Virus record (IMG/VR): IMGVR_UViG_3300045988_086774
Span: 1 to 56,501 of that record
From: a virus
DNA: 56,501 bases
Strand: one strand, 5' to 3'
Shown here: positions 1 through 56,501 of the stretch, piece after piece
How the letters are laid out: the number at the start of each line of letters is the position of its first letter
Numbering within the stretch: position 1 is the stretch's first letter
Translations under genes and position numbers: made by a program
Notes under the pieces: generated by a model
What the model saw: the letters and a program-made list of their open reading frames with translations, nothing else
What the model was told of the DNA's origin: nothing
Database searches by the model: none

Positions 1-77
1 GCTTCTGCATCTCCGCCAGCCTGTCAGCCTGTTCCTGTGCGGCGTTCTCGTCATCAGTACGCTTTGCTTTGAGCTGC
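1..77. repeat. 77-bp terminal direct repeat identical to 56425..56501 (assembly overlap of a circular molecule, unit length 56424 bp)
   Basis: First 77 nt gcttctgcatctccgcc...gctttgagctgc recur exactly as the last 77 nt of the window. Confidence 0.95.
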
Positions 78-235
78 TTCTTGTACTCGGCAGCTTCACC
101 GTTGGCTTTCGTCACGGCGTTGCGCAGCTTCTCGACCTCTGCGTTAGGGTCTGCAACCTTTTCCAGCGCAGAAATGATTTCATCGGCGGTCATGCCCTCT
201 TTGTAGGCATCACCAAGCAACACATTGAGTTTCAT
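1..235 (-). CDS. Phage scaffolding protein (GP20-like), N-terminal part; ORF continues across the circular junction into 56078..56501
   Basis: ATG at 235 behind AGGAGG. Translation MKLNVLLGDAYKEGMTADEIISALEKVADPNAEVEKLRNAV... is in frame (75 codons) with M at 56434 once the overlap is collapsed. Total 193 aa, coiled-coil, directly upstream of the capsid genes. Confidence 0.75.
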   Translation of the reverse strand, partial: MKLNVLLGDAYKEGMTADEIISALEKVADPNAEVEKLRNAVTKANGEAAEYKKQLKAKRTDDENAAQEQADRLAEMQK

Positions 236-349
236 ATCGTTAATTTCCTCCTGCGTTTTTTTACCGTTGCTTCCCTGCAACGCTGCGAAATTTGTATCCC
301 GGCTTCCCTGCCGGAATATATCAGCCCGAAAATTCGGGATGATTCTGAT

Positions 350-865
350 TTATGCTTTATGAATGTCGTACTTGATGCAAATCTCTTTAATTTTGGAGCA
401 ATCATATCCAAGCCCCATAAATCCAGAAATAAGGCTTGCGGGTATTTTGCCGGAAGAAAGTTCAACGAGAATCCACTCAGTAGCTTCCCGTTCACTTTTT
501 AAGTTTTCAGAATCTGTAATCAACGCTTCTTTCGAAAAAAGTTTGCGCAAAATATCAGTTGCGTCAGCGTTCGGTTCTTCGTTTTCGGAAAGCTCCCCGT
601 GCAAACAAACATATTCTTCGATAGCAACAATAGCTTCTTCTTTGATTTCCGCAGAAAACCATTCGTGACCAATAGAAAATTCGGAAAAAGCACTATGCAA
701 TTTACTTTCAATCTCAAAAGCGTTTGAAATCGGCTCGCTTGCATACGAAAGTGAAATATCAGGGCATCCAATTTTCAAAGAATTAAGCCTTTTAACTGGA
801 TTTTCGGAAACTCCAATCTTTACCTTGCTTCCGGACTGCATCAAGTAAACACTTTTGTTTTTCAT
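350..865 (-). CDS. T5orf172 / GIY-YIG-like domain protein (possible free-standing homing-endonuclease-like gene)
   Basis: N-terminal YLMQSGSKVKIGVSENPVKRLNSLKIG...LHSAFSEFSIGHEWF fits the T5orf172 pattern. Visibly AT-richer than its neighbours and wedged between portal and scaffold. Confidence 0.6.
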   Translation of the reverse strand: MKNKSVYLMQSGSKVKIGVSENPVKRLNSLKIGCPDISLSYASEPISNAFEIESKLHSAFSEFSIGHEWFSAEIKEEAIVAIEEYVCLHGELSENEEPNADATDILRKLFSKEALITDSENLKSEREATEWILVELSSGKIPASLISGFMGLGYDCSKIKEICIKYDIHKA

Positions 866-2376
866 GCCATACCTGCATCTTTCTCTTTCTTAGTATCGTC
901 AGCCTGTTCACCAACCATTTTGCCGGTGTCGGCAATATGGTCAGTCGGCTGTTCCTGCGGCTTCGGTGCTTTCCCGTCCTTGCCCAACTTGCCAGCGGCA
1001 ATCAGGAAGGGCTTGCTCATTTCGTAAGCAGCCTGCGGGTCAGGGAACAGACCAGGCGTAGTGAACGCCAACTGCGGGTCAATGGTCTGCTGCAACATCT
1101 GCGCAAAAATCTGAACCTTGCTCTGCTGGTTGTCGTACTGACGGCGCGGCAGTTTGATGTTGATGTCACTTGCCATCAGCTTAGAACCAGCCGTGTCACG
1201 CAGGATTTTCAACATCACAGACAGGCTTTGACGTTCCGAGAACTTGAACATATTCTCGTACTGCTGTGCCCTTGCTTCTGTGTGATTCCAGCCGTTGCGG
1301 ACAATAACTGCGCCCACGTTGTCAGACGTTGCGTTCTCGCTGCCAGTGGCACTAGGCATGGCAGTCAGGCTGCGGTACACATTCAGCATGGAATCAAGCA
1401 AGGTCTGGCTCTGCTGCTGGTCAAGCTCATTTGCAATCTGCGAAACAGATGCGGGCAGACCAGAGGTGGACTTCAGGCACATTGCGCCAAGCTCTTTTAC
1501 TTGGTCGAGCGCATCCTTGTCCACAAGGCAGTTGGTAAACACCATAATGGACTGAATGAACTGTGCTACACCGTCCAGACGGTTGCTTTCAAGGTCGTTG
1601 ATGGCATCCAGAACAGGGATAGCCGGTTCAAACAGACCCATGCGCTCCGGGTTGAGCTTGTATTCGACCATCGGCAGCATTCCAAGAGAATGATTCTCCG
1701 ATTTTGTGACCTTGCCGTTGTCGATTTCAAAGTACTGGTTTGGTGTATACACGCAAATCAGGTCGTTCAAGTCGTTCTGATAATTGCGCGGGATATGCAG
1801 CACGTTGGCGATGGGCTTGTGCCCAATGCCGGAGTTATAAATCACATACGCCATGTCTGGGTCTGGAACGTCCACCAACAGGGGCGTTTCATCTGGGTAG
1901 TTGCCGCCATACCCCTTGTCAGGAAGAACGATGCGGTATCCCTGTCCGCACTCCAACATCCACTGCCAGAGCCGCCGATCAAGTGCATCCTTGCCCTCAT
2001 ACTGCAAGGCGTTGGACAGGCGGGCGATTTCCTCACCGTCACCTGTTGCCGTTTCAGACCGCACATAAGAACAGGGAGTGCCGCTCATATAGCCTGTGTA
2101 GAAGCCCACACACTCGTTGGCGTGGTTCTCTACAATGCGGTTTGTGATTTCAGCGTGGTATTCCTTCGTGCGGAGAAGAACAGGCTGACTGCCCAAGTAG
2201 TAGTTGTGCAGGAAACGAATCTCATTCTTGTTCAGCAGATGAATAGGCTCTGCCTTGCCCATGACCACTTTCAGCACGTTCGCCTGATTGATTTCCGTCT
2301 CCGGCGTTTCAATCGGTCTGCGCCCGGTCAGCGGATTATTCAAAAATCCATCAACGACTATCTGATACTCAGCCAT
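862..2376 (-). CDS. Portal protein (SPP1 gp6-like family)
   Basis: 504 aa from ATG 2376 with AGGAGGA upstream. Segment NYYLGSQPVLLRTKEYHAEITNRIVENHANECVGFYTGYM is typical of this portal family. Lies between terL and scaffold. Confidence 0.85.
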   Translation of the reverse strand: MAEYQIVVDGFLNNPLTGRRPIETPETEINQANVLKVVMGKAEPIHLLNKNEIRFLHNYYLGSQPVLLRTKEYHAEITNRIVENHANECVGFYTGYMSGTPCSYVRSETATGDGEEIARLSNALQYEGKDALDRRLWQWMLECGQGYRIVLPDKGYGGNYPDETPLLVDVPDPDMAYVIYNSGIGHKPIANVLHIPRNYQNDLNDLICVYTPNQYFEIDNGKVTKSENHSLGMLPMVEYKLNPERMGLFEPAIPVLDAINDLESNRLDGVAQFIQSIMVFTNCLVDKDALDQVKELGAMCLKSTSGLPASVSQIANELDQQQSQTLLDSMLNVYRSLTAMPSATGSENATSDNVGAVIVRNGWNHTEARAQQYENMFKFSERQSLSVMLKILRDTAGSKLMASDINIKLPRRQYDNQQSKVQIFAQMLQQTIDPQLAFTTPGLFPDPQAAYEMSKPFLIAAGKLGKDGKAPKPQEQPTDHIADTGKMVGEQADDTKKEKDAGMA

Positions 2377-2467
2377 ATGTTCCTCCTTTCCGGCAAAATA
2401 AAAAGCGCAGCAAGACAAACCTGTTAAGGTCTATCTCACTGCGCCAAAACTGCGCTTCAAAAGCTAT

Positions 2468-2650
2468 TTACTTTTCCGGTGGATGGATGATTTTCACCCA
2501 TCCTTCCCTTGTGTCTCCTTCGATAACGCCCTTGCATCTGTCACACTTGAAATGGTATCGTCCGTCCACTTCGCCAAGATAGCGATTGCAGCGGACGTTC
2601 TTGTAAATTGGATTCTGGCGGATACAAGGACAGCAGATTCTAACTAGCAT
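2468..2650 (-). CDS. Small zinc-ribbon protein
   Basis: 60 aa with CPC...C and CDRC cysteine pairs; AAAGGAG RBS upstream of ATG 2650. Confidence 0.5.
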   Translation of the reverse strand: MLVRICCPCIRQNPIYKNVRCNRYLGEVDGRYHFKCDRCKGVIEGDTREGWVKIIHPPEK

Positions 2651-2819
2651 GAGCGCTCCTTTCGTTGGATTTCTGGAAACAGGCTGTTTGGCACAGACCT
2701 GTCAGAATCCACCGGGAAACTATTCGCACTTCCAGCCGTGCTATTCTTCGCCCGAAGAAAGCCATTGCAGCCTTTGCATTCAGTTGTTGGACAAACGTAA
2801 AACGGGTAAGCTGCAATTT

Positions 2820-2897
2820 TGGTGCCGCATAATGGATTTGAACCAATGTATGCCCGGATATGAGCCGAGTGCTCTAACCATACTAAGCTAATGCGGC
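2820..2897 (-). tRNA. tRNA with CAU anticodon (Met, or Ile2 if lysidine-modified), CCA encoded
   Basis: Hand-folded cloverleaf: acceptor GCCGCAT/ATGCGGC, D arm GCTT-AGTATGGTTA-GAGC, anticodon arm CTCGG-CTCATAT-CCGGG, T arm ATTGG-TTCAAAT-CCATT, discriminator A, then CCA. Confidence 0.85.
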
Positions 2898-3032
2898 ATA
2901 AAAACCCGGCTTGATTGGTTAACCGCTGCTCTTTGCAAAAGGAGAAAATTCAAAAAAGCCTTTTACATCGAGAGCCGGGAATAGCGGTGAGGTGTCAAAA
3001 GAGAAATCCCATGCAAAGCAAGAGGATAGTTG

Positions 3033-3109
3033 TGCTGCGTAGCGGGTTTGAACCGCTTCGTGTCAGTTGGGGGAGTACAAACAACGTTCCGTCCACTCGG
3101 AAACGCAAC
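3033..3109 (-). ncRNA. tRNA-like gene (Thr-UGU-like) with a non-canonical anticodon arm; possible tRNA pseudogene or decoy
   Basis: Acceptor GTTGCGT/ACGCAGC (one G-U pair), D arm TCCG-AGTGGA-CGGA, perfect T arm AGCGG-TTCAAAC-CCGCT. The anticodon stem GTTG/CAAC encloses 12 nt TTTGTACTCCCC, which equals a canonical loop TT-TGT-AC plus an extra TCCCC. Only one linker nt after the acceptor; no CCA. Confidence 0.4.
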
Positions 3110-3249
3110 ATATAACCCCCACGACAGAGAAAGGCGGCTGTCGTGGGTGAGTAAGAAAGGAGGGTATTACACAACAAATGACGAGTAAAAATGACTTAAA
3201 AATCTCGCCAACGCAATACCTAGAGGAAGCCGCAAATCTTCCTGGTACT

Positions 3250-3278
3250 ATTGTAAGCCATGTCAATAGGCAAATCAA
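3250..3278 (-). promoter_or_regulatory. Sigma-70-type promoter facing the tRNA-like and tRNA genes
   Basis: On the minus strand TTGATT (3278..3273), a 17-nt spacer, then TACAAT (3255..3250), just downstream of the terL stop. Confidence 0.45.
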
Positions 3279-3316
3279 ATTTTAATGCCTACACACCCGG
3301 CTATTTAGGGGAATTA

Positions 3317-4984
3317 TTAAAATGGCCTCTTGACAGGCTCAATTTTACTGATTCCGTTGTACAGTTCATCGGCAAGCTGTGCCAGACTATCCGGTGCATC
3401 ATCGTGCGGAACTTTACCAAGCTGCGTGAACATCGTCACCTGCTCCATGAACGCCTTGTACTCTTTCGACTGATGTTTCTCGTCAAGGAAATAGAATCGC
3501 TTGATGTCCGGCGCATACTGAATGATTCTTGATAGCTTGCTTTGACCACTTGGCGCACGTTGGCTACGGACAGAGCAGTGATAGCCCTGTTGCCGAAGCT
3601 GGCTGTCTACCACGTCACAGTATTCATCGCCGCCGTTGTTGGCTTCGCCACGCACCACGTTAATTTTATGCTGGATGATTTTGCCCACGACTTCCGGTCT
3701 GGTTACGGTCTTGTCGCCGTTATTGAACACAAGGTCATGGATAAACACAGCATCGCCGTACACATAAGCAATAGGACAGGCGGTGAAGTCCCCGCCGCCC
3801 CATGCAATATCCATGACCATGAGCTTGCGATCAGGTTCACCATCAGGCAGAACGCCATTAAAATATCGCAGCTCATCGGCAGGGAACAGCAGACCTTCAC
3901 GCACATAAGGCTTGCCCATGTACTTTGCCCACCATGTTGCGTCATCAATGCTGGATTTCATATCGGCATAGTAGGCATCGTCAAAGCCCACACCATAGTC
4001 ATAATTGAAGTTGCTGTGTCCGTTCTCGTCCACCGCAGGAATCACCCGGAATCTGTACTTAGGATTGTCTGCGTACTGGTTCTGGATGCGCCCCAGAGGG
4101 TCAAGAACGTTCCAGCGTGTACCGACCATCAGCTCCAATGCGCCCTGCTTTTTACGGTCTTTTAGCTGGTTCAGATAAGCATCGTACTTGTTGTTCAGAC
4201 GCTCAACGTTCAGACTTTCTTCCAAATCCTCAATCAGGTCATCGCTGTACAAAACGCCGCCCTCGCCGATTTCAACAGCACCAGTCAGAGTGCCGCCAAT
4301 GGAGCGGCAAGTAAGGGTAGGGAAACGCTTTTTGCGGTTCAGGTCAACACTTTCATCCTTTGCACTCTTATCCACAAGTTGAACGTCAGGGAAGATTTTA
4401 CCCCAGTTATAGGTAACGGGGTCAGTGATGATAGACAGCACTTCGCCGTAGAAGCCATTGGTCAGCTTGTCGGAATGTCCGCTCATAACCGATGCAACGT
4501 CCGGGCGGTTGCCCATAAGCCATGTGATGAAGAAAATGCACAGCGTACTTTTGCCCACGCGAGCCGGAAGACTGACCCCCAAGAAATCTATCCTCTTATA
4601 GAACAAGTCCTCTAGGTCATCTGCCAGCACTTTCAGCACTCTGCGTCTGGGCTGATAGAACTTCTTCTCTGGCGCACGATTCCATTCAAGGTAAATGCAA
4701 TAGCTGTCGAACACATCCTTTGCTTCAAACAGGTACGTCCGGCTGATAATGTCATAGACCTTCGCCACGTCCTCGCCTGTTTTCATCTTGCCCATCATGG
4801 CTGCGCAGACAGAGCGCAACTCGCCAGAATATTTGTAGGCATCGAACCGCTTGTCTTGCGGCAGAGCGTCTCTCAGATTTACAACCGCCTGAAACCAGTC
4901 CTCGTAGACCTGTGCTTCTGTCGGATTCTGCTTTGCATACGCTTTGATGCTGTCGATGATGGCAATGCACTGTTTTGGCTGCAT
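3317..4984 (-). CDS. terL: Terminase large subunit
   Basis: 555 aa with Walker A-like GVSLPARVGKSTL. The C-terminal half (MVMDIAWGGGDFTA...VVRGEANNGGDEY) fits a terminase nuclease domain. It is the first gene of the morphogenesis operon. Confidence 0.9.
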   Translation of the reverse strand: MQPKQCIAIIDSIKAYAKQNPTEAQVYEDWFQAVVNLRDALPQDKRFDAYKYSGELRSVCAAMMGKMKTGEDVAKVYDIISRTYLFEAKDVFDSYCIYLEWNRAPEKKFYQPRRRVLKVLADDLEDLFYKRIDFLGVSLPARVGKSTLCIFFITWLMGNRPDVASVMSGHSDKLTNGFYGEVLSIITDPVTYNWGKIFPDVQLVDKSAKDESVDLNRKKRFPTLTCRSIGGTLTGAVEIGEGGVLYSDDLIEDLEESLNVERLNNKYDAYLNQLKDRKKQGALELMVGTRWNVLDPLGRIQNQYADNPKYRFRVIPAVDENGHSNFNYDYGVGFDDAYYADMKSSIDDATWWAKYMGKPYVREGLLFPADELRYFNGVLPDGEPDRKLMVMDIAWGGGDFTACPIAYVYGDAVFIHDLVFNNGDKTVTRPEVVGKIIQHKINVVRGEANNGGDEYCDVVDSQLRQQGYHCSVRSQRAPSGQSKLSRIIQYAPDIKRFYFLDEKHQSKEYKAFMEQVTMFTQLGKVPHDDAPDSLAQLADELYNGISKIEPVKRPF

Positions 4985-5026
4985 AAAAAATAGGCACCCC
5001 CTACCTGAAAATGTAAAGAGTGCCTA
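4985..5026 (-). terminator. Intrinsic terminator or attenuator hairpin immediately upstream of the terL ATG
   Basis: On the minus strand TAGGCAC...GTGCCTA (5026..4991) is followed by TTTTTT and then ATG. The only SD-like GGGGGTG lies inside the hairpin. Confidence 0.5.
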
Positions 5027-5116
5027 CAACTGCACAAAAATCAAATATTCGGTTTTATAATGCTGTTTTCGGAAAATTATTTGCTAAAATTCATTTTAAC
5101 GGATAGAATGTGCGGT

Positions 5117-5278
5117 TTATTTGACTTCTTCTGCAAGCTGGTTGAGCCTGCGTTTCAGCTCGTCCGCATCGTAGTACAAGGCGTCTGCGACAGCGTTGAG
5201 AATATCAGGCTTGTTGGTGTAATCGCACAGCGTTTCAATGAGTTTCAAACTCTGTTCTGACAATTTTACGAGTTTCAT
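5117..5278 (-). CDS. Hypothetical small protein (53 aa)
   Basis: ATG 5278 behind AAAGGAAAA; MKLVKLSEQSLKLIETLCDYTNKPDILNAVADALYYDADELKRRLNQLAEEVK. Too short for the ORF track. Confidence 0.5.
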   Translation of the reverse strand: MKLVKLSEQSLKLIETLCDYTNKPDILNAVADALYYDADELKRRLNQLAEEVK

Positions 5279-5296
5279 GTCGTTTTCCTTTCGGTT

Positions 5297-6529
5297 TTAT
5301 TCTCCCGCTTTGAAATTGTAAATGGGCTTAATGCGTTTTACAATATCAACTGTTGGGGAGATTGCGTTGATAATTTCCTGCGCTGGCTTATATGCCATCG
5401 GGCATTCATCCAATGTGGATTCATCGACTGACGTAGTATAGATTCCGTTCATCTGCTTTTGGTATTCCTCAACGCTGAATGCCTTTTTAGCCGCTGTTCT
5501 ACTGTATAATCTTCCAGCACCATGAGGAGCAGAAAAATTCCAATCAGGATTGCCCTTGCCAACACAGATAAGGCTTCCGTCTCTCATATTAAGAGGAATA
5601 ATCAGCTTCTCACCCTCTCTAGCGGATACGGAGCCTTTTCGGATAATATCATCCGATTCATCAATATAGTTATGAACAGTTTCAAAGAAAGACGCATGAG
5701 TTAGCATAGAATCAATTCCAACCCCATCTAAAATGGAATGCATAATTCTTGCCCGATTCATTTTCGCAAACGCCTGACAAATCCGCATATCATTAAGGTA
5801 AGAATCACGTTCTTTGCCTTCAAGATAGCAAAGCTCATTCGGAATATCAGGGAACCGAACATCTAATTCTTTGATTTTTTGCGAGATTTCTTGTTCACGA
5901 CCTTGCGCTTTCAGTTCTGCAATCAGACGTTCCGTAGCGTCTTTTCTTTTGCTCTTTCCTTTAAGATTTGAAATGGCTACGCTTTGATGGTACTCGGCAA
6001 CCTGCTTTCCGAGGTTTCTGCTTCCAGTATGGATAACAAGGTACTGGTTTTTTTCTTCATCTTCGTCCAGCTCGATAAAATGATTTCCGCCGCCCAAAGT
6101 GCCCATACTACGAAGAATCCAGTCAACATTATGCAGGCTATCTTTACAGTCAAGTTGGTTAAGAAAAGCTCCCGACATTTTCTGCGATTCGTGAACATTC
6201 ATTCCAGCCGGAACTCGTTCTCTGATTACTTTATCCAACTTTTCCGGGTCGATATGTTCAATTCCGAGTTCAGCAACAAGCATTCCGCAGCCAATGTCAA
6301 CGCCGACAATATTGGGAATGACCTTCTTGCCCAAGTTTGCCGTGAATCCGATGACGCATCCAGAGCCAGCATGAACATCTGGCATAATGCGAATCTTGCA
6401 TCCGTCAACAAAACTCTGATTGCAAAGCGTCAAAATCTGCTCAGATGCCTTATCTTCAATATTGTCCGTAAACACCTTTGCGGACGCATATTTTCCTTCA
6501 ATCGTTTTCAACTTGTTCTCCTTTCTCAT
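5297..6529 (-). CDS. rtcB: RtcB-family 3-prime-phosphate RNA ligase
   Basis: 410 aa with RtcB signature segments IMPDVHAGSGCVIG, GGGNHFIELDED, IHTGSRNLG and APHGAGR. Confidence 0.9.
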   Translation of the reverse strand: MRKENKLKTIEGKYASAKVFTDNIEDKASEQILTLCNQSFVDGCKIRIMPDVHAGSGCVIGFTANLGKKVIPNIVGVDIGCGMLVAELGIEHIDPEKLDKVIRERVPAGMNVHESQKMSGAFLNQLDCKDSLHNVDWILRSMGTLGGGNHFIELDEDEEKNQYLVIHTGSRNLGKQVAEYHQSVAISNLKGKSKRKDATERLIAELKAQGREQEISQKIKELDVRFPDIPNELCYLEGKERDSYLNDMRICQAFAKMNRARIMHSILDGVGIDSMLTHASFFETVHNYIDESDDIIRKGSVSAREGEKLIIPLNMRDGSLICVGKGNPDWNFSAPHGAGRLYSRTAAKKAFSVEEYQKQMNGIYTTSVDESTLDECPMAYKPAQEIINAISPTVDIVKRIKPIYNFKAGE

Positions 6530-6557
6530 TCAGTTTTATTCTAGATTGCGAACAATG

Positions 6558-7118
6558 TCACCTCGCGGCTTTCGCACGGTTTGCATCATAATCAGCAAAC
6601 ATAGACGTTGCAATCTTCATGGCTTCTTCTATTGTAGGAGCCTTAACGAATGCCATGCATCCAAACATCACCCCGCTTGCGCTTGTTTTGCTATCTGTTG
6701 GAATGACATAGATTTTTTTGTTTTCTCGTTTGGCAATCCATGTAGGAATATTCCATGCTTCTTCTTTCGCCTTGCGTTCAGCTTCCATTTTTTCACGGAC
6801 TTCCTTGAAAACAACATCAGCTTTCCGCTCTGCATCTTGCTTAGACCACGCATCGACATAAGCGAACCCGTGCCAGCGACCCATGATAACATTTTTCTCA
6901 ACGTCATCTAAATGCTCTTCACAGCAATCTGCGCCACCATAGGCATAAACCGTATAAGTGAGTGGTTTTTCCGTCAACTCTTCGTTATCCTCGTATTCTT
7001 CAACATCAGCATCGTACATCTCTGCAATTTTCTCCGCACGTCTACGGCTCTCGGTCAGAGTAATGATGTGATAATCCTCGTATTCACCGCTTGTCACTGC
7101 GTAAAGTTTTCTAGCCAT
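6558..7118 (-). CDS. Hypothetical protein (186 aa), acidic N-terminal half
   Basis: ATG 7118 behind AGGTGAAAG. No recognisable motif. Co-oriented between the resolvase gene and rtcB. Confidence 0.6.
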   Translation of the reverse strand: MARKLYAVTSGEYEDYHIITLTESRRRAEKIAEMYDADVEEYEDNEELTEKPLTYTVYAYGGADCCEEHLDDVEKNVIMGRWHGFAYVDAWSKQDAERKADVVFKEVREKMEAERKAKEEAWNIPTWIAKRENKKIYVIPTDSKTSASGVMFGCMAFVKAPTIEEAMKIATSMFADYDANRAKAAR

Positions 7119-7122
7119 ACTT

Positions 7123-7698
7123 TCACCTGTTCTGTTCAGCAATCCGATACCATGTCTGGCGGGTTACACCAAGCTGTTTTGCGGCATCGGTGACGGTCAG
7201 CAGACGCTTTTCCACCTGTTCATGCAGAATATCAAAGAGGTTGCGATCATACTCGGTGGGTTTGCGGCCTTCTCTGTAATCGGGTCGCTGGCTGGCAATC
7301 TTCTTGCCTTCTCTGGTGCGCTCAACAATCATGTCACGCTCAAACTCGGCGAATGCAAGCATCACCGTGCGAATAACCTTGCCGGTGGGGGAGTTGTTCA
7401 TAACCCCCATATTCAGGATGTTCACTGAAACGCCCTTATCAATGAACTGGTCTATCAGTTCAAGACCATTCTTAGCGGAACGAGCGATACGGTCAAGCTT
7501 CGCCACGATCAGCGTATCTCCCGGCTGAATTTCAGCCATCAGCTTGTCCAGTTCAGGGCGATGCAGCTTCGTGCCAGTGTAAACATCCGAAAAGATTTTC
7601 TGTGCGCCGTTGGCTTTCAAAAGTTCCGACTGGGCTTCAAGACTGTTACCGTCAATCGCTTGACCAGCGGAACTAACACGAGCGTAACCGTAAATCAT
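7123..7698 (-). CDS. Small serine recombinase (resolvase/invertase family)
   Basis: 191 aa with the YARVSSAGQ catalytic-serine motif, KLDRIARS, and a C-terminal [14 protein letters not shown]. Confidence 0.9.
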
Positions 7699-7716
7699 TC
7701 AGGTTCACCGTCCTTT

Positions 7717-8034
7717 TCAAAGCGTGGATTTTTCCTTAAGCTCTTTTGCTTTTCGAACAAAATAATCGTTCTTAAATTCTTCCAGCCCATCATCAACCAA
7801 GTAGCAGCCGTCTTTTACGGGTTCATCACTTTTCGGCTCGATTACAACACGATAACCAAGCAACCAGCAAAATTTCACGAGAGTTTTAACCGAAAGGCCA
7901 TTTCCCCTCAATCTTTCAGTCACGCAAGAAGGACGTTCCTGTCCAAGTTCGTTCGCCCACCAAGCCCAAGTCTTGTGCGGGTTTCCAGCTCTAGCGTAAT
8001 CTATCAACTCTTTGACAATTTTATTGCTTTGCAT
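7717..8034 (-). CDS. Putative DNA-binding regulator (probably autoregulated repressor)
   Basis: 106 aa from ATG 8034 (MQSNKIVKELIDYARAG...). Its own promoter carries two copies of the ACAYTAAAAAGTGT motif. Confidence 0.5.
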   Translation of the reverse strand: MQSNKIVKELIDYARAGNPHKTWAWWANELGQERPSCVTERLRGNGLSVKTLVKFCWLLGYRVVIEPKSDEPVKDGCYLVDDGLEEFKNDYFVRKAKELKEKSTL

Positions 8035-8060
8035 ACAGGCATCCTCTCTTTCTTGATGCC

Positions 8061-8102
8061 ATTGTAACACTTTTTAATGTAACTGTCAACACTTTTTAGT
8101 GT
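8061..8102 (-). promoter_or_regulatory. Promoter TTGACA-17-TACAAT with two 14-bp operators
   Basis: On the minus strand the -35 is 8089..8084 and the -10 is 8066..8061. ACACTAAAAAGTGT (8102..8089) abuts the -35 and ACATTAAAAAGTGT (8080..8067) fills the spacer. Confidence 0.6.
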
Positions 8103-8139
8103 AAGCCGAATTAGCTCTATTCTTATATAATATATAAAT

Positions 8140-8173
8140 ATACTCTAGTATGTATTTATACATACTAGAGTAG
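8140..8173. repeat. 34-bp near-perfect palindrome in the AT-rich divergent intergenic region (operator or candidate res crossover site)
   Basis: ATACTCTAGTATGTAT-TT-ATACATACTAGAGTAG; 15 of 16 positions are complementary. Confidence 0.7.
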
Positions 8174-8262
8174 TATAAGGATGTTTACTTAGTTAATCAC
8201 AATCAGGTAGAAAATTTTCTATAATAAGGAGTAATTATTCCAAACTTCATTTCCGTAAAACT

Positions 8263-8505
8263 TTGGGTCTTGACAAGCATATTTTCACGCTTTATACTTG
8301 TTTCAGCGAAAGCGAGGTGATAGGCTTGGCAAGACGAGCAGAAACCTCGGAACGTGATAAGCTGCGCATGATAAGCACCCGGCTTACTGAGAGCCAGATC
8401 GCAAGCATGGAGAGCAGCGCAAAGGCATTGGGCATCTCAAAGGTCGATGTTATCCGCATGGGTATCGAGTGGGTAGCATCCTACGTTGAGAACATCAAGG
8501 CATAA
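8263..8505 (+). CDS. Ribbon-helix-helix (CopG/Arc-like) protein
   Basis: C-terminal MISTRLTESQIASMESSAKALGISKVDVIRMGIEW fits an RHH pattern. The true start may be TTG 8326 behind AGGTGA. Confidence 0.5.
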   Translation: MGLDKHIFTLYTCFSESEVIGLARRAETSERDKLRMISTRLTESQIASMESSAKALGISKVDVIRMGIEWVASYVENIKA

Positions 8506-8658
8506 AAAAATAAGCTACCAGCGCCACCGTCCAAAGTTACGCTGATAGCTTATCCACATCACGAAACGAGAACCTGCAACCACCAAGGGGGCAGTCTCCC
8601 TTTTCGGAATCTATTATACCAAAAAGGGCTGCTCTCCGCAAGAGTTAGGAGAAAAAAC

Positions 8659-8814
8659 ATGAACTTTCCCACGACAACCGAAGAATTTCTGAAAACTCTC
8701 GCACACGGCAAAGAGCCAACCAGCGAGGACAGGGAGTACGCAGAAGCGCTGGGTAAACTGTCCGAACTGAACTACCGGGCAGGGTACGAAGCGGGAGCAG
8801 CCACAAAAAACTGA
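8659..8814 (+). CDS. Hypothetical small protein (51 aa)
   Basis: ATG 8659 behind AGGAGAAAAAAC; MNFPTTTEEFLKTLAHGKEPTSEDREYAEALGKLSELNYRAGYEAGAATKN. Preferred over the junk-like antisense ORF 8645..8827. Confidence 0.4.
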   Translation: MNFPTTTEEFLKTLAHGKEPTSEDREYAEALGKLSELNYRAGYEAGAATKN

Positions 8815-8918
8815 TGTTATACTGCAAAATTCTTTGTTTTATAAATTACATTGTAAAATATAGACGCAAGAGAGTTTTTGCAGTATAATATAATTACGCC
8901 GAAAGGAGGTGAGCGAGT

Positions 8919-9092
8919 ATGACGTACAACAACCCGAATGGTGCACAGTGCAACGCCAACGTCAGCAAGGAAATGCTGGCAGAGATCAATCACTACTGCA
9001 CCGTATGCGACCTTAACCGAAGTCAGTTTATGCGCAGAGCCATTTCAGAGTATCTGCAAAATCATCCGCTGCCCGACGAAAACGAAAAATGA
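8919..9092 (+). CDS. Ribbon-helix-helix (CopG-like) protein, 57 aa
   Basis: ATG 8919 behind GAAAGGAGGTGA. NVSKEMLAEINHYCTVCDLNRSQFMRRAISEYL fits the RHH pattern. Confidence 0.55.
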   Translation: MTYNNPNGAQCNANVSKEMLAEINHYCTVCDLNRSQFMRRAISEYLQNHPLPDENEK

Positions 9093-9209
9093 TACGTCCG
9101 CTGCTGTCGGCAAACTTTAGCGAACGTATCATAAACAACACTGGAACAAGCTGTTCCAGCCTTATTATAGCAGGAATTGGCTTGTTCCGCAAGAACCATA
9201 GGAGTTTTT

Positions 9210-9986
9210 ATGGAACAAAAGGTTAAATATGCTATCAATCTTATCAGCGAGAACGGACAGGTTGTCGTGTCCAGTCGTGAAGTAGCAGAGAATTTTGGAA
9301 AAGAGCACAAGCACGTTCTTCGCGACATCGAAAACCTGATGGGAGGAGAGCCCAAAATTGGACTGTCCTCTATGTTCTTCAAATCGGAGTACCTTTCAGT
9401 CCAAAACAAAGTGCTACCTGAGTATCTGATGAATCGCGATGGGTTTACGCTCCTTGCTATGGGATTCACTGGCAAGGAAGCCCTTAAATGGAAACTCAAG
9501 TACATTGATGCTTTCAATCAGATGGAGCAGAAGCTCACCAACCCGGAGCCTGAATCGACAGAGATGCTATTGAGCCGCGCCCTGATTGCCGCTAACAGTG
9601 TTATCGACACGGAGCGCAAGAAAGTAAAGGCTTTGGAAGTGGAAAACGCCAAGATGAAGCCTGATTCTGACTACGCAAAGGCTATGCTTCTTTCCGATGA
9701 AAGCCTGACTACCACGCAGATTGCCATGAACTACGGCATGAGCGCACGAAAGCTAAACCAGATTCTTAGAGGGCTTGGCATCCAACATACTGTAAACAAA
9801 CAGTGGATTCCTTACCAGAAGTATCTTGGCAACGGATATGTTGTCGGGCACCCGATCGAGTTGCCGAACGGCAAGACGAAAGAGGTCACTCGCTGGACAA
9901 GAGCCGGTCAGAAGTTCATTTACAGCAAGCTCAAAGAAGCGGGCTATCTGCCTGTTGGCGAGCAAATTAGAATGGAGACGTGCTGA
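9210..9986 (+). CDS. Rha-family regulatory protein fused to a KilAC/ANT-type antirepressor domain
   Basis: N-terminal VSSREVAENFGKEHKHVLRDIENL and YLMNRDGFTLLAMGFTGKEALKWKLKYIDAFN; C-terminal TTTQIAMNYGMSARKLNQILRGLGIQ. Paralog of 29743..30510. Confidence 0.8.
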   Translation: MEQKVKYAINLISENGQVVVSSREVAENFGKEHKHVLRDIENLMGGEPKIGLSSMFFKSEYLSVQNKVLPEYLMNRDGFTLLAMGFTGKEALKWKLKYIDAFNQMEQKLTNPEPESTEMLLSRALIAANSVIDTERKKVKALEVENAKMKPDSDYAKAMLLSDESLTTTQIAMNYGMSARKLNQILRGLGIQHTVNKQWIPYQKYLGNGYVVGHPIELPNGKTKEVTRWTRAGQKFIYSKLKEAGYLPVGEQIRMETC

Positions 9987-10261
9987 TGGACTACTCGGAA
10001 GAAATGTTTCGGCTACAAGCTGAGAATGAAGAGCACAAAGCCGTTTTAGAAAAAAGCCATGAAATCCTTAATCAGGCATTGGAAATCATCATGCCAGAGG
10101 ATAAGCGGTCAAGAGAAGTTGTAAGTGTAGCGTTAGCAACGTCCGTACAACATTTTTGCGAGGACAGCTATTCAATGGGATACAATGATTGTTTGCTCGA
10201 CATTCTCAGGGAAAAGGAAGAAGTCAGCGCTCCTATCATGTTTCCAACACTTAAATCGTAA
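9986..10261 (+). CDS. Hypothetical protein
   Basis: ATG 9986 overlaps the upstream stop. 91 aa, helical, acidic. Confidence 0.5.
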   Translation: MDYSEEMFRLQAENEEHKAVLEKSHEILNQALEIIMPEDKRSREVVSVALATSVQHFCEDSYSMGYNDCLLDILREKEEVSAPIMFPTLKS

Positions 10262-10274
10262 ATAGCCTATAAGA

Positions 10275-10316
10275 AAAGCCAGTGGTTAGAGAACATCTAG
10301 CCGCTGGCTTTTTTCG
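10275..10316. terminator. Bidirectional intrinsic terminator between convergent genes
   Basis: AAAGCCAGTGG...CCGCTGGCTTT hairpin flanked by an A-run and a T-run. Confidence 0.6.
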
Positions 10317-11117
10317 TTACTTATCAGGGGTCAATGCAACCTGTGAGTACATGGACAATTCAATGTGATAACCACTCTTAATGGTTAAGCTCCCTTTTTC
10401 TCCGGCGCTATTTAATTGAAGCGTTGCGCTAACGTCATCAGAGTTAGAATCCGATACAACGAAAATCATAGACTGTTTTGCTTTGTTCTCGACTGTATAG
10501 TTTCCAGCAGGGATGGTGTATCGAATATACTTATAGCCGCTTTTTGTGGTTTCTTCTTTTCCATAATCGCCAAGTTCGCCGTCTGTCAACAGTATAGAAT
10601 CGTCAGAAACATCGCCAGCGTCAGGATTCAAACTATCATTTTTATAAATGAAATCGTCAATTTCGTTGTTCTGAGTATTTTTGATAGAGTAAATTTCATC
10701 GCCAATCGTAGCAATCTGAATATAATCCTTCATATCGACTTGTGCATTGTAACGCTTACCAGCAGCCCAATCATCCGTCTGCTCAAGCCAGTTTATATCA
10801 TCCAACGTATAGCCGAGACCAGTCGAATCCAGTGCGTCTGCAAGGTTCTTTGCAAAGGTTTCGTTCACTTCTTTATTCCGCTTCAAGAAAGACTTTATCG
10901 CTTTGCTTTCATCGGCTACGGACGAATCAGATGCCACAGCAGAGGACGAAACGGATTCAGAGGTTGCTTTGCTAGACGATGCCGTTGCGTCCTTGTAGCC
11001 TTCCTCAAATCCTTCCTTTACGCTGCTAGAACTACTCGTTGAACTTCCAAGATATGCAAGGAATACGAAGATAACTAGCAGAATGAACCACCAGCGTTTA
11101 TAAATCGGCTTTTTCAT
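10317..11117 (-). CDS. Membrane-anchored or secreted protein (moron-like; possible surface or exclusion function)
   Basis: 266 aa with N-terminal TM WWFILLVIFVFLAYLG, then a Ser-rich linker and a beta-rich domain. AT-richer than flanking DNA. Confidence 0.6.
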   Translation of the reverse strand: MKKPIYKRWWFILLVIFVFLAYLGSSTSSSSSVKEGFEEGYKDATASSSKATSESVSSSAVASDSSVADESKAIKSFLKRNKEVNETFAKNLADALDSTGLGYTLDDINWLEQTDDWAAGKRYNAQVDMKDYIQIATIGDEIYSIKNTQNNEIDDFIYKNDSLNPDAGDVSDDSILLTDGELGDYGKEETTKSGYKYIRYTIPAGNYTVENKAKQSMIFVVSDSNSDDVSATLQLNSAGEKGSLTIKSGYHIELSMYSQVALTPDK

Positions 11118-11615
11118 TTTACAGATTCCTCCCTTTCAAGGCTTGTAAGGCAAGTATAGCACAGAACACAGACCCTTTGTAGGGGTCTTTTTGTTTTTGC
11201 GGCGGAATTTTTGAGATTGGCAATGGGGGTGGGGGTGTTTTGTGCAGAAAAGAGGGGGTGGTAGGCGGGGAAAACGCCTTTTTTGAATTTTTTCTACGCG
11301 AGATGTCGACCACCCCACCCCCGGCTCGCCCCATATACCCCAGAGGTGGAGACCCCAGCCCCAGCACACCCGGAACGCCTGCGCACGACAGGCAGCAGGG
11401 CAGACCATGCACCGACACACACGCCCGGACGCTGGACACGCCGCACCGGTCTGCACTCGATACCAGACAGACCGCGATGGGCAGATCGTGACGGCGGCGG
11501 GGTGCTGGAGGGCGTGGAGTGCGTCCGAAACTGTGCAGATATGGACACAAGAGCAACGCACCAAAACAGGCTATATTTTTATCACTTTTTCGTGTATGTT
11601 TGTTGCCCATGCAAC

Positions 11616-11675
11616 TTTACAAATACACTAAAAAGTGTTATTATAATGTCAGCAAAAGCATACACTAAAAAGTGT
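11616..11675 (+). promoter_or_regulatory. Promoter TTTACA-17-TATTAT with two ACACTAAAAAGTGT operators
   Basis: -35 at 11616..11621 and -10 at 11639..11644. Operator copies at 11625..11638 (in the spacer) and 11662..11675. Same motif and same layout as at 8061..8102. Confidence 0.55.
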
Positions 11676-11716
11676 AAACCACACATCACGAAACACCAAA
11701 ACAGGAGGACAAAACC

Positions 11717-12142
11717 ATGAAAAAGACCATCGATTATACCGCACTTGCAGATACCATTCGCGCCGAACTCAACGCCCGCCACGATCGCAGCGCATGGAAT
11801 AAGGCTGTCACGTTGTACGCTCTCGACCTGCTGGAAGATGTGCAGGAGGGTGCGGACAATATGGAGCGCTTGCCCCTTGACGGTGCAGAGCTTGAGCGGT
11901 GGGCGCTCAACGGTGCAAGCTGCTGGGAGCAGTACAGCAACGGCGGTTGCTCTCTCTGCTATAATGCTGATATCGCCGCCCGCGTCTGCACCCCGTCCGA
12001 ACTCAAGCGCAAGCACGGCGGGACGTATGAGCCCAACAGCCGGGAAACGTGGCTTGACGTGCAGGCCCGCGCACTGTATCAGGCTTGCAACCGTATCCGC
12101 ACCATTTGCCGCACCAACGGCCTGTATTATAAGGAGGTATAA
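11717..12142 (+). CDS. Conserved hypothetical protein (type seen on plasmids and conjugative elements)
   Basis: 141 aa behind AGGAGG. SAWNKAVTLYALDLLED...NGGCSLCYNADIAARVCTPSELKRKHGG...WLDVQARALYQA. Function unknown. Confidence 0.6.
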   Translation: MKKTIDYTALADTIRAELNARHDRSAWNKAVTLYALDLLEDVQEGADNMERLPLDGAELERWALNGASCWEQYSNGGCSLCYNADIAARVCTPSELKRKHGGTYEPNSRETWLDVQARALYQACNRIRTICRTNGLYYKEV

Positions 12143-12147
12143 CAAGC

Positions 12148-12243
12148 ATGATCGCTCTTGACTTTTCCCAGTGGGCTGCCCTCTGGTACGTGGGCGGCAT
12201 GATTTCCGGCGCGCTTGTAATGATCGCATTTCTTAACAGTTAA
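12148..12243 (+). CDS. Tiny membrane peptide (31 aa)
   Basis: ATG 12148 behind AAGGAGG; MIALDFSQWAALWYVGGMISGALVMIAFLNS. Confidence 0.4.
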   Translation: MIALDFSQWAALWYVGGMISGALVMIAFLNS

Positions 12244-12261
12244 TAAGGGAGGGCTAAAAAA

Positions 12262-12525
12262 ATGACGTTATTTGAAGAAAAAGTAAACGAGTACCGCGAA
12301 AACAAGCGGCTTTTGGAAGAGCTTGAAGCGATGAACGAAAGTATCAAGGCTGATATTATCTGCATGATGCAGGGCGCGCCAGAAATGGCGCAAGGCACCG
12401 CAAAAGCCATTTACAAGGACGTTCAGAGCGTCCGTCTTGATAGCAAGCTACTCAAGACGCTGCACCCGGATATATATGCAGAGTGCAGCAGTAAAACCAC
12501 CTACAAACGTTTTAGCGTGGTATAA
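12262..12525 (+). CDS. Hypothetical protein
   Basis: 87 aa behind AAGGGAGGG; coiled-coil N-terminus. Confidence 0.55.
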   Translation: MTLFEEKVNEYRENKRLLEELEAMNESIKADIICMMQGAPEMAQGTAKAIYKDVQSVRLDSKLLKTLHPDIYAECSSKTTYKRFSVV

Positions 12526-13150
12526 GGGGGGTACGACAAGTGATATTATCTTGCATCCTATTTTTCTTCTGGTTTTTCTCGGCACTGTTTAAAGCGTCCA
12601 AATAAGAAGCATTTCACCCGGTCAGAAATGGCCGGGCTTTTCTTTTGCCTTGCATCTAACACGGTGCAGGGCTTTTATTTTGCCCCGCTGCAATACAGCC
12701 ACATACAAGCGTTTACAGCGGCCTTTCTGTCGTCAATGCAATTTATGCGGCCAAAACGCCAAAACCGTTTACAGGGATTTACAGTGGCGTTTCCGTTGAT
12801 TTGCTCTATTCCAGCGCACGCAATACAGCAGCCACACAAACCGCCTATACACCGACTACGCAGCGCTGGAGGGCATACCGTCAAGTGCTGCACCTCCACC
12901 AATACCAGATACCACCGCCATGCCGGACGCTGTACAGGGGCAACGTGTCCACCTACTATAATAATGTATATAAGGGTGCAGCGGTGCGCCCCTGTCGTGG
13001 ATCTATGCCAGGCAGTGCAACATAGCGCAGACCATGCCAGCGGCGGCGGTACAGTCCAGCGGCAGGGACACGGCGGGCGGCGCGGAACCACTAGCGGCTG
13101 CCGCCGTATCTCTTTTCGGGCTTTCGCCCGATAGCCAATAGAGGCCAGCA

Positions 13151-13806
13151 ATAGTCGCAGCGTTCCGGCTGGAATAGTCGTAACAGCTTCTGTAATAGTC
13201 GCAGCTTCTCCCGGCGGATAGTCGTAGAATAGTCGTAAAGTCGTCTGACGACCATCGTTTTAAAGTCCTATATATAGTATAGTAACGAGCTGTCCGCTGA
13301 TAGTCGCAGAGCAATAGTCGTAGCGTTTTCTTGCGAATTATCGTCAAATAGTCGTGTATTTTTTTGTGTGAAATAGTCGTTCTTCTTTTAGAGCAAGAGA
13401 TGTGCGATAGTCGCTAAGCCATCAGACCACCAAAAAAATCAATATGTGTAAAGACACCTGTCAATTTTAATCCCAATCACATTACCTCAAAATATTTATC
13501 AATCGTACTTATTATAATAGTCGCAAATAATTGCTCAATCTTTTTAACTATTATTCCACCGTAATAGTCGTATCATTCGATTCGGTTCGTTCTCCTCTGA
13601 TTTAATTACTGACAACTACAATTATATCATACCAACCAACTAGGATTACTCATTCGGCAAATATCTCAATACTTTTAACTATTCAACAAGACTATCCGAC
13701 TGGTCAGTTGCTTTCAATTTGTAATCAACTGCTCATGCCACTATGCAACATTTCTACATATTCAACCGACTACAAAATAAAGCCAATTATCCATGTGAAA
13801 TAGTCG
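13151..13806 (+). repeat. Array of 13 same-orientation copies of ATAGTCG (consensus rAATAGTCGYAg); probable initiator-binding repeats or phage-type origin
   Basis: Copies start at 13151, 13174, 13195, 13218, 13229, 13300, 13314, 13348, 13373, 13407, 13517, 13564 and 13800. The first four are spaced 21-23 bp. An AT-rich tract follows, and the array is adjacent to the RepA_N gene. Confidence 0.75.
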
Positions 13807-13911
13807 TAGACCATCCACCAGTCTGAACCTCACGCCAGCTCTCGCCTACGGTCTGCTCTGCTGGCTAACGGTATAGCTTTGGAGATAGAGGGTTGTAGGG
13901 GGAAAGAACCT

Positions 13912-14616
13912 TTACAGGCGATTGAACTCTGGTTCACTGTACTGTTGCTTCTCTTGCTCTCTGTCAATCCACATATCAGCAAAGGCCTTCCAGTTTGTTA
14001 TAGGCTTTCCGGTTTTGGTCATCCAACCTGTTCCATCATAGTAGTTCATAAACCTGCTGGCAAGCCTGTTTTCACATCCAGCATCCAAAAAATACTCGCT
14101 CACATCCTCGAAGTCCGGCGTGCTGGCGTTCCCATCGGGCGGTTCGCCCGCTTTCTTAATAACTTTTTTTCTTTTCTTTTCTTCTATATTAAGGAGGTGA
14201 ACGATTGTTCCCCTCACAGGTGAAGCATCGTTCCCCTCAGAGGTGAATGATTGTTCACCTCCCTTTTCGCTCTTTAAAGATTCTTTCGGCACTTTGACGT
14301 ATATCTTATCGGGCTTGTTCTTGCCTTCACGCTTGCGCTCGATCAACCCGGCTTCTTCCAGCTCTTTCAAAGACTTCTTGACCCATCGTTCTGTGAATCC
14401 AGTATCGGCAGCAAGGTCTTTGATGGGATACACAATGTATACTCGCCCTAATTGGTCAGCAAACTTTCCGCTTCTGCTTGCCCTCTGTGACGACCTTGCA
14501 CGATTGAACAGGTAAATGTAAACAATTTTCTCTGTTGGGCTAACGTCAATAGTCGAGAAGAATCGGGGGTATACCATGTACCCATTGACCTTTGTATCGG
14601 CTGTCATGTACTGCAT
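13912..14616 (-). CDS. RepA_N-type replication initiator (winged helix)
   Basis: 234 aa behind AGGAGG. YPRFFSTIDVSPTEKIVYIYLFNRARSS...YIVYPIKDLAADTGFTERWVKKSLKELEEAGLIERKREGKNKPDKIYV matches the RepA_N pattern from memory. Confidence 0.65.
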   Translation of the reverse strand: MQYMTADTKVNGYMVYPRFFSTIDVSPTEKIVYIYLFNRARSSQRASRSGKFADQLGRVYIVYPIKDLAADTGFTERWVKKSLKELEEAGLIERKREGKNKPDKIYVKVPKESLKSEKGGEQSFTSEGNDASPVRGTIVHLLNIEEKKRKKVIKKAGEPPDGNASTPDFEDVSEYFLDAGCENRLASRFMNYYDGTGWMTKTGKPITNWKAFADMWIDREQEKQQYSEPEFNRL

Positions 14617-14825
14617 TTTTTCCTCCTACAATAGCGCTCACAGCCCCGTAGAGCCGGGCGGATAATGCGATTGAACGATTCTTCGTAAGAACGGCAATAG
14701 TCTACGCCTTCCTTATGCGCTTCATAATCTCTGCGAGCTTCAATCATTCCTCTCGTGACCATTCGCACCACAACGGGCGAAACGCCCGTGCTCATCATCA
14801 ACTTTTCAAAACGTTTTCTGGTCAT
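14604..14825 (-). CDS. Hypothetical small protein
   Basis: 73 aa behind AAAGGAGAA. Confidence 0.5.
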   Translation of the reverse strand: MTRKRFEKLMMSTGVSPVVVRMVTRGMIEARRDYEAHKEGVDYCRSYEESFNRIIRPALRGCERYCRRKKCST

Positions 14826-14838
14826 ATTAGTTCTCCTT

Positions 14839-16044
14839 TCAATCCATCCAAGTATACTCTTGGAACCGTTGAATCTGCTTGTTAAACGTGATGGGAAGGT
14901 CGCCTATCTCGCCTTCCTTGTTCTTGCTTAGTCGGAACAGGTACTTGTCTGAGTTATCGCCGGACAGAAGGATGATTGCATCTGCGTCCTGTTCAATCTG
15001 CCCGCTTTCTCGCAAGTCGGAGTTAGTAGGCGTTGCTCCTGGCTTGGATGGGTTTCGATTAAGCTGTGCCAGCGCCACCACAACAATGCCTGTGGTCTGT
15101 GCAAGTTCGTGCAGGGCAATGGATATAGCTGTAATGGCGGCATATCTGTCCTTTGCGCCTGTTTCATGGATGAGTTGAAGATAGTCTACGAAGATGACTT
15201 GAGCCTTTTTACGGAGAGCCTGAGCCTTCATCCACGCCACGTTCTTCCCGGCAGCGGAGCGAATGTAAAGGGGCATTTTCATGTTCTTTGCCTGTCCGTC
15301 AATCTCATTCAAGCTGACCGCCTTATTTTTCACTGTATCCAGAGGGCAGTATATTTGATTAGCCATCAGACGTGCGCCCAACTTGCGTTTGCTGGTTTCC
15401 AAGCTGAAATAGTACACGGTGTAGTCCTGCTTTGCCATGCTTGCTGCTATTTGCAGAGACAGGGCTGTCTTGCCCGCAGACGGTCTGCCGCCGATGATGA
15501 TGAAATCGCCCGGTGAGATGTGCAACGCTTCATCCAGACGCTCTAAGCCTGTCTTAATATACACAGGCTTCTCGTCCATGTGAAGCACATAGTCGTTCAG
15601 CACATCCTCGTATGTCCACGCATCTTCTTCTTCAGCTTTCAGGCTCATTGCTTCGCCCATCTGCTGGTAAATGTCTGATAGATCAGAATAGTCGGTAAGC
15701 TCGCTGGTCATCTGAAATGCCAGACCTTGCACACGAGTGAGTGCCGCTTGTTCTCTGATAAGCTGTGCCCAACGCTGCATCTGTTCCCTGTCAATTCGCA
15801 CACACTCTGATTCACAGGTTTGTACACACGCCAAGAGCGTCTGCGCTACGTCTGGATGCTGCGTGTTTATCTCGACTATATCTATCTTGCCCCTAGCCGT
15901 CCAATAGCCCTGAACAGCCGCAAAAGCGTCTCTCAGCTCAGGTCTGAACAAGTCAAGTTCAAGGTCTGGTATGATTTCATCCACAACGCCCGGCTTGCAG
16001 AGCATCAGCGCACCGATAAATACCGTTTGAACGTCCATTGTCAT
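14839..16044 (-). CDS. dnaB: Replicative DNA helicase (DnaB family)
   Basis: 401 aa with Walker A GGRPSAGKTALSLQIA, VIFVDYLQLI and SDLRESGQIEQDADAI. Confidence 0.9.
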   Translation of the reverse strand: MTMDVQTVFIGALMLCKPGVVDEIIPDLELDLFRPELRDAFAAVQGYWTARGKIDIVEINTQHPDVAQTLLACVQTCESECVRIDREQMQRWAQLIREQAALTRVQGLAFQMTSELTDYSDLSDIYQQMGEAMSLKAEEEDAWTYEDVLNDYVLHMDEKPVYIKTGLERLDEALHISPGDFIIIGGRPSAGKTALSLQIAASMAKQDYTVYYFSLETSKRKLGARLMANQIYCPLDTVKNKAVSLNEIDGQAKNMKMPLYIRSAAGKNVAWMKAQALRKKAQVIFVDYLQLIHETGAKDRYAAITAISIALHELAQTTGIVVVALAQLNRNPSKPGATPTNSDLRESGQIEQDADAIILLSGDNSDKYLFRLSKNKEGEIGDLPITFNKQIQRFQEYTWMD

Positions 16045-16679
16045 AGTCTAGGAAACTCCATCTCCGTACTTTGCTCGTACTGGTCATCCTGTTTCAATGC
16101 GTAAATGTCCTGCCACCCGGCATAGATGCTCTGGTCGAGAATGGCTTTCCAATCATGCCGATCAAACTTTTCCAGCTTGTTGCAGAGCATCTGTTTTGCC
16201 CGGTCTGTCATAGGCTTTTTGATTCTTGTACGCATTTGTGCGAACTCTCGCAGGGATTCCAGCAGGGTTTTATCGCCACGAGCAAAGTCGGAGAAGATGT
16301 CAGGTTTCTTTTTGACTGCACTCTCCGGCAGGGTATTGACGTTCATCTGACTGTCAGTTGATACAATGGGCTCATTGTCATCTGACTTTGAACTCATAGA
16401 TGAGCTGACTTTCATCTCATTTATGACATGAGGATGAGCCGACTTTCGTGTAGACCATCCTTTCGACGCAATATCGCTTCTTTTTGATTCTTCATCGAGC
16501 AGATGCTTAATCAAAATGAAACAAGATTCTGCTTTTTTTGAGTTCAAAGTTGCGTCTTTTTCTTCAAAAACGTATGCACAGATTGCATCGTAGAGTTCCA
16601 ACTTCTCTTTGCTTTTGAGTGTGGAGATGGCTTTAAAGTAGTATCGTTGGAATGTAAAGCTGTCTCGTTTTTTGTCCAT
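16041..16679 (-). CDS. Phage replisome organizer / DnaD-like protein
   Basis: ATG 16679 behind AAGAGGA. C-terminal SLREFAQMRTRIKKPMTDRAKQMLCNKLEKF...SIYAGWQDIY resembles the conserved phage replication C-terminus. Confidence 0.6.
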   Translation of the reverse strand: MDKKRDSFTFQRYYFKAISTLKSKEKLELYDAICAYVFEEKDATLNSKKAESCFILIKHLLDEESKRSDIASKGWSTRKSAHPHVINEMKVSSSMSSKSDDNEPIVSTDSQMNVNTLPESAVKKKPDIFSDFARGDKTLLESLREFAQMRTRIKKPMTDRAKQMLCNKLEKFDRHDWKAILDQSIYAGWQDIYALKQDDQYEQSTEMEFPRL

Positions 16680-16681
16680 GC

Positions 16682-16912
16682 TCAATCCTCTTTGTAGCGT
16701 TTGTTCCATGCTTCGATAAGGTCTTTTTTAATCTTTTCTTTATCAGCTTCGGAACAATCAGAGCTGTACAGCTTGCTTTCCATGAATACCCGGCACTTGC
16801 ATCCATTCTTGCCGTTTCCTCTTGTTATAAGCATCCAGCTTGTCAAATAGCCGCTGGCTTCGTCAATAGCAACTTCTCCGCCGCAGAACGGGCATCTCTT
16901 GAGTTCTGTCAT
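16682..16912 (-). CDS. lar: Lar-family restriction alleviation protein
   Basis: LKRCPFCGGEVAI...GCKCRVF...LIEAWNKR fits the Lar zinc-ribbon pattern. Confidence 0.6.
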   Translation of the reverse strand: MTELKRCPFCGGEVAIDEASGYLTSWMLITRGNGKNGCKCRVFMESKLYSSDCSEADKEKIKKDLIEAWNKRYKED

Positions 16913-17085
16913 TTTCTAAATCCCTCTCTAGTTCTCGTGATTCGCTTATGCGCCTTTACAGGCCTTTTGCCTTTTCCGTACGCTGGGCGGATATGTTTTG
17001 CCTTGATGTACCCACAAGGCGGTTTCGGCCCAAAGTCGAAAAGGCTAAAGTCCATAATGATAATGCCAAACTTTTTGTTCGTCAT
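16909..17085 (-). CDS. Hypothetical small basic protein (58 aa)
   Basis: ATG 17085 behind AAGGAGCAG. Its stop overlaps the lar ATG (ATGA). Confidence 0.4.
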   Translation of the reverse strand: MTNKKFGIIIMDFSLFDFGPKPPCGYIKAKHIRPAYGKGKRPVKAHKRITRTREGFRK

Positions 17086-17097
17086 GTTTACTGCTCC

Positions 17098-17295
17098 TTA
17101 CGCATACCATTTCGGTGCTTCGTTAAAGATTTCCACGCCTTCTGTAAATCCAAGCCTATCTAAGGTATCGCACATAATGCCATCCATCACGCCATGAACA
17201 ATTTCCTCGTCATCTCCGTACTTTTGGTACGCTTCCCGCATTGCTGCCGTAAACGTTGCAATCATATCTTGCGTAATAACGATACTGTTTTCCAT
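17098..17295 (-). CDS. Hypothetical small protein
   Basis: ATG 17295 behind AGGAGGG. Confidence 0.5.
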   Translation of the reverse strand: MENSIVITQDMIATFTAAMREAYQKYGDDEEIVHGVMDGIMCDTLDRLGFTEGVEIFNEAPKWYA

Positions 17296-17529
17296 AAGCC
17301 CTCCTATACCATCGGAAACGCCATCCAATGCGTCACCGTCAAATCTTCCGGCAGTCTCTCGCCTATCTCGTCCCAGAACTGACCGTCTGCGTAACAGCCA
17401 AGAAAGTACGCTGTCGGCGAGATGCCTTGCAACATTTTTCCATATTTATCACGCCACGTTGTCCTAGTCGCGAGCAATAAAGGCTACGTCCGCTCTCGTG
17501 GTGGTTCGCTGGCTGGATGCCAGAGTGTG

Positions 17530-17754
17530 TTAGCCATTTTTATACCCCGCAGTAGCAAGAACGACTACATATCCAATTAAGAAAATAGCAACATTGATAA
17601 CCACACAAGCAACAAACTTAATAACGATGCTATCAATATATTCGTCTAAAGTGTCCCAAAGGATATATCGTTCAAACAGATAAATGGGAGATACAAACAA
17701 TATCCCCACCATCGTTGTCAAAACGATGCCTAAAGCGACTTCATATATCGGCAT
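17530..17754 (-). CDS. Small membrane protein (2 TM)
   Basis: MPIYEVALGIVLTTMVGILFVSPIYL...VVINVAIFLIGYVVVLATAG. Confidence 0.5.
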   Translation of the reverse strand: MPIYEVALGIVLTTMVGILFVSPIYLFERYILWDTLDEYIDSIVIKFVACVVINVAIFLIGYVVVLATAGYKNG

Positions 17755-17768
17755 TGCCCTTTCTCCCT

Positions 17769-18134
17769 TCAATCTCCGTCCCATACACCGTCAGGCCGCA
17801 TCTTTGCAAACGCAAGCAGACCATACAAGGCGCGTTTGGCATTGCCCTCTGTGGCGTTCCAGTAGTCGTTATCGTCCACATCATCACCAAGTGCGGCAAT
17901 AGCCTTTTCCAACATCGGGATGCTTTCTGCGCCTGTTTTACCGTAGATAGAACGAATGCCATCCTCACCGAACACATCATCACGGTAATAGAACTCCCCG
18001 TAGTTCCATGTGACGTTGAGCCACAGTTCTTTCGTTCCGCCCATAGCACGCATACCACCAGCGATAAAATGCGTACTATCTGCTTTGAGCGGTTTGTGCG
18101 TTACTGGGTCGCACAGTGAAATATCATAGCTCAT
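17769..18134 (-). CDS. Hypothetical protein
   Basis: ATG 18134 behind GGAGAAGGAAG; MSYDISLCDPVTHKPLKADSTHFIAGG... Confidence 0.55.
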   Translation of the reverse strand: MSYDISLCDPVTHKPLKADSTHFIAGGMRAMGGTKELWLNVTWNYGEFYYRDDVFGEDGIRSIYGKTGAESIPMLEKAIAALGDDVDDNDYWNATEGNAKRALYGLLAFAKMRPDGVWDGD

Positions 18135-18363
18135 CTTCCTTCTCCCATTCCTTGCATCCTTGTTCATTCCACACGAAGTCTGCAACGTGTTCTGATTGGT
18201 CGTTCACACACACGCCCTCCGGCTCTGCGTACCATTTGCAAGAGCCGCAAGACGGCTCAGATTTGTTCTCACAGGATTCTGCTGTGCATCGGATAGCCTT
18301 ACCAGCGGAGAACTGTTTGATGCCAATGCAAGAGCAGTGTTCGGTGGTGCAGTAGAAGTTCAT
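18124..18363 (-). CDS. Cys-rich small protein
   Basis: ATG 18363 behind GGAAGGAGA; 12 Cys in 79 aa. Confidence 0.5.
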   Translation of the reverse strand: MNFYCTTEHCSCIGIKQFSAGKAIRCTAESCENKSEPSCGSCKWYAEPEGVCVNDQSEHVADFVWNEQGCKEWEKEDEL

Positions 18364-18521
18364 TCCTCTATCTCCTTCCATCCGATAAACTCGCATAAGC
18401 CAATAGTGTTATTGGCGCAACGCTCCGGGTCTCGATGCTTGATAAGCTCGCAGATGCCCGGTGTCAGGTTTTCCCTGATGTCATCATCCGTCATGGAGCG
18501 AATGAAATCGCCGTTAGTCAT
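18360..18521 (-). CDS. Hypothetical small protein (53 aa)
   Basis: ATG 18521 overlaps the terS stop; MTNGDFIRSMTDDDIRENLTPGICELIKHRDPERC... Confidence 0.45.
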   Translation of the reverse strand: MTNGDFIRSMTDDDIRENLTPGICELIKHRDPERCANNTIGLCEFIGWKEIEE

Positions 18522-19269
18522 GTTCTTCCACCTCTCTGTACTCCACGTCAATCCCTTTCGGCAAAGCCGTCTGGTACTTCTGGGCGAGCTGTTCTGCGCT
18601 CTGGGCATCGCCCAACGGCTGTTCAGGCGGCGCAACGGTGACTTCCACGTTGTCACGCATACCAAAGTAGTTCTTGGCTCGGAAAATCCACTCTGCCGGA
18701 TTCTCCTGCCCGTACATACCGTTGTACGCCCACATGGACTGCATTTGCAGAATCAGCTTCAAGATGTACTTCTGCTGCAAGCTGTCGTCACGGCGTTTGC
18801 CTGTCATAATCTGTCTCAGGCTAGGCCATTCGATGCCAAGAACCAATGCAATCCATTCCACAACAGGGGATATCCTGGCTTCGATGCAAGCGTCAAAGAA
18901 GAAATCAAGGCGTTGCTGCACTTCAATGGGGTTGTTCATGTCCACACTCGGAAGGTCGCCAAAATACTTTGCGGCAATCATGCCGACAACTTTCTTGTCC
19001 TCTTCATCGCCGATTCTTGACTGCAAATCCCCTGTGTTCATCATCTTCAGCTTCTCGATAGCCAACGCCTGTTGCTCCTTTACCTTCTTACTGACCTGTG
19101 AACGGATGCTTTTGTTCTTGTTGAGGTTCTGTATACGCTTCTTCTCTCGCTCTTTCTCACGCTTTGCAGCGGCTTGTTCTTTCGCCTTTTGCGCTCGCTT
19201 CTCACGCTTTTTCTTTTCGGCTTCGGTCAGCGGCGGTCTACCACGACCACGCTTCGGGGGTGTTGCCAA
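18514..19269 (-). CDS. terS: Terminase small subunit-like protein (Terminase_2 type) with an AT-hook-like N-terminus
   Basis: TTG start behind GAGGTG. KRGRGRPP at the N-terminus. ISPVVEWIALVLGIEWPSLRQIM...ENPAEWIFRAKNYFGMRDNVE fits the TerS HTH and C-terminal pattern. Confidence 0.6.
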   Translation of the reverse strand: MATPPKRGRGRPPLTEAEKKKREKRAQKAKEQAAAKREKEREKKRIQNLNKNKSIRSQVSKKVKEQQALAIEKLKMMNTGDLQSRIGDEEDKKVVGMIAAKYFGDLPSVDMNNPIEVQQRLDFFFDACIEARISPVVEWIALVLGIEWPSLRQIMTGKRRDDSLQQKYILKLILQMQSMWAYNGMYGQENPAEWIFRAKNYFGMRDNVEVTVAPPEQPLGDAQSAEQLAQKYQTALPKGIDVEYREVEEHD

Positions 19270-19275
19270 GAGTTA

Positions 19276-19440
19276 TCACCTCTTCATTTTCGTTTCGATG
19301 TTTCTCAGTTCCCGTGCAATCCACAAGATGGAGCAGCAGTTGTCCCACTGCCGCCACCAAGCGCACTTTTCTTTCTCGCATACGCACCGACCAAGCGGAT
19401 TGCTGGTCATCTTCATTGGGCAGTAAAGTTCGTTGTCCAT
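19276..19440 (-). CDS. Small Cys-rich protein (54 aa)
   Basis: ATG 19440 overlaps the upstream TAA; MDNELYCPMKMTSNPLGRCVCEKEKCAWWRQWDNCCSILWIAREL... Confidence 0.45.
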   Translation of the reverse strand: MDNELYCPMKMTSNPLGRCVCEKEKCAWWRQWDNCCSILWIARELRNIETKMKR

Positions 19441-19676
19441 TAGTACTCCTTTTCGATATGAACCTTTGCAATTCTGACCATCGTATTATCTTTGAAACAC
19501 GCAGGTCTGCCATTACTGAGAAACACGCAATTATACGTTATTGCTTCTCTAAATAAGGAAACGTCCGTAATACTATTTATTCTCATTAAGAGATCTTTTT
19601 TGTAATAAAACGGTTCTCCAATCTTGAGCGAATCAAAACGAACCACCTGATTATCACGCTCTCCACGAATTTCCAT
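19440..19676 (-). CDS. Hypothetical protein (weak paralog of 19888..20109)
   Basis: ATG 19676 behind GGGAGG. Shares a G(E/D)xF...N...L pattern with the downstream paralog. Confidence 0.45.
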   Translation of the reverse strand: MEIRGERDNQVVRFDSLKIGEPFYYKKDLLMRINSITDVSLFREAITYNCVFLSNGRPACFKDNTMVRIAKVHIEKEY

Positions 19677-19678
19677 TT

Positions 19679-19879
19679 TTACCTCCCAAGAAATACAAAC
19701 GCCCACTTCATCCATTCGGGAATATCTGCGGAAAACAACCCCTTATACATAAAAATGGAAAGTGCGATAGACGAGACTGCCACGACTGCAATAAAAGCGA
19801 TTACAACGCCTTGCAGAATCGCAAACTTTCTACGGCTTCTTTCCATTCTCTTTTCAATGTCATAAAGTTCGTTGTACAT
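19679..19879 (-). CDS. Small membrane protein
   Basis: Central TM FAILQGVVIAFIAVVAVSSIALSIF. Confidence 0.5.
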   Translation of the reverse strand: MYNELYDIEKRMERSRRKFAILQGVVIAFIAVVAVSSIALSIFMYKGLFSADIPEWMKWAFVFLGR

Positions 19880-19887
19880 GATTTTTC

Positions 19888-20109
19888 TTAGCCCTCCAAC
19901 TGGAGATGAGCGTTTACCATCTTGACGGGGAAATACTCATCTATCTGCAAAAACTCTCCGCTTTTTAAGCTGACACCGCCAGACAATTTACTTACCGAAA
20001 GGTTCACGTTAGCTTTCACGAGAATTTCTCCGTTAATCTCAAACACATCTCCATACTCCAGACACCCAAAATTTATTTCTTTTCTCTCAATGTCGCAAAT
20101 TTCCATCAT
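19888..20109 (-). CDS. Hypothetical protein
   Basis: MMEICDIERKEINFGCLEYGDVFEINGEILVKANV... Confidence 0.45.
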   Translation of the reverse strand: MMEICDIERKEINFGCLEYGDVFEINGEILVKANVNLSVSKLSGGVSLKSGEFLQIDEYFPVKMVNAHLQLEG

Positions 20110-20288
20110 TTCCACCCAATCACAACTGCCGTACAAACGGCCAGACACACGTTGACGAACGCCCAGACGAGCATTGCCTGTCGTTTCTCAAACAGGTTGT
20201 CTGCCATGTCCTTGATTGTCCATTCAGACTGAACCACTACCGCCAGCAGGACTAGGCAGACCAGCCAGCGAGTTACAAATTCAAACAT
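20106..20288 (-). CDS. Small membrane protein (2 TM)
   Basis: WLVCLVLLAVVVQ and LVWAFVNVCLAVCTAVVIGW. Confidence 0.5.
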   Translation of the reverse strand: MFEFVTRWLVCLVLLAVVVQSEWTIKDMADNLFEKRQAMLVWAFVNVCLAVCTAVVIGWK

Positions 20289-21173
20289 TGTTATCCTCCA
20301 TCAAATCATCCATGCTCAACTGACCGCTGATGTTGTCGTCTTCCATCCACCAGCGAAAAACGTCCATTCCTGTTTGCCAATCGCACGGCAGACATTTTGC
20401 TTTTCTGACGTCAAGCATTCTTTCAAACGCAGAAATGTACATTTTTTCGTAGGCAGGCCAGCGCATAAACTCGCGCTGTCTGCCCCCCTACCAGCAATTG
20501 GACAGCCGATGCAGCCAACACGCTTCTGCCCTTCGCAGTAAAGTGGGTTGATGGGCAAGTGTTCGCTATGCGTGTAATTCCACACATCATCATCCGACCA
20601 GTCGATAATCGGATTGACGGTCATCTTGCCTTTGACGTTGCACGTTTCAAACAGCTTTCTCTTCTCGTCATTATCGCTCGTGAGGATGATGCGCTTCTCT
20701 TTGTCTTTGTGCATCAGCTCCATCACGCCACGACTATTCTTTCTCCGAGCGGATTCAGCCCAACGAACGCCAGTGGCAATAAACCGATTTTTCCCTGTGT
20801 TTTCTTTCAAAACATCACAGCAATACCGCACAAGTCGTGTGGGCGGCATCAGCTTTTGCGGAATCAACGTCCACATGGACACGGGCTTGTCCTTGTATCG
20901 TGGCATAACAATGGAGCACTTAATTCCACGTTCTTCCATCGCTTTGAACTGCTCACGGATGAAATAGACCGTTTCCGGCGCATCTACTGTGGTGTGGCTG
21001 TTGACCACCTCAAAGTTGATTCCTGCACGTTCAGCCAGCGCCACAAGTACCTGTGAATCCTTGCCGCCAGAGTATGTGACCATTAACGGCTTCTTGTAAC
21101 GATGCTCTGACAGCCTTGCCGCGTCCTGCAACCGTGCGATTGCAAGCTGTTCCTTGTCCATTATTAGCTCCAT
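20281..21173 (-). CDS. PAPS reductase-like (PP-loop ATPase) protein, interrupted by a frame change at a G6 run
   Basis: PP-loop VTYSGGKDSQV, then CIGCPIAG. At 20483..20488 (G6 on the coding strand) the frame breaks, and the -1 frame continues ...GRQREFMRWPAYEKMYISAFERMLD to 20281. Confidence 0.75.
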
Positions 21174-21487
21174 CTTTCTCTCAACTCTTTTTCGACCTGT
21201 TCTGACTTTGCTGTGATGTAATCCGCAAACTCGTCAGGGGTCATGCCCTCTTCTTTGATCTTTCCGACCATATCCCAGTATCTGTCACCAATGCGGATGA
21301 TTTTCTGCACCTGTTCATCGGTCAGGTCTGCATCGCACCGAAGGTTCTGAATCAGCGCGCCCCATGTGGTGGCAACGCCATCCAGAGCCATGCGAAAACC
21401 GTACAACTGGTTCTGTCGTGCGATTTTGCGGAGGTTGGTCGGCTTGACCTGTTTGCCGCACAGAGGACAGTTTCCGAATTTATTCAT
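21164..21487 (-). CDS. Hypothetical protein with an N-terminal CxxC
   Basis: ATG 21487 overlaps the upstream stop; MNKFGNCPLCGKQVKPTNLRKIARQ... Confidence 0.5.
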   Translation of the reverse strand: MNKFGNCPLCGKQVKPTNLRKIARQNQLYGFRMALDGVATTWGALIQNLRCDADLTDEQVQKIIRIGDRYWDMVGKIKEEGMTPDEFADYITAKSEQVEKELRERWS

Positions 21488-21788
21488 CCGACCGCTCCTT
21501 ATCTTGAAGGCGATGGAGCCAACGGTAGTATTTTTCGCTTGCAATAATTCCAATTCGCTCATACGCCTTTCTGTCATCCGAAAAATCAAGAGCGGACATG
21601 CACACCATAACATCTGCGTATTCCTCTTCAAACGCCTTTCGGCATTCTTCAACGCTCTTCGGTGTCGGGTTCGTTCCATCCAGCGCACGGCGCAGCTTCA
21701 ACGCAGCTTGTGCCAATTCGGACGCTTCTTCTGCCAACTGCGCCAAGATTTCGGTCTTAGGCAGGATGTCTGAAACTTTCTTGCTCAC
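21480..21788 (-). CDS. MazG-like nucleotide pyrophosphohydrolase (small phage type)
   Basis: GTG 21788 behind AAAGGAGAA. ILAQLAEEASELAQAALKLRRA...EEEYADVMVCM fits the MazG helix pair. Confidence 0.45.
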   Translation of the reverse strand: MSKKVSDILPKTEILAQLAEEASELAQAALKLRRALDGTNPTPKSVEECRKAFEEEYADVMVCMSALDFSDDRKAYERIGIIASEKYYRWLHRLQDKERSDE

Positions 21789-21964
21789 TTCTGTTCTCCT
21801 TTCAACCAGTCGTTCAGCTTTGCCATGCAAGAGGGGCAAAGGCGATACTCGCAGTCATACGGGCCGCCAACACCCCACACACGCATCTCAATGTCAGTGA
21901 AGTTGTTGTATTCGTATAAAGGATACGTCTCCCCGCATCTATCACACTTAAGCGTCTCTCCCAT
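21785..21964 (-). CDS. Small zinc-ribbon protein (59 aa)
   Basis: ATG 21964 overlaps the recU stop; MGETLKCDRCGETYPLYEYNNF...YRLCPSCMAKLNDWL. Its stop overlaps the next GTG. Confidence 0.45.
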   Translation of the reverse strand: MGETLKCDRCGETYPLYEYNNFTDIEMRVWGVGGPYDCEYRLCPSCMAKLNDWLKGEQK

Positions 21965-22481
21965 GTTCTTTCTCCAATCTCTTTAGCAGCCCATCCACGT
22001 CATACCGCCAATGGACACACAGCCTTTTTGCTTTGACCTCTATCCCCTCTTGTTCCGCCCACTGCCAAGGGATGCTCTTTCGGCTTTCGTTGTAACGGAA
22101 CGCCAGAACCTTATTGGCAGGGATTGCAAAGGTGCGGTTGACCGCCCGATAGTTGACTATCACATGGGCGGTCTGACCGCTGTACCCCATTGCATCCACC
22201 ATGTCCGTAATGTGCTTTTCCTTGCGGTATTTGCACTTTGCCTTGTCGTATTTACCGAACACCTTTTCCAGAGGGATAGAGGGCGTTTCAATGGTTTTTA
22301 GTTCAAACAGGTGGTTCATTGGGTATCGGTACACAAGGAAGTCGCAGATGTTGTCGATGGAAAAGGACAGATTTTCGTTGCCGCCGTAGTAGGCGGCAGC
22401 ACTGTCTTTCAGGCGGTAGCACCACGCATCCTTTGGCACGGAAGCTTTGAAATCCGCTTCAAACTGCTTGCCGATGTTCAT
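21948..22481 (-). CDS. recU: RecU-like Holliday junction resolvase (PD-(D/E)xK)
   Basis: MNIGKQFEADF...NICDFLVYRYPMNHLFELKT gives a D...ExK catalytic pattern with RecU-like spacing. Confidence 0.6.
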   Translation of the reverse strand: MNIGKQFEADFKASVPKDAWCYRLKDSAAAYYGGNENLSFSIDNICDFLVYRYPMNHLFELKTIETPSIPLEKVFGKYDKAKCKYRKEKHITDMVDAMGYSGQTAHVIVNYRAVNRTFAIPANKVLAFRYNESRKSIPWQWAEQEGIEVKAKRLCVHWRYDVDGLLKRLEKEHGRDA

Positions 22482-23032
22482 GCGTTGTCCTCGATTTGAT
22501 TTCCAAAAGCGTCCCATCCTTCACGATGGTTTCTTGCAAATAGTTCAATCTTTTTAGCTGTTGGGAACATATCCTCTAACATTTTATAGGCGCATTGCGG
22601 TTTATGGCTGTGATATGTAGCGGGTTCTCGAAGTATCGTTGTGTATTTACCTCTTGTTTCTTTTCTTGGCATCAACATTTTCCCGGGCTTGTAGAACCAC
22701 AAGAGATATTCGTGCGAGAACCGAACCGTAAAAGCAGGAGCAACGCCGTTTTCTTTATCCCAAACCATTCTCGCATGGAGTTTGTAGCCACGCTTTGCCA
22801 TTTGCCGTTCCGCTTCCATCAAGAACTTGTCAATGCACCACATAAACACATTGTGGCGGTCTGCTGTGTTTTCAAAGAAAACGTCTTGAATGGAAAAGCA
22901 GTCATCAAGCGAAAGAGTTTGATAATCAAGTTCTTTTCCTTGATTCGGTCTGCATTTTCTGATGTTTCCTTTTTTCTGCGGCCACGGTGGGTCTGTGTAA
23001 ATAATTTCGTACTTTTCGTTAAGTTCGTTCAT
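22478..23032 (-). CDS. MT-A70 family N6-adenine DNA methyltransferase
   Basis: IIYTDPPWPQ (DPPW motif), HSHKP, KIELFARNHREGWDAFGNQ. Confidence 0.85.
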   Translation of the reverse strand: MNELNEKYEIIYTDPPWPQKKGNIRKCRPNQGKELDYQTLSLDDCFSIQDVFFENTADRHNVFMWCIDKFLMEAERQMAKRGYKLHARMVWDKENGVAPAFTVRFSHEYLLWFYKPGKMLMPRKETRGKYTTILREPATYHSHKPQCAYKMLEDMFPTAKKIELFARNHREGWDAFGNQIEDNA

Positions 23033-23325
23033 TATTCATCCTCTTTGGGAATTCTAGGAATTGGCATCCAAAACTTGACCGGGTATTCATCATCAACCCA
23101 TTCCCCATCTTTGAACTGCATTGTTCTAATGCAGTTGCGCCAATACCAAAAATCGTAAACAACAAAATAAACCCCATTTTCACTAGGTTGTGCGTTTTTT
23201 ACGCTTGTCCATAACTGCATAGCGGTTGGAACCGTATCAATCCATTCTTCGGCTTCTTTTAGGTCAATGGGTTCTTCCATGTTCCCCAGTGCATCAATTA
23301 CATCCTCTGTGTCAACAAGTCTCAT
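23032..23325 (-). CDS. Hypothetical protein (DUF551-like C-terminus)
   Basis: 97 aa ending ...YPVKFWMPIPRIP. Confidence 0.45.
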   Translation of the reverse strand: MRLVDTEDVIDALGNMEEPIDLKEAEEWIDTVPTAMQLWTSVKNAQPSENGVYFVVYDFWYWRNCIRTMQFKDGEWVDDEYPVKFWMPIPRIPKEDE

Positions 23326-23540
23326 CCTCGTTCACCTCTAAATTCACTTCCGAGAAACCGCTTCTTGCCACGTTCCCGGTGCTTGTCCTCGTAGTTGCGG
23401 TGATACACGCTCTGGCTGTGGTTCAGCTCATGCACGAACGCCTTGCACTCCTCGAAGTCTTTCTTCTCTGCCTTGTACTTCTCGCAAGTATCGTGGCAAG
23501 CTGTGTAGCGTGATGTGCAGTTGAGACAACAGGTAATCAT
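23322..23540 (-). CDS. Cys-rich small protein
   Basis: ATG 23540 overlaps the methyltransferase stop (ATGA); MITCCLNCTSRYTACHDTCEKYKAEKKDFEECKAF... Confidence 0.5.
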   Translation of the reverse strand: MITCCLNCTSRYTACHDTCEKYKAEKKDFEECKAFVHELNHSQSVYHRNYEDKHRERGKKRFLGSEFRGERG

Positions 23541-25432
23541 TCTTCGCCGAATCTCCTTTTTGTTACAGCCATCGGGAACTCTTCGATTTCGCTTGCCCAC
23601 CGTGCAGTACCCTCGCCGTATGCTCTTTGCCAGACCAGAGGGAAACCACCTATACCATCGAACAGACTGCCCAGCTTAGGCTTTTCTTTCAGGTACGGGC
23701 GCATCCTCTGCACCAGCCAAAACCATTGTGGCAAAGCGATTGAGTTGCCCAAAGCCTTGTACCGTGGGCTGTCAGCGTACTTGTGTTTCTTGCCCTTACT
23801 GTCTGTCCAATCACCAATGTCAGTCCATCCGTCCGGGTAGCCTTGCAGGCGTTCGCATTCAACAGGTGTTAGGCGGCGTACAATCCATCGGAGTGTAAAC
23901 ACATATCCATGTCCGCCGCCTTCTCCGCTATACAACGCCGGCCATTTCCCGTATTCAGAAAAAATCCTGCGGCTCTGAACATCCCACGGTGTCAAACAGC
24001 CAGCGTGTTCAACCGCAATGGCTGTATAATCAGTGATTCTGCTTTCGTGGTCTCCCGTAATGGTCGGAACCGTCTTTCCATTTCCATTACCTCTTGCGTC
24101 AAAAACTCTGCACCTTACCAGCATATCGTTGTAAGCATCCTGTCCATTGTAACTTCCAGCGTGAGCGCCTGGCGAAAGAGTTCCTGTTTTGTCTTGAATC
24201 GGAATCGGCTGAACGATGACAAGTCCTCCCTGATTCTTCGTTGGGTTTGCGTCAGAGCAGTCGAGCGTTTTACTTACACCTGTTTCATTGAACCCGCTGT
24301 ACGGATTTGCCGATTTCATGCTGTTACTTGACAACGGATTTATGGAATACGCAACTGCATGACGGTCGATTGTGTTCAGTGTATAGCCCACTTCTTCTTT
24401 TGCGCCCAAGCCGTTCGCCCCTGCCGTATCGGCTCTGTCAACAATGTTTCCCGCAATGCAATAGCACACGCCGTGTTCATGCCGTGCCTGTAGAGTAAAG
24501 GCCGGGTCTCCATTCTTTCCAACTCCAAGACCTGTTTTTTCTCCCATCGAAATGTGTCTTGTAGCGATTTGTGTGTTTATTGGGATTATCTCCCCGGCTT
24601 GCACCAGTTGGAAAAGCGTCTGGTCTTGGAGAGTCGATAGCGTCCCGACTTTTTCTGTTTGCACAAGTGCGCCCTTTCCTCCTCCGGCACAGCCAGAGCG
24701 GATTTTAAGAGAGTACGCAGCTGCTTCTCCGCTTTCTCTCTTATCAGTTCTTTCCTCTCGTTCAGAGCGGCAAGCTTCTCCCGTCTTATCCGTTTTTGTT
24801 CTTCTGCAATCAGCATCTCCATCGCCTTTGCGGCCGCGCCCGGCTCCCACCACTCCATCATTTCCAGCAGGGCAGTTTGCAGTAAGTCCGGCAATTTCTT
24901 TCCACGTCGGGATGCGCGAATCAAGATGCCTTGACAGGCTCGTTCGCTCAAATAGTATTTCTCCGGCGCGTTGACCTGCAAAATCCACGACAAGAGCGAT
25001 ACGTTTTCTTCTCTGGGGCACTCCCCAATATTGAGCGTCAAGCTGTCGCCAAGCCAGAGACCATCCGTTTCTAACGATTGCTCCAGCTTTGCTCCATCTG
25101 CCCCCCCTATTCGAAGGTCGAGGAATTGAAACGTCTGGCTGTTCAACGCGGGCAAGTTCTTCCAGCACGGCTCTGAAATCTTCTCCTCCGTTGGAGCTGA
25201 ATGCTCCTGGCACGTTTTCCCAAACAGCGAAAGTTGGATACAGTCCATTTGTACTTGACCTCATTTCTTTTATAATCCGAACCGCTTCCATGAACAGCCC
25301 AGACCGTTCTCCCGCAAGCCCTGCCCTGCGCCCAGCAATGGACAGATCCTGACACGGGCTTCCGAATGTGATGCAGTCCACAGGCTCTATCTTGTCACCG
25401 TGAATCTTTGTAATGTCGCCCAAGTGTTTCAT
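23537..25432 (-). CDS. DNA (cytosine-5) methyltransferase with permuted motif order (IV-VI-VIII-TRD-IX-X-I-II)
   Basis: FGSPCQDLS (IV) near the N-terminus, VWENVPGAF (VI), GVPQRRKRIALV (VIII), RRLTPVECERLQGYPDGW (IX), YKALGNSIALP (X), then LGSLFDGIGGFPL (I) and WASEIEEFP (II) at the C-terminus. Confidence 0.85.
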   Translation of the reverse strand: MKHLGDITKIHGDKIEPVDCITFGSPCQDLSIAGRRAGLAGERSGLFMEAVRIIKEMRSSTNGLYPTFAVWENVPGAFSSNGGEDFRAVLEELARVEQPDVSIPRPSNRGGRWSKAGAIVRNGWSLAWRQLDAQYWGVPQRRKRIALVVDFAGQRAGEILFERTSLSRHLDSRIPTWKEIAGLTANCPAGNDGVVGAGRGRKGDGDADCRRTKTDKTGEACRSEREERTDKRESGEAAAYSLKIRSGCAGGGKGALVQTEKVGTLSTLQDQTLFQLVQAGEIIPINTQIATRHISMGEKTGLGVGKNGDPAFTLQARHEHGVCYCIAGNIVDRADTAGANGLGAKEEVGYTLNTIDRHAVAYSINPLSSNSMKSANPYSGFNETGVSKTLDCSDANPTKNQGGLVIVQPIPIQDKTGTLSPGAHAGSYNGQDAYNDMLVRCRVFDARGNGNGKTVPTITGDHESRITDYTAIAVEHAGCLTPWDVQSRRIFSEYGKWPALYSGEGGGHGYVFTLRWIVRRLTPVECERLQGYPDGWTDIGDWTDSKGKKHKYADSPRYKALGNSIALPQWFWLVQRMRPYLKEKPKLGSLFDGIGGFPLVWQRAYGEGTARWASEIEEFPMAVTKRRFGEE

Positions 25433-25486
25433 CTTTCCAAAACGCCCGTCCAGCCAGATAGCGCAGCTCTTATATAAGGTAGGCGG

Positions 25487-26092
25487 TCAGGACTTTGCCG
25501 AAGCGAAAGCCTTGCTCATATCAGTGATAATGTCATATCGGTCTTGATATTTGCTGTACACAGTCGTTCCAGTTCCAAGACCAATCTGCGTCTGGTTGAT
25601 GGAAGCAGGAACTATATAAATGCTTTCCTTCTCTTCGTTTTTTGCAATCAGAAAATAAACATCGCAAGTAGGGAATCGTTTTTCAAGATTAAACGAATAG
25701 CAAAAACTCTTATTTGCTCTGCTCGGCCTTGCCGTTTTTACATCAACCTTAACGCTGCCATTAACATAAAGGTCATAGGCGTATCTAGTTGACATTCGCT
25801 CAACCGCAAATCCATGTTCTTCCAGCAGTTTTGTAGCAAGGTCTTCGCCATACTTTCCGAATTGCGTTTCGCTTTCTTTCATTTCGATATTAAGGATTTC
25901 AGCTATTTTGTAATAGCCACCCGGAAAACGGCAAATTGCATTTGTCAACTTGTCGTTTCCGTAATACTCGCTCAATTCACTTCTTGATGGCATTCTGGTT
26001 AAACCAGTGGCAGACATACAGGCTTTCACATACAGCAAGATTTTATCTTGCGTCCAATGCGTTTTTTCTTCCCGATTCATGCGCATCTCCAA
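25487..26092 (-). CDS. PD-(D/E)xK nuclease with an N-terminal HEAR-like repeat (homing-endonuclease-like; alternatively the cognate restriction enzyme)
   Basis: N-terminal MPSRSELSEYYGNDKLTNAICRFPGGYYKIAEIL. Nuclease core GEDLATKLLEEHGF...AYDLYVNGSVKVDVKTA...CDVYFLI. AT-rich. Confidence 0.5.
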   Translation of the reverse strand: MEMRMNREEKTHWTQDKILLYVKACMSATGLTRMPSRSELSEYYGNDKLTNAICRFPGGYYKIAEILNIEMKESETQFGKYGEDLATKLLEEHGFAVERMSTRYAYDLYVNGSVKVDVKTARPSRANKSFCYSFNLEKRFPTCDVYFLIAKNEEKESIYIVPASINQTQIGLGTGTTVYSKYQDRYDIITDMSKAFASAKS

Positions 26093-26509
26093 TCAGAAGG
26101 GCAACGAACCATCATCGTCAATCACAGAGAAGTCATCCGTGTTGCCCTGAGAGTAATTTTGCGGGGCACCCTGCGCCCGATCGGCTGGCTTGCTGTCAGA
26201 CTTGCCACCGCAAAAGTCAACCTTGTTCGCCATGATTTCCGTTGCGGTGCGGTTGTTCCCCTGCTTGTCGATATATTTCCGGGCCTGGATGCTACCAGTG
26301 ACCAGAATTAGGCTACCCTTCTGGAACCACTTGGAAACAAACAGCGCCGTATTGCCAAATGCGGTGCAGTTGAAGAAGTCAGTTTCCTTCTGGCCGCCAC
26401 TTTGGCGGTCGCAGGCAATGCTGAACGTGCAAACATCCTTCCCGGACTTCGTGACCTTAGCTTCAGGCGTGTGAACCAGACGCCCCTGAATTGCGATAGA
26501 GTTGAGCAT
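26093..26509 (-). CDS. ssb: Single-stranded DNA-binding protein
   Basis: OB-fold N-terminus MLNSIAIQGRLVHTPE...FFNCTAFGNTALF and acidic tail DDDGSLPF. Confidence 0.9.
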   Translation of the reverse strand: MLNSIAIQGRLVHTPEAKVTKSGKDVCTFSIACDRQSGGQKETDFFNCTAFGNTALFVSKWFQKGSLILVTGSIQARKYIDKQGNNRTATEIMANKVDFCGGKSDSKPADRAQGAPQNYSQGNTDDFSVIDDDGSLPF

Positions 26510-26512
26510 TGT

Positions 26513-27121
26513 TTAGCCCTCCTTCGGTTGTTTCTGTGCACAGTCCCAACACAGGACGCGCCCAAAGCGTTTCTTCGTGCTTCTTGCAGTTTCCAGCGGA
26601 GTGACTGTGCGGTTGTTGTACTGAATAGGCTGTAACTGCTTTCCGCAGCAAGCGCACGGAGGAATATTTTCTGCCTCCGCTTGCTTTTGGACAGGCTTGC
26701 TTGTCCTGCTTGTGGTCTGCTTCTGGTACTCGTCCGTGTCAGCGTCCTTCGTATCGTCAATGCAGAACAAACCGTTCAGAGCATACTTTCTGGCGTAGCT
26801 GCTTGCAGTGCCGGTAATCTGCGAATCGTCCATGCCCTTCTTAAACTCAGGCTCACGAGCGTATGCAGTCACCGTGTAGGTGGCACCATCCTGCGATTCA
26901 ACTGTTGCAGTGGCTTCGATGTAGTGCCAACTGTCAACGATAACAGGCTTGTCGGAAAGCCGTAGAACAAGGCTATGTGCTTTCAAGATTGGCTTGACCG
27001 CTTCGAGAATGTCCTCGCAGGAACGGTACTTGTAGCCGCCAAATTTGTTCATCTGCCCTTTGGGGGCTTTCAGCTCTGACTGAACAGCCATCAGAGCTTC
27101 ATGGATTTTGCTGTTGTCCAT
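26513..27121 (-). CDS. ERF-family single-strand annealing recombinase
   Basis: ALMAVQSELKAPKGQMNKFGGYKYRSCEDILEAVKPIL...ASSYARKYALNGLF. Confidence 0.8.
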   Translation of the reverse strand: MDNSKIHEALMAVQSELKAPKGQMNKFGGYKYRSCEDILEAVKPILKAHSLVLRLSDKPVIVDSWHYIEATATVESQDGATYTVTAYAREPEFKKGMDDSQITGTASSYARKYALNGLFCIDDTKDADTDEYQKQTTSRTSKPVQKQAEAENIPPCACCGKQLQPIQYNNRTVTPLETARSTKKRFGRVLCWDCAQKQPKEG

Positions 27122-27531
27122 CAGTTGTCCTCCTTACTCGCTTCTTTCCTCACTTTACGGCAAGCCGGGCAACGCTTTGGCAGTGCCATGTTATGCGATT
27201 CAAAGAAAATGCGCTCTGCACGAGAAATCTCGAATGCTTTTCCGCAGTCACGACACGTTTTCTCAATGCTTGTGCTCTCGTCCCACGAAGCCCTTCTTGC
27301 GGCATCTTCTACAGCAAACGCTTCATTAAGGCTGTCACAAAAGCTCCTAACAAGCGTGTGCTGCGGTGCGTGACCGTTCTTGCGAAGCGTTTCCTCCAAG
27401 TTGTTCCTTTTGCAACTTGCGCAAAGAGTTTCTGTGCTGTTCGGGAGCGCCGAAAAAGGCTTATTGCACTTTTCGCAGTGCTTGATTTCTTTCTTGTATT
27501 TGCTCATTTTCTTTCCTTTCTTCGGCTTCAT
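27121..27531 (-). CDS. Zinc-ribbon protein (multiple CxxC)
   Basis: CEKCNK, CASCKR, CRDCGK and CPACRK pairs. Confidence 0.55.
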   Translation of the reverse strand: MKPKKGKKMSKYKKEIKHCEKCNKPFSALPNSTETLCASCKRNNLEETLRKNGHAPQHTLVRSFCDSLNEAFAVEDAARRASWDESTSIEKTCRDCGKAFEISRAERIFFESHNMALPKRCPACRKVRKEASKEDN

Positions 27532-27575
27532 TAGGCTTCATTGTTCTTACTTTGGCTTAATACGGCTGTACAAAA

Positions 27576-27776
27576 TCAACCAGCCATCAGGTCTGCCAAC
27601 TGTGCGCGGAGGTCTTTCAGCTCTGCTTCCCTGTCCTCAATCTCAGACTGCAAGTCCTCAATCGCTGCCAGCCGGTCAGCTTCTTTCGCTTCTGCCATCT
27701 GCTTGTTGGTCATAAAGTACACGCCGTCCTCCGGCTCGGTCACGCCACCGAATCTATCTAGGTTCACGCTAATCAT
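27576..27776 (-). CDS. Small coiled-coil protein
   Basis: 66 aa, acidic helical C-terminus. Confidence 0.45.
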   Translation of the reverse strand: MISVNLDRFGGVTEPEDGVYFMTNKQMAEAKEADRLAAIEDLQSEIEDREAELKDLRAQLADLMAG

Positions 27777-27990
27777 TCTTTCTGGGCCGTCCTCTCTGTT
27801 TTCTGTGCTCTTGGATTTGAAGAGCTGAGTACCACTGGCTTGTGTCGATTTCGATAGTAGACCACCGGTAATCGCATTCTTTATTCAAGCAATGCTTTCT
27901 GCGAATAATGCAATCGTCCTCGTTTCTAGTGTCGACGGTCGTAACACTTTCCTGTCCGCACATCGGGCATTTCACTGAGCATCCCTCCAC
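27769..27990 (-). CDS. NrdR-like zinc-ribbon small protein
   Basis: CPMCGQESVTTVDTRNEDDCIIRRKHCLNKECDYRWSTIE. Confidence 0.5.
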   Translation of the reverse strand: MEGCSVKCPMCGQESVTTVDTRNEDDCIIRRKHCLNKECDYRWSTIEIDTSQWYSALQIQEHRKQRGRPRKND

Positions 27991-28232
27991 TCGTTGGTGT
28001 GGTGGTGCACTCGCTTAATCTTACGGTTTTCACGTTCAATACGCTCATTCTCCGCGCTAACGCCGATAATAGCGAGAATCAAAGCAGTAAAAAACATTGA
28101 GACGGACAGTAGCGTATATCCAAGCATACCCCAGCCATTGGAAGCACCGTTGATGGCGTTTCCACATCCAAGTGCTGCAACGGCGATGGATATGCTTATA
28201 AAGCACAATACAGTGCCTTTAACAGTTTTCAT
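27972..28232 (-). CDS. Small membrane protein (3 TM)
   Basis: Hydrophobic segments VLCFISISIAVAALG and LLSVSMFFTALILAIIGV. Confidence 0.5.
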   Translation of the reverse strand: MKTVKGTVLCFISISIAVAALGCGNAINGASNGWGMLGYTLLSVSMFFTALILAIIGVSAENERIERENRKIKRVHHHTNEWRDAQ

Positions 28233-28464
28233 TTCTCTTCACCTCTTTTAAGACAATATCAAATCCGCTTGGCTTGTTTTCACTAATGGCAATTTTTGCA
28301 TTCAAGGCCTTTGCGATTTTTAGAAGCGTATCGACCCGAACGGAACTTTTCTGCTTCTTTCGCTTGCCCAAGATGCTGTAAATCGTCGGCCTTGATACTC
28401 CCGATCTACGGCTAATGTCGTTGATGTTGAAGTACCTGGCCCTCATTGCATCTTCCAGCGTCAT
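28219..28464 (-). CDS. XRE-type HTH protein
   Basis: NINDISRRSGVSRPTIYSILGKRK. Confidence 0.6.
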   Translation of the reverse strand: MTLEDAMRARYFNINDISRRSGVSRPTIYSILGKRKKQKSSVRVDTLLKIAKALNAKIAISENKPSGFDIVLKEVKRNENC

Positions 28465-28652
28465 GCTTTTTTACCAACACCGAAAATCCAGATGGTTGCC
28501 ATCAGAGCGCCAACACCTATGATGTACCATGTCGCCTTAACTCCGACCAGGAGTTCGATGTGATGCACCAGCCAGAAGTTCAACAGGAACGTTGCCAGAA
28601 TCAATGCCAGGACGATGCCCCAGATCAGGACGATTTCCACGAGTGCTTTCAT
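28461..28652 (-). CDS. Small membrane protein (2 TM)
   Basis: VLIWGIVLALILATFLLNFWLV and IIGVGALMATIWIFGV. Confidence 0.5.
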   Translation of the reverse strand: MKALVEIVLIWGIVLALILATFLLNFWLVHHIELLVGVKATWYIIGVGALMATIWIFGVGKKA

Positions 28653-28743
28653 TTTTCTCCTTTCGCTTGTTGATGTGTTCCAGCCGTTCTTTCTCCTGGC
28701 TGTGCCACCGGATTTCCCGCTGACCGTAATATTTACCGTTCAT
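28537..28743 (-). CDS. Possible small basic protein (only the N-terminal ~30 codons are likely meaningful)
   Basis: Fills the 80-nt gap between neighbours, but runs on over the next gene in another frame. Confidence 0.25.
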   Translation of the reverse strand: MNGKYYGQREIRWHSQEKERLEHINKRKEKNESTRGNRPDLGHRPGIDSGNVPVELLAGASHRTPGRS

Positions 28744-29203
28744 CAGGGGCCTTCACCTTTCCCTGTGCAAGTAAAGTACTGTAATGGCCGTAGCTCATGC
28801 CGTATCGTTTTGCGGCATCGTTCATCTGTCGCACGGTATACTTTGGAGGCTCGTGCTTTTGAGGTCTCGCACGTTCTGGCTTCTGCACATCCCAAGTAAT
28901 TTTGAACTCACCAGATGCTTTTAGCTCATTCAGCTCTTTTTGCTTTTTGGCTTTGTACTTTTTGGTCAAAGCCTTGTTTGCATCTGCTGCACATTCAGGG
29001 TGATACTTCTGAGACCAGACCTTCCGAACCATTGGCTTCTTGCACCAAGCGCATAAAGCCGGTTCCGGCTTAGCCTTAATTCCTTTCTTTATAAGAGCCT
29101 GCCGTTCTCTGCGAACAATGATTTTACATTCTTCACAGTATTTCTTGCACGGATTTACAAGGCCAAGAAAGACACCGCAGCGCTCACAGTACTTTTCTTC
29201 CAC
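28733..29203 (-). CDS. Zinc-ribbon protein with a C-terminal HTH-like tail
   Basis: CERCG...CEEC and CAWC...HPEC pairs; AAKRYGMSYGHYSTLLAQGKV. Confidence 0.55.
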   Translation of the reverse strand: MEEKYCERCGVFLGLVNPCKKYCEECKIIVRRERQALIKKGIKAKPEPALCAWCKKPMVRKVWSQKYHPECAADANKALTKKYKAKKQKELNELKASGEFKITWDVQKPERARPQKHEPPKYTVRQMNDAAKRYGMSYGHYSTLLAQGKVKAPDER

Positions 29204-29375
29204 GCTGCATCTCCTCTTTCAGTCTGGCTTCCCGGTTATGCCTTTCAAAGCACTGGTTCAGCATCTTTTCCATCCAAAGAAACTTGTTGGCATCGTTTCG
29301 GGACATGCCAGCTGCCATCGCCAGTTTTAATTTGCGTCTGCGGCTTTGCGCCTTGCGAAAATTCGTCACCAGCAC
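29184..29375 (-). CDS. Hypothetical small basic protein
   Basis: 63 aa in a tightly packed operon. Confidence 0.4.
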   Translation of the reverse strand: MLVTNFRKAQSRRRKLKLAMAAGMSRNDANKFLWMEKMLNQCFERHNREARLKEEMQRGRKVL

Positions 29376-29740
29376 TCACCAGCCTTGTCCGTGATGAACT
29401 TCGGGACTTCCCGGCCTGTGGCAATGCACAGTGCAACCAGCCTTTCGACCCAGATATCATACAGCCCTTCTTCGGTCATATAGCACTGACCAACGCTTGG
29501 CTCTCTGAAATCGTTCCAGATCGTCAGCCCAACAGCGCCATCGGTGACCGACCAGATCATGCTGCAACCATCGTTGCACAGGCCGTACAAAATATCTCGT
29601 GCTTTGCTTTTGGCTTCGTTAAGTTCAAAAGCGTCCCAGTGCTTTTTGCCCTCCTCATAGGCTTCCACAGCCTTGTTAATGGCGTGGCGAGCATCGTTCG
29701 GGTGCTCTAGGTCTACCTTTAAGGTGATAATCTTCTCCAT
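29366..29740 (-). CDS. Hypothetical protein
   Basis: 124 aa; MEKIITLKVDLEHPNDARHAINKAVEAYEEG... Confidence 0.55.
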   Translation of the reverse strand: MEKIITLKVDLEHPNDARHAINKAVEAYEEGKKHWDAFELNEAKSKARDILYGLCNDGCSMIWSVTDGAVGLTIWNDFREPSVGQCYMTEEGLYDIWVERLVALCIATGREVPKFITDKAGECW

Positions 29741-29742
29741 GT

Positions 29743-30510
29743 TCAGCCCTCCTCTTTCTTGCTTTTCTCTGTCTTTAAGAAGAGATTAACGAAATAGACC
29801 TGACCGATGCCAGTCACCTTTGTGGTGGTGTTCACACTGGTATGTCCGTCCGAGTGGCAGATGACCGTTTCCTTGATGGTGAACAGCTTCATCTCCATGC
29901 TGCGCTGCGTTGGCTTGTTCCAATCAGCACTCTTGCGCTTGATGAGATAACCATTCTCACGCATCCAGGCATACAACCGTTTCTCGCCGATTTCGATGCC
30001 GTTCTGCTTGAGCAGTTTAGCCAGCTCACCGACCAGGATACTGTTTTGACTGGTGCTTACTGCATCGCTGAAAATCTCTTTTGGCTTCATCCGTTCCGTG
30101 TCGGCTGTCAGAAGTTCAATCCTCTTGTCCTTCTCCTCCAGCTCCTCATGCGCTGCGATCAGTGCGGTTGCAAGGAGCTGCGAGCGGGTGAGCTGCGGCT
30201 GTTCGGTCAGCTTCTTTTCCATCTCGTTGAACGCTGCAATGTACTTGAGCTTCCACTCAAGAGCGGCCTTTCCGGTAAAGCCCATCACCAGCAGGCTGAA
30301 ACCGTCCCGGTTCATCAGGTACATGGGGTACTGCTTGCCGCGGTTCTCAAACGTTGTTTCGTAGAACATGGATTTGGCGGCTGAATTTTCAGCCACGAGA
30401 TTTGCGACGGCCTGTATCACATTTTTGTGCTCCTTGCCGAAGTTCTCAGCAATCTGGCGGCTGGATGCCACCGGCTCGCCGCTTTGCATAGATAGCACGA
30501 TTTCTCTCAT
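29743..30510 (-). CDS. Rha-family regulator fused to a KilAC/ANT antirepressor domain (paralog of 9210..9986)
   Basis: SSRQIAENFGKEHKNVIQAV, YLMNRDGFSLLVMGFTGKAALEWKLKYIAAFN, VGELAKLLKQNGIEIGEKRLYAWMRENGYL. Confidence 0.8.
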   Translation of the reverse strand: MREIVLSMQSGEPVASSRQIAENFGKEHKNVIQAVANLVAENSAAKSMFYETTFENRGKQYPMYLMNRDGFSLLVMGFTGKAALEWKLKYIAAFNEMEKKLTEQPQLTRSQLLATALIAAHEELEEKDKRIELLTADTERMKPKEIFSDAVSTSQNSILVGELAKLLKQNGIEIGEKRLYAWMRENGYLIKRKSADWNKPTQRSMEMKLFTIKETVICHSDGHTSVNTTTKVTGIGQVYFVNLFLKTEKSKKEEG

Positions 30511-30704
30511 TTTTTCTTTCTTTCCTTTACAAGCTCATTCAGAGCCTCTTTCACCTTAGCTTCCGCATTTTTAGGCTCACGCTTACCGTTCAGGATTTTC
30601 CCCAAGTATTCCGGCGCGCATCCCATTTTTGCAGCAAGCTCTCTGATTTCGATATTGTGAACATGAAGCGTTCCTACAACATCGCCTGTCCACTTAGGAA
30701 GCAA
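30507..30704 (-). CDS. Cro-like HTH protein, first gene of the leftward early operon
   Basis: TTG start behind AAGGAGA; IEIRELAAKMGCAPEYLGKILNGKR. Confidence 0.6.
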   Translation of the reverse strand: MLPKWTGDVVGTLHVHNIEIRELAAKMGCAPEYLGKILNGKREPKNAEAKVKEALNELVKERKKK

Positions 30705-30721
30705 ATTTTTTCTCCTTTCTT

Positions 30722-30899
30722 GTTCTAATACTTGAACTTTTTGAAAGAATGTGATAATATTATGGTGTCAAGCAAAAACATTATCGAACGTTCTTCTATT
30801 TGTTCAAAGCCTTTAATTTGTTCTACCGATTGAACTCGGTATCTTTATTAAATCACAAGTAGTAGAACTTTTCAAGTGTTTTTGTTCAAGTGGTAGAAC
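30722..30899. promoter_or_regulatory. Immunity-region operators: three copies of GTTCTA-N4-TTGAAC between divergent cro-like and cI-like genes
   Basis: GTTCTAATACTTGAAC at 30722..30737, GTTCTACCGATTGAAC at 30820..30835 and GTTCAAGTGGTAGAAC at 30884..30899 (inverted). A related TAGAACTTTTCAAG lies at 30863..30876. Confidence 0.65.
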
Positions 30900-30934
30900 T
30901 TTGTCATCTTGTACAAACGCTGGAGGTATGTTTT

Positions 30935-31270
30935 GTGTTTTTTGACAATTTCGTAAGGCTATGTGAGCAAAAGGGAGTAAAGCCATCTCGTGCTTTGACT
31001 GAAGCTGGCGTTCCGAAATCTGCTTATAGCTATTGGAGAACCGAAGCAAATGCAGGGAACGATGCAAAGCCGACCAATCAAAATGCCGTTAAGCTGGCAC
31101 AGTATTTCAATGTTACGGTTGACTACCTTCTCACTGGCAACCAAAAAGAAAACCCGCCCCAGCAGCCGCAAAGTGAAGTTGATGCAGCATTGGAGCGGAT
31201 TAGAAGAAAGCTTGAGTCTATGCCGACAGCGCAGCGTGAAGCGCTGATGAACCTGATCGAGAAGATGTGA
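30935..31270 (+). CDS. CI-like XRE-family repressor
   Basis: GTG 30935 lies 8 nt after GGAGG. FDNFVRLCEQKGVKPSRALTEAGVPKSAYSYW...KLAQYFNVTVDYLL. Confidence 0.7.
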   Translation: MFFDNFVRLCEQKGVKPSRALTEAGVPKSAYSYWRTEANAGNDAKPTNQNAVKLAQYFNVTVDYLLTGNQKENPPQQPQSEVDAALERIRRKLESMPTAQREALMNLIEKM

Positions 31271-31279
31271 GGTAAGCCC

Positions 31280-31414
31280 ATGTATTACTTGTTGTGCGGC
31301 TGCGCCTTTTGCTTTTGGTTCATGCAGGCCTTGTTAAAAGGCAATAACCGTGTACTATATGGCAACAGCAGAAAATATCGTTACCGTAGAAACCGAAAAA
31401 AAAAGTGGTTCTGA
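31280..31414 (+). CDS. 44-aa hydrophobic and basic peptide (type I toxin-like or holin-like)
   Basis: ATG 31280 behind GAGGT; MYYLLCGCAFCFWFMQALLKGNNRVLYGNSRKYRYRRNRKKKWF. Contains an A9 run at 31396..31404. Confidence 0.4.
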   Translation: MYYLLCGCAFCFWFMQALLKGNNRVLYGNSRKYRYRRNRKKKWF

Positions 31415-31420
31415 CCCGGT

Positions 31421-31473
31421 AAAATAAAAAGAATCCCTTGTGCCGGGCTGGTATAGCTCTGCGCAAGGGATTC
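31421..31473. terminator. Bidirectional intrinsic terminator
   Basis: GAATCCCTTG...CAAGGGATTC 10-bp stem, with an A-rich tract on one side and a T-containing tract on the other. Confidence 0.6.
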
Positions 31474-31477
31474 TCTG

Positions 31478-31579
31478 TTACTCTAGGTCTAGTGCTTGTT
31501 CCGCTGCCGGAATCTTTTCAGGATGTTCCAGCAGCCATGCAATAAATCGGTCAATCTTCGCTTTTTCTTGTTCGCTCAT
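31478..31579 (-). CDS. Hypothetical small protein (33 aa)
   Basis: ATG 31579 behind GGGAGGA, with its own promoter TTGACT-16-TATAAT (31654..31627); MSEQEKAKIDRFIAWLLEHPEKIPAAEQALDLE. Confidence 0.45.
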   Translation of the reverse strand: MSEQEKAKIDRFIAWLLEHPEKIPAAEQALDLE

Positions 31580-31770
31580 TGCAGCATATCCTCCCGATCA
31601 GTAAATACGAATGTTCATTTGATATGATTATACATCTTTTGGTTGTGTAGTCAATATAATTTGAACAACTTCGCAAAAATCGAATGTTTTCTTCACATCC
31701 GTTACTTTTCATCGGGGAAGCCACGAGCGTTCAAGTCAAAAGGGACAGCGCCTATCCATCTTTCCTCCAA

Positions 31771-31977
31771 TCACAGCTCTACGAGCTGTCCGTCAATGCG
31801 TTCGATGTTGTCTGCCGGGTCGCGTCCATCGTCTAATGCGGCTACGGCACGTTCTAAGATGCCTTTCGCTTCGAGGTAAGCATCTTTATCAGCTTCGTAC
31901 CCAGAAAGGCTCAGGACAAGCTCCAAAGTCCGTCTGCGAGCGTATGGGATAATCAGAGCATCTACGGTTCGATTCAT
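31771..31977 (-). CDS. Hypothetical small protein
   Basis: MNRTVDALIIPYARRRTLELVLSLSGYEADKDAYLEAKGILERAV... Confidence 0.45.
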   Translation of the reverse strand: MNRTVDALIIPYARRRTLELVLSLSGYEADKDAYLEAKGILERAVAALDDGRDPADNIERIDGQLVEL

Positions 31978-32192
31978 TAGCTTTCCTCCCACGGTTTTGG
32001 CGTTCTGCTTTCGGTCGGTTCAGATGCGGGCATCCCGTCAATGATAATCATGTTGTTACCTCCTGTTTGATTATTTTTTCGATGTTACAGTTATAACATA
32101 GGCTGCTGTTGGTTCTCCATAGCAGCTTTTTCCATTTTTTGGCTTGTCGAATCCAGCAGTTTTGCAGAATTTTGTTGAAAGGGCGTGAATTT

Positions 32193-32786
32193 ATGGATGA
32201 GTATTTGGTAAGAACGGCCAAAGCATTAGAGATGGCACGGATGCGTTCTGGCTTGAGTCAGCAGAAATTAGCCGCACGAATGGGCGTGAATCGTGGTACG
32301 ATTGCCAACTGGGAGCAAGGTCTGGCGGCTATTTCCCTACCAATGGCTATGCGCTGGTTCACCTGCTGCGGCGTATCGGCGGCTCGATACATGGACGCTT
32401 GCATTTATCCTGGACTGCTGGAGCATCTGGAAGACGACCTTTCCAACATGGAAAAGCGTCAGATTCTCATAGATGCCATGATTGAATGTTCTTCCTACGA
32501 GATAGATGCTTTGTTGTACATCCGGTACGGAGATCACGGTTCAGACCATATGGGTGTGCTGACGGAGGTTCTGGCAAACCTCCACACACCGTTGAAGGAC
32601 AGGGTCTCTGTTTGCCGGATGGTATCGGGCAACTATGAGATAGCGCAGGCTACCGGAACAGACCCAGACCCGAATGGAACCGCCCCGAAGATGGAAATAC
32701 TCTATCAGGCGCAGGACGCTGGAACAGAAGCTGCCATGAGGTCCAATGATTCTTATACCGTGAATCCAAATAATATAACTGGCTGA
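32193..32786 (+). CDS. XRE-family HTH regulator with a C-terminal sensor-like domain
   Basis: ATG 32193; LSQQKLAARMGVNRGTIANWEQG; 197 aa. Confidence 0.7.
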   Translation: MDEYLVRTAKALEMARMRSGLSQQKLAARMGVNRGTIANWEQGLAAISLPMAMRWFTCCGVSAARYMDACIYPGLLEHLEDDLSNMEKRQILIDAMIECSSYEIDALLYIRYGDHGSDHMGVLTEVLANLHTPLKDRVSVCRMVSGNYEIAQATGTDPDPNGTAPKMEILYQAQDAGTEAAMRSNDSYTVNPNNITG

Positions 32787-32854
32787 TTGTCGAATTATCG
32801 AAGTTTTTAAGGAACATTCTGTCCACTTTTTGTACACCTATCGGGCAAATCTAC

Positions 32855-32967
32855 CTTGTCATTCCGTCCCCCATAGGCTGTAAATCGACAACATTTGCGC
32901 GGAATAAATAACGAATTAACGATAATTTATTGTTTGCAATTGAGCAGCCCGTCAATCCGTCCCCCAT
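32855..32967 (-). repeat. Two inverted-orientation iteron copies upstream of oriV
   Basis: The reverse complements of 32855..32874 and 32951..32967 read ATGGGGGACGGAATGACAAG and ATGGGGGACGGATTGAC. Confidence 0.6.
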
Positions 32968-33061
32968 AACACCGGCTCAAAAGTTTTTCATCCACATTTT
33001 GTACACGTTAGATAAGACTAATCATTGCCGGAAAGACTTTATTCAGCAAATGGAAAGTTGA

Positions 33062-33070
33062 GTTATCCAC
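33062..33070 (+). promoter_or_regulatory. DnaA box (perfect TTATCCACA), with a second one-mismatch box at 32988..32996
   Basis: TTATCCACA at 33062..33070 and TCATCCACA at 32988..32996. An AT-rich tract at 33100..33176 lies between the boxes and the iterons. Confidence 0.6.
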
Positions 33071-33176
33071 AAGCTGGAATGGAAAAACAAAGAAATTGTT
33101 GAAAATTATCGTCATCGCCTATTTAACGATGATATTTAACCTCTTGTTTATTTCTTGTTTAATATATAATATGTAG

Positions 33177-33341
33177 ATGGGGGACGAAATGACAAAGCAT
33201 GGGGGACGTTTTGACAAGTCATGGGGGACGTTTTGACAAGTCATGGGGGACGTTTTGACAAGTCATGGGGGACGTTTTGACGACCCTATGGGGGACAAAA
33301 AGACAAGCCACGGGGGACAGAATGTATTGACTTGTCCCCCC
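33177..33341 (+). repeat. Iteron array of the plasmid-type origin (22-bp period)
   Basis: ATGGGGGACGTTTTGACAAGTC occurs perfectly at 33199, 33221 and 33243. Degenerate copies lie at 33177, 33265, 33288 and 33310, plus an inverted half GACTTGTCCCCCC at 33329..33341. The array is directly upstream of rep. Confidence 0.9.
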
Positions 33342-33385
33342 AATCTGTGATATACTGCTTTTAGGCTAGAAAAGGAGGCGAACAG

Positions 33386-34465
33386 ATGCAAAAAATATCC
33401 GACAACAACCTTGTCGAAAAAAGCAAATCTCTTGTGTGGGCAAAGTTCAGGGACTACACGGCAGGCGAGCTCCGGTTGCTAGAGGTTTACTTGTCAAGAA
33501 TAAATCCGAGAGACCCAAACAGCAGCCGTGTGGAGTTCTCGTTGGCAGAGTACAGAGACCTGCTTGGGTTAAAAAGCCTTGATGCACGAAGGATTGAGCC
33601 GCAGATCAAGCACTTTCTGGGCAATACGGTGTCGATTCCCATTGACAAAGAGAAGGGGACGTTTGAGAGTTTTGTCTTGTTCACAAGGGCGAAACTGGAC
33701 TATGTACCCGAAACGAGGTCTTATGTTGTGGCAATCACTTGCAACCCTGACCTTCGCCCCATCTTTTTTGATATTGCAGAAAGCGGGTACGTTCGGTATC
33801 GTCTACGCTACACATCACGAATGAAGTCTCAGTACAGCATTCTGCTTTATTCGATTCTTCGGGACTGGCTGAACATGGATAGCAAGCCGCATGAAATCAG
33901 TCTGAAAAAACTGAGAGAACAGCTCGGTGCGATGGAAGCAAGCTACGATGTTTACAAGAACCTTCGCAAACGAGTGCTTGATGTTGCAGTAGATGAGATC
34001 AATGCTGTGTCTGACATTGTTGTGACTTACGAGCCGGTTCTTGTGGCACGAAAGGCTGTGGCAGTTAAGTTTAAGCCCAAAATTAAAGCGTCTGAGACGC
34101 TGATTGAAGCTCAGGCAAGCGAAGTATCAACTGAACCTCAAAAAGCCGCCAGAAAGCCCCGCAGAAGCGGATACGAGGACTTTGACTGGTCTATGTGTGA
34201 CGAACTAGAAAAGCAGGACTGCATTGACGTGGCAAAAGTGGTTGAGAAGTGGATGAAGAAAGAGCATCCTGAAATCAAGTTGCCGAGACGCAGAGAAGCG
34301 GTCTACGATACGGTAAAGGCGGCGTATAAGGATATTTTGTCTTTGGACAGGTCTCCGTTCCCTGACAGACCTGTTGGCTATCTGATTAGAAGCGTAGACA
34401 AAGCGGGTATCGTAGACAAGTATATGCCAGCATTCTATTCCATTGAAGCGTTACAAGAGCAGTAA
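33386..34465 (+). CDS. repA: Rep_3-type iteron-binding replication initiator
   Basis: 359 aa behind AAGGAGG. ELRLLEVYLSRINPRD...VEFSLAEYRDLLGL...SQYSILLYSILRDWL...YKNLRKRVLDVAVDEINAVSDIVVTYEP fits the Rep_3 pattern. Confidence 0.8.
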   Translation: MQKISDNNLVEKSKSLVWAKFRDYTAGELRLLEVYLSRINPRDPNSSRVEFSLAEYRDLLGLKSLDARRIEPQIKHFLGNTVSIPIDKEKGTFESFVLFTRAKLDYVPETRSYVVAITCNPDLRPIFFDIAESGYVRYRLRYTSRMKSQYSILLYSILRDWLNMDSKPHEISLKKLREQLGAMEASYDVYKNLRKRVLDVAVDEINAVSDIVVTYEPVLVARKAVAVKFKPKIKASETLIEAQASEVSTEPQKAARKPRRSGYEDFDWSMCDELEKQDCIDVAKVVEKWMKKEHPEIKLPRRREAVYDTVKAAYKDILSLDRSPFPDRPVGYLIRSVDKAGIVDKYMPAFYSIEALQEQ

Positions 34466-34507
34466 GGCGTAGCGCGTTGAGCAGATGATGCAGAAAGGAG
34501 AAAGAGT

Positions 34508-34789
34508 ATGATTCCAATGTTTCCGAAAGGCTATGACAAGGACAAGTGGTATATGACCAAAGATGTTATGCCGGATAAAAGCCTAGAAGGATGGCCTCGT
34601 GGGCTTTTACTTCGTATCGAAGATAAGAAAACAGGAGAAAAAAGTTTCATAATCGGCAAGTACGATACAATCAACGGCAAATGGTTTGATTCCGATAGTA
34701 ATGAAATCAAAGGAACTGTAATTGCATGGCACGTCACGCCTTTATTGTGGGTCGGAGACGAGATAAAGGCAGCATATCCGTTCTACTAA
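34508..34789 (+). CDS. Hypothetical protein (DUF551-like)
   Basis: 93 aa; GKWFDSDSNEIKGTVIAWHVTPLLW. Confidence 0.45.
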   Translation: MIPMFPKGYDKDKWYMTKDVMPDKSLEGWPRGLLLRIEDKKTGEKSFIIGKYDTINGKWFDSDSNEIKGTVIAWHVTPLLWVGDEIKAAYPFY

Positions 34790-34806
34790 AAAGAAAGAGT
34801 GATAAA

Positions 34807-35058
34807 ATGGCAAAAGTTCAAAGTTCCGTTTTGTACAGAGAAATAGCGAAATTGCTAGACGACTTCGATTGTAACAGAGTTGAGTTTTTCACCGTTGGGG
34901 ACGGAATTGATACGCCGATTCATGTAATGGTCGGTTCTCGTGGACATGGCACTGTAGAACCAGACGAAGCGATTGAGGAAGGAAAGGCGCTGATTGAGGC
35001 TGGTAAGGCGGCAAAAAAATTTAAGTACAATGGTTATTTTGTAATGTGGGGAGAATAA
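34807..35058 (+). CDS. Small conserved protein, paralog A (flanks parA)
   Basis: ATG 34807. FFTVGDGIDTPIHVMVGSRGHG...EEGKALIEAGKAAKKFKYNGYFVMW aligns with 35828..36085. Confidence 0.6.
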   Translation: MAKVQSSVLYREIAKLLDDFDCNRVEFFTVGDGIDTPIHVMVGSRGHGTVEPDEAIEEGKALIEAGKAAKKFKYNGYFVMWGE

Positions 35059-35060
35059 AA

Positions 35061-35831
35061 ATGGCAAAAATCATATCTGTCGCTAACCAGAAGGGCGGCA
35101 CAGGAAAGACTACCACAAGCACCTGTCTGGCTGGTGCGTTGCAGTTGCTTGGCAAAAAGGTGTTGCTGGTGGACTGCGATGCACAGTGCAACGCAACGGA
35201 CACATACGGCGCACAGACAGAGGACGTGTGTACCCTGTTCGATGTAATGACCCGGCAGGGCACGGTGGAAGAGGGAATCCAGCACTGTGAAGCTGGTGAC
35301 ATTCTTCCGTCAGACAACGCATTGAAGGACATTGACGAGCAGCTTGTCCGGGACATGGGCAAGAACTTCCGGCTGCGTGAAGCGCTGGAATCCGTGTCTG
35401 ATCAGTACGATTACATTGTTCTGGACACTCCCCCGCAGCTTGGTCTTGCGCTTGTAAACGCTCTAATCGCCGCCAATAGCATCATCGTACCCATTACAGC
35501 AGACCGATATGCGCTTGCCGGACTGAGCCAGCTTTCGCAGACCATCGGTGACGTTCGTAGATACTTTAACCCGACTTTGAAAATTGAAGGTCTGCTTCTG
35601 AACCAGTACAAGAGCCGTGAGAACCTGTCAAAAGAGGTTGTGGAGCAGCTTCCTGTGATTGCACAGAGCATGGGTACAACCCTGCTGGATGTGAAGATTA
35701 GACCGTCTATGGGCGTTCGTAAGGCACAGGCAGAGCGGCATAGCCTGTTTAGCGGTGACACGGCAAAGAGCACCAGCGCAGAGGACTTCAAAGAGCTGGC
35801 AAAGAAGATTGTAGAGGGGGATGTGCAGTGA
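35061..35831 (+). CDS. parA: ParA/Soj-type partition ATPase
   Basis: MAKIISVANQKGGTGKTTT deviant Walker A; YDYIVLDTPP. Confidence 0.9.
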   Translation: MAKIISVANQKGGTGKTTTSTCLAGALQLLGKKVLLVDCDAQCNATDTYGAQTEDVCTLFDVMTRQGTVEEGIQHCEAGDILPSDNALKDIDEQLVRDMGKNFRLREALESVSDQYDYIVLDTPPQLGLALVNALIAANSIIVPITADRYALAGLSQLSQTIGDVRRYFNPTLKIEGLLLNQYKSRENLSKEVVEQLPVIAQSMGTTLLDVKIRPSMGVRKAQAERHSLFSGDTAKSTSAEDFKELAKKIVEGDVQ

Positions 35832-36085
35832 ATGTAGTTAGATATAAAGAGCTGGAAAAAGCCGAGTTTGAACTGCAAAGCAAATTCAGCTCGAAAGATG
35901 TTATGTTTTTCCGTCGAGGGGATGGAATAGACAATCCGATTTATTATGTTGTTTCACAAAGACATTGTGGGGCGTTAAGTTCCGAAGAAGCCATAAAAGC
36001 CGGAAAAGTTTTGATTGAAGCTGGAAATGCGGCAAAATCTTTTCGGTACAACGGGTATTTTATTGATTGGAGTGACACACAGTGA
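35828..36085 (+). CDS. Small conserved protein, paralog B (flanks parA)
   Basis: GTG start overlaps the parA stop. FFRRGDGIDNPIYYVVSQRHCG...KAGKVLIEAGNAAKSFRYNGYFIDW. Confidence 0.6.
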   Translation: MNVVRYKELEKAEFELQSKFSSKDVMFFRRGDGIDNPIYYVVSQRHCGALSSEEAIKAGKVLIEAGNAAKSFRYNGYFIDWSDTQ

Positions 36086-36654
36086 AAAAGTCCAGCAAAA
36101 AAACATCCGGCTTGTTGGGCGGGTTTGACTTCCAGCCTGTTTTTTCGGAACAGACATTAAGCCGAAGTGAGCCAAAGGAAGAAGAAGTAAGCCAAACAAA
36201 GCCGAATAATGCCGAACAAGCACCGATTAAGCCCAGTGATGCCATAGACAGCCATGCACAGCCGAGTGAAGCAGAATTAAGTAGTGTTAAGCCGAAGCAA
36301 GCCAAAGACGGCAAAAGCAAGCCAAATGATGCCGTGTTAGGCGAAGGTAAGCCAAAGAAGTTGAAACAGGCGAAAGAAATTCAACGTCTTATCGAGCAAG
36401 GCGATGTTCCCGGAGCACTGGCTGAAGCTGGCTTGACAAAGAAAAAAATCCCGATGCCGGAATCGCATCAGGGCGTTGCAAGCGGTGACGGCAAGCGTTC
36501 TAAACGCATTACCATCCTTATGAGCGAGGAAGAACGCAAGTACATCAACCGTGAAGCCAGACGGCACGGAATGACGATAGGGCAGTATGTGTACGCTCTG
36601 GCTGCTGCTGCGGCAGACGGGAAGATTGAGTTGGAGGATTTCTTGGAGGACTGA
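36082..36654 (+). CDS. RHH centromere-binding-type protein (ParR/ParG analog) with a long disordered N-terminus
   Basis: C-terminal KRSKRITILMSEEERKYINREARRHGMTIGQYVYAL fits an RHH. The N-terminal K/P/E-rich part is encoded by the 10-bp repeat array. Confidence 0.6.
   Translation: MKKSSKKTSGLLGGFDFQPVFSEQTLSRSEPKEEEVSQTKPNNAEQAPIKPSDAIDSHAQPSEAELSSVKPKQAKDGKSKPNDAVLGEGKPKKLKQAKEIQRLIEQGDVPGALAEAGLTKKKIPMPESHQGVASGDGKRSKRITILMSEEERKYINREARRHGMTIGQYVYALAAAAADGKIELEDFLED
36161..36360 (+). repeat. 20 tandem 10-bp units (consensus GCCRAAnnAA); candidate partition centromere embedded in coding sequence
   Basis: 14 of 20 consecutive decamers start with GCC at exactly 10-bp phase (36161, 171, 191, 201, 211, 231, 241, 251, 261, 291, 301, 321, 331, 351). 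Confidence 0.8.
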
Positions 36655-36655
36655 C

Positions 36656-36811
36656 ATGACGAAACAAGAGAGAGTTGCAAGAATTGCAAAATACTACACA
36701 ACTTTCCATTTGTTTGGCGATTGGTATCTTGTTAGGCGTTATCCTAAACACTTCCGTAGTTGGAAAAGATTCGTTCCGTTGTATATACTAATGAACATCA
36801 AAGAAGAATAA
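36656..36811 (+). CDS. Hypothetical small protein (51 aa)
   Basis: ATG 36656 lies 5 nt after GGAGGA; MTKQERVARIAKYYTTFHLFGDWYLVRRYPKHFRSW... Confidence 0.45.
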   Translation: MTKQERVARIAKYYTTFHLFGDWYLVRRYPKHFRSWKRFVPLYILMNIKEE

Positions 36812-36830
36812 TCTATGTGAGAGGAGAAAA

Positions 36831-37244
36831 ATGCGCACATACAAGCCACGCAAGCACAGAAGCAAAGAGGAACAAGCCAAAATAAACGCAGAGGTAGCAA
36901 AACGTAAAGCAAAACTGGCTGAAAAGTACAATACTGACACGCAGTATTATAAGGGCATTCCTGTTGAGCTGATTGTAAGAGAGGATTACGGTTGCTACAA
37001 AGCAAAGCGTTTCAAAATAAACGGTAGTAATCAAAACGTGTGGATTCCAAACTGCTATCTTGAAGATGACGGAACAATCAAGGCGAATATGAACATTGAT
37101 TTTGTATTCCGTAAGTCTGTAAACCAGTTAAATAAAGCTGGAATCACGCAAGCGATTATTGGCATCAAACGTAAAATGCCAGAAGCAGATGCTCCAAATC
37201 TTAAAAGTACCATACAGAAAATCGGAGATACAGGAACTTGCTAA
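36831..37244 (+). CDS. Hypothetical protein, basic N-terminus
   Basis: 137 aa behind GAGAGGAGAAAA. Confidence 0.55.
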   Translation: MRTYKPRKHRSKEEQAKINAEVAKRKAKLAEKYNTDTQYYKGIPVELIVREDYGCYKAKRFKINGSNQNVWIPNCYLEDDGTIKANMNIDFVFRKSVNQLNKAGITQAIIGIKRKMPEADAPNLKSTIQKIGDTGTC

Positions 37245-37250
37245 AGAACA

Positions 37251-37286
37251 AACCCCTGTGCAACCAATCAAGGCTGTACAGGGGTT
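37251..37286. terminator. Bidirectional terminator between convergent operons
   Basis: AACCCCTGT...ACAGGGGTT 9-bp stem. Confidence 0.65.
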
Positions 37287-37291
37287 CTGTT

Positions 37292-37930
37292 TTACTTATC
37301 AGCAATGCAATTCCAGTAGAGATACGCCTTGCCGTCCACAGCGTCCGTGTCATCAAGGAACGCCTTTGCCATGTCAGCGTAGAAGCCAGGAGTGTCAACG
37401 GACTGCCGCTTTGCGACCTGACAATAATCCGAGTACATCATGTTCATGACAGCCCAGAAATCGTTCGGGTCACAGGTGATATTGCGCTGTTTGGCAACGT
37501 CCTGTGTCTGTTCCAGCGTCCAGTGACAGCCTTTAGTACCGTCAGCATTCACCATGCTGTCGCACCATTCTTCCGCTTCATCGTGGGTGAGGTGCTTTCG
37601 TGGCATCTTGATGAAACGGCTGTCTGCACCGCCATGCTCATACTGCCCAGACCGCTTATCCCAGTCTCCGTTCTGCGAGAAGCCAATCTGCGGCATCTTG
37701 CGCCCATACTCTACGTCAGGGTAGCGGGGGATAGGGTAGGGGTCGATGTAGCGGTTCTCCTCCTGCGGATAGTAAGGATAGCGGTCGCTGCCATCTTCCA
37801 GCTTGCGCAGACGGCGTTCCAACTCACGCTCCCTGCGATCACGCTCTTCCTCAAGGCGGTCACGTTCCGGCTCACGGTCTTTATCGTGGTCGCGGAGCAT
37901 CATCATGCGGCGAAAATTAGTCTTGCCCAT
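37292..37930 (-). CDS. Hypothetical protein: highly charged RDRE-rich N-terminus and Cys-containing C-terminal domain
   Basis: 212 aa behind GAGGAGG; RDREPERDRLEEERDRRERELERRLRKLE...YPYYPQEENRYIDPYPIPRYP...WAVMNMMYSDYCQVAK. Confidence 0.6.
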   Translation of the reverse strand: MGKTNFRRMMMLRDHDKDREPERDRLEEERDRRERELERRLRKLEDGSDRYPYYPQEENRYIDPYPIPRYPDVEYGRKMPQIGFSQNGDWDKRSGQYEHGGADSRFIKMPRKHLTHDEAEEWCDSMVNADGTKGCHWTLEQTQDVAKQRNITCDPNDFWAVMNMMYSDYCQVAKRQSVDTPGFYADMAKAFLDDTDAVDGKAYLYWNCIADK

Positions 37931-37943
37931 AATCTATACCTCC

Positions 37944-38315
37944 TCAAGAAATGGACGCAGGCGCGCCAGCGTGGGAACGGCAGAAGCAGCCAAGATACTT
38001 GAACGTGCCGGTGCCGGTTGCAGACGTTGCCACACGGGTAGCGTAACGGGTGCGGGTGTGGATGCTCTCGGCGGTCGCCTGAGCGCAGTTGCAGTCGGTC
38101 AGAGGGTATGCGGTCGTGCCCGCACCTATGGTGATAACCACAGGGGCGTTGATGGTGGTCGTGTCCGGCAAGCTCTGGGCAACCACGATGCAATACTTCT
38201 CTCCGTTCTGGTATGCACCGGCAGGGATGTTGATGGTCAGCGTGTCGTTGGCGAACGTGACTGCCTGACTGATGACCAAGTGCGGGCAGAGTTTGCAGCT
38301 TGTTTTGCAAGCCAT
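37944..38315 (-). CDS. Small Cys-rich beta-type protein
   Basis: 123 aa behind AGGAGG. MACKTSCKLCPHL at the N-terminus, DCNC mid-protein and GCFC near the C-terminus. Confidence 0.6.
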   Translation of the reverse strand: MACKTSCKLCPHLVISQAVTFANDTLTINIPAGAYQNGEKYCIVVAQSLPDTTTINAPVVITIGAGTTAYPLTDCNCAQATAESIHTRTRYATRVATSATGTGTFKYLGCFCRSHAGAPASIS

Positions 38316-38330
38316 AGTATTTTCCTCCTA

Positions 38331-38365
38331 AAAAATCAGGGGCAGAGGTGTCTTACCCCTGCCCC
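38331..38365 (-). terminator. Intrinsic terminator within the cluster
   Basis: On the minus strand GGGGCAG...CTGCCCC is followed by TGATTTTTT. Confidence 0.6.
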
Positions 38366-38400
38366 GATGGTTCACCCGGTGTTATCGGGGAGTGTGTAGG

Positions 38401-39270
38401 TTAGCAGCCGCAGCAGTTCACGCCCACGTTGGGGTTTGCCACCTGATAAGCGGGAATCGGACGAGGATTGACCCGGTTCAGGATGGTATCGGTCTGCTGG
38501 GACATCACAGTGGTCAGAAGCGCATTCTGACGATCCTGAGAAGCGGCGAACTTCAAGCTCTGGTTCTCAGCGGTCAGAGTGGCGATCTTATCCTGCGTGA
38601 AGTAGTCCATCATGCTGCGGAAGTTGGCGTTGCAGTTGTCCACGATGGCACGAGCGTTGTCTGCGATAGCCTGACGGGTAGCGCAGTCCTGCTGTGCAAT
38701 GGTGTACTTCAGGTCGCCGATGAGCTGCTTGTTCTCGCAGCAGCAAGATGCAAGCTGCGTCTGGATAGCAGTCTGACCCGCCTGACGTGCGTTGCCCTCC
38801 TGCATGATAGCAAGGCTGATGGCATTATCGCCGTTGGACACGCTGCGTTCCAGACCGTTCACAAGCTGTGCGTTCTGGTAGCCGAGCTGACAGATCGCCT
38901 GATTAGTACCAGCAAAGCCGCCCGCAACGGAAGCGTTGAGAGTGTTCATCTGTGCGAGCTGGTCATAGCCCAGAGAACAGATACCGCTTTGGATGCCAGC
39001 CAGAGAACGGGAAGTGTCCTGCTGGTAGAAGCCCTCAGACAGAGCCGCACGAGTATCTGCGCCGCCCTGACCGGTTGCGCCAGTACCAACCAGATAGGGG
39101 ATGTAGCTGTTCATGCCGTTGTCACCGCCGTTCCTGCCGTAGCCGCCGTTGCCCCAGCCAAAGATGATGGCGAGGATAATAACAGCCCACAGACCTTCGT
39201 TGCCGAAGAATCCGCCGTTGTTATTGCCGCCGTCCTGCCCAGCCAGATAGCCAGTTGCAAAATCGTCCAT
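38401..39270 (-). CDS. Membrane protein: Gly/Asn-rich N-terminus with one TM, long Q/N-rich helical region, Cys clusters
   Basis: 289 aa behind AAAGGAG. GGNNNGGFFGNEGLWAVIILAIIFGWGNGGYGRNGGDNG; internal ASCCCENK; C-terminal VNCCGC. Confidence 0.65.
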   Translation of the reverse strand: MDDFATGYLAGQDGGNNNGGFFGNEGLWAVIILAIIFGWGNGGYGRNGGDNGMNSYIPYLVGTGATGQGGADTRAALSEGFYQQDTSRSLAGIQSGICSLGYDQLAQMNTLNASVAGGFAGTNQAICQLGYQNAQLVNGLERSVSNGDNAISLAIMQEGNARQAGQTAIQTQLASCCCENKQLIGDLKYTIAQQDCATRQAIADNARAIVDNCNANFRSMMDYFTQDKIATLTAENQSLKFAASQDRQNALLTTVMSQQTDTILNRVNPRPIPAYQVANPNVGVNCCGC

Positions 39271-39392
39271 AACAAAACTCCTTTCAGTTTTGCGTTATGC
39301 TATCCCACCGCCGTATGCGATGGGCGAAGCCAGATAAAAGCGGTTTTTATCAAGTCCGCAAAACTGAGAAGCGTTTCGCTTAGAGGGATGCT

Positions 39393-39644
39393 TTACCGGG
39401 GCAGCGTCAGGTTCAGGACGCTTGCCAGTTGGTTCAGGTCGATGCCCCGCTCTTTTGCAAGGTTCTGCGCCATCGTCCTGAGCTGCGTTTCGTTCTTGCC
39501 CTGAATCAGGTTCAAGCCCTGCATGATAGGGGCGTTCTGCCCGCTCAACTGCTGGATAAGCCCCATCGGGTTTTGCCCGGCACGAGCCAGATTTGCAAGC
39601 TGCATGATGGGACTGTGCGTAATCACATCAAACGGAGAGGACAT
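39393..39644 (-). CDS. Hypothetical small protein
   Basis: 83 aa behind AAAGGAGA; Q/N/L-rich. Confidence 0.55.
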   Translation of the reverse strand: MSSPFDVITHSPIMQLANLARAGQNPMGLIQQLSGQNAPIMQGLNLIQGKNETQLRTMAQNLAKERGIDLNQLASVLNLTLPR

Positions 39645-39646
39645 TG

Positions 39647-40165
39647 TTATTCTCCTTTCTTCGTTGCGGCAGCGGGCTTAGAAAAGCTCTTCTGCCACTT
39701 TTCCAGTTCATCCAGCCTGTGGACGAGGGCGTTATACTCTTCAACAGGCACATACTGCTGTGTCGGTGCGGCGGTTTGCTGTGCCTGTTGTGCCTGCATC
39801 TGCCGCCACGCTTCCGGGCTGTAGAACTCCTGCACATAGGATTCACAGGTGTCTGGGTTCAGCCGCTTGCAGTAGATCACGCCACTCCGCAGGTCGGGGC
39901 AGTAGGTCGGTCTGCCGTACAGGTCGGACGGTATTGCCAGAAATTCTTCCCTGCTGGAAACAGGTCTACCAAGCAACCAGCCACCTTCCTGCGCCGACTG
40001 CTGAACAGGCTGCTGCCCATTCATCGGCTGCGGACGCTGCTGCTGTGCCTGTGGCATCTGCGTGTTCGGCAGGGGAGTGGCAAGCCCTACCGTTCCCATG
40101 CCGCCGTAAGGATTGACAGGCTGTTGCGGAACATAGGGCGCTCCGGGTGTTGGGTAATAGCTCAT
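39647..40165 (-). CDS. Protein with a P/Q-rich low-complexity N-terminus and a globular C-terminal domain
   Basis: 172 aa behind AGGAGGG; MSYYPTPGAPYVPQQPVNPYGG...QAQQQRPQPMNGQQPVQQ...YCPDLRSGVIYCKRLNPDTC. Confidence 0.6.
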   Translation of the reverse strand: MSYYPTPGAPYVPQQPVNPYGGMGTVGLATPLPNTQMPQAQQQRPQPMNGQQPVQQSAQEGGWLLGRPVSSREEFLAIPSDLYGRPTYCPDLRSGVIYCKRLNPDTCESYVQEFYSPEAWRQMQAQQAQQTAAPTQQYVPVEEYNALVHRLDELEKWQKSFSKPAAATKKGE

Positions 40166-40271
40166 AATACATCCCTCCTATTGCGCTCAGTGTACCGCAC
40201 CGGGAGAAAACGAGAGACAACGAAGACACAACGAAGGACAAAAAGCTTGATTAAAACTTGATTATTTTAAG

Positions 40272-40316
40272 CAAAAAAGAAAAGCGCCCACACGGCACAA
40301 AGCCGCATGAGCGCTT
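40272..40316 (-). terminator. Intrinsic terminator ending the tRNA-like RNA unit
   Basis: On the minus strand AAGCGC...GCGCTT is followed by TTCTTTTTT. Confidence 0.6.
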
Positions 40317-40491
40317 GAAAAATAAATAACCCCCAATGCTCCAAACGGAACACCGGGGGATTTCTGCGTCTCCCGCATGGTACGCACTGTAAGTAGGCGG
40401 GTGGGAGACTGTATCAACTAAAAATGCCTACTTCTGCTATCGCAATTTTGACGTATGCGCACTATTCAAAACCGTTCAAGCATTTTCGGAC

Positions 40492-40562
40492 TTGCTATGG
40501 CTGGAATTGAACCAGCGCAATAGACGGGGTGCGCCCTGCTCTACCAACTGAGCTACATAGCC
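40492..40562 (-). ncRNA. tRNA-like element with canonical D and T arms but no functional anticodon arm
   Basis: GGCTATG-TA-GCTC-AGTTGGTA-GAGC...GCTGG-TTCAATT-CCAGC-CATAGCA. The 21 nt between the arms (AGGGCGCACCCCGTCTATTGC) cannot form a 5-bp stem with a 7-nt loop. 1-72 is a G-A mismatch; no CCA. Confidence 0.4.
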
Positions 40563-40661
40563 TTAAAGACCCACCATGATACGCATCGTTGAGAGGCTTG
40601 ATGGGTTCAGATATCCACCCTAATGCGCTTCTTCGAGAGGCCGGGCGGATTTGTTGGACAT

Positions 40662-40670
40662 ATTATACCA
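40662..40670 (-). promoter_or_regulatory. Extended -10 promoter (TGGTATAAT) upstream of the tRNA-like element
   Basis: The minus strand reads TGGTATAAT at 40670..40662, just downstream of the terminator at 40677..40713. Confidence 0.45.
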
Positions 40671-40676
40671 CAAATC

Positions 40677-40713
40677 GTGCAAAAAGAAAAGCGGCAGACC
40701 CGAAAGCCTGCCG
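40677..40713 (-). terminator. Intrinsic terminator after the regulator gene
   Basis: On the minus strand GCGGCAG...CTGCCGC is followed by TTTTCTTTTT. Confidence 0.7.
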
Positions 40714-40760
40714 CTTCAATGCGTTTTCGTGAAAAAACGCACCCGATTGAGATTACAGTA

Positions 40761-41054
40761 TCACACATCAAGCATTTTGTCAATGCTTTTGAGCCGGTAG
40801 CCTATCGCCGTCCGGCTGTAATGTGTCTGTGCTGCAATGTCCGGCAGCGGAAGCCGCTCAACGTATCGCAAAAGAGCAATCTTTCGGTCTACCCTCCCAA
40901 GCGGTGCGTTCTTGATGGCGGCGGTCATCTGCTGTCGATCAAGTCCTTGCAGCGCAGCGGGCAGCACTACACGAGCCACCGCCACAGGCAGCACCGAGCC
41001 AGAAAGGCTGCGGCAGCTCTCCGGCGTTGCGCACCATATTGCCAATGCTGGCAA
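40761..41054 (-). CDS. Sigma-region-4 / ArpU-like HTH segment (possible C-terminal half of a frame-split late regulator)
   Basis: RVDRKIALLRYVERLPLPDIAAQTHYSRTAIGYRLKSIDKML. No ATG or RBS of its own (TTG only). Confidence 0.4.
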   Translation of the reverse strand: MPALAIWCATPESCRSLSGSVLPVAVARVVLPAALQGLDRQQMTAAIKNAPLGRVDRKIALLRYVERLPLPDIAAQTHYSRTAIGYRLKSIDKMLDV

Positions 41055-41199
41055 AATGGTGACAAAACGTCACCAGTTTGTTAACATTGTCGATATGGTA
41101 ACCTGTACAAACGTCTGTTCCAGCGCGGTCAGAATTTGTCTGGATAATGCTTTTTGAGCATCTCCACGGGTTAAGCGGTTCGTATGTAGTGCTTGCCAT
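40939..41199 (-). CDS. Hypothetical protein (possible N-terminal half of the same regulator)
   Basis: ATG 41199 behind AAGGAGG. Overlaps 40761..41054 by 116 nt in another frame. The combined length of about 146 aa equals ArpU/RinA size. Confidence 0.45.
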   Translation of the reverse strand: MASTTYEPLNPWRCSKSIIQTNSDRAGTDVCTGYHIDNVNKLVTFCHHFASIGNMVRNAGELPQPFWLGAACGGGSCSAARCAART

Positions 41200-41209
41200 G
41201 ATGTCCTCC

Positions 41210-41542
41210 TTACTTCCCGATCGCGGGCTTTTTCTCTGTCAATGCCTTTTTCATCATGCTGACAGCCTTTTCAATCACACTGTCCAGCACTTCATCCGTG
41301 ATGAAAGGCTTCAGCCAGTCCGGCAGTGCGCCGCGCAGTGCGGCAAAGACCTGTGCCTTTTTCTTTGCGCCCTGACCGCTGCCCATAATGCTGTCCTCAG
41401 CGATGGTCACGAGCTCCAGCGCCCACTGCTTGACGTACTGCTTGTAACCAAGCCGGATGGCACCAACGGCCAGCGCGGCAAAGCCGATGAACATCAGTAC
41501 CAGTGCGATAGGTGCGGGGATAAAGTTAAGCATTGCTTCCAT
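41210..41542 (-). CDS. Holin (LL-H-like: N-terminal TM, cytoplasmic helical tail)
   Basis: FIPAPIALVLMFIGFAALAVGAI followed by a charged helical region. Position is next to the lysin. Confidence 0.6.
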   Translation of the reverse strand: MEAMLNFIPAPIALVLMFIGFAALAVGAIRLGYKQYVKQWALELVTIAEDSIMGSGQGAKKKAQVFAALRGALPDWLKPFITDEVLDSVIEKAVSMMKKALTEKKPAIGK

Positions 41543-41915
41543 GTTTTGTTACTCCTTCCATCAGGTAGTTATCAATTTTTGCTTTGCTTGCTTGCATTGC
41601 TGCTACGTTGTTTCCGGTCAGCTGCGATTCAAGCAAAGCACGAACGGCTTCAAGAGTAAGGCGGTTCACCTCGTCAATTTCTGTAAATCGCCCGAGGTCG
41701 CGGGTCAGGGCTGCACCATGCTGGAGCTGCCCCCGCTCGATGGCGCTGATGCGTCTGTCCATCTCGTCCAGTCGCTTATCTTGCGCCGCGTCCGGCTCTT
41801 TGGCTTTTTTGAGGTATTTGTGGATGATGTCCAGCACCTTGTCCAGTGTGATTGCACCGGCGCACAGGCTGCCCAGGATGCCCAGCACCCACAGTAAAGC
41901 TTCTTTTTCGGTCAT
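41526..41915 (-). CDS. Membrane-anchored coiled-coil protein of the lysis cassette
   Basis: N-terminal TM LLWVLGILGSLCAGAI; lies between the lysin and the holin. Confidence 0.45.
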   Translation of the reverse strand: MTEKEALLWVLGILGSLCAGAITLDKVLDIIHKYLKKAKEPDAAQDKRLDEMDRRISAIERGQLQHGAALTRDLGRFTEIDEVNRLTLEAVRALLESQLTGNNVAAMQASKAKIDNYLMEGVTKHGSNA

Positions 41916-42709
41916 TTGCCCTCCCGGAGACGGGTCAGGCCCTTCTTGCTGATAATTTTCGGGTAGTTGATGGTGGTCACATTGAGGTCAACGTTGCCGC
42001 TGATGCCCGGCACAGCGCCCTTGCTGGTGTGCTGGTGGGCATTGTACTTAAAATCCACCTTCGGGGTCTTGCCGGTGTAGTCGGCAAGCCACACGTCCCA
42101 CCGAGAGGACAGCCGAGCCATGTCCAGCTCGTACTTGTAACCGGTGTAGGTGTACAGTTGGGCGTAAAAACCCATCCGCTCCACCCGCTCCAGCGCGTAA
42201 GCGGTAAGGTTGGACAGGTCAAGCGTGGACAGTTGCTTGAGCTTGTTTTCCTCCACGTCCACGCACACGGGCATGGTGAGCTCCTTGCCGCGTACCGCTT
42301 CCCGCACAAGGGCAAGCTCTGCATCGGCCATTGCTTCGCTGGTGGCGTAGGTGTAGTAGTATACGCCCACGTCCAGCCCGGCAGCCCGGGCGTTGCGGTA
42401 GTTGGTCTCAAAGGTCGGGTCGATGTACAGGCCGTCTGCCCGCTTGGAGAGCTTGCGGTTGGTGCTCACGGTCTTGAGCATGGCCCCCTTGTAGCCCGCC
42501 GCCGCCACCTGTGCCCAGTCAATTTCATTCTGATACCGGCTCACGTCCACATAGCGGTAAGGCGGCTCCCCTGCCCACCCGGTCACGGTGTCCACAGTGG
42601 GCACGTCCGGTGCAGGGGCAGGCTCTTCCTTGTCGGCACCGTCACCGGCAGCATGGGATAGCGCAGAAAAGATATCCCGCAGGAAGTCAAGCATTACTTT
42701 CCACTTCAT
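41912..42709 (-). CDS. Endolysin, glycoside hydrolase family 25 muramidase
   Basis: YVDVSRYQNEIDWAQVAAAGYKGAMLK...DVGVYYYTYA...VCVDVEEN. Confidence 0.85.
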   Translation of the reverse strand: MKWKVMLDFLRDIFSALSHAAGDGADKEEPAPAPDVPTVDTVTGWAGEPPYRYVDVSRYQNEIDWAQVAAAGYKGAMLKTVSTNRKLSKRADGLYIDPTFETNYRNARAAGLDVGVYYYTYATSEAMADAELALVREAVRGKELTMPVCVDVEENKLKQLSTLDLSNLTAYALERVERMGFYAQLYTYTGYKYELDMARLSSRWDVWLADYTGKTPKVDFKYNAHQHTSKGAVPGISGNVDLNVTTINYPKIISKKGLTRLREGK

Positions 42710-42830
42710 AAAATCCCTCCTCCGTCAGCTTTTTCATCACGGCATCCTTATACCGGTCAGGTACGTTGTCGATGGTGAAAGCGCCGTCAAAGCGGTGCAG
42801 CTTAATTTGGGTCACATAGAACAAAACCAT
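42687..42830 (-). CDS. Possible XkdX-like small protein (47 aa)
   Basis: ATG 42830 behind GGAGGA; MVLFYVTQIKLHRFDGAFTIDNVPDRYKDAVMKKLTEEGFYEVESNA. Confidence 0.35.
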   Translation of the reverse strand: MVLFYVTQIKLHRFDGAFTIDNVPDRYKDAVMKKLTEEGFYEVESNA

Positions 42831-42842
42831 AGTATCCTCCTC

Positions 42843-43217
42843 TTACTGTTGTGCGGCCAGCAGGTCAAGCATAGCCGCTTCCAGAGCGGCAAGGCGCTCT
42901 TCTGCGGTGGGCAGCTGTGCCTTTTCCTCTGCTTCCTTACGGGCCTTTTCCTGTGCGGCCAGCTCTTCGGCGGTGTACAGCACATACCGCTGCACTTCCA
43001 CCTCTTCGTCATAGGCTTCCCTTGCAGCCACGCCGGGCACGTCCACCACCTTCCAGCGGTCACGACCCCCGTTGGGGTAGGTCTTGTACTCGTAGTGGCT
43101 GACCTCTTCCACGCCCGCTACAGCATCGTGGTGGACAGTCTGGGTCTCAGGCTTGAGATAGCCTTTCGTCAGGTCGGGGTTTTCGATTTCTACGCCGTTA
43201 CTGTCAATAATTTTCAT
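42843..43217 (-). CDS. Hypothetical tail-fibre-associated protein with a C-terminal coiled coil
   Basis: 124 aa; position after the fibre genes. Confidence 0.4.
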   Translation of the reverse strand: MKIIDSNGVEIENPDLTKGYLKPETQTVHHDAVAGVEEVSHYEYKTYPNGGRDRWKVVDVPGVAAREAYDEEVEVQRYVLYTAEELAAQEKARKEAEEKAQLPTAEERLAALEAAMLDLLAAQQ

Positions 43218-43228
43218 GTGTGTTCCTT

Positions 43229-43729
43229 TCAGGCGATACGCCGCCAGATGTATGTGCAGTACGCCGGGGGTTGAACGGTATCTGATGCGCCGTAGATGGA
43301 GTTGGAACGGGAGGCTCTAAACACAGTTGAGCCTGTGTTCGTTTCTGTTTGACCTTGCGGAACACAAACATTTGTGGAAGAGCCCAGTTCAAAGCACCCT
43401 GTTGCATAGCCAGATTTAATAAATGCTCCGTTTTGTCCTATTAAAGCAAAAGTCCCTTCAATATTCGGCAGTCCTGCCTCTACCGTTGTACCAGCTGGAT
43501 GCGTATCGCTTGCACCCCAGATAGTGCAATCCTCAATGCGCTCCCACGTCCCGCCGTAAAGCTCTGCCGGGCTGGTAGCGTTTTCGCTGATGTACAGGCT
43601 GCCCACGGGGTGGTCTCGCTCGACTACCGCCGCAAGGACTTGCTGATAGATAGCATAGGCATCAGGGCCAATGCCGTTTTTGAGTTCTCCTAGTGCCATC
43701 GTTTCTCCTTTCAGTCGGTACGAAGCCAA
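43229..43729 (-). CDS. Second receptor-binding-type module (paralog of the C-terminus of 43711..44841)
   Basis: HPVGSLYIS...GGTWERIEDCTIWGASDTHPAGTTVEAGLPNIEGTF...SRSNSIYGASDTVQPPAY parallels the upstream gene. Confidence 0.6.
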   Translation of the reverse strand: MASYRLKGETMALGELKNGIGPDAYAIYQQVLAAVVERDHPVGSLYISENATSPAELYGGTWERIEDCTIWGASDTHPAGTTVEAGLPNIEGTFALIGQNGAFIKSGYATGCFELGSSTNVCVPQGQTETNTGSTVFRASRSNSIYGASDTVQPPAYCTYIWRRIA

Positions 43730-44841
43730 GTGTAAGTAAAGTATGCCGGGGGTTGGACGGTGGTGGAAGCGCCGTAGATGGGGTTGGAACGAGAGACATC
43801 AAAAAACATTACATCGTCTTTGTAGGACCTACCGGATTCTGTCATTGAATTATCTAAATAGTCAGAACCCTGAATTGAATGTGTAAATAGCTTACCATCC
43901 CCGTTTGTAATCGAACCGCCTGAACTCTTGCTGCCAGTCATGTGGGGTCTTGCATAAAAAGAGCCCGTAATATTCGGCAGCCCTGCCTCTACCGTTGTAC
44001 CAGCTGGGTGCGTGTCGCTTGCACCCATTAACACCCTATCTTGCGCAATCTTTTCCCACGTGCCGCCGCCAAAAGTTACGGACGGATTTTCAGGGCTGAT
44101 GGTCTGATAGATACTGCCTACAGGATGTGCCGCAAGCAGGAAGTTGGAGTAGATGGAGCCGTCACCATAGAACTGACCGCCATACTTGATGGGATACCAC
44201 CGGGCGGAAATTTCCGCAGTCGGAATTTTGTGTGCACGGATACGGATAGATCCGGTTCGAGTTTCTGGGTTTACAAGCATAGCTTTACCGGCTACGTCTG
44301 CGCTTGCAGGGTCGATACTGACAGATACCACAGTCGTGGACGTAACGTCTGCTGTAATATCAATGTAATGCGGGTACTCTGCAACTTCTGTGTCTGTCTG
44401 CCACCCCGTAATTGGAATAAAAAGATCATGCGGAACGACGGAGTCTGCTTTGCCTGCCAGCGCATCACCGGTAGCCTTTGCGTCTGCGGGAGCGTTTTCA
44501 ATGCTCAGGGTCTTATCGGTATTTGCTTTGGCCCCGGCCTCTTCCGAGTATTTCTTTGCATTGGCTTCACTGATTGCAGCGGCAGATGCACTGGATGCAG
44601 AAGCATCAGCGGATGCGGCAGATTCGCCAGCTTTTGTGGTTGCAATTCCGGCCTGTTCAGTGGCAGTAGCGGCAGAAGTAGAAGCCCCGTCTGCTTCTCG
44701 TTTTGCATTGGCTGCGCTTGTCTCTGCACTCTTTCGAGCCGCTTCGACTGCTTTAATCCAGTCCTCTTCTGTGCCATCATATCCATACTTTACAGCAATG
44801 GCATAGGCGCTATAAGGGCCAATTTCGATTGTTTTGCTCAT
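43711..44841 (-). CDS. Tail fibre / receptor-binding protein
   Basis: 376 aa with an Ala-rich coiled N-terminal region. C-terminal HPVGSIYQT...GGTWEKIAQDRVLMGASDTHPAGTTVEAGLPNITGSF...SRSNPIYGASTTVQPPAY. Confidence 0.65.
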   Translation of the reverse strand: MSKTIEIGPYSAYAIAVKYGYDGTEEDWIKAVEAARKSAETSAANAKREADGASTSAATATEQAGIATTKAGESAASADASASSASAAAISEANAKKYSEEAGAKANTDKTLSIENAPADAKATGDALAGKADSVVPHDLFIPITGWQTDTEVAEYPHYIDITADVTSTTVVSVSIDPASADVAGKAMLVNPETRTGSIRIRAHKIPTAEISARWYPIKYGGQFYGDGSIYSNFLLAAHPVGSIYQTISPENPSVTFGGGTWEKIAQDRVLMGASDTHPAGTTVEAGLPNITGSFYARPHMTGSKSSGGSITNGDGKLFTHSIQGSDYLDNSMTESGRSYKDDVMFFDVSRSNPIYGASTTVQPPAYFTYTWLRTD

Positions 44842-45266
44842 TCAAACGTCACCTCCAAAATTCCAGAGCCATTGTCTTGCATATTTATTTCGGTCAAGCT
44901 ATCGCTTTTGACCATATAAAGAATGCCGTTCTTCTGCTCGAAATCCATCCAGCCGCCTTTATTTGCACTCTGTTCTGCAAGACGGGCGCTTTCAGCAGAC
45001 TTTTCGGCTTGCTTCTGAGATTCTTGCGCAGATGTTTCGGCGTTTATTTCAGACCGTTTCGCGTTCAGTTCTGCTTTTTCGGCAGCAATTCTCGCAATGT
45101 CCGCGCCTGCAACATCTGAAAGAGTGTTCAACGTTTCGGCATTCATAGGAGTGCCTTCAACGATTGGCTCGTCATTGCGGACAAGGGTGACGACTTCGGA
45201 CGAGCCGTCCGGTTTAGTCATTGTCCATCGGTTCGGGTACTTCGCTTCTCGGTCAACAAAGTGCAT
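44838..45266 (-). CDS. Tail fibre N-terminal or upper-fibre protein
   Basis: MHFVDREAKYPNRWTMTKPDGS...EGTPMNAETLNTL, followed by a coiled coil. Confidence 0.5.
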   Translation of the reverse strand: MHFVDREAKYPNRWTMTKPDGSSEVVTLVRNDEPIVEGTPMNAETLNTLSDVAGADIARIAAEKAELNAKRSEINAETSAQESQKQAEKSAESARLAEQSANKGGWMDFEQKNGILYMVKSDSLTEINMQDNGSGILEVTFE

Positions 45267-45717
45267 AGTAAGGCTCACCTCCACAGACCGGCTCTGAGCA
45301 GTAGATTAGATGGTTGTTGGCTATTGTTTCGATATCAAGCAGAATTTCTTCAACCTGATTGATAATCGTATAATGCAGATAATTGAGGGAAGCTGGGGTT
45401 TCGGGGGTATCGTTTTTGCCACTGCACAAAGAACGAATAGCTTTGATATTGGAAAGCCACCGGGAAGCATCTGCGACAGTCAGGTATCCGTTTACATCCC
45501 AGTCGGTTTTGACTGAAACAGATGCATTCAGAATGGCCGCAATCTCTTGGATGCCGCTTTCAATGCGGTTGTAGTCCATGTAACTTAGAGCGCCTTTCAT
45601 GCCGGAAGCCCACTCTGCCTGCTCTTCCTCTGTCCACGTTCCTGCTTTTGCTTTTGATGCAAGCGCCTTGACTTGCGCAACATCATCATCGGTTCTGTCT
45701 GTAATCCACCGGGTCAA
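45253..45717 (-). CDS. Hypothetical baseplate or fibre-associated protein
   Basis: 154 aa; position in the tail-tip module. Confidence 0.4.
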   Translation of the reverse strand: MTRWITDRTDDDVAQVKALASKAKAGTWTEEEQAEWASGMKGALSYMDYNRIESGIQEIAAILNASVSVKTDWDVNGYLTVADASRWLSNIKAIRSLCSGKNDTPETPASLNYLHYTIINQVEEILLDIETIANNHLIYCSEPVCGGEPYYALC

Positions 45718-47321
45718 CGAACATCAGCTCCTTCCAAGAGATATCCTTCGACCGTCCCGTGAAAACAGCCGGAATACTGATAAGAAAAACTCGTAGTCAG
45801 CAGTACAGAGGAATAGCCGAACTGATGATGAACAAGGACGTAATCCAGCGCATCAAAGTGCGGGCTTGCACGATATTTCAATGTGACCTTGCGGCGGTTA
45901 GAAAGCACTTTGTACGCTTCTGTCAAAATATTCCTGCTCTGGCCGAGAATGCTTTGAGACAGCATTTCATTGTTGACAGTCTGCGTTGCTCCACCACCTG
46001 TCGGGTTTTCTGGGTAAGAATACGTTTTGCTTGTAGCGCTCGAGCCATCGGAAGATTTTACATCAATCGAACAAGTCACATTTTTCAGCGGAGAAGAGAA
46101 TGCAATCTCAGGCCAGTTGAAATTGTTAACGATGTCGATTTCACCGGCAAGGTTTGCTTTTGCAGTGGAGATATCAGGAATGCGCCCGATTACGATCACG
46201 CCTTCTCTGGTCTGATACATTGCCATGCCAGCTGCGTTAGCAACCATCTGTAAAATATCAGAATCCTTATAGTTGCCTTTATCCTGCTTTGTGATATCCG
46301 TGCTATATTGTTTCAGTTCATCGGAAATCTGAAACGTTGCCACGTTGTCGCTCAAAAGCTCCAGCGCATCGTAGGCCATCTCATAAAGAGTGCCGTACAT
46401 TCTTCCTGTGTAGTTGGAAACCATAAGATAGCCGAAAGCATCACGGGCAGTAAAGCTGGCTTCGATACTATTAGATGGAACATTCCACTCAGACAAGAAG
46501 AACTTGCCGCCTGTAATCCATTCTACCGTTCCGTCCAAGTCCATGCCGTACTCCACAGAGATAGGCTGGCGCTCATACAGGTATTTGTAAAGACCTTCCG
46601 GGTTGATCGGGTTCCACTTCTGCGTGCTGTTATCCACCGTAAAAGTGATGCTGTCATTCGGGAGTTGACCGCTGATCGGGTCTCTTGTGGAATCGTGCTT
46701 GTACGAAAAAATATCTTTCTTCTCAAACACAATGAACTGACCTAGCTTTATTTGCTCAACCCTTGCACGGCGATTTTCCAAGCACCACGACAAGATTTGA
46801 ATGGAAATGGAATCATAGTTCGCAATTTCCCAGTCAATGTCAGTGGTGACAGAAAAATTATCCGACACTGTTTTTGTGGACACGACTGTGTTTCCAGAAT
46901 AAGCAGTCAGCTTGAAGCTTGTCGGCCATTCATTGAATGTTGACGACCATGTAATGGTAATGCCAGGAATCGTCACGGTATGAACTTTGCTGAACGAGAG
47001 CGTAATAATCGGGTGGTTTGAAATTGAAACGCAATTTTCACTAACATAACCAGCTTCTTGCGATTCCGTGCTTCTGTCGAGCAAAGTATAATTGCCGTCC
47101 AAAACAGTGAAATTCAATTCACCGGTAGAATATTTTGTGTAAGTCTGCAACTTACTGTCAACGATAGAGGACACATTGCTGAAGAATGTTTCGCCGTTTG
47201 TGCTAGGAATCGCATCTTCTTGCAAACCTGGTTCTGTAACGCCATAGGTAATGCGTACAAACATCTCCGGGACAAGCGTTTCGGAAAACTTTTCAATCCA
47301 CTTCTGAGAAGGCTGTACCAT
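45714..47321 (-). CDS. Tail tip / tail-associated (Tal-like) protein
   Basis: 535 aa; second gene after the tape measure. Confidence 0.5.
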   Translation of the reverse strand: MVQPSQKWIEKFSETLVPEMFVRITYGVTEPGLQEDAIPSTNGETFFSNVSSIVDSKLQTYTKYSTGELNFTVLDGNYTLLDRSTESQEAGYVSENCVSISNHPIITLSFSKVHTVTIPGITITWSSTFNEWPTSFKLTAYSGNTVVSTKTVSDNFSVTTDIDWEIANYDSISIQILSWCLENRRARVEQIKLGQFIVFEKKDIFSYKHDSTRDPISGQLPNDSITFTVDNSTQKWNPINPEGLYKYLYERQPISVEYGMDLDGTVEWITGGKFFLSEWNVPSNSIEASFTARDAFGYLMVSNYTGRMYGTLYEMAYDALELLSDNVATFQISDELKQYSTDITKQDKGNYKDSDILQMVANAAGMAMYQTREGVIVIGRIPDISTAKANLAGEIDIVNNFNWPEIAFSSPLKNVTCSIDVKSSDGSSATSKTYSYPENPTGGGATQTVNNEMLSQSILGQSRNILTEAYKVLSNRRKVTLKYRASPHFDALDYVLVHHQFGYSSVLLTTSFSYQYSGCFHGTVEGYLLEGADVR

Positions 47322-47324
47322 AGG

Positions 47325-47699
47325 CTACACCTCCACAAGCGCAATCGAGCAATCCGTCCAGCCCATCACATTGCCGGTTTTCGGCCCACGCCGCCACATA
47401 CCAGATGTTCGGTCTGAAACGTACATCTGCCGCGTATCATACCCGGCCTTTGCCTGATTATAAAAGCGAACAGTGCAGTAAAATCGTGTCGTGAACAGGC
47501 TGAGGATAGCGGCCCACTGCTGTGCGGTGAGGTAGTTCCACTTCAGGGACACCTTTGCTACATCATGCCGCACAACAGAGCCGACTACTTTGCCTTGAAC
47601 GTTTCGTCCAGAATCTACAATGGTACTAGTTGTCGCTTCATAGGAGCTCGGCTCTGGCAGCTCTACGCCGTTTACCGTTACCAGTGCTGGAATCGCCAT
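47325..47699 (-). CDS. Small distal-tail-type protein
   Basis: 124 aa immediately after the tape measure; VNGVELPEPSSYEATTSTIVDSGRNVQGKVVG. Confidence 0.4.
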   Translation of the reverse strand: MAIPALVTVNGVELPEPSSYEATTSTIVDSGRNVQGKVVGSVVRHDVAKVSLKWNYLTAQQWAAILSLFTTRFYCTVRFYNQAKAGYDTRQMYVSDRTSGMWRRGPKTGNVMGWTDCSIALVEV

Positions 47700-47713
47700 A
47701 AACCGCCACCTCC

Positions 47714-50700
47714 TTAGTAGCTGTAAACTTCACTGCCCATCAAAGACTGTCCACGGGCGTTCTGCCGTTTCTCAACAGATGCTGTAATCTGCTTTCCGTC
47801 AAGGTAAATTTTGAGTTCCTTGCCACCGGTCAGTTCGTCACCATACCGCTGGAAGATGTCGAGGAATGCGTTGTAAGTGCCATTGTAGACAGATTCACGC
47901 ATTTCCTCTTCGTTAATGTTGACGTTTACGCTAGTGGTGCTCCCGTAAGAGCCAGAAGATGTTCCGTTGTTCTTGTCCCATTCTTTTGTTCCTGGGTAAG
48001 AACCATTTTTGTACTTTTCTTGCAGTTCCTTGTACTGCTGTTCGTAGTTAGTTGGGTCTTTGGAATCGTCAAAGCCACTATTGGCTGCTTCTTGACGTTT
48101 GCGCTGGCTTTCCGCGCGGCTACTCGCAACATTGTCAGCCCAATCATAAAGAGGGTTGCTGATATGCCCCCATTTATCAAAGGGATTAAAGAAATTGCGT
48201 GCATCAATTAAAGCATTTATTCCAGCAACAATGCCTTGAATTGCCGTTCCGAGAACGCGGAGAATCCCCTCAAAAACAATCGAAAAGAAATCGCCGATTC
48301 CGTACCAAAGATTAGACAGGAACGAAGCAATGCTTTTGTTTTTATTGGCAAAATTGACAAGAGCACCAACCAGCATGCCAATCAGGGAAATAACCAGCAT
48401 AACAGGGTTTGCGTCCATTGCAATGTTCAAACTTGTCTGAGCAGACGTTGCAGCCATAGCAGAAGGGACGAACTGACTGATAAAGCTAGAAGCCATACCG
48501 GCAATGTTGTTCCAAACACTGCTCAAGCCCTGCGTCAGCCACTGCAAGCTGTTATTGGCAATGGACTTGATTTGCTTTCGCTGCTCATCATCCATTGCAT
48601 GATAGAAATAGGAAGCGGCCCATGTGCCGAGCTTTTCAAGGTCTCCGTTAGAAATCGCATCCCACAGAGTGCCAATGCTGCCAAAGAAATCAGATTGTAA
48701 ACTCTGGTCAATCTGCTGCCACTGGGTATCGAGACCGTTCAAGAACCCGGTAACGTAGTTAGTAGCCTGAGTAGAGCCAGCATCAATCAGCGCCTGGCCC
48801 TTCTCCTGCCCAGCGTTTACAACGCTCTGCATAGCAGCGGTGACGCAGGGAACAGCCGCAGCAATGCCGTTTGCAAGGCCTTGGTCAATGTAACCGCCAA
48901 TCTCCGCAAAGACCGTAGAAGGGGAGTGGATGCCGAGCACATTCTTGACCTTATCAATGACTGCATTGCCAACATTTGCAACAGCGTTTTTGGCCGTTTC
49001 AATCATATTGTTCACGCCATCAATAAGACCCTGAATCAGGTTCTTGCCAATATCAAAAAGGCTAAAATTGTCAAATGCGCTCTTGATTGCAGAAAGAATT
49101 TTTTTCGCAGTTTCAGTTACGCTAGAGATAGCATCGGTAATGCCTTTCTTCAACCCGGCGATAATGTATCCGCCTTGTTCGGCCATTACGGTAGATGGGG
49201 AATTGATTCCAAAGGCAGACTTAAAACCATTGATAAATGGATTGAACACATTTTCGACAATCCAAGAAGCAACATTCGTGATTGCGTCTTGAATGCCGTA
49301 ATAAATACCATAGACGATATTCAGGCCAACATTATCGAACGGCCCCTCTGCCACTTTCTTTTCAAAATAATCGGCAATTCGAGAAACCAGACCACCCATA
49401 AAGTCGAGCGCTTCAATGAACGCTTCGCCAAAGAAACGACCGATAGCTTGAGCTAACCCGGCCCAATCTACAGAAGTAACGGCTCTAATAGCAAAGTCAA
49501 CAAGGTCTTGACCGAGCTGGTAAGAGTCTGTACCAGCCAAGAAATCAGCAACAGCGTTAATGCTATCAGTGATAAAGTTAAAAAGAACTCTTGCAAGCTT
49601 TTCAATCTCAACATTTTGGAAAGCATCGGAAAGCTTATCAGTTAATTGCTTCCCAACACCAGTCCAATCTACTGTTGCTATCCAATCTGAAAGTTCGTGA
49701 AAGAATCCAGAAAAACCATCAATAAAGGCATTTAATACAGATGTCCAGTCAAGCCGAGACAGAAAGCCGCCAAGAAGCTCAAACTCGATAATGAATCGGT
49801 CTGCAAGTAATCGGCCAAATAAATCCCAGTCTACAGAATCCACGAGCCCGTTAACGCCATCTGCAAAAACCGTTCCAAGCGAGACCCAATCAACAGAATG
49901 GATGGCATCATAAATCATGCCCATAAGTTTATTCAACTGTTCACCGATTTGGGTTCCGATTTGGAAAGAATCGAGAGATTTTAATTTTGCCTTAATCTCA
50001 TCAACAGCGCTCCCAGCATAATCTTTGAACATATCATACTGAGAGAGGTCAACGTCGCCGAGCAGGTTACCAGTAGCGTCACCACCACCAGAGCCGGAAG
50101 AGCCAGAGTTTTGTGAAGGGTCGATAATGTTTAATTCATCAAAGCCCATCGTGTAATCTTTAGCCGCTTTCGCCGCTGCTTTCGTAGCATCAGCAGCGTC
50201 ATCCATAGCGTCGCTCACGCCGCCAATATCTTTCTGCGTCTTGCTAAAATCGGTAAATTCAATTTTCTGTCCGAACACAGATGCAAGAGAGACCACAAAT
50301 TCTTTGATAAGGTCAACTGCTGCAATCAGAACGGGGAGAATCGCCTTAAATGCGGGATAAAGAAGCTGGCCTACAGCCTTTGCAAGCTGCGAAATTTCAG
50401 ACTTCAAAATGCGTACCATATTGGCGGGGCTACTAATGGTCTGCGCGAGATTGCCTTGAATGTTTGTGGTCTGCTTCATAATGGCAATGTAGCGAAGAAC
50501 TGCCTTATCTGCCTGAGACAGACTAGAAACCTGTTTATTAAAGCCCAAAGCGAGAAGTTCCTGCTGCAACCGCGCCTGAGACAAGTCAACGCCCAAGCGG
50601 CGAATAGGCTCAAGTTCTCCAGAGATAGCAGAAGCAATTGCGGTAAAGGTAGTAGCGGTATCTTTATTCCAATAGGACGATTCGTCATAGGCAAGTTGGG

Positions 50701-51670
50701 TCAGGTTCTTGGATAAGATATACGCTTTATCGCTTGCCAGACCGAACGAAGTTGCAAGGCTTTGGATCGTAGCAATGTTTGTCATTGCTTCTGTCGGGTC
50801 GATGCCAAGCAGAGACTCCATCTTATTGATAAGCTCTGTTGCTTGACCGCTTAACTCGCCCATTGCGTTATTGAACAAGTCTGTTGCTTCATAAAAGTCA
50901 TTGAACTTAGTAACGGCATTGGCAAGATAAGTGGCGATAGCTTTCAGAGAAACTAGCTGTGCTGCACGTTTCTTGATGGTTTCTAACTGGCTTGCCAAGC
51001 TTGAAAGGCTAGTACTTGCTTTCTGGTTTGCCGAAGAAAAGCGGGTTGTAGAATTGACAGCACTTTTAATTTTAGATGGAAGTGAAGAAAAAGAGCGCCC
51101 TACCTTGTCCAGCTTGGAAGCGAGTGGAGAAATAGCGGATGCCACTTTCTTACAAACTTCCGCAAAATCATCAAGCGTTTTAGAGTCCAGCTTCTTTGTA
51201 ATGTTTGGGATTTTAGCAATGGAATTGATTGCACTGCTTACGCCACGCAAACTCTTAATGGAAGAATCGCTAATAGAAGAAATAGGGGAAAGGCCGTTCT
51301 TCAAGCTGTTCATCTTGCTGCCAAGTCCTGAAAAATCCATGTTTCCAAGATTGACGGACGAAATTTTGTTCAAAGCATTAGCAACAGAGCGGATGCCTTT
51401 TGCGCTTTGAGTAAGGTCTACATTAGCAAGACCGTTCATAAAAGACGTGATTTTGCTAAGACCGTCCAGCCCAGTAGATGCGGATTTAAGAGCGGAAATA
51501 GAAGCAGATAACTTATCAAGACTACTGCAAACCTTTGCCACGTTGCCCTTTGTCCGCAAATTAGAAATGGCGGTAGCGAGCTTGTCGATATTAAGCTCCG
51601 CACCGCTGGATTCCGCAGAGATTTCTACGGATAAGCTTGTAATATCAACATCAGCCATCACTACCACCAT
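47714..51670 (-). CDS. Tail tape measure protein
   Basis: 1318 aa, helical and repetitive; follows the G/GT chaperone pair. Confidence 0.9.
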   Translation of the reverse strand: MVVVMADVDITSLSVEISAESSGAELNIDKLATAISNLRTKGNVAKVCSSLDKLSASISALKSASTGLDGLSKITSFMNGLANVDLTQSAKGIRSVANALNKISSVNLGNMDFSGLGSKMNSLKNGLSPISSISDSSIKSLRGVSSAINSIAKIPNITKKLDSKTLDDFAEVCKKVASAISPLASKLDKVGRSFSSLPSKIKSAVNSTTRFSSANQKASTSLSSLASQLETIKKRAAQLVSLKAIATYLANAVTKFNDFYEATDLFNNAMGELSGQATELINKMESLLGIDPTEAMTNIATIQSLATSFGLASDKAYILSKNLTQLAYDESSYWNKDTATTFTAIASAISGELEPIRRLGVDLSQARLQQELLALGFNKQVSSLSQADKAVLRYIAIMKQTTNIQGNLAQTISSPANMVRILKSEISQLAKAVGQLLYPAFKAILPVLIAAVDLIKEFVVSLASVFGQKIEFTDFSKTQKDIGGVSDAMDDAADATKAAAKAAKDYTMGFDELNIIDPSQNSGSSGSGGGDATGNLLGDVDLSQYDMFKDYAGSAVDEIKAKLKSLDSFQIGTQIGEQLNKLMGMIYDAIHSVDWVSLGTVFADGVNGLVDSVDWDLFGRLLADRFIIEFELLGGFLSRLDWTSVLNAFIDGFSGFFHELSDWIATVDWTGVGKQLTDKLSDAFQNVEIEKLARVLFNFITDSINAVADFLAGTDSYQLGQDLVDFAIRAVTSVDWAGLAQAIGRFFGEAFIEALDFMGGLVSRIADYFEKKVAEGPFDNVGLNIVYGIYYGIQDAITNVASWIVENVFNPFINGFKSAFGINSPSTVMAEQGGYIIAGLKKGITDAISSVTETAKKILSAIKSAFDNFSLFDIGKNLIQGLIDGVNNMIETAKNAVANVGNAVIDKVKNVLGIHSPSTVFAEIGGYIDQGLANGIAAAVPCVTAAMQSVVNAGQEKGQALIDAGSTQATNYVTGFLNGLDTQWQQIDQSLQSDFFGSIGTLWDAISNGDLEKLGTWAASYFYHAMDDEQRKQIKSIANNSLQWLTQGLSSVWNNIAGMASSFISQFVPSAMAATSAQTSLNIAMDANPVMLVISLIGMLVGALVNFANKNKSIASFLSNLWYGIGDFFSIVFEGILRVLGTAIQGIVAGINALIDARNFFNPFDKWGHISNPLYDWADNVASSRAESQRKRQEAANSGFDDSKDPTNYEQQYKELQEKYKNGSYPGTKEWDKNNGTSSGSYGSTTSVNVNINEEEMRESVYNGTYNAFLDIFQRYGDELTGGKELKIYLDGKQITASVEKRQNARGQSLMGSEVYSY

Positions 51671-52408
51671 CCTTTTGCTCCATCATGGAGAACATCATAC
51701 GTTTGATTCGCTCCTGTGCTTCCGCAGCACGTTGGTATTCATACTCTTCCTTCTCCTTTTGCGTAAGGGGAATCGGTCTATCCATGTACTTGATGGGCCT
51801 AGACCCTTTCTTTCGGAACATATTGCCAACCGTAGAGGAAAGCGCGGATGCCATGTAAAAACCGTTTCTCCATGCTTCTGCATTGGCTCTGCGTTCTCGC
51901 AGCTCCTCTGCGTCACGGTATACCTTAGCCAGCCAGACATCACCGTGCCAGAACTGCTCGTAGGTCATACCGATAGAGATGTAATAGGCTTCTACATCGT
52001 GGAACAGCTTGGAGAAGGAAAATGGCTCTTCCTCTCCGTCCGTTTCCTGAGATTGTGCGGTTACACAATCTCCCACGTTGCGTTTTTTGCGGTCTTGTCC
52101 TCAGTATCAGTTGCCAGCAGAGACTTGGAAGCGTCCATGAACATCTCAAGCAAAACGCCCATCAGGTCTTCCTTATCCTCGATGTGCTGGAACATTTCGT
52201 CCACGACCTTGCGCTTGATGCCCTTGTTTCGTGCGATGAAAGCGCCGTAAAACAGGGCGCGGGAGTTGGACAGCAGGTTGGTCATCTGAGTGTACTGGCC
52301 AATCTGAAAGCCTGCACGTTCGGTAGCTTCCACGCTGTCACGGGTGAAAGTCAGTTCATAAGTGTTCTTGCCATCGGGGGAATGAAAGTTGATAACCTTT
52401 GCAGCCAT
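51651..52408 (-). CDS. Tail assembly chaperone GT fusion product (by -1 frameshift)
   Basis: The frame of 52061..52408 joins the frame of 51651..52076 at A_AAA_AAC. Confidence 0.7.
52061..52408 (-). CDS. Tail assembly chaperone (gpG-like)
   Basis: 115 aa between the major tail and tape measure genes. Confidence 0.7.
   Translation of the reverse strand: MAAKVINFHSPDGKNTYELTFTRDSVEATERAGFQIGQYTQMTNLLSNSRALFYGAFIARNKGIKRKVVDEMFQHIEDKEDLMGVLLEMFMDASKSLLATDTEDKTAKNATWEIV
52082..52088 (-). other. Programmed -1 ribosomal frameshift slippery heptamer A_AAA_AAC
   Basis: The minus strand reads GCA AAA AAC six codons before the gpG stop. The -1 frame stays open for a further 140 codons. Confidence 0.75.
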
Positions 52409-52492
52409 AATAAATGCTCTCCTTTATAAATAGGGGCAGAACCAAATCCGCTGTTCAGTTCTGCCCGGTTTGATTGATTCGATTTTTGCGGT

Positions 52493-52930
52493 TTAGCCGC
52501 CAGCAACAGTCAGGGTCTCGCTGAACTCAGGCTTCTTGGTGAAGATGCAGTTGATGGTCATTTCCACAACCTCGTCCACGCCAAAGCCGGACAGACCAAC
52601 CTGATGCATACCCTGCCAAGTGAAGCCGGAGCCGTCCTGCATCTTCAGGGCGTAATACTTCACGGTGTTGCTCTCGGAAGTCTCATCGTAGCCAGCCTCC
52701 TTGACCTTCTTGTAGTCAGTCTTGTTGTAGTTGGCAGTAAAGGACTTGGTGTCACTCTGGATGATGCCAAAGATGTTGACCTGCATGGGGTCAGACAGAG
52801 TGGTGGCATCCAGAAGGTTCGGCTCGGAGATCAGGTCGGGCACATCCTTGATGTCGCACAGCTTCGTCAGAGCGGTTGCGCTGTCGCCACAATACAGGGT
52901 GGTATTCAGACCGGAGATAGCAGTACTCAT
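52493..52930 (-). CDS. Major tail (tube) protein
   Basis: 145 aa, beta-rich; position upstream of the chaperones. Confidence 0.6.
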   Translation of the reverse strand: MSTAISGLNTTLYCGDSATALTKLCDIKDVPDLISEPNLLDATTLSDPMQVNIFGIIQSDTKSFTANYNKTDYKKVKEAGYDETSESNTVKYYALKMQDGSGFTWQGMHQVGLSGFGVDEVVEMTINCIFTKKPEFSETLTVAGG

Positions 52931-52945
52931 AGAATGTTTACCTCC

Positions 52946-53347
52946 TTAGTTTCGGTAAATCATTCCGTCCTCTCCGATTGTTGCCCCATAGCTGCAATCA
53001 ATCCGATAGACGGAATTGTTGTACAGCCCATTCAACGGGGCAAACGATTTGCGATAAAATTTAAGCGGTTCAAGAACAGAATCCACGATTCCAACGATGG
53101 AACGTGCTTCTGCAATGCGCCCGGTGTTCTTGTTGGAGTAAACGCGAACACGCAAGGAAACGGCAGCGTATTTGCTGTGACCAGCAGAATCAATGTGTAC
53201 AGGAAGATTGCTGTTTTCCTCTATCTGCACACACGGAAACTTTTTGACATTGCTGTCATTGATTTCACCAGTAACGAAGATGCCGGGAACTTGCTTTCGC
53301 AGCTCCTTAGCAACAGCCGTGAAGATAGAATTGAAATAATCAATCAA
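52946..53347 (-). CDS. Tail completion / tail terminator-type protein
   Basis: 133 aa; call rests on position. Confidence 0.45.
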   Translation of the reverse strand: MIDYFNSIFTAVAKELRKQVPGIFVTGEINDSNVKKFPCVQIEENSNLPVHIDSAGHSKYAAVSLRVRVYSNKNTGRIAEARSIVGIVDSVLEPLKFYRKSFAPLNGLYNNSVYRIDCSYGATIGEDGMIYRN

Positions 53348-53871
53348 CTATTCCAAACCTCCCTCCACGTTGCTTCAACTTGAGAAGCCATTTCCTCAAC
53401 AGCCCCCCACATAGCCATAGCCGGTTCGTTGCCGCTGGTGTAATTCAGCTGACCTTTTCCATCTACCTGTTTGACAGGCGTACCAGCATTGCCAGATTCT
53501 CCGTAGTAGTACCATCTGCGGTTTGCGCCTTGCCCTTTGCCGTAGGAGCCATGCGCACCAACACCGGGCGGCAACTCACCGCCATATCCGTTGTGATGTG
53601 CGCCAGTGCCAAACTCGATGAACGCAACTGCCTTTCCGTGCGCTACGATTGCAAAGCCATTTGGCGTTTGCACCGGGTCGTGCTCAACTGTTACGTCATT
53701 GTCACCAGCATACTGTGCGTTAGCAAACCGTACAGTTGCAACGTCAATGCCTTTTTGCGCTAACGCCTTTGCAAACTCTTGCGCCTTTTTGCTCAGGGTG
53801 GCCTTGTACTCCTGTATCTGACGTTCCGCATCACGAAGTCCGGCATCGCTCAACCTCACTTTAATTTTCAC
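53344..53871 (-). CDS. HK97 gp10-like head-tail joining protein
   Basis: AFIEFGTGAHHNGY motif; 175 aa. Confidence 0.55.
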   Translation of the reverse strand: MKIKVRLSDAGLRDAERQIQEYKATLSKKAQEFAKALAQKGIDVATVRFANAQYAGDNDVTVEHDPVQTPNGFAIVAHGKAVAFIEFGTGAHHNGYGGELPPGVGAHGSYGKGQGANRRWYYYGESGNAGTPVKQVDGKGQLNYTSGNEPAMAMWGAVEEMASQVEATWREVWNS

Positions 53872-54238
53872 TTGCAGCCACCTCCTTCAGCGCATACAAC
53901 GTGTCTGTAATATGCTCTGCGACCTTGACCACAGTGTAATTGAACGGCTTTGAAACGTCCGTCTGAAACCAGACGTGTGTGCCCTCATAAAGCGGCGTGT
54001 TGCGCTTTTTGCTGGGCGAACTGACCACATAGCTGTAATCCGTGAATGCTCCAAAAGGGTTTGCTTCCGCAGAACCAGTAGGGGGGCTGACGTTCAGCAT
54101 CAGTTTTGCGGGGTCGCTCCACGATTCGTATGTGGATTCGCCAGTCTCGTTTCCCCACTCGTCCACAACAGGTTTTTTCTCGCCAATGGGGTTTGAATAC
54201 CACAGCGGACGCTTGTCCAGCGGGCTTCCATTGAACAT
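53861..54238 (-). CDS. Head closure / head-tail adaptor protein
   Basis: 125 aa; call rests on position. Confidence 0.45.
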   Translation of the reverse strand: MFNGSPLDKRPLWYSNPIGEKKPVVDEWGNETGESTYESWSDPAKLMLNVSPPTGSAEANPFGAFTDYSYVVSSPSKKRNTPLYEGTHVWFQTDVSKPFNYTVVKVAEHITDTLYALKEVAASEN

Positions 54239-54582
54239 CAGTCGATAACACCTACTCTCGGAACCACTTCGTTCAGCAGGGACTGTGCCACATCAGAGCT
54301 TTCCCACACACGAGTGATACCGTTGTTGGTATAGCTCGTCTGTCCATTTGCGCCGATGTGGTTGTACAGTTCCGCTGCAATGCGTATCTGCAACGACTGA
54401 TACTGCAAGGGCAGCTCGTCCGGTCTGTTGCCGAAGGGGTAGCCCTGTGCAAATATCTTGTCTTTGGCGAAATCAAGCAGCAGGTCGAAGAGTGGGTAGT
54501 CCTCGTCCGTGACTTCACGGTCAAGTGCAGGAGCGATGTACTGCCCCAGCTTGACTGCCGCTTCGGAATACTGGTCTCCCAT
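54238..54582 (-). CDS. gp6-like head-tail connector protein
   Basis: 114 aa directly after the capsid gene. Confidence 0.5.
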   Translation of the reverse strand: MGDQYSEAAVKLGQYIAPALDREVTDEDYPLFDLLLDFAKDKIFAQGYPFGNRPDELPLQYQSLQIRIAAELYNHIGANGQTSYTNNGITRVWESSDVAQSLLNEVVPRVGVID

Positions 54583-54602
54583 GCTGCTTTCCTCCTTTCG
54601 CC

Positions 54603-55679
54603 TTAGTAAGCCTTGATGCAGTACACAGCGTCCATGCGCTCAAAGGACGGCAGGACGATTTCGGAAGCGTAGACGTTGGCGTTGACCGGATGAACGGTCA
54701 GCTCGGTGGTGATGGCAACGCCAGTGTTCACGATGGACACGGATGCGCCAGACTGACCGGACAGCAGGTCGGCTTCCTCAGGGGTAGTGCCGTACCAAGT
54801 TCTGCCCAGAGCGCCGGACGGAGCAACCACCACCATGCCGTCAGGCAGGTACTTTTCGCTTGCACTGTACTGGTCTGCCTTGAACATCTTGTCATACAGA
54901 TGAATGGTCAGACCGGTTGCAGATTCGATAATCTGCCGAGCTTCGGCATCCAGCAGAACGGCGTTTGCCTTTGCGGTGACGGTCATAAACCGATTCTTCA
55001 CCTCGTCCGCAGCAATCATGTTGCGGAAGGTAGCTGTGTTCATGTACACCTCAGTCACGACCTCGCCAACGCTTGCCAGAACAGCGTCCTTTGCGGCGTT
55101 CAGGTCAGCAATGGGGGTGGCGGTGGTGACGTTCCACTTGGACTTTGCGGCAGAGACTTCCTTGTAGTTGGTGGACTTCCAAGTACCGTCCGGGTCGTAA
55201 TTGTAGGTGTAGTTCACGCCGTTTGCCTTGATGGTGATGCCGGGAACGCCATTGGCGGGAGCCAGAAGCTGCCAGATCATGCGCTCAGGCACGATGCGTG
55301 CGCCGGTGATAAGCTGTGCGGTGTCATCATACAGGCGGTTCATCACGTCACGAGCATAGGGGTCGTTGCTGTCCAGAACGCGCAGGATTTCCTGACGGTC
55401 TTTCTCGCCCAGATGGTAGCCCTCACGGAAGAACGGCATCTCGGTCTCATCGAACTTGAAGCCCTCACGGGTGCGGAACGTAGCCTTTGCGTCAAATGCG
55501 CTGGGCATCAGAGACACGCCAACGCCCTTGTGACCACGCAGCCACTTCAGGTCAAGACCGGCCTTCTTCTTTGCAGGGAACAGTGCATCAGATGCGAAAG
55601 GCATCGCATTGGTAGGGTCATTCGTCCAATAGGCGGCAATCGCAGCCGGGGCAAAGACTTCCTTAAGATTCAGTGCCAT
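54603..55679 (-). CDS. Major capsid protein (lambda gpE-like family)
   Basis: 358 aa; MALNLKEVFAPAAIAAYWTN...SLMPSAFDAKATFRTREGF...TWYGTTPEEADL. Preceded by decoration and scaffold genes. Confidence 0.85.
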   Translation of the reverse strand: MALNLKEVFAPAAIAAYWTNDPTNAMPFASDALFPAKKKAGLDLKWLRGHKGVGVSLMPSAFDAKATFRTREGFKFDETEMPFFREGYHLGEKDRQEILRVLDSNDPYARDVMNRLYDDTAQLITGARIVPERMIWQLLAPANGVPGITIKANGVNYTYNYDPDGTWKSTNYKEVSAAKSKWNVTTATPIADLNAAKDAVLASVGEVVTEVYMNTATFRNMIAADEVKNRFMTVTAKANAVLLDAEARQIIESATGLTIHLYDKMFKADQYSASEKYLPDGMVVVAPSGALGRTWYGTTPEEADLLSGQSGASVSIVNTGVAITTELTVHPVNANVYASEIVLPSFERMDAVYCIKAY

Positions 55680-55695
55680 GTTGTTTTACCTCCTA

Positions 55696-56064
55696 TTAAG
55701 CGTTCACGCTGATGTTTTCACGGCAGAAGATGCCAGGAACGGCGGTCTTGAGTGCCTTGATTGCGTCAGCGTCAAAGGTGAAGCTTGAACTTGCTGCTGC
55801 CTTCTTAGTGTCGATAACGCCACGAATCAGCAGGGAAGCATTGGGGTTCTCTGCCGGGTCAACGTCATACAGCAGGATGCCGTCAGCGTTGATCGTCTTA
55901 GAACCAGTCTCGCCAGCAGCAACAGCTTTCTTGCCAGCCAGCGTCATGGGATAGCCAGCCTTAACCGCAGCAGTTTCGGTCACGGTAAAGGGAATGGCAG
56001 TGTAGTCATTGGAAGCAAGGATGGTATCGTTGATTCCGTTGACCGTATTTCGGGTAAACTTCAT
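55696..56064 (-). CDS. Head decoration-type protein
   Basis: ATG 56064 behind AAGGAGGAAAAC. 122 aa; GILLYDVDPAENPNASLLIRGVID. Confidence 0.5.
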   Translation of the reverse strand: MKFTRNTVNGINDTILASNDYTAIPFTVTETAAVKAGYPMTLAGKKAVAAGETGSKTINADGILLYDVDPAENPNASLLIRGVIDTKKAAASSSFTFDADAIKALKTAVPGIFCRENISVNA

Positions 56065-56077
56065 GTTTTCCTCCTTG

Positions 56078-56501
56078 TTAATGGAAAGCACTCATTGCGT
56101 CACTCGATGCCTTAGAAGTATTTGCGTTCTGCTGTGCAAGGCTCTTGGCAAACGCCACGCCTTCGCTGTCAGAGCCGCCCTTGCCATCCGCACCCGGAGG
56201 CGTAGGCATATCCTTCAGCAGAGAAGCCTTATATGCGGTGTCATGGACGGTCATAAACTCCGACTGGAACTTAAACACCTTGTCCATGTCGCCGTCAGCC
56301 AGTGCAGATGCAGCCTTGCCAGCCAGTTCAGCATCATAACCCTGTGCAACGAACTTCTCACGGTAAGATGCAAGGGTCTTTTCTTTGACGAGGTTTTCCT
56401 TGTCGGCAGTCAGGGATTCAATCTGCTTCTGCATCTCCGCCAGCCTGTCAGCCTGTTCCTGTGCGGCGTTCTCGTCATCAGTACGCTTTGCTTTGAGCTG
56501 C
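56078..56501 (-). CDS. Scaffolding protein, C-terminal part (see 1..235)
   Basis: Open frame runs to the window end and continues in frame at 1..235 through the 77-bp overlap. Confidence 0.75.
   Translation of the reverse strand, partial: QLKAKRTDDENAAQEQADRLAEMQKQIESLTADKENLVKEKTLASYREKFVAQGYDAELAGKAASALADGDMDKVFKFQSEFMTVHDTAYKASLLKDMPTPPGADGKGGSDSEGVAFAKSLAQQNANTSKASSDAMSAFH
56425..56501. repeat. Second copy of the 77-bp terminal overlap
   Basis: Identical to 1..77. Confidence 0.95.

What the first reader, a model, noticed from the sequence alone, without database searches (positions are those of the whole stretch)
23537..25432. Circularly permuted C5-cytosine methyltransferase: motifs IV-X come first, motifs I-II are at the C-terminus
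Seen: the 631-aa ORF starts MKHLGDITKIHGDKIEPVDCITFGSPCQDLS (motif IV). It continues with VWENVPGAF (VI), GVPQRRKRIALV (VIII), a long variable region, RRLTPVECERLQGYPDGW (IX) and YKALGNSIALP (X). Only then come KLGSLFDGIGGFPL (motif I, AdoMet FxGxG) and WASEIEEFP (motif II), before ...TKRRFGEE-stop. The in-frame codons just upstream of the ATG read ...WLDGRFGK-MKHLGD, so an RFG(E/K) remnant is present at both ends. Established: C5-MTases normally run I to X. Only rare permuted (IX-X first) or split forms are described, and the N- and C-termini are adjacent in the fold. Inference: a permutation with its breakpoint between motifs II and IV, as expected from tandem duplication followed by trimming. 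This topology may be new, and the enzyme may still be active.
Basis: partly seen in the sequence, partly recalled or inferred. Interest (0 to 1): 0.7.

Follow-up and report, generated by a model that had tools for sequence, protein, structure and literature searches.

The report
Naturally circularly permuted phage cytosine methyltransferase
A gut-phage DNA cytosine methyltransferase really does have its first two sequence motifs moved to its tail end, an arrangement that engineers had built and found active but could not find in nature, and the same gene hides a second conserved protein in another reading frame.

Summary
Window 23537..25432 (minus strand) encodes a 631-aa C5-cytosine methyltransferase with motif order III-IV-V-VI-VIII-TRD-IX-X-I-II. 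The break lies between motifs II and III.

It is not an assembly artefact. The same topology occurs in over 120 close protein clusters, in about 107 of the 150 best 50%-identity representatives, and in cultured Faecalibacterium phages.

Joining the protein's C-terminus to its own N-terminus recreates the canonical "VTKxRFPxMKHLGD" junction. A relative, P0211, carries the same X-to-I fusion but is cut elsewhere. This supports tandem duplication followed by trimming.

All catalytic and AdoMet-binding residues are invariant. dN/dS of the relocated segment is 0.11, and AlphaFold2 models the core confidently.

The topology matches the engineered "Type B" permutants (cp62M.MpeI), which had the highest activity. 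A 2018 REBASE survey reported no natural example.

Found in passing: a +1-frame ORF (24586..25248) inside the gene, present in relatives as distant as phage P1 dmt. Its codon periodicity shows selection on that frame, and it is unannotated. Hypervariable poly-G tracts switch between the frames.

The parts
23537..25432 (-). Circularly permuted C5-cytosine DNA methyltransferase ORF (631 aa plus stop). Motif order is III-IV-V-VI-VIII-TRD-IX-X-I-II.
25403..25426 (-). Motif III (HLGDITKI) at the new N-terminus. The start codon is the conserved internal Met of the canonical 'RFPxMKHLGD'.
25340..25366 (-). Motif IV FGSPCQDLS, containing the catalytic Cys27.
25199..25225 (-). Motif VI VWENVPGAF.
24989..25024 (-). 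Motif VIII GVPQRRKRIALV.
23879..24946 (-). Linker plus long variable target-recognition region (aa 163-518). Its length varies among relatives, whose proteins range from 453 to 690 aa. AF2 models it with low confidence.
23825..23878 (-). Motif IX RRLTPVECERLQGYPDGW.
23729..23761 (-). Motif X YKALGNSIALP.
23675..23728 (-). Fusion linker QWFWLVQRMRPYLKEKPK. It combines the former C-terminal helix with the former N-terminal leader. Its length is a fixed 18 aa across the permuted clade and P0211.
23636..23674 (-). Motif I LGSLFDGIGGFPL (AdoMet-binding FxGxG), relocated to the C-terminal end.
23573..23599 (-). Motif II WASEIEEFP.
23537..23569 (-). C-terminal tail AVTKRRFGEE plus stop. It aligns to the canonical 'VTKxRFPxM'. 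The TGA stop overlaps the ATG of the downstream 72-aa Cys-rich ORF (ATGA).
25433..25447 (-). Untranslated codons 'GRFGK' directly upstream of the ATG. They may be a vestige of the canonical 'RFPx' before the Met, but the evidence is weak.
24586..25248 (-). Overlapping ORF 'B' (220 aa) in the +1 frame of the methyltransferase gene. Its N-terminal half lies over motifs VI-VIII. Its conserved helical core (24847..24996) lies over the frame-A linker. A coiled-coil extension occupies 24700..24846.
25259..25262 (-). GAGG Shine-Dalgarno-like element 10 nt upstream of the ORF B ATG. It lies within the frame-A codons E-M-R and is conserved as GAAATGAGG in most Firmicutes-type relatives.
25101..25107 (-). 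G7 homopolymer (C7 on the + strand) inside both frames. The same site is G9 in Faecalibacterium phage FP_Toutatis and G14 in phage Lelie, where it shifts the frames.

Best explanation
The ORF is a genuine, naturally circularly permuted DNA (cytosine-5) methyltransferase of an uncultured human-gut phage related to Faecalibacterium phages.

Topology. The polypeptide starts at the beta-strand carrying motif III. It runs through the catalytic motifs IV-VIII, a long target-recognition region and motifs IX-X. An 18-residue helix-linker follows. The protein ends with the AdoMet-binding beta1-alphaA-beta2 unit (motifs I-II), which normally opens the protein.

Why the fold survives. The N- and C-termini of the canonical fold are adjacent, so the same Rossmann-like catalytic domain can form (inferred from the AF2 confidence and from engineered analogues).

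Likely function (inferred). The enzyme most likely methylates phage DNA to escape host restriction. It sits in the early recombination and replication module next to an MT-A70-type adenine methyltransferase.

Origin (inferred). It arose from a canonical relative by in-frame fusion of tandem copies. The 5' end was then trimmed to the conserved internal Met of 'RFPxMKHLGD', and the 3' end was trimmed just after 'RFG/P'.

Second product. The same DNA also encodes a small protein, B, in the +1 frame. This is shown by codon periodicity and ORF maintenance. B is probably an accessory part of the enzyme (inferred).
For: Topology.
- The M.HhaI alignment is permuted, and Pfam and TIGRFAM scores are above threshold.
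- The protein concatenated to itself is colinear with canonical P0268 and P0242 and with P0211 across the junction.

Not an artefact.
- All 120 best clusters are permuted.
- 107 of the 150 best 50%-identity representatives are clearly permuted.
- At least 27 of 80 IMG/VR loci are permuted.
- 10 GenBank phage records hold the contiguous X-to-I fusion, including the cultured phages FP_Toutatis and Lelie.

Functionality.
- Residues invariant across 97 permuted proteins: C27, E72, S589, L590, F591, G593, F597, W612 and E615. R141 and R142 are conserved in at least 90%.
- dN/dS is 0.11 for the X-linker-I-II segment.
- AF2 pLDDT is 93-97 for aa 515-628 and above 85 for most of aa 1-165.
- The best Foldseek matches are M.HhaI, M.MpeI and M.HaeIII.
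- Engineered permutants with this exact break (cp62M.MpeI, cp58M.SssI) were the most active of all permutants tested (PMC5944983).

Origin.
- P0211 is a complete ORF in three contigs. [quoted passage not shown]

Context.
- Neighbouring ORFs match Erf, SSB, MT-A70 and RecU-like families.
Against: - No enzymatic or methylome data exist for any member.
- The TRD (aa 165-513) is modelled with pLDDT below 50, so DNA recognition is unassessed.
- I could not inspect model coordinates. Packing of the C-terminal unit is inferred from confidence values only.
- The start codon lacks a good Shine-Dalgarno sequence (sequence).
- In the two cultured relatives the deposited consensus is frameshifted at a poly-G tract. 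The gene may therefore often be OFF.
- The NJ tree did not resolve whether permutation happened once or several times.
- The upstream 'RFG' vestige is confined to one subclade.
Confidence: 0.85

Rival explanations
1. Assembly artefact. Two tandem canonical methyltransferase genes, or a circularisation point, were collapsed into one apparently permuted ORF.
For: Tandem methyltransferase genes are common in phages, for example Javan102. The window is a metagenome-type sequence.
Against: - The same ORF, with the same ends, occurs in hundreds of independent assemblies from different studies and pipelines.
- It also occurs in isolate phage genomes.
- It lies mid-contig between unrelated genes, with an in-frame stop upstream.
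- The permuted clade has diverged to about 45-50% identity while keeping the topology.
Confidence: 0.01
2. The gene is a decaying or inactive remnant. The permuted arrangement would be a by-product of rearrangement with no enzymatic activity.
For: - Deposited sequences of Lelie and FP_Toutatis are frameshifted at a poly-G tract.
- 5 of 80 IMG/VR loci have the A frame truncated.
- The 2018 authors speculated that Type B might bind AdoMet less well.
Against: - Catalytic and cofactor residues are invariant across 97 diverged members.
- dN/dS is 0.11 on the relocated segment.
- The linker length is fixed at 18 aa.
- The intact ORF is present in most loci.
- The engineered equivalent has wild-type-like activity.
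- The frameshifts sit at hypermutable homopolymers, which looks like switching rather than decay.
Confidence: 0.07
3. The permuted polypeptide is not a stand-alone enzyme. It works only together with the +1-frame product B, giving a two-chain enzyme analogous to M.EcoHK31I alpha/beta. Homopolymer slippage would toggle between the 'A-full + B' and 'A-short + B-TRD-IX-X-I-II' architectures.
For: - B is under purifying selection. The nucleotide identity by codon position shows periodicity in the B frame (.70/.76/.46), and amino-acid identity is 67% in frame B against 36% in frame A.
- B is kept open in distant lineages.
- B is present in 72 of 74 loci, with a conserved ATG and SD.
- In five loci B is fused in frame to TRD-IX-X-I-II. 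In pairs such as L017 (G7) and L027 (G8), or L085 (C9) and L066 (C10), the difference is 1 nt in a homopolymer.
- The M.EcoHK31I beta chain is encoded in an alternative frame of the alpha gene (PMC2836561).
Against: - B has no detectable homology to any Pfam, NCBIfam or PDB entry.
- The hhalign match of B to the post-motif-VIII segment of E. coli Dcm falls at the expected place but is not significant (E = 0.24).
- All ten canonical motifs are already present in frame A.
- B could instead be a regulator or an unrelated anti-defence protein.
- Homopolymer length differences could be sequencing errors.
Confidence: 0.35
4. The permutation arose by direct translocation of the 5' 150 nt (motifs I-II) to the 3' end, or by recombination between two different phage methyltransferase genes. 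It would not have arisen through a fused tandem duplicate.
For: - Close relatives are mosaic. L011 is 98% identical to the window protein over the best-matching segment but has a different C-terminal tail.
- No full-length I-X-I-X fusion was found among the long hits.
Against: - P0211 and P0230 contain IX-X fused to I-II-III...VIII with both junctions intact, which is what a trimmed tandem fusion predicts.
- The fusion linker is homologous between P0211 and the window protein.
Confidence: 0.1

Closest known systems
[quoted passage not shown] 2018, PMC5944983)
   Same: The new N-terminus lies between motifs II and III, the native termini are joined, and the motif order is III...X-I-II. cp62M.MpeI had activity comparable to wild type.
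   Different: Those are laboratory constructs of CG-specific enzymes with short TRDs. The window protein is natural, belongs to a different subfamily (P1-Dmt / Firmicutes-phage type), has an 18-aa natural linker and has a TRD of about 350 aa.
Natural 'Type H' permuted C5-MTases (M.BssHII, M.Alw26I, M2.Eco31I, M.Esp3I, M2.BsaI)
   Same: They are natural circular permutants of the C5-MTase fold in which motif X precedes motif I. The proposed origin is duplication plus truncation.
   Different: [quoted passage not shown] The window protein is instead cut inside the large domain, between II and III. P0211 and P0230, from the window's own family, are the Type H-like forms.
Canonical relatives: the C5 domain of phage P1 Dmt, the Streptococcus phage Javan102 MTase, and metagenomic P0268 and P0242
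   Same: They belong to the same sequence family, at about 45-67% identity over aligned segments. They share the 'VTKxRFPxMKHLGD' junction and the same +1-frame ORF B.
   Different: Their motifs I-II are at the N-terminus and the protein ends after the motif X helix.
Plant DRM2 (domains-rearranged methyltransferase)
   Same: It is a natural circularly permuted C5-MTase catalytic domain, and it appears among the PDB sequence and fold matches.
   Different: The DRM order is VI-X followed by I-V (from my own knowledge, not tested here). It is eukaryotic and its break point is different.
M.EcoHK31I alpha/beta
   Same: It has a second polypeptide encoded entirely in an alternative reading frame inside a C5-MTase gene (PMC2836561).
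   Different: The beta chain carries motif IX and is needed because alpha lacks it. Here frame A has all ten motifs, and B overlaps motifs VI-VIII and the linker. A requirement for B is untested.

Membership tests
DNA (cytosine-5) methyltransferase (PF00145 / TIGR00675) | Profile score above the curated cut-off | tested here: met
   PF00145 scores 109.9 bits against 22. TIGR00675 scores 102.8 against 100.65.
DNA (cytosine-5) methyltransferase (PF00145 / TIGR00675) | Catalytic motifs IV (PCQ, with the nucleophilic Cys), VI (ENV) and VIII (QxRxR) | tested here: met
   FGSPCQ at aa 23-28, ENV at aa 72-74 and QRRKR at aa 140-144. These residues are invariant or at least 90% conserved in 97 relatives and are aligned to M.HhaI.
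DNA (cytosine-5) methyltransferase (PF00145 / TIGR00675) | AdoMet-binding motifs I (FxGxG) and II (acidic residue) | tested here: met
   LFDGIGGF at aa 590-597 and WASEIE at aa 612-617, at the C-terminus. They are aligned to M.HhaI residues 16-55 and are invariant.
DNA (cytosine-5) methyltransferase (PF00145 / TIGR00675) | Canonical linear order of motifs I to X | tested here: not met
   The order is III-IV-V-VI-VIII-TRD-IX-X-I-II. This is a member of the fold with a non-canonical topology.
DNA (cytosine-5) methyltransferase (PF00145 / TIGR00675) | Transfers a methyl group to C5 of cytosine in DNA | not testable with these tools
   No biochemical or methylome data are available.
Type B circular permutant (as defined in PMC5944983) | [quoted passage not shown] | tested here: met
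   The protein starts at M-KHLGD (motif III) and ends at VTKRRFGEE (after motif II). Motif X is joined to motif I by an 18-aa linker.
Type H natural permutants (M.BssHII group) | [quoted passage not shown] | tested here: not met
   The window protein starts at motif III. The relatives P0211 and P0230 do meet this definition.
Permutation-by-duplication products | Relatives exist that retain the fused copy-1-end to copy-2-start junction but have different truncation points | tested here: met
   P0211 has IX-X-linker-I-II-III...VIII. Its linker is 74% identical to the window's. It is a complete ORF in 3 contigs.
Two-chain C5-MTases with an alternative-frame subunit (M.EcoHK31I type) | A second polypeptide encoded in another frame inside the MTase gene | tested here: met
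   ORF B at 24586..25248. Supporting evidence comes from codon periodicity, ORF maintenance and a conserved start.
Two-chain C5-MTases with an alternative-frame subunit (M.EcoHK31I type) | The second chain supplies a canonical motif (IX) and is required for activity | tested here: not met
   Motif IX is in frame A. B matches no MTase profile. Whether B is required for activity cannot be tested here.
Multispecific phage C5-MTases (SPR / phi3T type) | Several tandem TRD modules, each conferring one specificity | tested here: inconclusive
   The variable region is long, differs in length among relatives, and contains repeated 'TL'-containing segments. This was seen by eye only. AF2 confidence there is below 50.

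The most novel reading that the evidence does not exclude
The locus is a dual-coding, switchable methyltransferase gene with three unusual properties.

(ii) It carries a previously unrecognised overlapping gene, B, of about 135 codons in the +1 frame. B is found in the methyltransferase genes of phages of hosts as different as Firmicutes, Proteobacteria and Verrucomicrobia, including P1 dmt. Its product would be a trans-acting (and sometimes cis-fused) structural part of the enzyme's DNA-recognition domain.

(iii) Hypermutable G/C tracts toggle the frames, giving phase-variable enzyme architectures in a virus.
Probability: 0.3. Interest if true: 0.88.

Novelty: new variant of a known kind. Interest (0 to 1): 0.72.

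Why it matters
Circular permutation is a textbook route to new protein topologies, and C5-methyltransferases are its classic test bed. The 2018 engineering study found that the II/III cut gave the most active permutants. It was puzzled that nature seemed not to use this cut, and it proposed a cofactor-affinity penalty as the reason.

This family shows that nature does use it, abundantly, in human-gut phages. It also provides a natural series: canonical forms, Type H forms with the same fusion, and Type B forms. That series allows the duplication-and-trimming model and the cofactor-affinity hypothesis to be tested on real enzymes.

Separately, the +1-frame ORF is a long same-strand overlapping gene shared by distantly related phages and is absent from RefSeq annotation. 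If it proves to be a subunit or regulator, annotation and functional studies of a very large family of phage methyltransferases, P1 Dmt included, will need revision.

Tried and rejected
- **Assembly collapse.** Rejected on the basis of independent assemblies and isolate genomes.
- **The 'RFG remnant at both ends' as evidence for duplication.** Kept only as weak evidence. It aligns with the canonical 'RFPxM'. However, the frame differs by a 1-nt indel in L001 and L002, and other permuted subclades lack it.
- **Single versus multiple origin.** An NJ tree of 119 core sequences placed the canonical representatives in two blocks among the permuted ones, so this is unresolved.
- **Full tandem I-X-I-X fusion.** None was found among long homologues. 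Their extra length comes from inteins or large TRDs.
- **Identity of ORF B.** Nothing usable came from any of the following:
  - Pfam, including a search at E <= 10
  - NCBIfam
  - PDB by sequence and by profile
  - Foldseek of the AF2 model
  - PHROGs, which gave only a weak hit to phrog_16143, 'DNA methyltransferase' (E = 4e-4)
- **B core compared with the post-motif-VIII element of classical enzymes.** hhalign against E. coli Dcm put the only alignment at the expected place (Dcm 279-337), but with E = 0.24, so this is not supported.
- **Programmed -1 frameshift from B into A.** No conserved X_XXY_YYZ heptamer occurs near the end of B. Only homopolymer runs were seen, in a minority of loci.
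- **Upstream 201-aa ORF as a partner nuclease.** No Pfam, NCBIfam or PDB match.
- **Literature searches.** No description was found of a natural Type B permutant or of the overlapping ORF.
Full report
**1.

The 631-aa ORF is real. It lies on the minus strand at 23537..25432. Pfam PF00145 scores 109.9 bits against a cut-off of 22, in two separate stretches. TIGR00675 also passes its cut-off.

A residue-level phmmer alignment to M.HhaI shows the permutation directly:
- HhaI 58-136 matches query 4-89 (motifs III-VI).
- HhaI 146-169 matches query 125-148 (motif VIII).
- HhaI 237-290 matches query 486-537 (motif IX).
- HhaI 16-55 (motifs I-II) matches query 589-630.

An in-frame stop lies 18 codons upstream of the ATG. 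The upstream ORF belongs to an unrelated family of unknown function. No motif I therefore precedes PCQ in this polypeptide.

The N-terminal 'HLGDITKI' is motif III.

**2. It is not an assembly artefact, and it is not rare**

- Two GenBank gut-phage contigs from another study carry the same arrangement with different lengths, 591 and 453 aa.
- A search of about 5.8 billion proteins returned 8000 hits. All 120 best clusters start 'M(K/I)HLGD...' or slightly upstream of it, and have motif I after motif X.
- An exhaustive HMMER search of 50%-identity representatives found 32,137 hits. Of the best 150, 107 are unambiguously permuted, about 20 are canonical, and most of the remainder also start at motif III.
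- In IMG/VR, at least 27 of 80 fetched loci are permuted and 26 are canonical.
- Ten GenBank phage records contain the contiguous motif X-to-motif I fusion. They include the cultured Faecalibacterium phages FP_Toutatis and Lelie.
- The window itself resembles uncultured human-faecal phage contigs.

**3. Anatomy of the permutation**

Canonical relatives read '...WASEIEPFPxxVTKxRFPxMKHLGDITKI...' across the site. The permuted proteins begin exactly at that conserved Met. They end 2-10 residues after '(R/H)F(P/G)'.

I concatenated the window protein to itself and aligned relatives to the dimer:
- Canonical P0268 residues 3-223 align colinearly to positions 587-804, at 67% identity.
- P0211 residues 171-457 align to positions 517-798, at 61% identity.
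- Both alignments run straight across the window protein's C-to-N junction with a one-residue gap: 'AVTKTRF-PGMKHLGDITKL' against 'AVTKRRFGEE|MKHLGDITKI'.

The old C-terminal helix and the old N-terminal leader are joined by an 18-residue linker. Its length is constant across 15 diverged permuted sequences.

**4. Origin**

P0211 is a complete 540-aa ORF, flanked by unrelated genes in three independent contigs. Its order is TRD-IX-X-I-II-III-IV...VIII. P0230 has the same layout. P0211's X-to-I fusion region is 74% identical to the window's.

The two proteins are therefore different cuts of one fused tandem. This is what the permutation-by-duplication model predicts. I did not find a full I-X-I-X fusion. 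An NJ tree did not settle how many times trimming occurred.

'GRFGK|M' aligns with the canonical 'RFPx|M'. But close relatives read 'GRAFGK|M' because of a 1-nt difference, and other subclades have unrelated upstream sequence.

**5. Evidence that the enzyme works (indirect)**

- In an alignment of 97 permuted proteins diverged to about 45-50% identity, the following are invariant: catalytic Cys27 with its neighbours P26 and Q28, E72 and V74 of ENV, motif I residues S589, L590, F591, G593 and F597, and motif II residues W612 and E615. N73 of ENV, R141 and R142 are conserved in at least 90% of sequences.
- dN/dS for the X-linker-I-II segment is 0.11.
- AlphaFold2 gives pLDDT above 85 for most of residues 1-165 and 93-97 for residues 515-628. 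The C-terminal strand-helix-strand-helix unit is modelled at 587-628. The variable region is below 50.
- Foldseek's best matches are M.HhaI (rmsd 1.5 Å over 146 columns, E = 2.8e-8), M.MpeI, M.HaeIII, DNMTs and DRM.
- I could not inspect coordinates, so packing of the relocated unit is inferred.

**6. Comparison with what is known**

Slaska-Kiss et al. 2018 (PMC5944983) built 21 permutants of M.MpeI and M.SssI. Those cut between motifs II and III ('Type B': cp62M.MpeI and cp58M.SssI) were by far the most active. cp62M.MpeI was comparable to wild type.

[quoted passage not shown] Later full-text searches found no report of a natural Type B enzyme. The window protein is therefore a natural representative of a topology known only from engineering. 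It is a new variant of a known kind. It belongs to a large family in which canonical, Type H and Type B forms coexist.

**7. A second gene inside the gene (found in passing)**

The +1 frame contains a 220-aa ORF at 24586..25248.

*Distribution.* tblastn of its first 134 residues hit 138 phage records. These include P1 dmt and phages of Streptococcus, Vibrio, Pseudomonas, Sinorhizobium, Akkermansia and Mycobacterium. In all seven annotated cases checked, the hit starts at offset 1 mod 3 from the annotated C5-MTase CDS. In phage Lelie the hit lies at the start of the annotated orf49, which joins the start of B to the methyltransferase tail because of a homopolymer frameshift (see section 8).

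*Selection on frame B.* Across 49 non-redundant sequences, two blocks behave oppositely (the same result with 7 distant phages is):

| Block | Nucleotide identity by codon position | Frame read | Amino-acid identity, frame B | Amino-acid identity, frame A |
|---|---|---|---|---|
| 31 codons after 'ILFE' | .70 / .76 / .46 | frame B | 67% | 36% |
| Around motif VIII | .73 / .83 / .51 | frame A | 42% | 74% |

*ORF maintenance.* Shuffling synonymous codons of frame A leaves the B frame open with probability 0.0004-0.13 per lineage.

*Start signals.* B was detected in 72 of 74 IMG/VR loci. In 52 of those 72 its ATG lies exactly 9 codons upstream of the ENV codon and is preceded by GAAATGAGG. Median length is 138 aa.

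*Annotation status.* A profile search found 4036 database proteins, all 'hypothetical' or 'uncharacterised', with no Pfam domain apart from one frameshift chimera carrying PF00145. In 493 RefSeq E. coli genomes, every listed row annotates only the methyltransferase over this stretch.

*Structure and function.* AF2 predicts a disordered N-terminal 80 residues, which lie over the conserved part of frame A. Three short helices form the conserved core. In the window's variant a long helix follows, encoded by the 40-codon insertion that reads as low-complexity sequence in frame A. The function of B is unknown, because every family and fold search was negative. Its resemblance to the segment after motif VIII of classical enzymes is not significant.

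**8. Frame switching**

In five IMG/VR loci, B is fused in frame to TRD-IX-X-I-II, and frame A stops 64-109 codons after motif VIII. Sister pairs differ by one base in a homopolymer:
- L017 has G7 and L027 has G8.
- L085 has C9 and L066 has C10.

The window has a G7 run at 25101..25107. The same site is G9 in FP_Toutatis and G14 in Lelie, which shifts the frames in both deposited genomes. This looks like slipped-strand phase variation, but sequencing error at homopolymers is not excluded.

The natural B-TRD fusions, together with the M.EcoHK31I precedent, are the basis for the hypothesis that B is an accessory part of the enzyme. I give that hypothesis about 0.35.

**9. Context and likely role**

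On the minus strand the gene order is: Erf, SSB, a 201-aa unknown, the methyltransferase, a 72-aa Cys-rich ORF whose ATG overlaps the MTase stop, a 97-aa unknown, an MT-A70-type adenine methyltransferase, and a RecU-like protein. No restriction enzyme was recognised nearby.

The enzyme is most plausibly an orphan anti-restriction methyltransferase of a phage early module. This follows from established knowledge of phage methyltransferases and is not shown here.

**10. Limits**

- No activity, specificity or expression data exist for any member.
- The TRD is not modelled.
- The number of permutation events is unresolved.
- The role of B and of the homopolymer tracts is inferred.

Noticed in passing
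window 24586..25248 (-); also L003 (P1 dmt), L004, L006-L010, L011-L090: A conserved +1-frame ORF ('B', about 135-220 aa) lies inside the C5-MTase gene, in both canonical and permuted relatives from phages of very different hosts. Codon periodicity and ORF maintenance show selection on this frame. It is unannotated in RefSeq and has no Pfam family.
   Followed up: yes
window 25101..25107; L005 (Lelie) ~2636; L094 (FP_Toutatis) 2185: A poly-G tract lies inside the gene. It is G7 in the window (in frame), G9 in FP_Toutatis and G14 in Lelie, and both of the latter are frameshifted. 29 of 80 IMG/VR loci have at least one G/C run of 7 or more in the MTase region. This may be phase variation.
   Followed up: partly
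L027, L036, L039, L050, L066 (compare L017, L014, L085): In these natural variants, ORF B is fused in frame to TRD-IX-X-I-II and frame A is truncated after motif VIII. Several differ from their sister loci by one base in a G or C run located at the end of the B core.
   Followed up: partly
P0211 (L091 1637..3259, L092, L093) and P0230: These are Type H-like permuted members of the same family (order TRD-IX-X-I...VIII). They share the window's X-to-I fusion linker, so they represent a second cut of the same fused tandem.
   Followed up: yes
L003 1114..4155 (P1 record OP279344 dmt); P0185: An intein (Hint plus LAGLIDADG domains) is inserted at motif IV, reading 'GGTP|C...HN|CQAFS'. This places it at the catalytic cysteine of the C5 domain.
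   Followed up: partly
window 22478..23032 (-): A second methyltransferase lies two genes downstream. It is MT-A70-type (PF05063, E = 5.9e-18), 184 aa.
   Followed up: no
window 25487..26092 (-): A 201-aa ORF lies between SSB and the MTase. It is absent at this position in L001 and L002. It matches phrog_28936 (unknown function) but has no Pfam, NCBIfam or PDB match.
   Followed up: partly
window 23322..23540 (-): A 72-aa Cys-rich ORF (MITCCLNCTSRYTACHDTCEKY...) has its ATG overlapping the MTase stop codon (ATGA), which suggests translational coupling. No family match was found.
   Followed up: no
window 23879..24946 (-), compared with L001 and L002: The variable region is built of short segments containing 'TL'. 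These segments differ in number and identity between close relatives (proteins of 453, 591 and 631 aa). This is reminiscent of multispecific phage methyltransferases, but it was judged by eye only.
   Followed up: no
L011 (IMGVR_UViG_3300045988_073754): This near-identical phage (98% over the best-matching segment of the protein) has a different C-terminal tail ('...AITRKRFPDVEES'). This indicates mosaic recombination within the gene.
   Followed up: no

Follow-up and report, generated by a model that had tools for sequence, protein, structure and literature searches.

A run of twenty direct 10-bp units lies inside the coding sequence of an RHH protein whose gene is found downstream of a partition ATPase gene, and the question raised by this locus is what such a run does within a reading frame. 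The preliminary description had read it as a partition centromere overprinted on the disordered N-terminal coding region of its own binding protein. In the analysis reported here, we consider it fairly probable that the array is a type Ib centromere written into the gene of its own binding protein, over the part that codes for the linker.

The phage-plasmid and its par locus

The window (the whole stretch of 56,501 nt analysed, an IMG/VR record) is a complete circular gut phage-plasmid of 56.4 kb, and its best reading is that of a tailed phage which also persists as a plasmid. Neither DNA matches to PLSDB plasmids nor relatives among the GTDB genome representatives were found. Relatives of the RHH protein, a family well represented in the human gut, amounted to 813 protein clusters and 503 loci in IMG/VR. 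Table 1 gives the features of the rep-par region. Upstream of the rep-par gene string, only one site on the + strand matched sigma-70 at 10/12 positions; this promoter-like site (33327-33356) is the only strong one and lies 5' of rep.

Table 1. Features of the rep-par region of the phage-plasmid, in window coordinates.
Feature	Position	Strand	Remarks
22-bp iterons, ~6 copies	33177..33318	+	5' of Rep3 initiator gene; plasmid origin region
Rep3 initiator gene	33386-34465	+	downstream of the iterons
parA, small Walker-type Soj-like partition ATPase	35046..35831	+	Pfam AAA_31 3e-54, CbiA
Variable cargo ORF, 85 aa	35828..36085	+	slot between parA and RHH gene
RHH centromere-binding-protein candidate gene, 190 aa	36082..36654	+	GTG start, downstream of parA
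DNA coding for N-terminal peptide MKKSSKKTSGLLGGFDFQPVFSE	36082..36150	+	conserved in all lineages
Array of 20 direct decamers AAGCCRAAnn	36159..36360	+	proposed centromere; GCC register from 36161
DNA coding for middle segment, aa 94-140	36361..36501	+	conserved; dN/dS 0.08
DNA coding for RHH domain, aa 141-180	36502..36621	+	dN/dS 0.04

The ParA protein has a length of 256-261 aa, without an N-terminal HTH domain, and besides the Pfam families of Table 1 it matched Pfam ParA. Its best solved homologues were ParA/Soj, and the match to NCBIfam ParA_partition was partial and under the cut-off of that model. Judging from the relatives, the true start of parA is probably the ATG at 35061 (MAKII...). 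No ParM-like gene was seen at the par locus, the adjacent NTPase being the Walker ParA. Between parA and the RHH gene, the cargo ORF overlaps its neighbours by stop and start codons at both ends. It is 49% identical to its paralogue, ORF 34726-35058, has no PHROGs family, was found in only ~9% of relatives and is outside the conserved par module. The slot that it occupies is hypervariable: it measured 5 nt in 7/80 loci, whereas in the others it spanned 210-740 nt and its content differed. The RHH gene adjoins or overlaps parA in 7/80 close relatives and in every distant lineage.

With respect to conservation, parA (35058-35800) and the RHH ORF (36082-36655) were common to 100% of 70 relatives, while the DNA adjacent to them was present in only 7-22%; that located 5' of parA is variable cargo, present in only ~10%. 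No conserved non-coding DNA able to hold a conventional centromere was found beside the par genes in these 70 relatives. A scan of the genome for tandem arrays (lags 6-44) gave two strong signals, the Rep3 iterons (0.83) and the decamer array (0.59), with the remaining sequence scoring ≤0.52. The decamer array is located inside the downstream gene and not upstream of parA overlapping the promoter.

The GTG start of the RHH gene overlaps the preceding stop codon (GTGA) and has a GGAG 9 nt 5' of it; homology with the relatives begins exactly at 36081/36082 and stops at 36655. The encoded protein comprises a conserved N-terminal peptide, a disordered linker of ~70 aa and a C-terminal RHH domain. 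The peptide MKKSSKKTSGLLGGFDFQPVFSE is kept throughout the family, even at 34% overall identity, and its DNA carries a coding signature (entropy of 0.30, 0.05 and 0.51 at the three codon positions). Basic and aliphatic in composition and unstructured, it is presumed to be a ParA-binding and ParA-activating motif, by analogy with the N-terminal motifs of ParB and ParG (PMC12462528). The middle segment has one predicted helix (aa 94-105) and an HQG motif that precedes the RHH domain.

The C-terminus had been described beforehand as an RHH fold, and three kinds of evidence agreed with it. The Pfam NikA-like RHH model fell just under its cut-off (E 7e-6, 26.5 bits against 27). The AlphaFold2 model has a strand-helix-helix at aa 141-180 (beta-strand KRITILM, helices 149-161 and 166-178) with a pLDDT of 84-94, and aa 1-93 lack secondary structure in it. 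The top Foldseek matches were nearly all RHH proteins (AtaR, FitA, CdbA, CopG and Arc), non-significant with E-values >0.7, CopG giving a TM of 0.71. Searches of the PDB with the protein and with the family profile revealed no meaningful sequence homologue; there was no PHROGs family, and the NCBIfam result was limited to a weak match to MobA RHH. These lines, each under formal thresholds when taken alone, are consistent with an RHH assignment.

A decamer array within a translated linker

Recounting reproduced the figures of the preliminary description: 20 decamers stand in exact register between 36161 and 36360, GCC begins 14 of them, and none of the 13 stop triplets present falls in the frame of ORF 36082-36654. 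A further stop triplet at 36158 is likewise out of frame. The fuller repeat unit is AAGCCRAAnn, starting at 36159; the array contains runs of at least 4 good units and encodes aa 27-93, i.e., the disordered linker, with the decamers passing through all three codon phases. Identity within the array was 0.568 at lag 10, 0.511 at lag 20 and 0.529 at lag 30, with 0.15-0.35 at other lags, and the maximum reached in 5000 shuffles over lags 1-30 was 0.449. In addition, this region is the top 200-bp window of the genome for lag 10. Given that the units are degenerate, Tandem Repeats Finder caught only a fragment of the array (36289-36326, period 10). The claim that the units are in helical phase stands in part: their 10-bp spacing is exact but their phase is only approximate, because a period of 10.0 bp against ~10.5 bp per turn would let the sites drift slowly round the helix over 200 bp.

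The preliminary description had allowed that translation might start downstream of the array, for example at ATG 36454, which would make the array simply intergenic. The comparative sequence evidence indicates instead that the array is translated from GTG 36082. Among 71 unique relatives, no in-frame stop was found over 36082-36453, while frames +1 and +2 held stops at 43 distinct positions, 40 of them polymorphic. The internal ATG 36454 was rejected as a start, since it has no Shine-Dalgarno sequence upstream and is also countered by the open frame and by the conserved N-terminal peptide with its coding signature. Indels point in the same direction. The proteins fall into length classes of 190, 180, 170, 160 and 150 aa, each differing from the next by three units (30 bp), with indels confined to such steps, and array variants with 8, 11, 14 and 17 units were all in register; the DNA of the 160-aa variant has 11 decamers in perfect register and that of the 150-aa variant has 8. 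Both array and frame are kept among the 71 relatives and the length variants, as the earlier proposal had asked of relatives. Overlapping antisense genes were considered as well and rejected, since both of the antisense ORFs that cross the array are broken in many relatives (23/71 and 25/71).

Purifying selection on the array DNA

It had been proposed that the signal resides in the DNA, with no peptide repeat behind it, and both synonymous-site constraint and a recoding test bore this out. In the latter, 20,000 synonymous versions of the linker peptide were made with the codon usage of the element. The observed lag-10 identity was 0.571 against a mean of 0.342 (sd 0.034, maximum 0.476), i.e., 6.7 sd above it, and 14 in-register GCC were observed against a mean of 5.5 and a maximum of 12. 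Inside the GCC cores, each of the 14 degenerate third-codon sites was invariant, with a mean entropy of 0.06, while the remaining degenerate third positions in this ORF (n=116) had an entropy of 0.60 (Mann-Whitney p = 1e-5). The dS of the array was 0.215, compared with 0.47, 0.46 and 0.52 in the other ORF segments, and its dN was 0.085 compared with 0.02-0.07. The array is under DNA-level purifying selection that is independent of codon phase. Codon bias was rejected as the source of the GCC cores, GCC being the third-ranked Ala codon of the element (17%).

It might be argued that the array has no DNA function and is a low-complexity spacer whose length is driven by slippage, with the 10-bp period as a mutational by-product. 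Linker length and sequence are indeed highly variable in the family (98 to 200 aa), indels of unit size occur, and the 9-bp array of the P0126 type is accounted for by its peptide repeat. We nevertheless regard this explanation as very unlikely. The synonymous sites of the GCC cores are invariant while their neighbours vary, the array combines a halved dS with a raised dN, and the low share of GCC among the Ala codons is against it. Moreover, a 10-bp slip is a frameshift, so that a 10-bp unit is the one least likely to result from peptide selection, and independent lineages retain 10-bp arrays of differing motif.

A constraint acting on the mRNA, such as a repeated motif for an RNA-binding protein or an sRNA, or the control of translation speed, must also be weighed, given that synonymous constraint alone fits DNA and RNA equally. 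It appears highly improbable: the predicted RNA fold was no more stable than those of shuffled sequences (z = +0.76), there was no Rfam match, and antisense ORFs are interrupted in one third of relatives. In addition, the exact 10-nt spacing, with its register held across deletions and lineages, suits duplex geometry.

The variable positions of the array are often A, an observation from which the idea of a diversity-generating retroelement target arose. That candidate was rejected, as no template copy was found on either strand of the complete genome.

The repeat motif and the RHH domain

Arrays of 10-bp units in linker-coding DNA were found in four to five other lineages, with differing motifs. 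In those at 34-48% identity, the periodicity exceeded what the peptide accounts for, synonymous recoding giving z values of 5.8 (P0132), 4.4 (P0148), 3.1 (P0153) and 4.0 (P0158), and lag analysis of P0137 gave significant lags of 10 and 30 bp. IMG/VR scans with P0132, P0139 and P0137 as queries returned no matches. The array-bearing distant lineages have the same Rep3-ParA-RHH synteny with hardly any intergenic DNA. In the P0126 type, which carries a 9-bp array, the z value in recoding was 0.8, the DNA signal being inseparable from a tripeptide repeat.

When motifs were compared with the RHH beta-strand, KRITILM was paired with AGCCRA; PRITIIM with CAGCGR, in four lineages of diverged linker peptides; TRMAIAM with GTCAG; and RVSV with CAGAAT, a pairing seen in two lineages whose linker peptides are unrelated and whose repeat periods differ. 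The array motif appears to track the RHH beta-strand, this being a correlation over ~5 classes. Furthermore, one relative (L085) resembles the window in its Rep and iterons (92%) and its ParA (91%) but differs in both array and RHH type, with a junction that separates the N-terminal peptide from the array, at 36140. The array type thus segregates with the RHH domain and not with Rep or ParA. It must be noted that this co-inheritance could be plain linkage, as the two are only ~150 bp apart in one ORF. Taken together, the tracking of the beta-strand by the motif and the segregation of array type with the RHH domain strengthen the centromere reading.

The same observations bear on the proposal that the array serves something other than the RHH protein, be it a host nucleoid protein, DNA curvature produced by A-runs in phase, or a signal for replication or packaging. 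A-rich units at 10-bp phase could curve DNA intrinsically, and a constraint at the nucleic-acid level has no direct tie to a particular binder. Nonetheless, neither a host factor nor a generic bend predicts a motif that shifts with the RHH beta-strand; the conserved core is GCC and not the A-runs; the array type does not go with that of Rep and its iterons; and the terminase genes are 31 kb from the array. We therefore hold such a role to be quite unlikely.

Not all members of the family share the intragenic design. No array was detectable in the P0164 lineage (beta-strand RRMCVAM, long linker), nor any intergenic DNA. The design is consequently not found throughout the family, and P0164 must have a site of a different kind. 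A relative with a short linker has instead a 19-mer that occurs both 5' of parA and 3' of the RHH gene, together with 10-bp-phased AAGTA motifs.

The P0164 lineage is relevant to a further alternative, namely that the array to which the RHH protein binds is merely an operator or roadblock for tuning the expression of its own or downstream genes, with the centromere elsewhere, for instance as dispersed single sites. This lineage gets by without an array, RHH proteins of type Ib systems also act as repressors (PMC3074162; pMF1), and dispersed, intragenic centromere-like sites are known for pMF1 and SegB. Even so, the motif is nearly confined to the array: 7 of the 9 forward copies of AAGCCRAA are inside it, no second cluster was found on either strand of the complete genome, and the Rep iterons are the only further tandem array. 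Twenty units are also far above the needs of an operator and in line with centromere sizes. In known type Ib systems, moreover, operator and centromere coincide in one site. An operator with the centromere placed elsewhere is unlikely.

A candidate centromere and known partition systems

According to the centromere reading, the element would replicate by means of Rep3 and its iterons and be partitioned by a type Ib-like pair, the Soj-like ParA and the RHH protein. The basic and aliphatic N-terminal peptide of the latter would contact ParA, its C-terminal RHH domain would provide dimerisation and DNA binding, and the DNA coding for the linker would double as the cis-acting partition site. One RHH dimer might occupy each 10-bp unit AAGCCRAAnn over ~20 units, and cooperative binding along roughly one helix face would build a partition complex showing many N-terminal peptides to nucleoid-bound ParA. 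Given that the linker would be weakly constrained as a protein, the DNA motif could run through all codon phases, and the sole demand of the protein on the array would be that the frame stays open. Array and RHH domain would form an indivisible specificity cassette, swapped between otherwise similar genomes, and array size would shift solely by 30-bp steps (three units). We infer the RHH domain as the binder, the RHH-array complex as the centromere, the stoichiometry and an autoregulation by roadblock. Two further points speak against the centromere reading. A protein-coated array within a gene that needs transcription is mechanistically awkward, and the array lies away from the par promoter, which type Ib centromeres usually overlap. 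For the family as a whole, we see an even chance that the centromere is inside the linker-coding segment, with a swappable incompatibility cassette, a size quantised by 30 bp and a possible feedback on transcription.

If the reading is true, this would be a partition system without any non-coding component, its centromere being a 200-bp tandem array overprinted on the translated disordered region of its own binder. This would account for the persistence of a par system amid the hypervariable cargo slots of compact phage-plasmids, and partition specificity, hence incompatibility, would be exchangeable as a single cassette. It would also be a natural system in which protein-level and DNA-level constraint are separable, because the 10-bp unit cycles through the codon phases. 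Disordered linkers in general would be free coding space for evolving cis-acting DNA arrays, and annotators would be warned that low-complexity linkers of DNA-binding proteins can conceal cis-elements.

The preliminary description took ParR/parC of R1 as its comparison. According to Dam and Gerdes (1994), as cited in PMC3235114, the RHH adaptor ParR of this type II system binds ~ten 11-bp direct repeats. R1 has an actin-like ParM and a non-coding parC flanking the promoter 5' of parM, whereas the window has a Walker ParA and a coding array. As its NTPase is a Walker-type Soj-like ParA, the apt comparison is with type Ib systems (pCXC100, pSM19035 and TP228).

In pCXC100 of Leifsonia xyli (type Ib), RHH dimers bind nine 9-bp direct repeats one after another and with cooperativity (PMC3074162). 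This system is like that of the window in its small Walker ParA, in an RHH protein with a long (~64 aa) flexible N-terminal region and in its unspaced direct repeats. Its array, however, is non-coding and located 5' of parA, over the promoter, whereas the 20 × 10 bp of the window are within a translated linker, and the proteins of the two have no detectable sequence similarity. The parS sites of pSM19035 (type Ib, Firmicutes) consist of 7-10 contiguous heptads, of which at least 4 contiguous ones are needed; the repeats are non-palindromic and each one is bound by one dimer (PMC9499535). The delta/omega pair of this plasmid resembles that of the window in that the ParA is Soj-like and the N-terminal tail of the RHH protein is unstructured, a tail which in omega activates ParA. 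It differs in having 7-bp heptads in promoter regions with several copies per plasmid, and in the 71 aa of omega; the array of the window is single and intragenic, and its protein has 190 aa with an array-encoded linker of ~70 aa.

Cis-acting sites within the gene of their own binder are known for replication, as the iterons of ori-lambda are inside gene O and the origins of RepA_N plasmids (pAD1, pLS32) are inside repA. Likewise, the oriV of repABC replicons is inside repC (PMC9040568). These cases resemble the window in that the repeats are in a less-constrained central or linker coding region of the binder's gene, so that site and binder are inherited as a unit. They differ in being origins bound by an initiator, with repeats of 19-22 bp or otherwise not a phase-cycling 10-bp unit, and no partition centromere of an RHH protein is among them. 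The open-access literature searched yielded no precedent for an RHH centromere array within the gene of its own binder. Partition sites in coding DNA, as proposed for the window, have been reported: a parS is at the 5' end of repB (PMC9040568), 83% of the sites of the RHH protein SegB are intragenic (PMC12284271), and sites of pMF1 ParB are inside ORFs (PMC3235114). In these cases the sites are palindromic, one or a few in number, and dispersed over unrelated genes, whereas the window has a 200-bp tandem array in the linker of the binder itself.

General features of the element and its rep-par region

The direct repeat of 77 bp at both ends of the window (1-77 and 56425-56501) was exact, which makes the window a complete circular assembly, with 56,424 unique bp and a G+C content of 48.6%. 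It encoded a large terminase, a major head protein, a tape-measure protein, a DnaB-like helicase and a methyltransferase, which together with the plasmid module of iterons, Rep3, ParA and RHH protein identify the element as a phage-plasmid. Its relatives, MT836731 and MT836154 among them, came from human faecal metagenomes and were counted as 813 protein clusters and 503 IMG/VR loci, mostly on contigs of 55-60 kb. In addition, the genome carried an RtcB-like RNA ligase gene, which may serve to repair tRNAs cut by host defence nucleases, and three copies of the 23-bp repeat AGGTGAAcgattgTTCCCCTCAC, with internal dyad symmetry. The latter are located in an ORF with weak HTH matches adjoining the DnaB-like helicase gene and possibly mark a second (lytic) origin or serve as an operator, in coding DNA like the decamers of the RHH gene.

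Features of the window and of the RHH protein
Feature	Position	Remarks
RtcB-like RNA ligase gene	5297-6529 (-)	PHROG 1075, E 1.6e-134
ORF containing the 23-bp repeats	13912-14616 (-)	weak HTH matches
23-bp repeats	14195-14261	three copies
Rep3 iterons, 22 bp	33177-33318	tandem-repeat scan
Rep3 initiator gene	33386-34465	plasmid module
Paralogous cargo ORFs	34726-35058; 35828-36085	49% identical
parA, small Soj-like Walker ParA	35046-35831	plasmid module
Array-carrying RHH gene	36082-36654	plasmid module
Terminator-like hairpin and T-run	36447-36472 (-)	codons ~122-130 of the RHH ORF
DUF7841 gene	37292-37930 (-)	212 aa
N-terminal peptide MKKSSKKTSGLLGGFDFQ	first part of the RHH protein
Linker, ~70 residues		no predicted structure, pLDDT below 55
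Helix	aa 94-105	structure model
NikA-like RHH match (Pfam)	aa 138-174	E 7e-6, half a bit below threshold
Strand-helix-helix domain	aa 141-180	confidently modelled

In the conservation profile of 70 relatives, parA (35058-35800) and the RHH ORF (36082-36655) were islands common to 100% of them, and the flanking DNA (34500-35050, 35830-36080 and 36660-37240) consisted of three hypervariable cargo slots common to 7-22%. In 7 of 80 loci, 5 nt separated parA from the RHH gene, and in the others this slot held 210-740 nt of varied cargo; homology with MT836731 picked up again precisely at the GTG of the RHH gene. No obvious alternative centromere site was seen around the par genes in this profile. 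Given that the par islands lack conserved flanks and that the genes of the rep-par string overlap or abut, any conserved cis-site linked to par must be intragenic. Two slots of the window hold the paralogous small ORFs, for which no Pfam or PHROG match was found. Convergent to the par operon lies the DUF7841 gene, with a charged ERDR-rich N-terminus, which was a conserved neighbour in most lineages examined (contigs L095, L096, L097, L099, L100, L101 and L103).

The decamer array, its translation and its constraint

When positions 36111-36400 were laid out in decamer register, the counts of the preliminary description were reproduced: 20 decamers at 36161-36360, 14 of them starting with GCC, and 13 stop triplets, none in the frame of the ORF. 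The fuller unit was AAGCCRAAnn from 36159, with the information mostly at A1, G3, C4, C5, A7 and A8. Self-identity was highest at lag 10 (0.568), followed by lags 30 (0.529) and 20 (0.511), the remaining lags ranging from 0.15 to 0.35; the maximum at any lag in 5000 shuffles was 0.449. Only two strong tandem arrays, the Rep3 iterons and the decamers, were found at lags 6-44 in the whole genome, where AAGCCRAA was essentially limited to the array and formed no second cluster on either strand. Register, lag signal, open frame and genome-wide uniqueness thus confirm the array.

The array is translated from the start of the ORF, on four grounds: start site, coding signature, open frame and quantised length. 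The GTG at 36082 overlaps the stop of the upstream gene (GTGA), and a GGAG lies 9 nt before it; no signal of this type accompanies the internal ATG 36454, considered as a downstream start. Entropy over the 23 codons before the array, in 71 unique relatives, was 0.30/0.05/0.51 by codon position, and the N-terminal peptide was conserved in relatives with as little as 34% overall identity. Between 36082 and 36453 the 71 sequences had stops at 43 distinct positions in frames +1 and +2 (40 of them polymorphic) and none in frame, the one-step chances of making a stop being equal across the three frames. Start signal, coding signature and open frame therefore favour 36082, and both array and frame were kept in the relatives. 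Natural variants of 190, 180, 170, 160 and 150 aa differed by internal deletions of exactly 10, 20, 30 and 40 aa, and the decamer register was unbroken in those of 160 and 150 aa, with 11 and 8 units. Such 30-bp steps, the least common multiple of unit and codon, are expected from unit-wise recombination passed through a reading-frame filter; a rival explanation takes the array itself as a by-product of slippage.

The array DNA is itself constrained. Its entropy was flattened across codon positions (0.25/0.19/0.34 vs 0.05/0.04/0.63 in the RHH domain), and variability followed the decamer: G 0.13, C 0.15, C 0.22, R 0.55, A 0.13, A 0.38, n 0.26, n 0.30, A 0.14 and A 0.34. The 14 degenerate third-codon sites within the GCC cores of the 14 good units, which fall in AGC, AAG/GAG/CAG or GCC codons by phase, were all essentially invariant (mean entropy 0.06 vs 0.60 at 116 others of the same ORF; Mann-Whitney p = 1e-5). 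By the Nei-Gojobori method, dS was 0.215 in the array vs 0.47, 0.46 and 0.52 in the three other segments, and dN was highest in the array (0.085). In 20,000 synonymous recodings of the array peptide with the codon usage of the element, in which GCC makes up 17% of the Ala codons, lag-10 identity was 0.342 ± 0.034 (maximum 0.476) vs 0.571 observed, and 14 in-register GCC were never reached. These recodings and the invariant core sites bear out the proposal of a DNA-level rather than a peptide repeat. Overlapping antisense genes were discarded as the cause, the antisense ORFs being interrupted in one-third of relatives. Another rival, an RNA-level element, is disfavoured by a fold that was not unusual (z = +0.76) and by the lack of any Rfam family match for the array RNA.

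RHH protein and array types among relatives

The best Foldseek matches of the RHH protein in the PDB were nearly all RHH proteins (AtaR, FitA, CdbA, CopG and Arc), none of them significant, and sequence searches found no solved homologue. ParB N-termini carry unstructured, basic/aliphatic ParA-binding motifs (PMC12462528), which the N-terminal peptide resembles; it may therefore bind ParA. Within the ORF, the plus-strand reading of the hairpin and T-run is an A-run, AAGAAAAAAATCCCGATGCCGGAATCGCATCAGG.

Array and RHH domain appear to be exchanged as a cassette. Contigs L083 and L085 encode a ParA 91-92% identical to that of the window, and identity over the first 49 nt past the start codon (36092-36140) is 98-100%; beyond 36140 they have an array and RHH of the P0126 type, so that the recombination junction is the border of N-terminal peptide and array. 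Since Rep and iterons of L085 are also window-like (91.7%), it is the RHH domain, and neither Rep nor ParA, that the array type follows. Genomes with the P0126-type cassette have, a few hundred bp downstream, an intact but truncated window-type RHH gene (106 aa) retaining only about the last four decamers; in L083 this remnant (4884-5218; ORF 4898-5218, cluster P0122) matches window 36320-36654 at 88.7%. It has the appearance of a leftover from cassette replacement, or is possibly a second regulator.

Array type (within linker-coding DNA) and RHH beta-strand by lineage
Lineage	Array	Beta-strand	z beyond peptide
Window type	20 x 10 bp, AGCCRA, 9 matches in single register	KRITILM	about 6.7
P0132	12 decamers, GTCAGnnGAA, 10 matches in single register	TRMAIAM	5.8
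P0148, P0153, P0158	(A)CAGCGRAA, 10-bp register	PRITIIM	4.4, 3.1, 4.0
P0137	(A)CAGCGRAA, 10-bp register	PRITIIM	10/30-bp lags (lag analysis)
P0136	GCAGAAT, spacings multiples of 10 bp	KRVSVAM	borderline lag-20, equal to shuffle 99th percentile
P0126	~19 units of 9 bp, CAGAnTGAR, in frame	SRVSVPM	0.8, not separable from QxxQxx peptide repeat
P0164 (L098)	none	RRMCVAM
P0146	none; short linker (102 aa)	RRMNIAM

Distant relatives, few in an exhaustive search of representatives, had their DNA recovered by profile search and contig look-ups. All recovered distant lineages shared the Rep3-ParA-RHH synteny with next to no intergenic DNA, except the short-linker P0146, in which intergenic DNA was present. 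Comparison of the lineages suggests that the array motif tracks the RHH beta-strand, the linker peptides and lengths of the PRITIIM lineages having diverged, and supports overprinting as a probable family-wide pattern. P0164 showed neither a detectable array nor intergenic DNA, despite a linker of ~65 aa; its ParA-RHH pair adjoins a phage integrase and an HTH_36 protein. The CAGCGR array (L096, L099, L100 and L101) usually formed two blocks in 10-bp register, separated by a non-repeat spacer and shifted against each other by half a helical turn (5 bp). In the P0146 lineage, the 19-mer GTAnCAAGAAGTATTATGT occurred in front of parA and again past the end of the RHH gene, and AAGTA motifs phased at 10 bp accompanied it in the intergenic DNA. 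On the single contig L088, its copies (4113-4131 and 5389-5407, 95% identical) bracket the parA-RHH operon, recalling pB171-type loci, which have two-sided centromeres.

A candidate centromere within the gene of its predicted binder

The evidence is best explained by a type Ib-like partition system in which the putative centromere is overprinted on the DNA coding for the linker of the RHH protein that would bind it. Every computable part of the overprinting proposal of the preliminary description held, namely array, translation, DNA constraint and an RHH-like C-terminus; centromere activity is what we infer from them, as are binding, its stoichiometry and any roadblock autoregulation. Instead, the array could serve purely as an operator rather than as a centromere, could bind some other factor, or could be a source of intrinsic curvature.

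Cis-arrays inside the gene of their own binder are already known, as in ori-lambda within gene O and the origins within RepA_N genes. Another case is oriV in repC (PMC9040568). Intragenic partition sites are also known: parS lies at the 5' end of repB (PMC9040568), and further examples are the SegB (PMC12284271) and pMF1 (PMC3235114) sites. In the part of the literature covered, no description was found of a tandem RHH centromere array forming the linker of its own binder. By analogy, the array would fit well among characterised RHH centromeres: in pCXC100 the repeats are direct, nine in number and 9 bp long with no spacers, and the N-terminus of the protein is flexible over ~64 aa (PMC3074162), and pSM19035 has 7-10 contiguous heptads, of which at least four in a row are required (PMC9499535). 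The present array differs from those of both systems in where it lies and in being translated.
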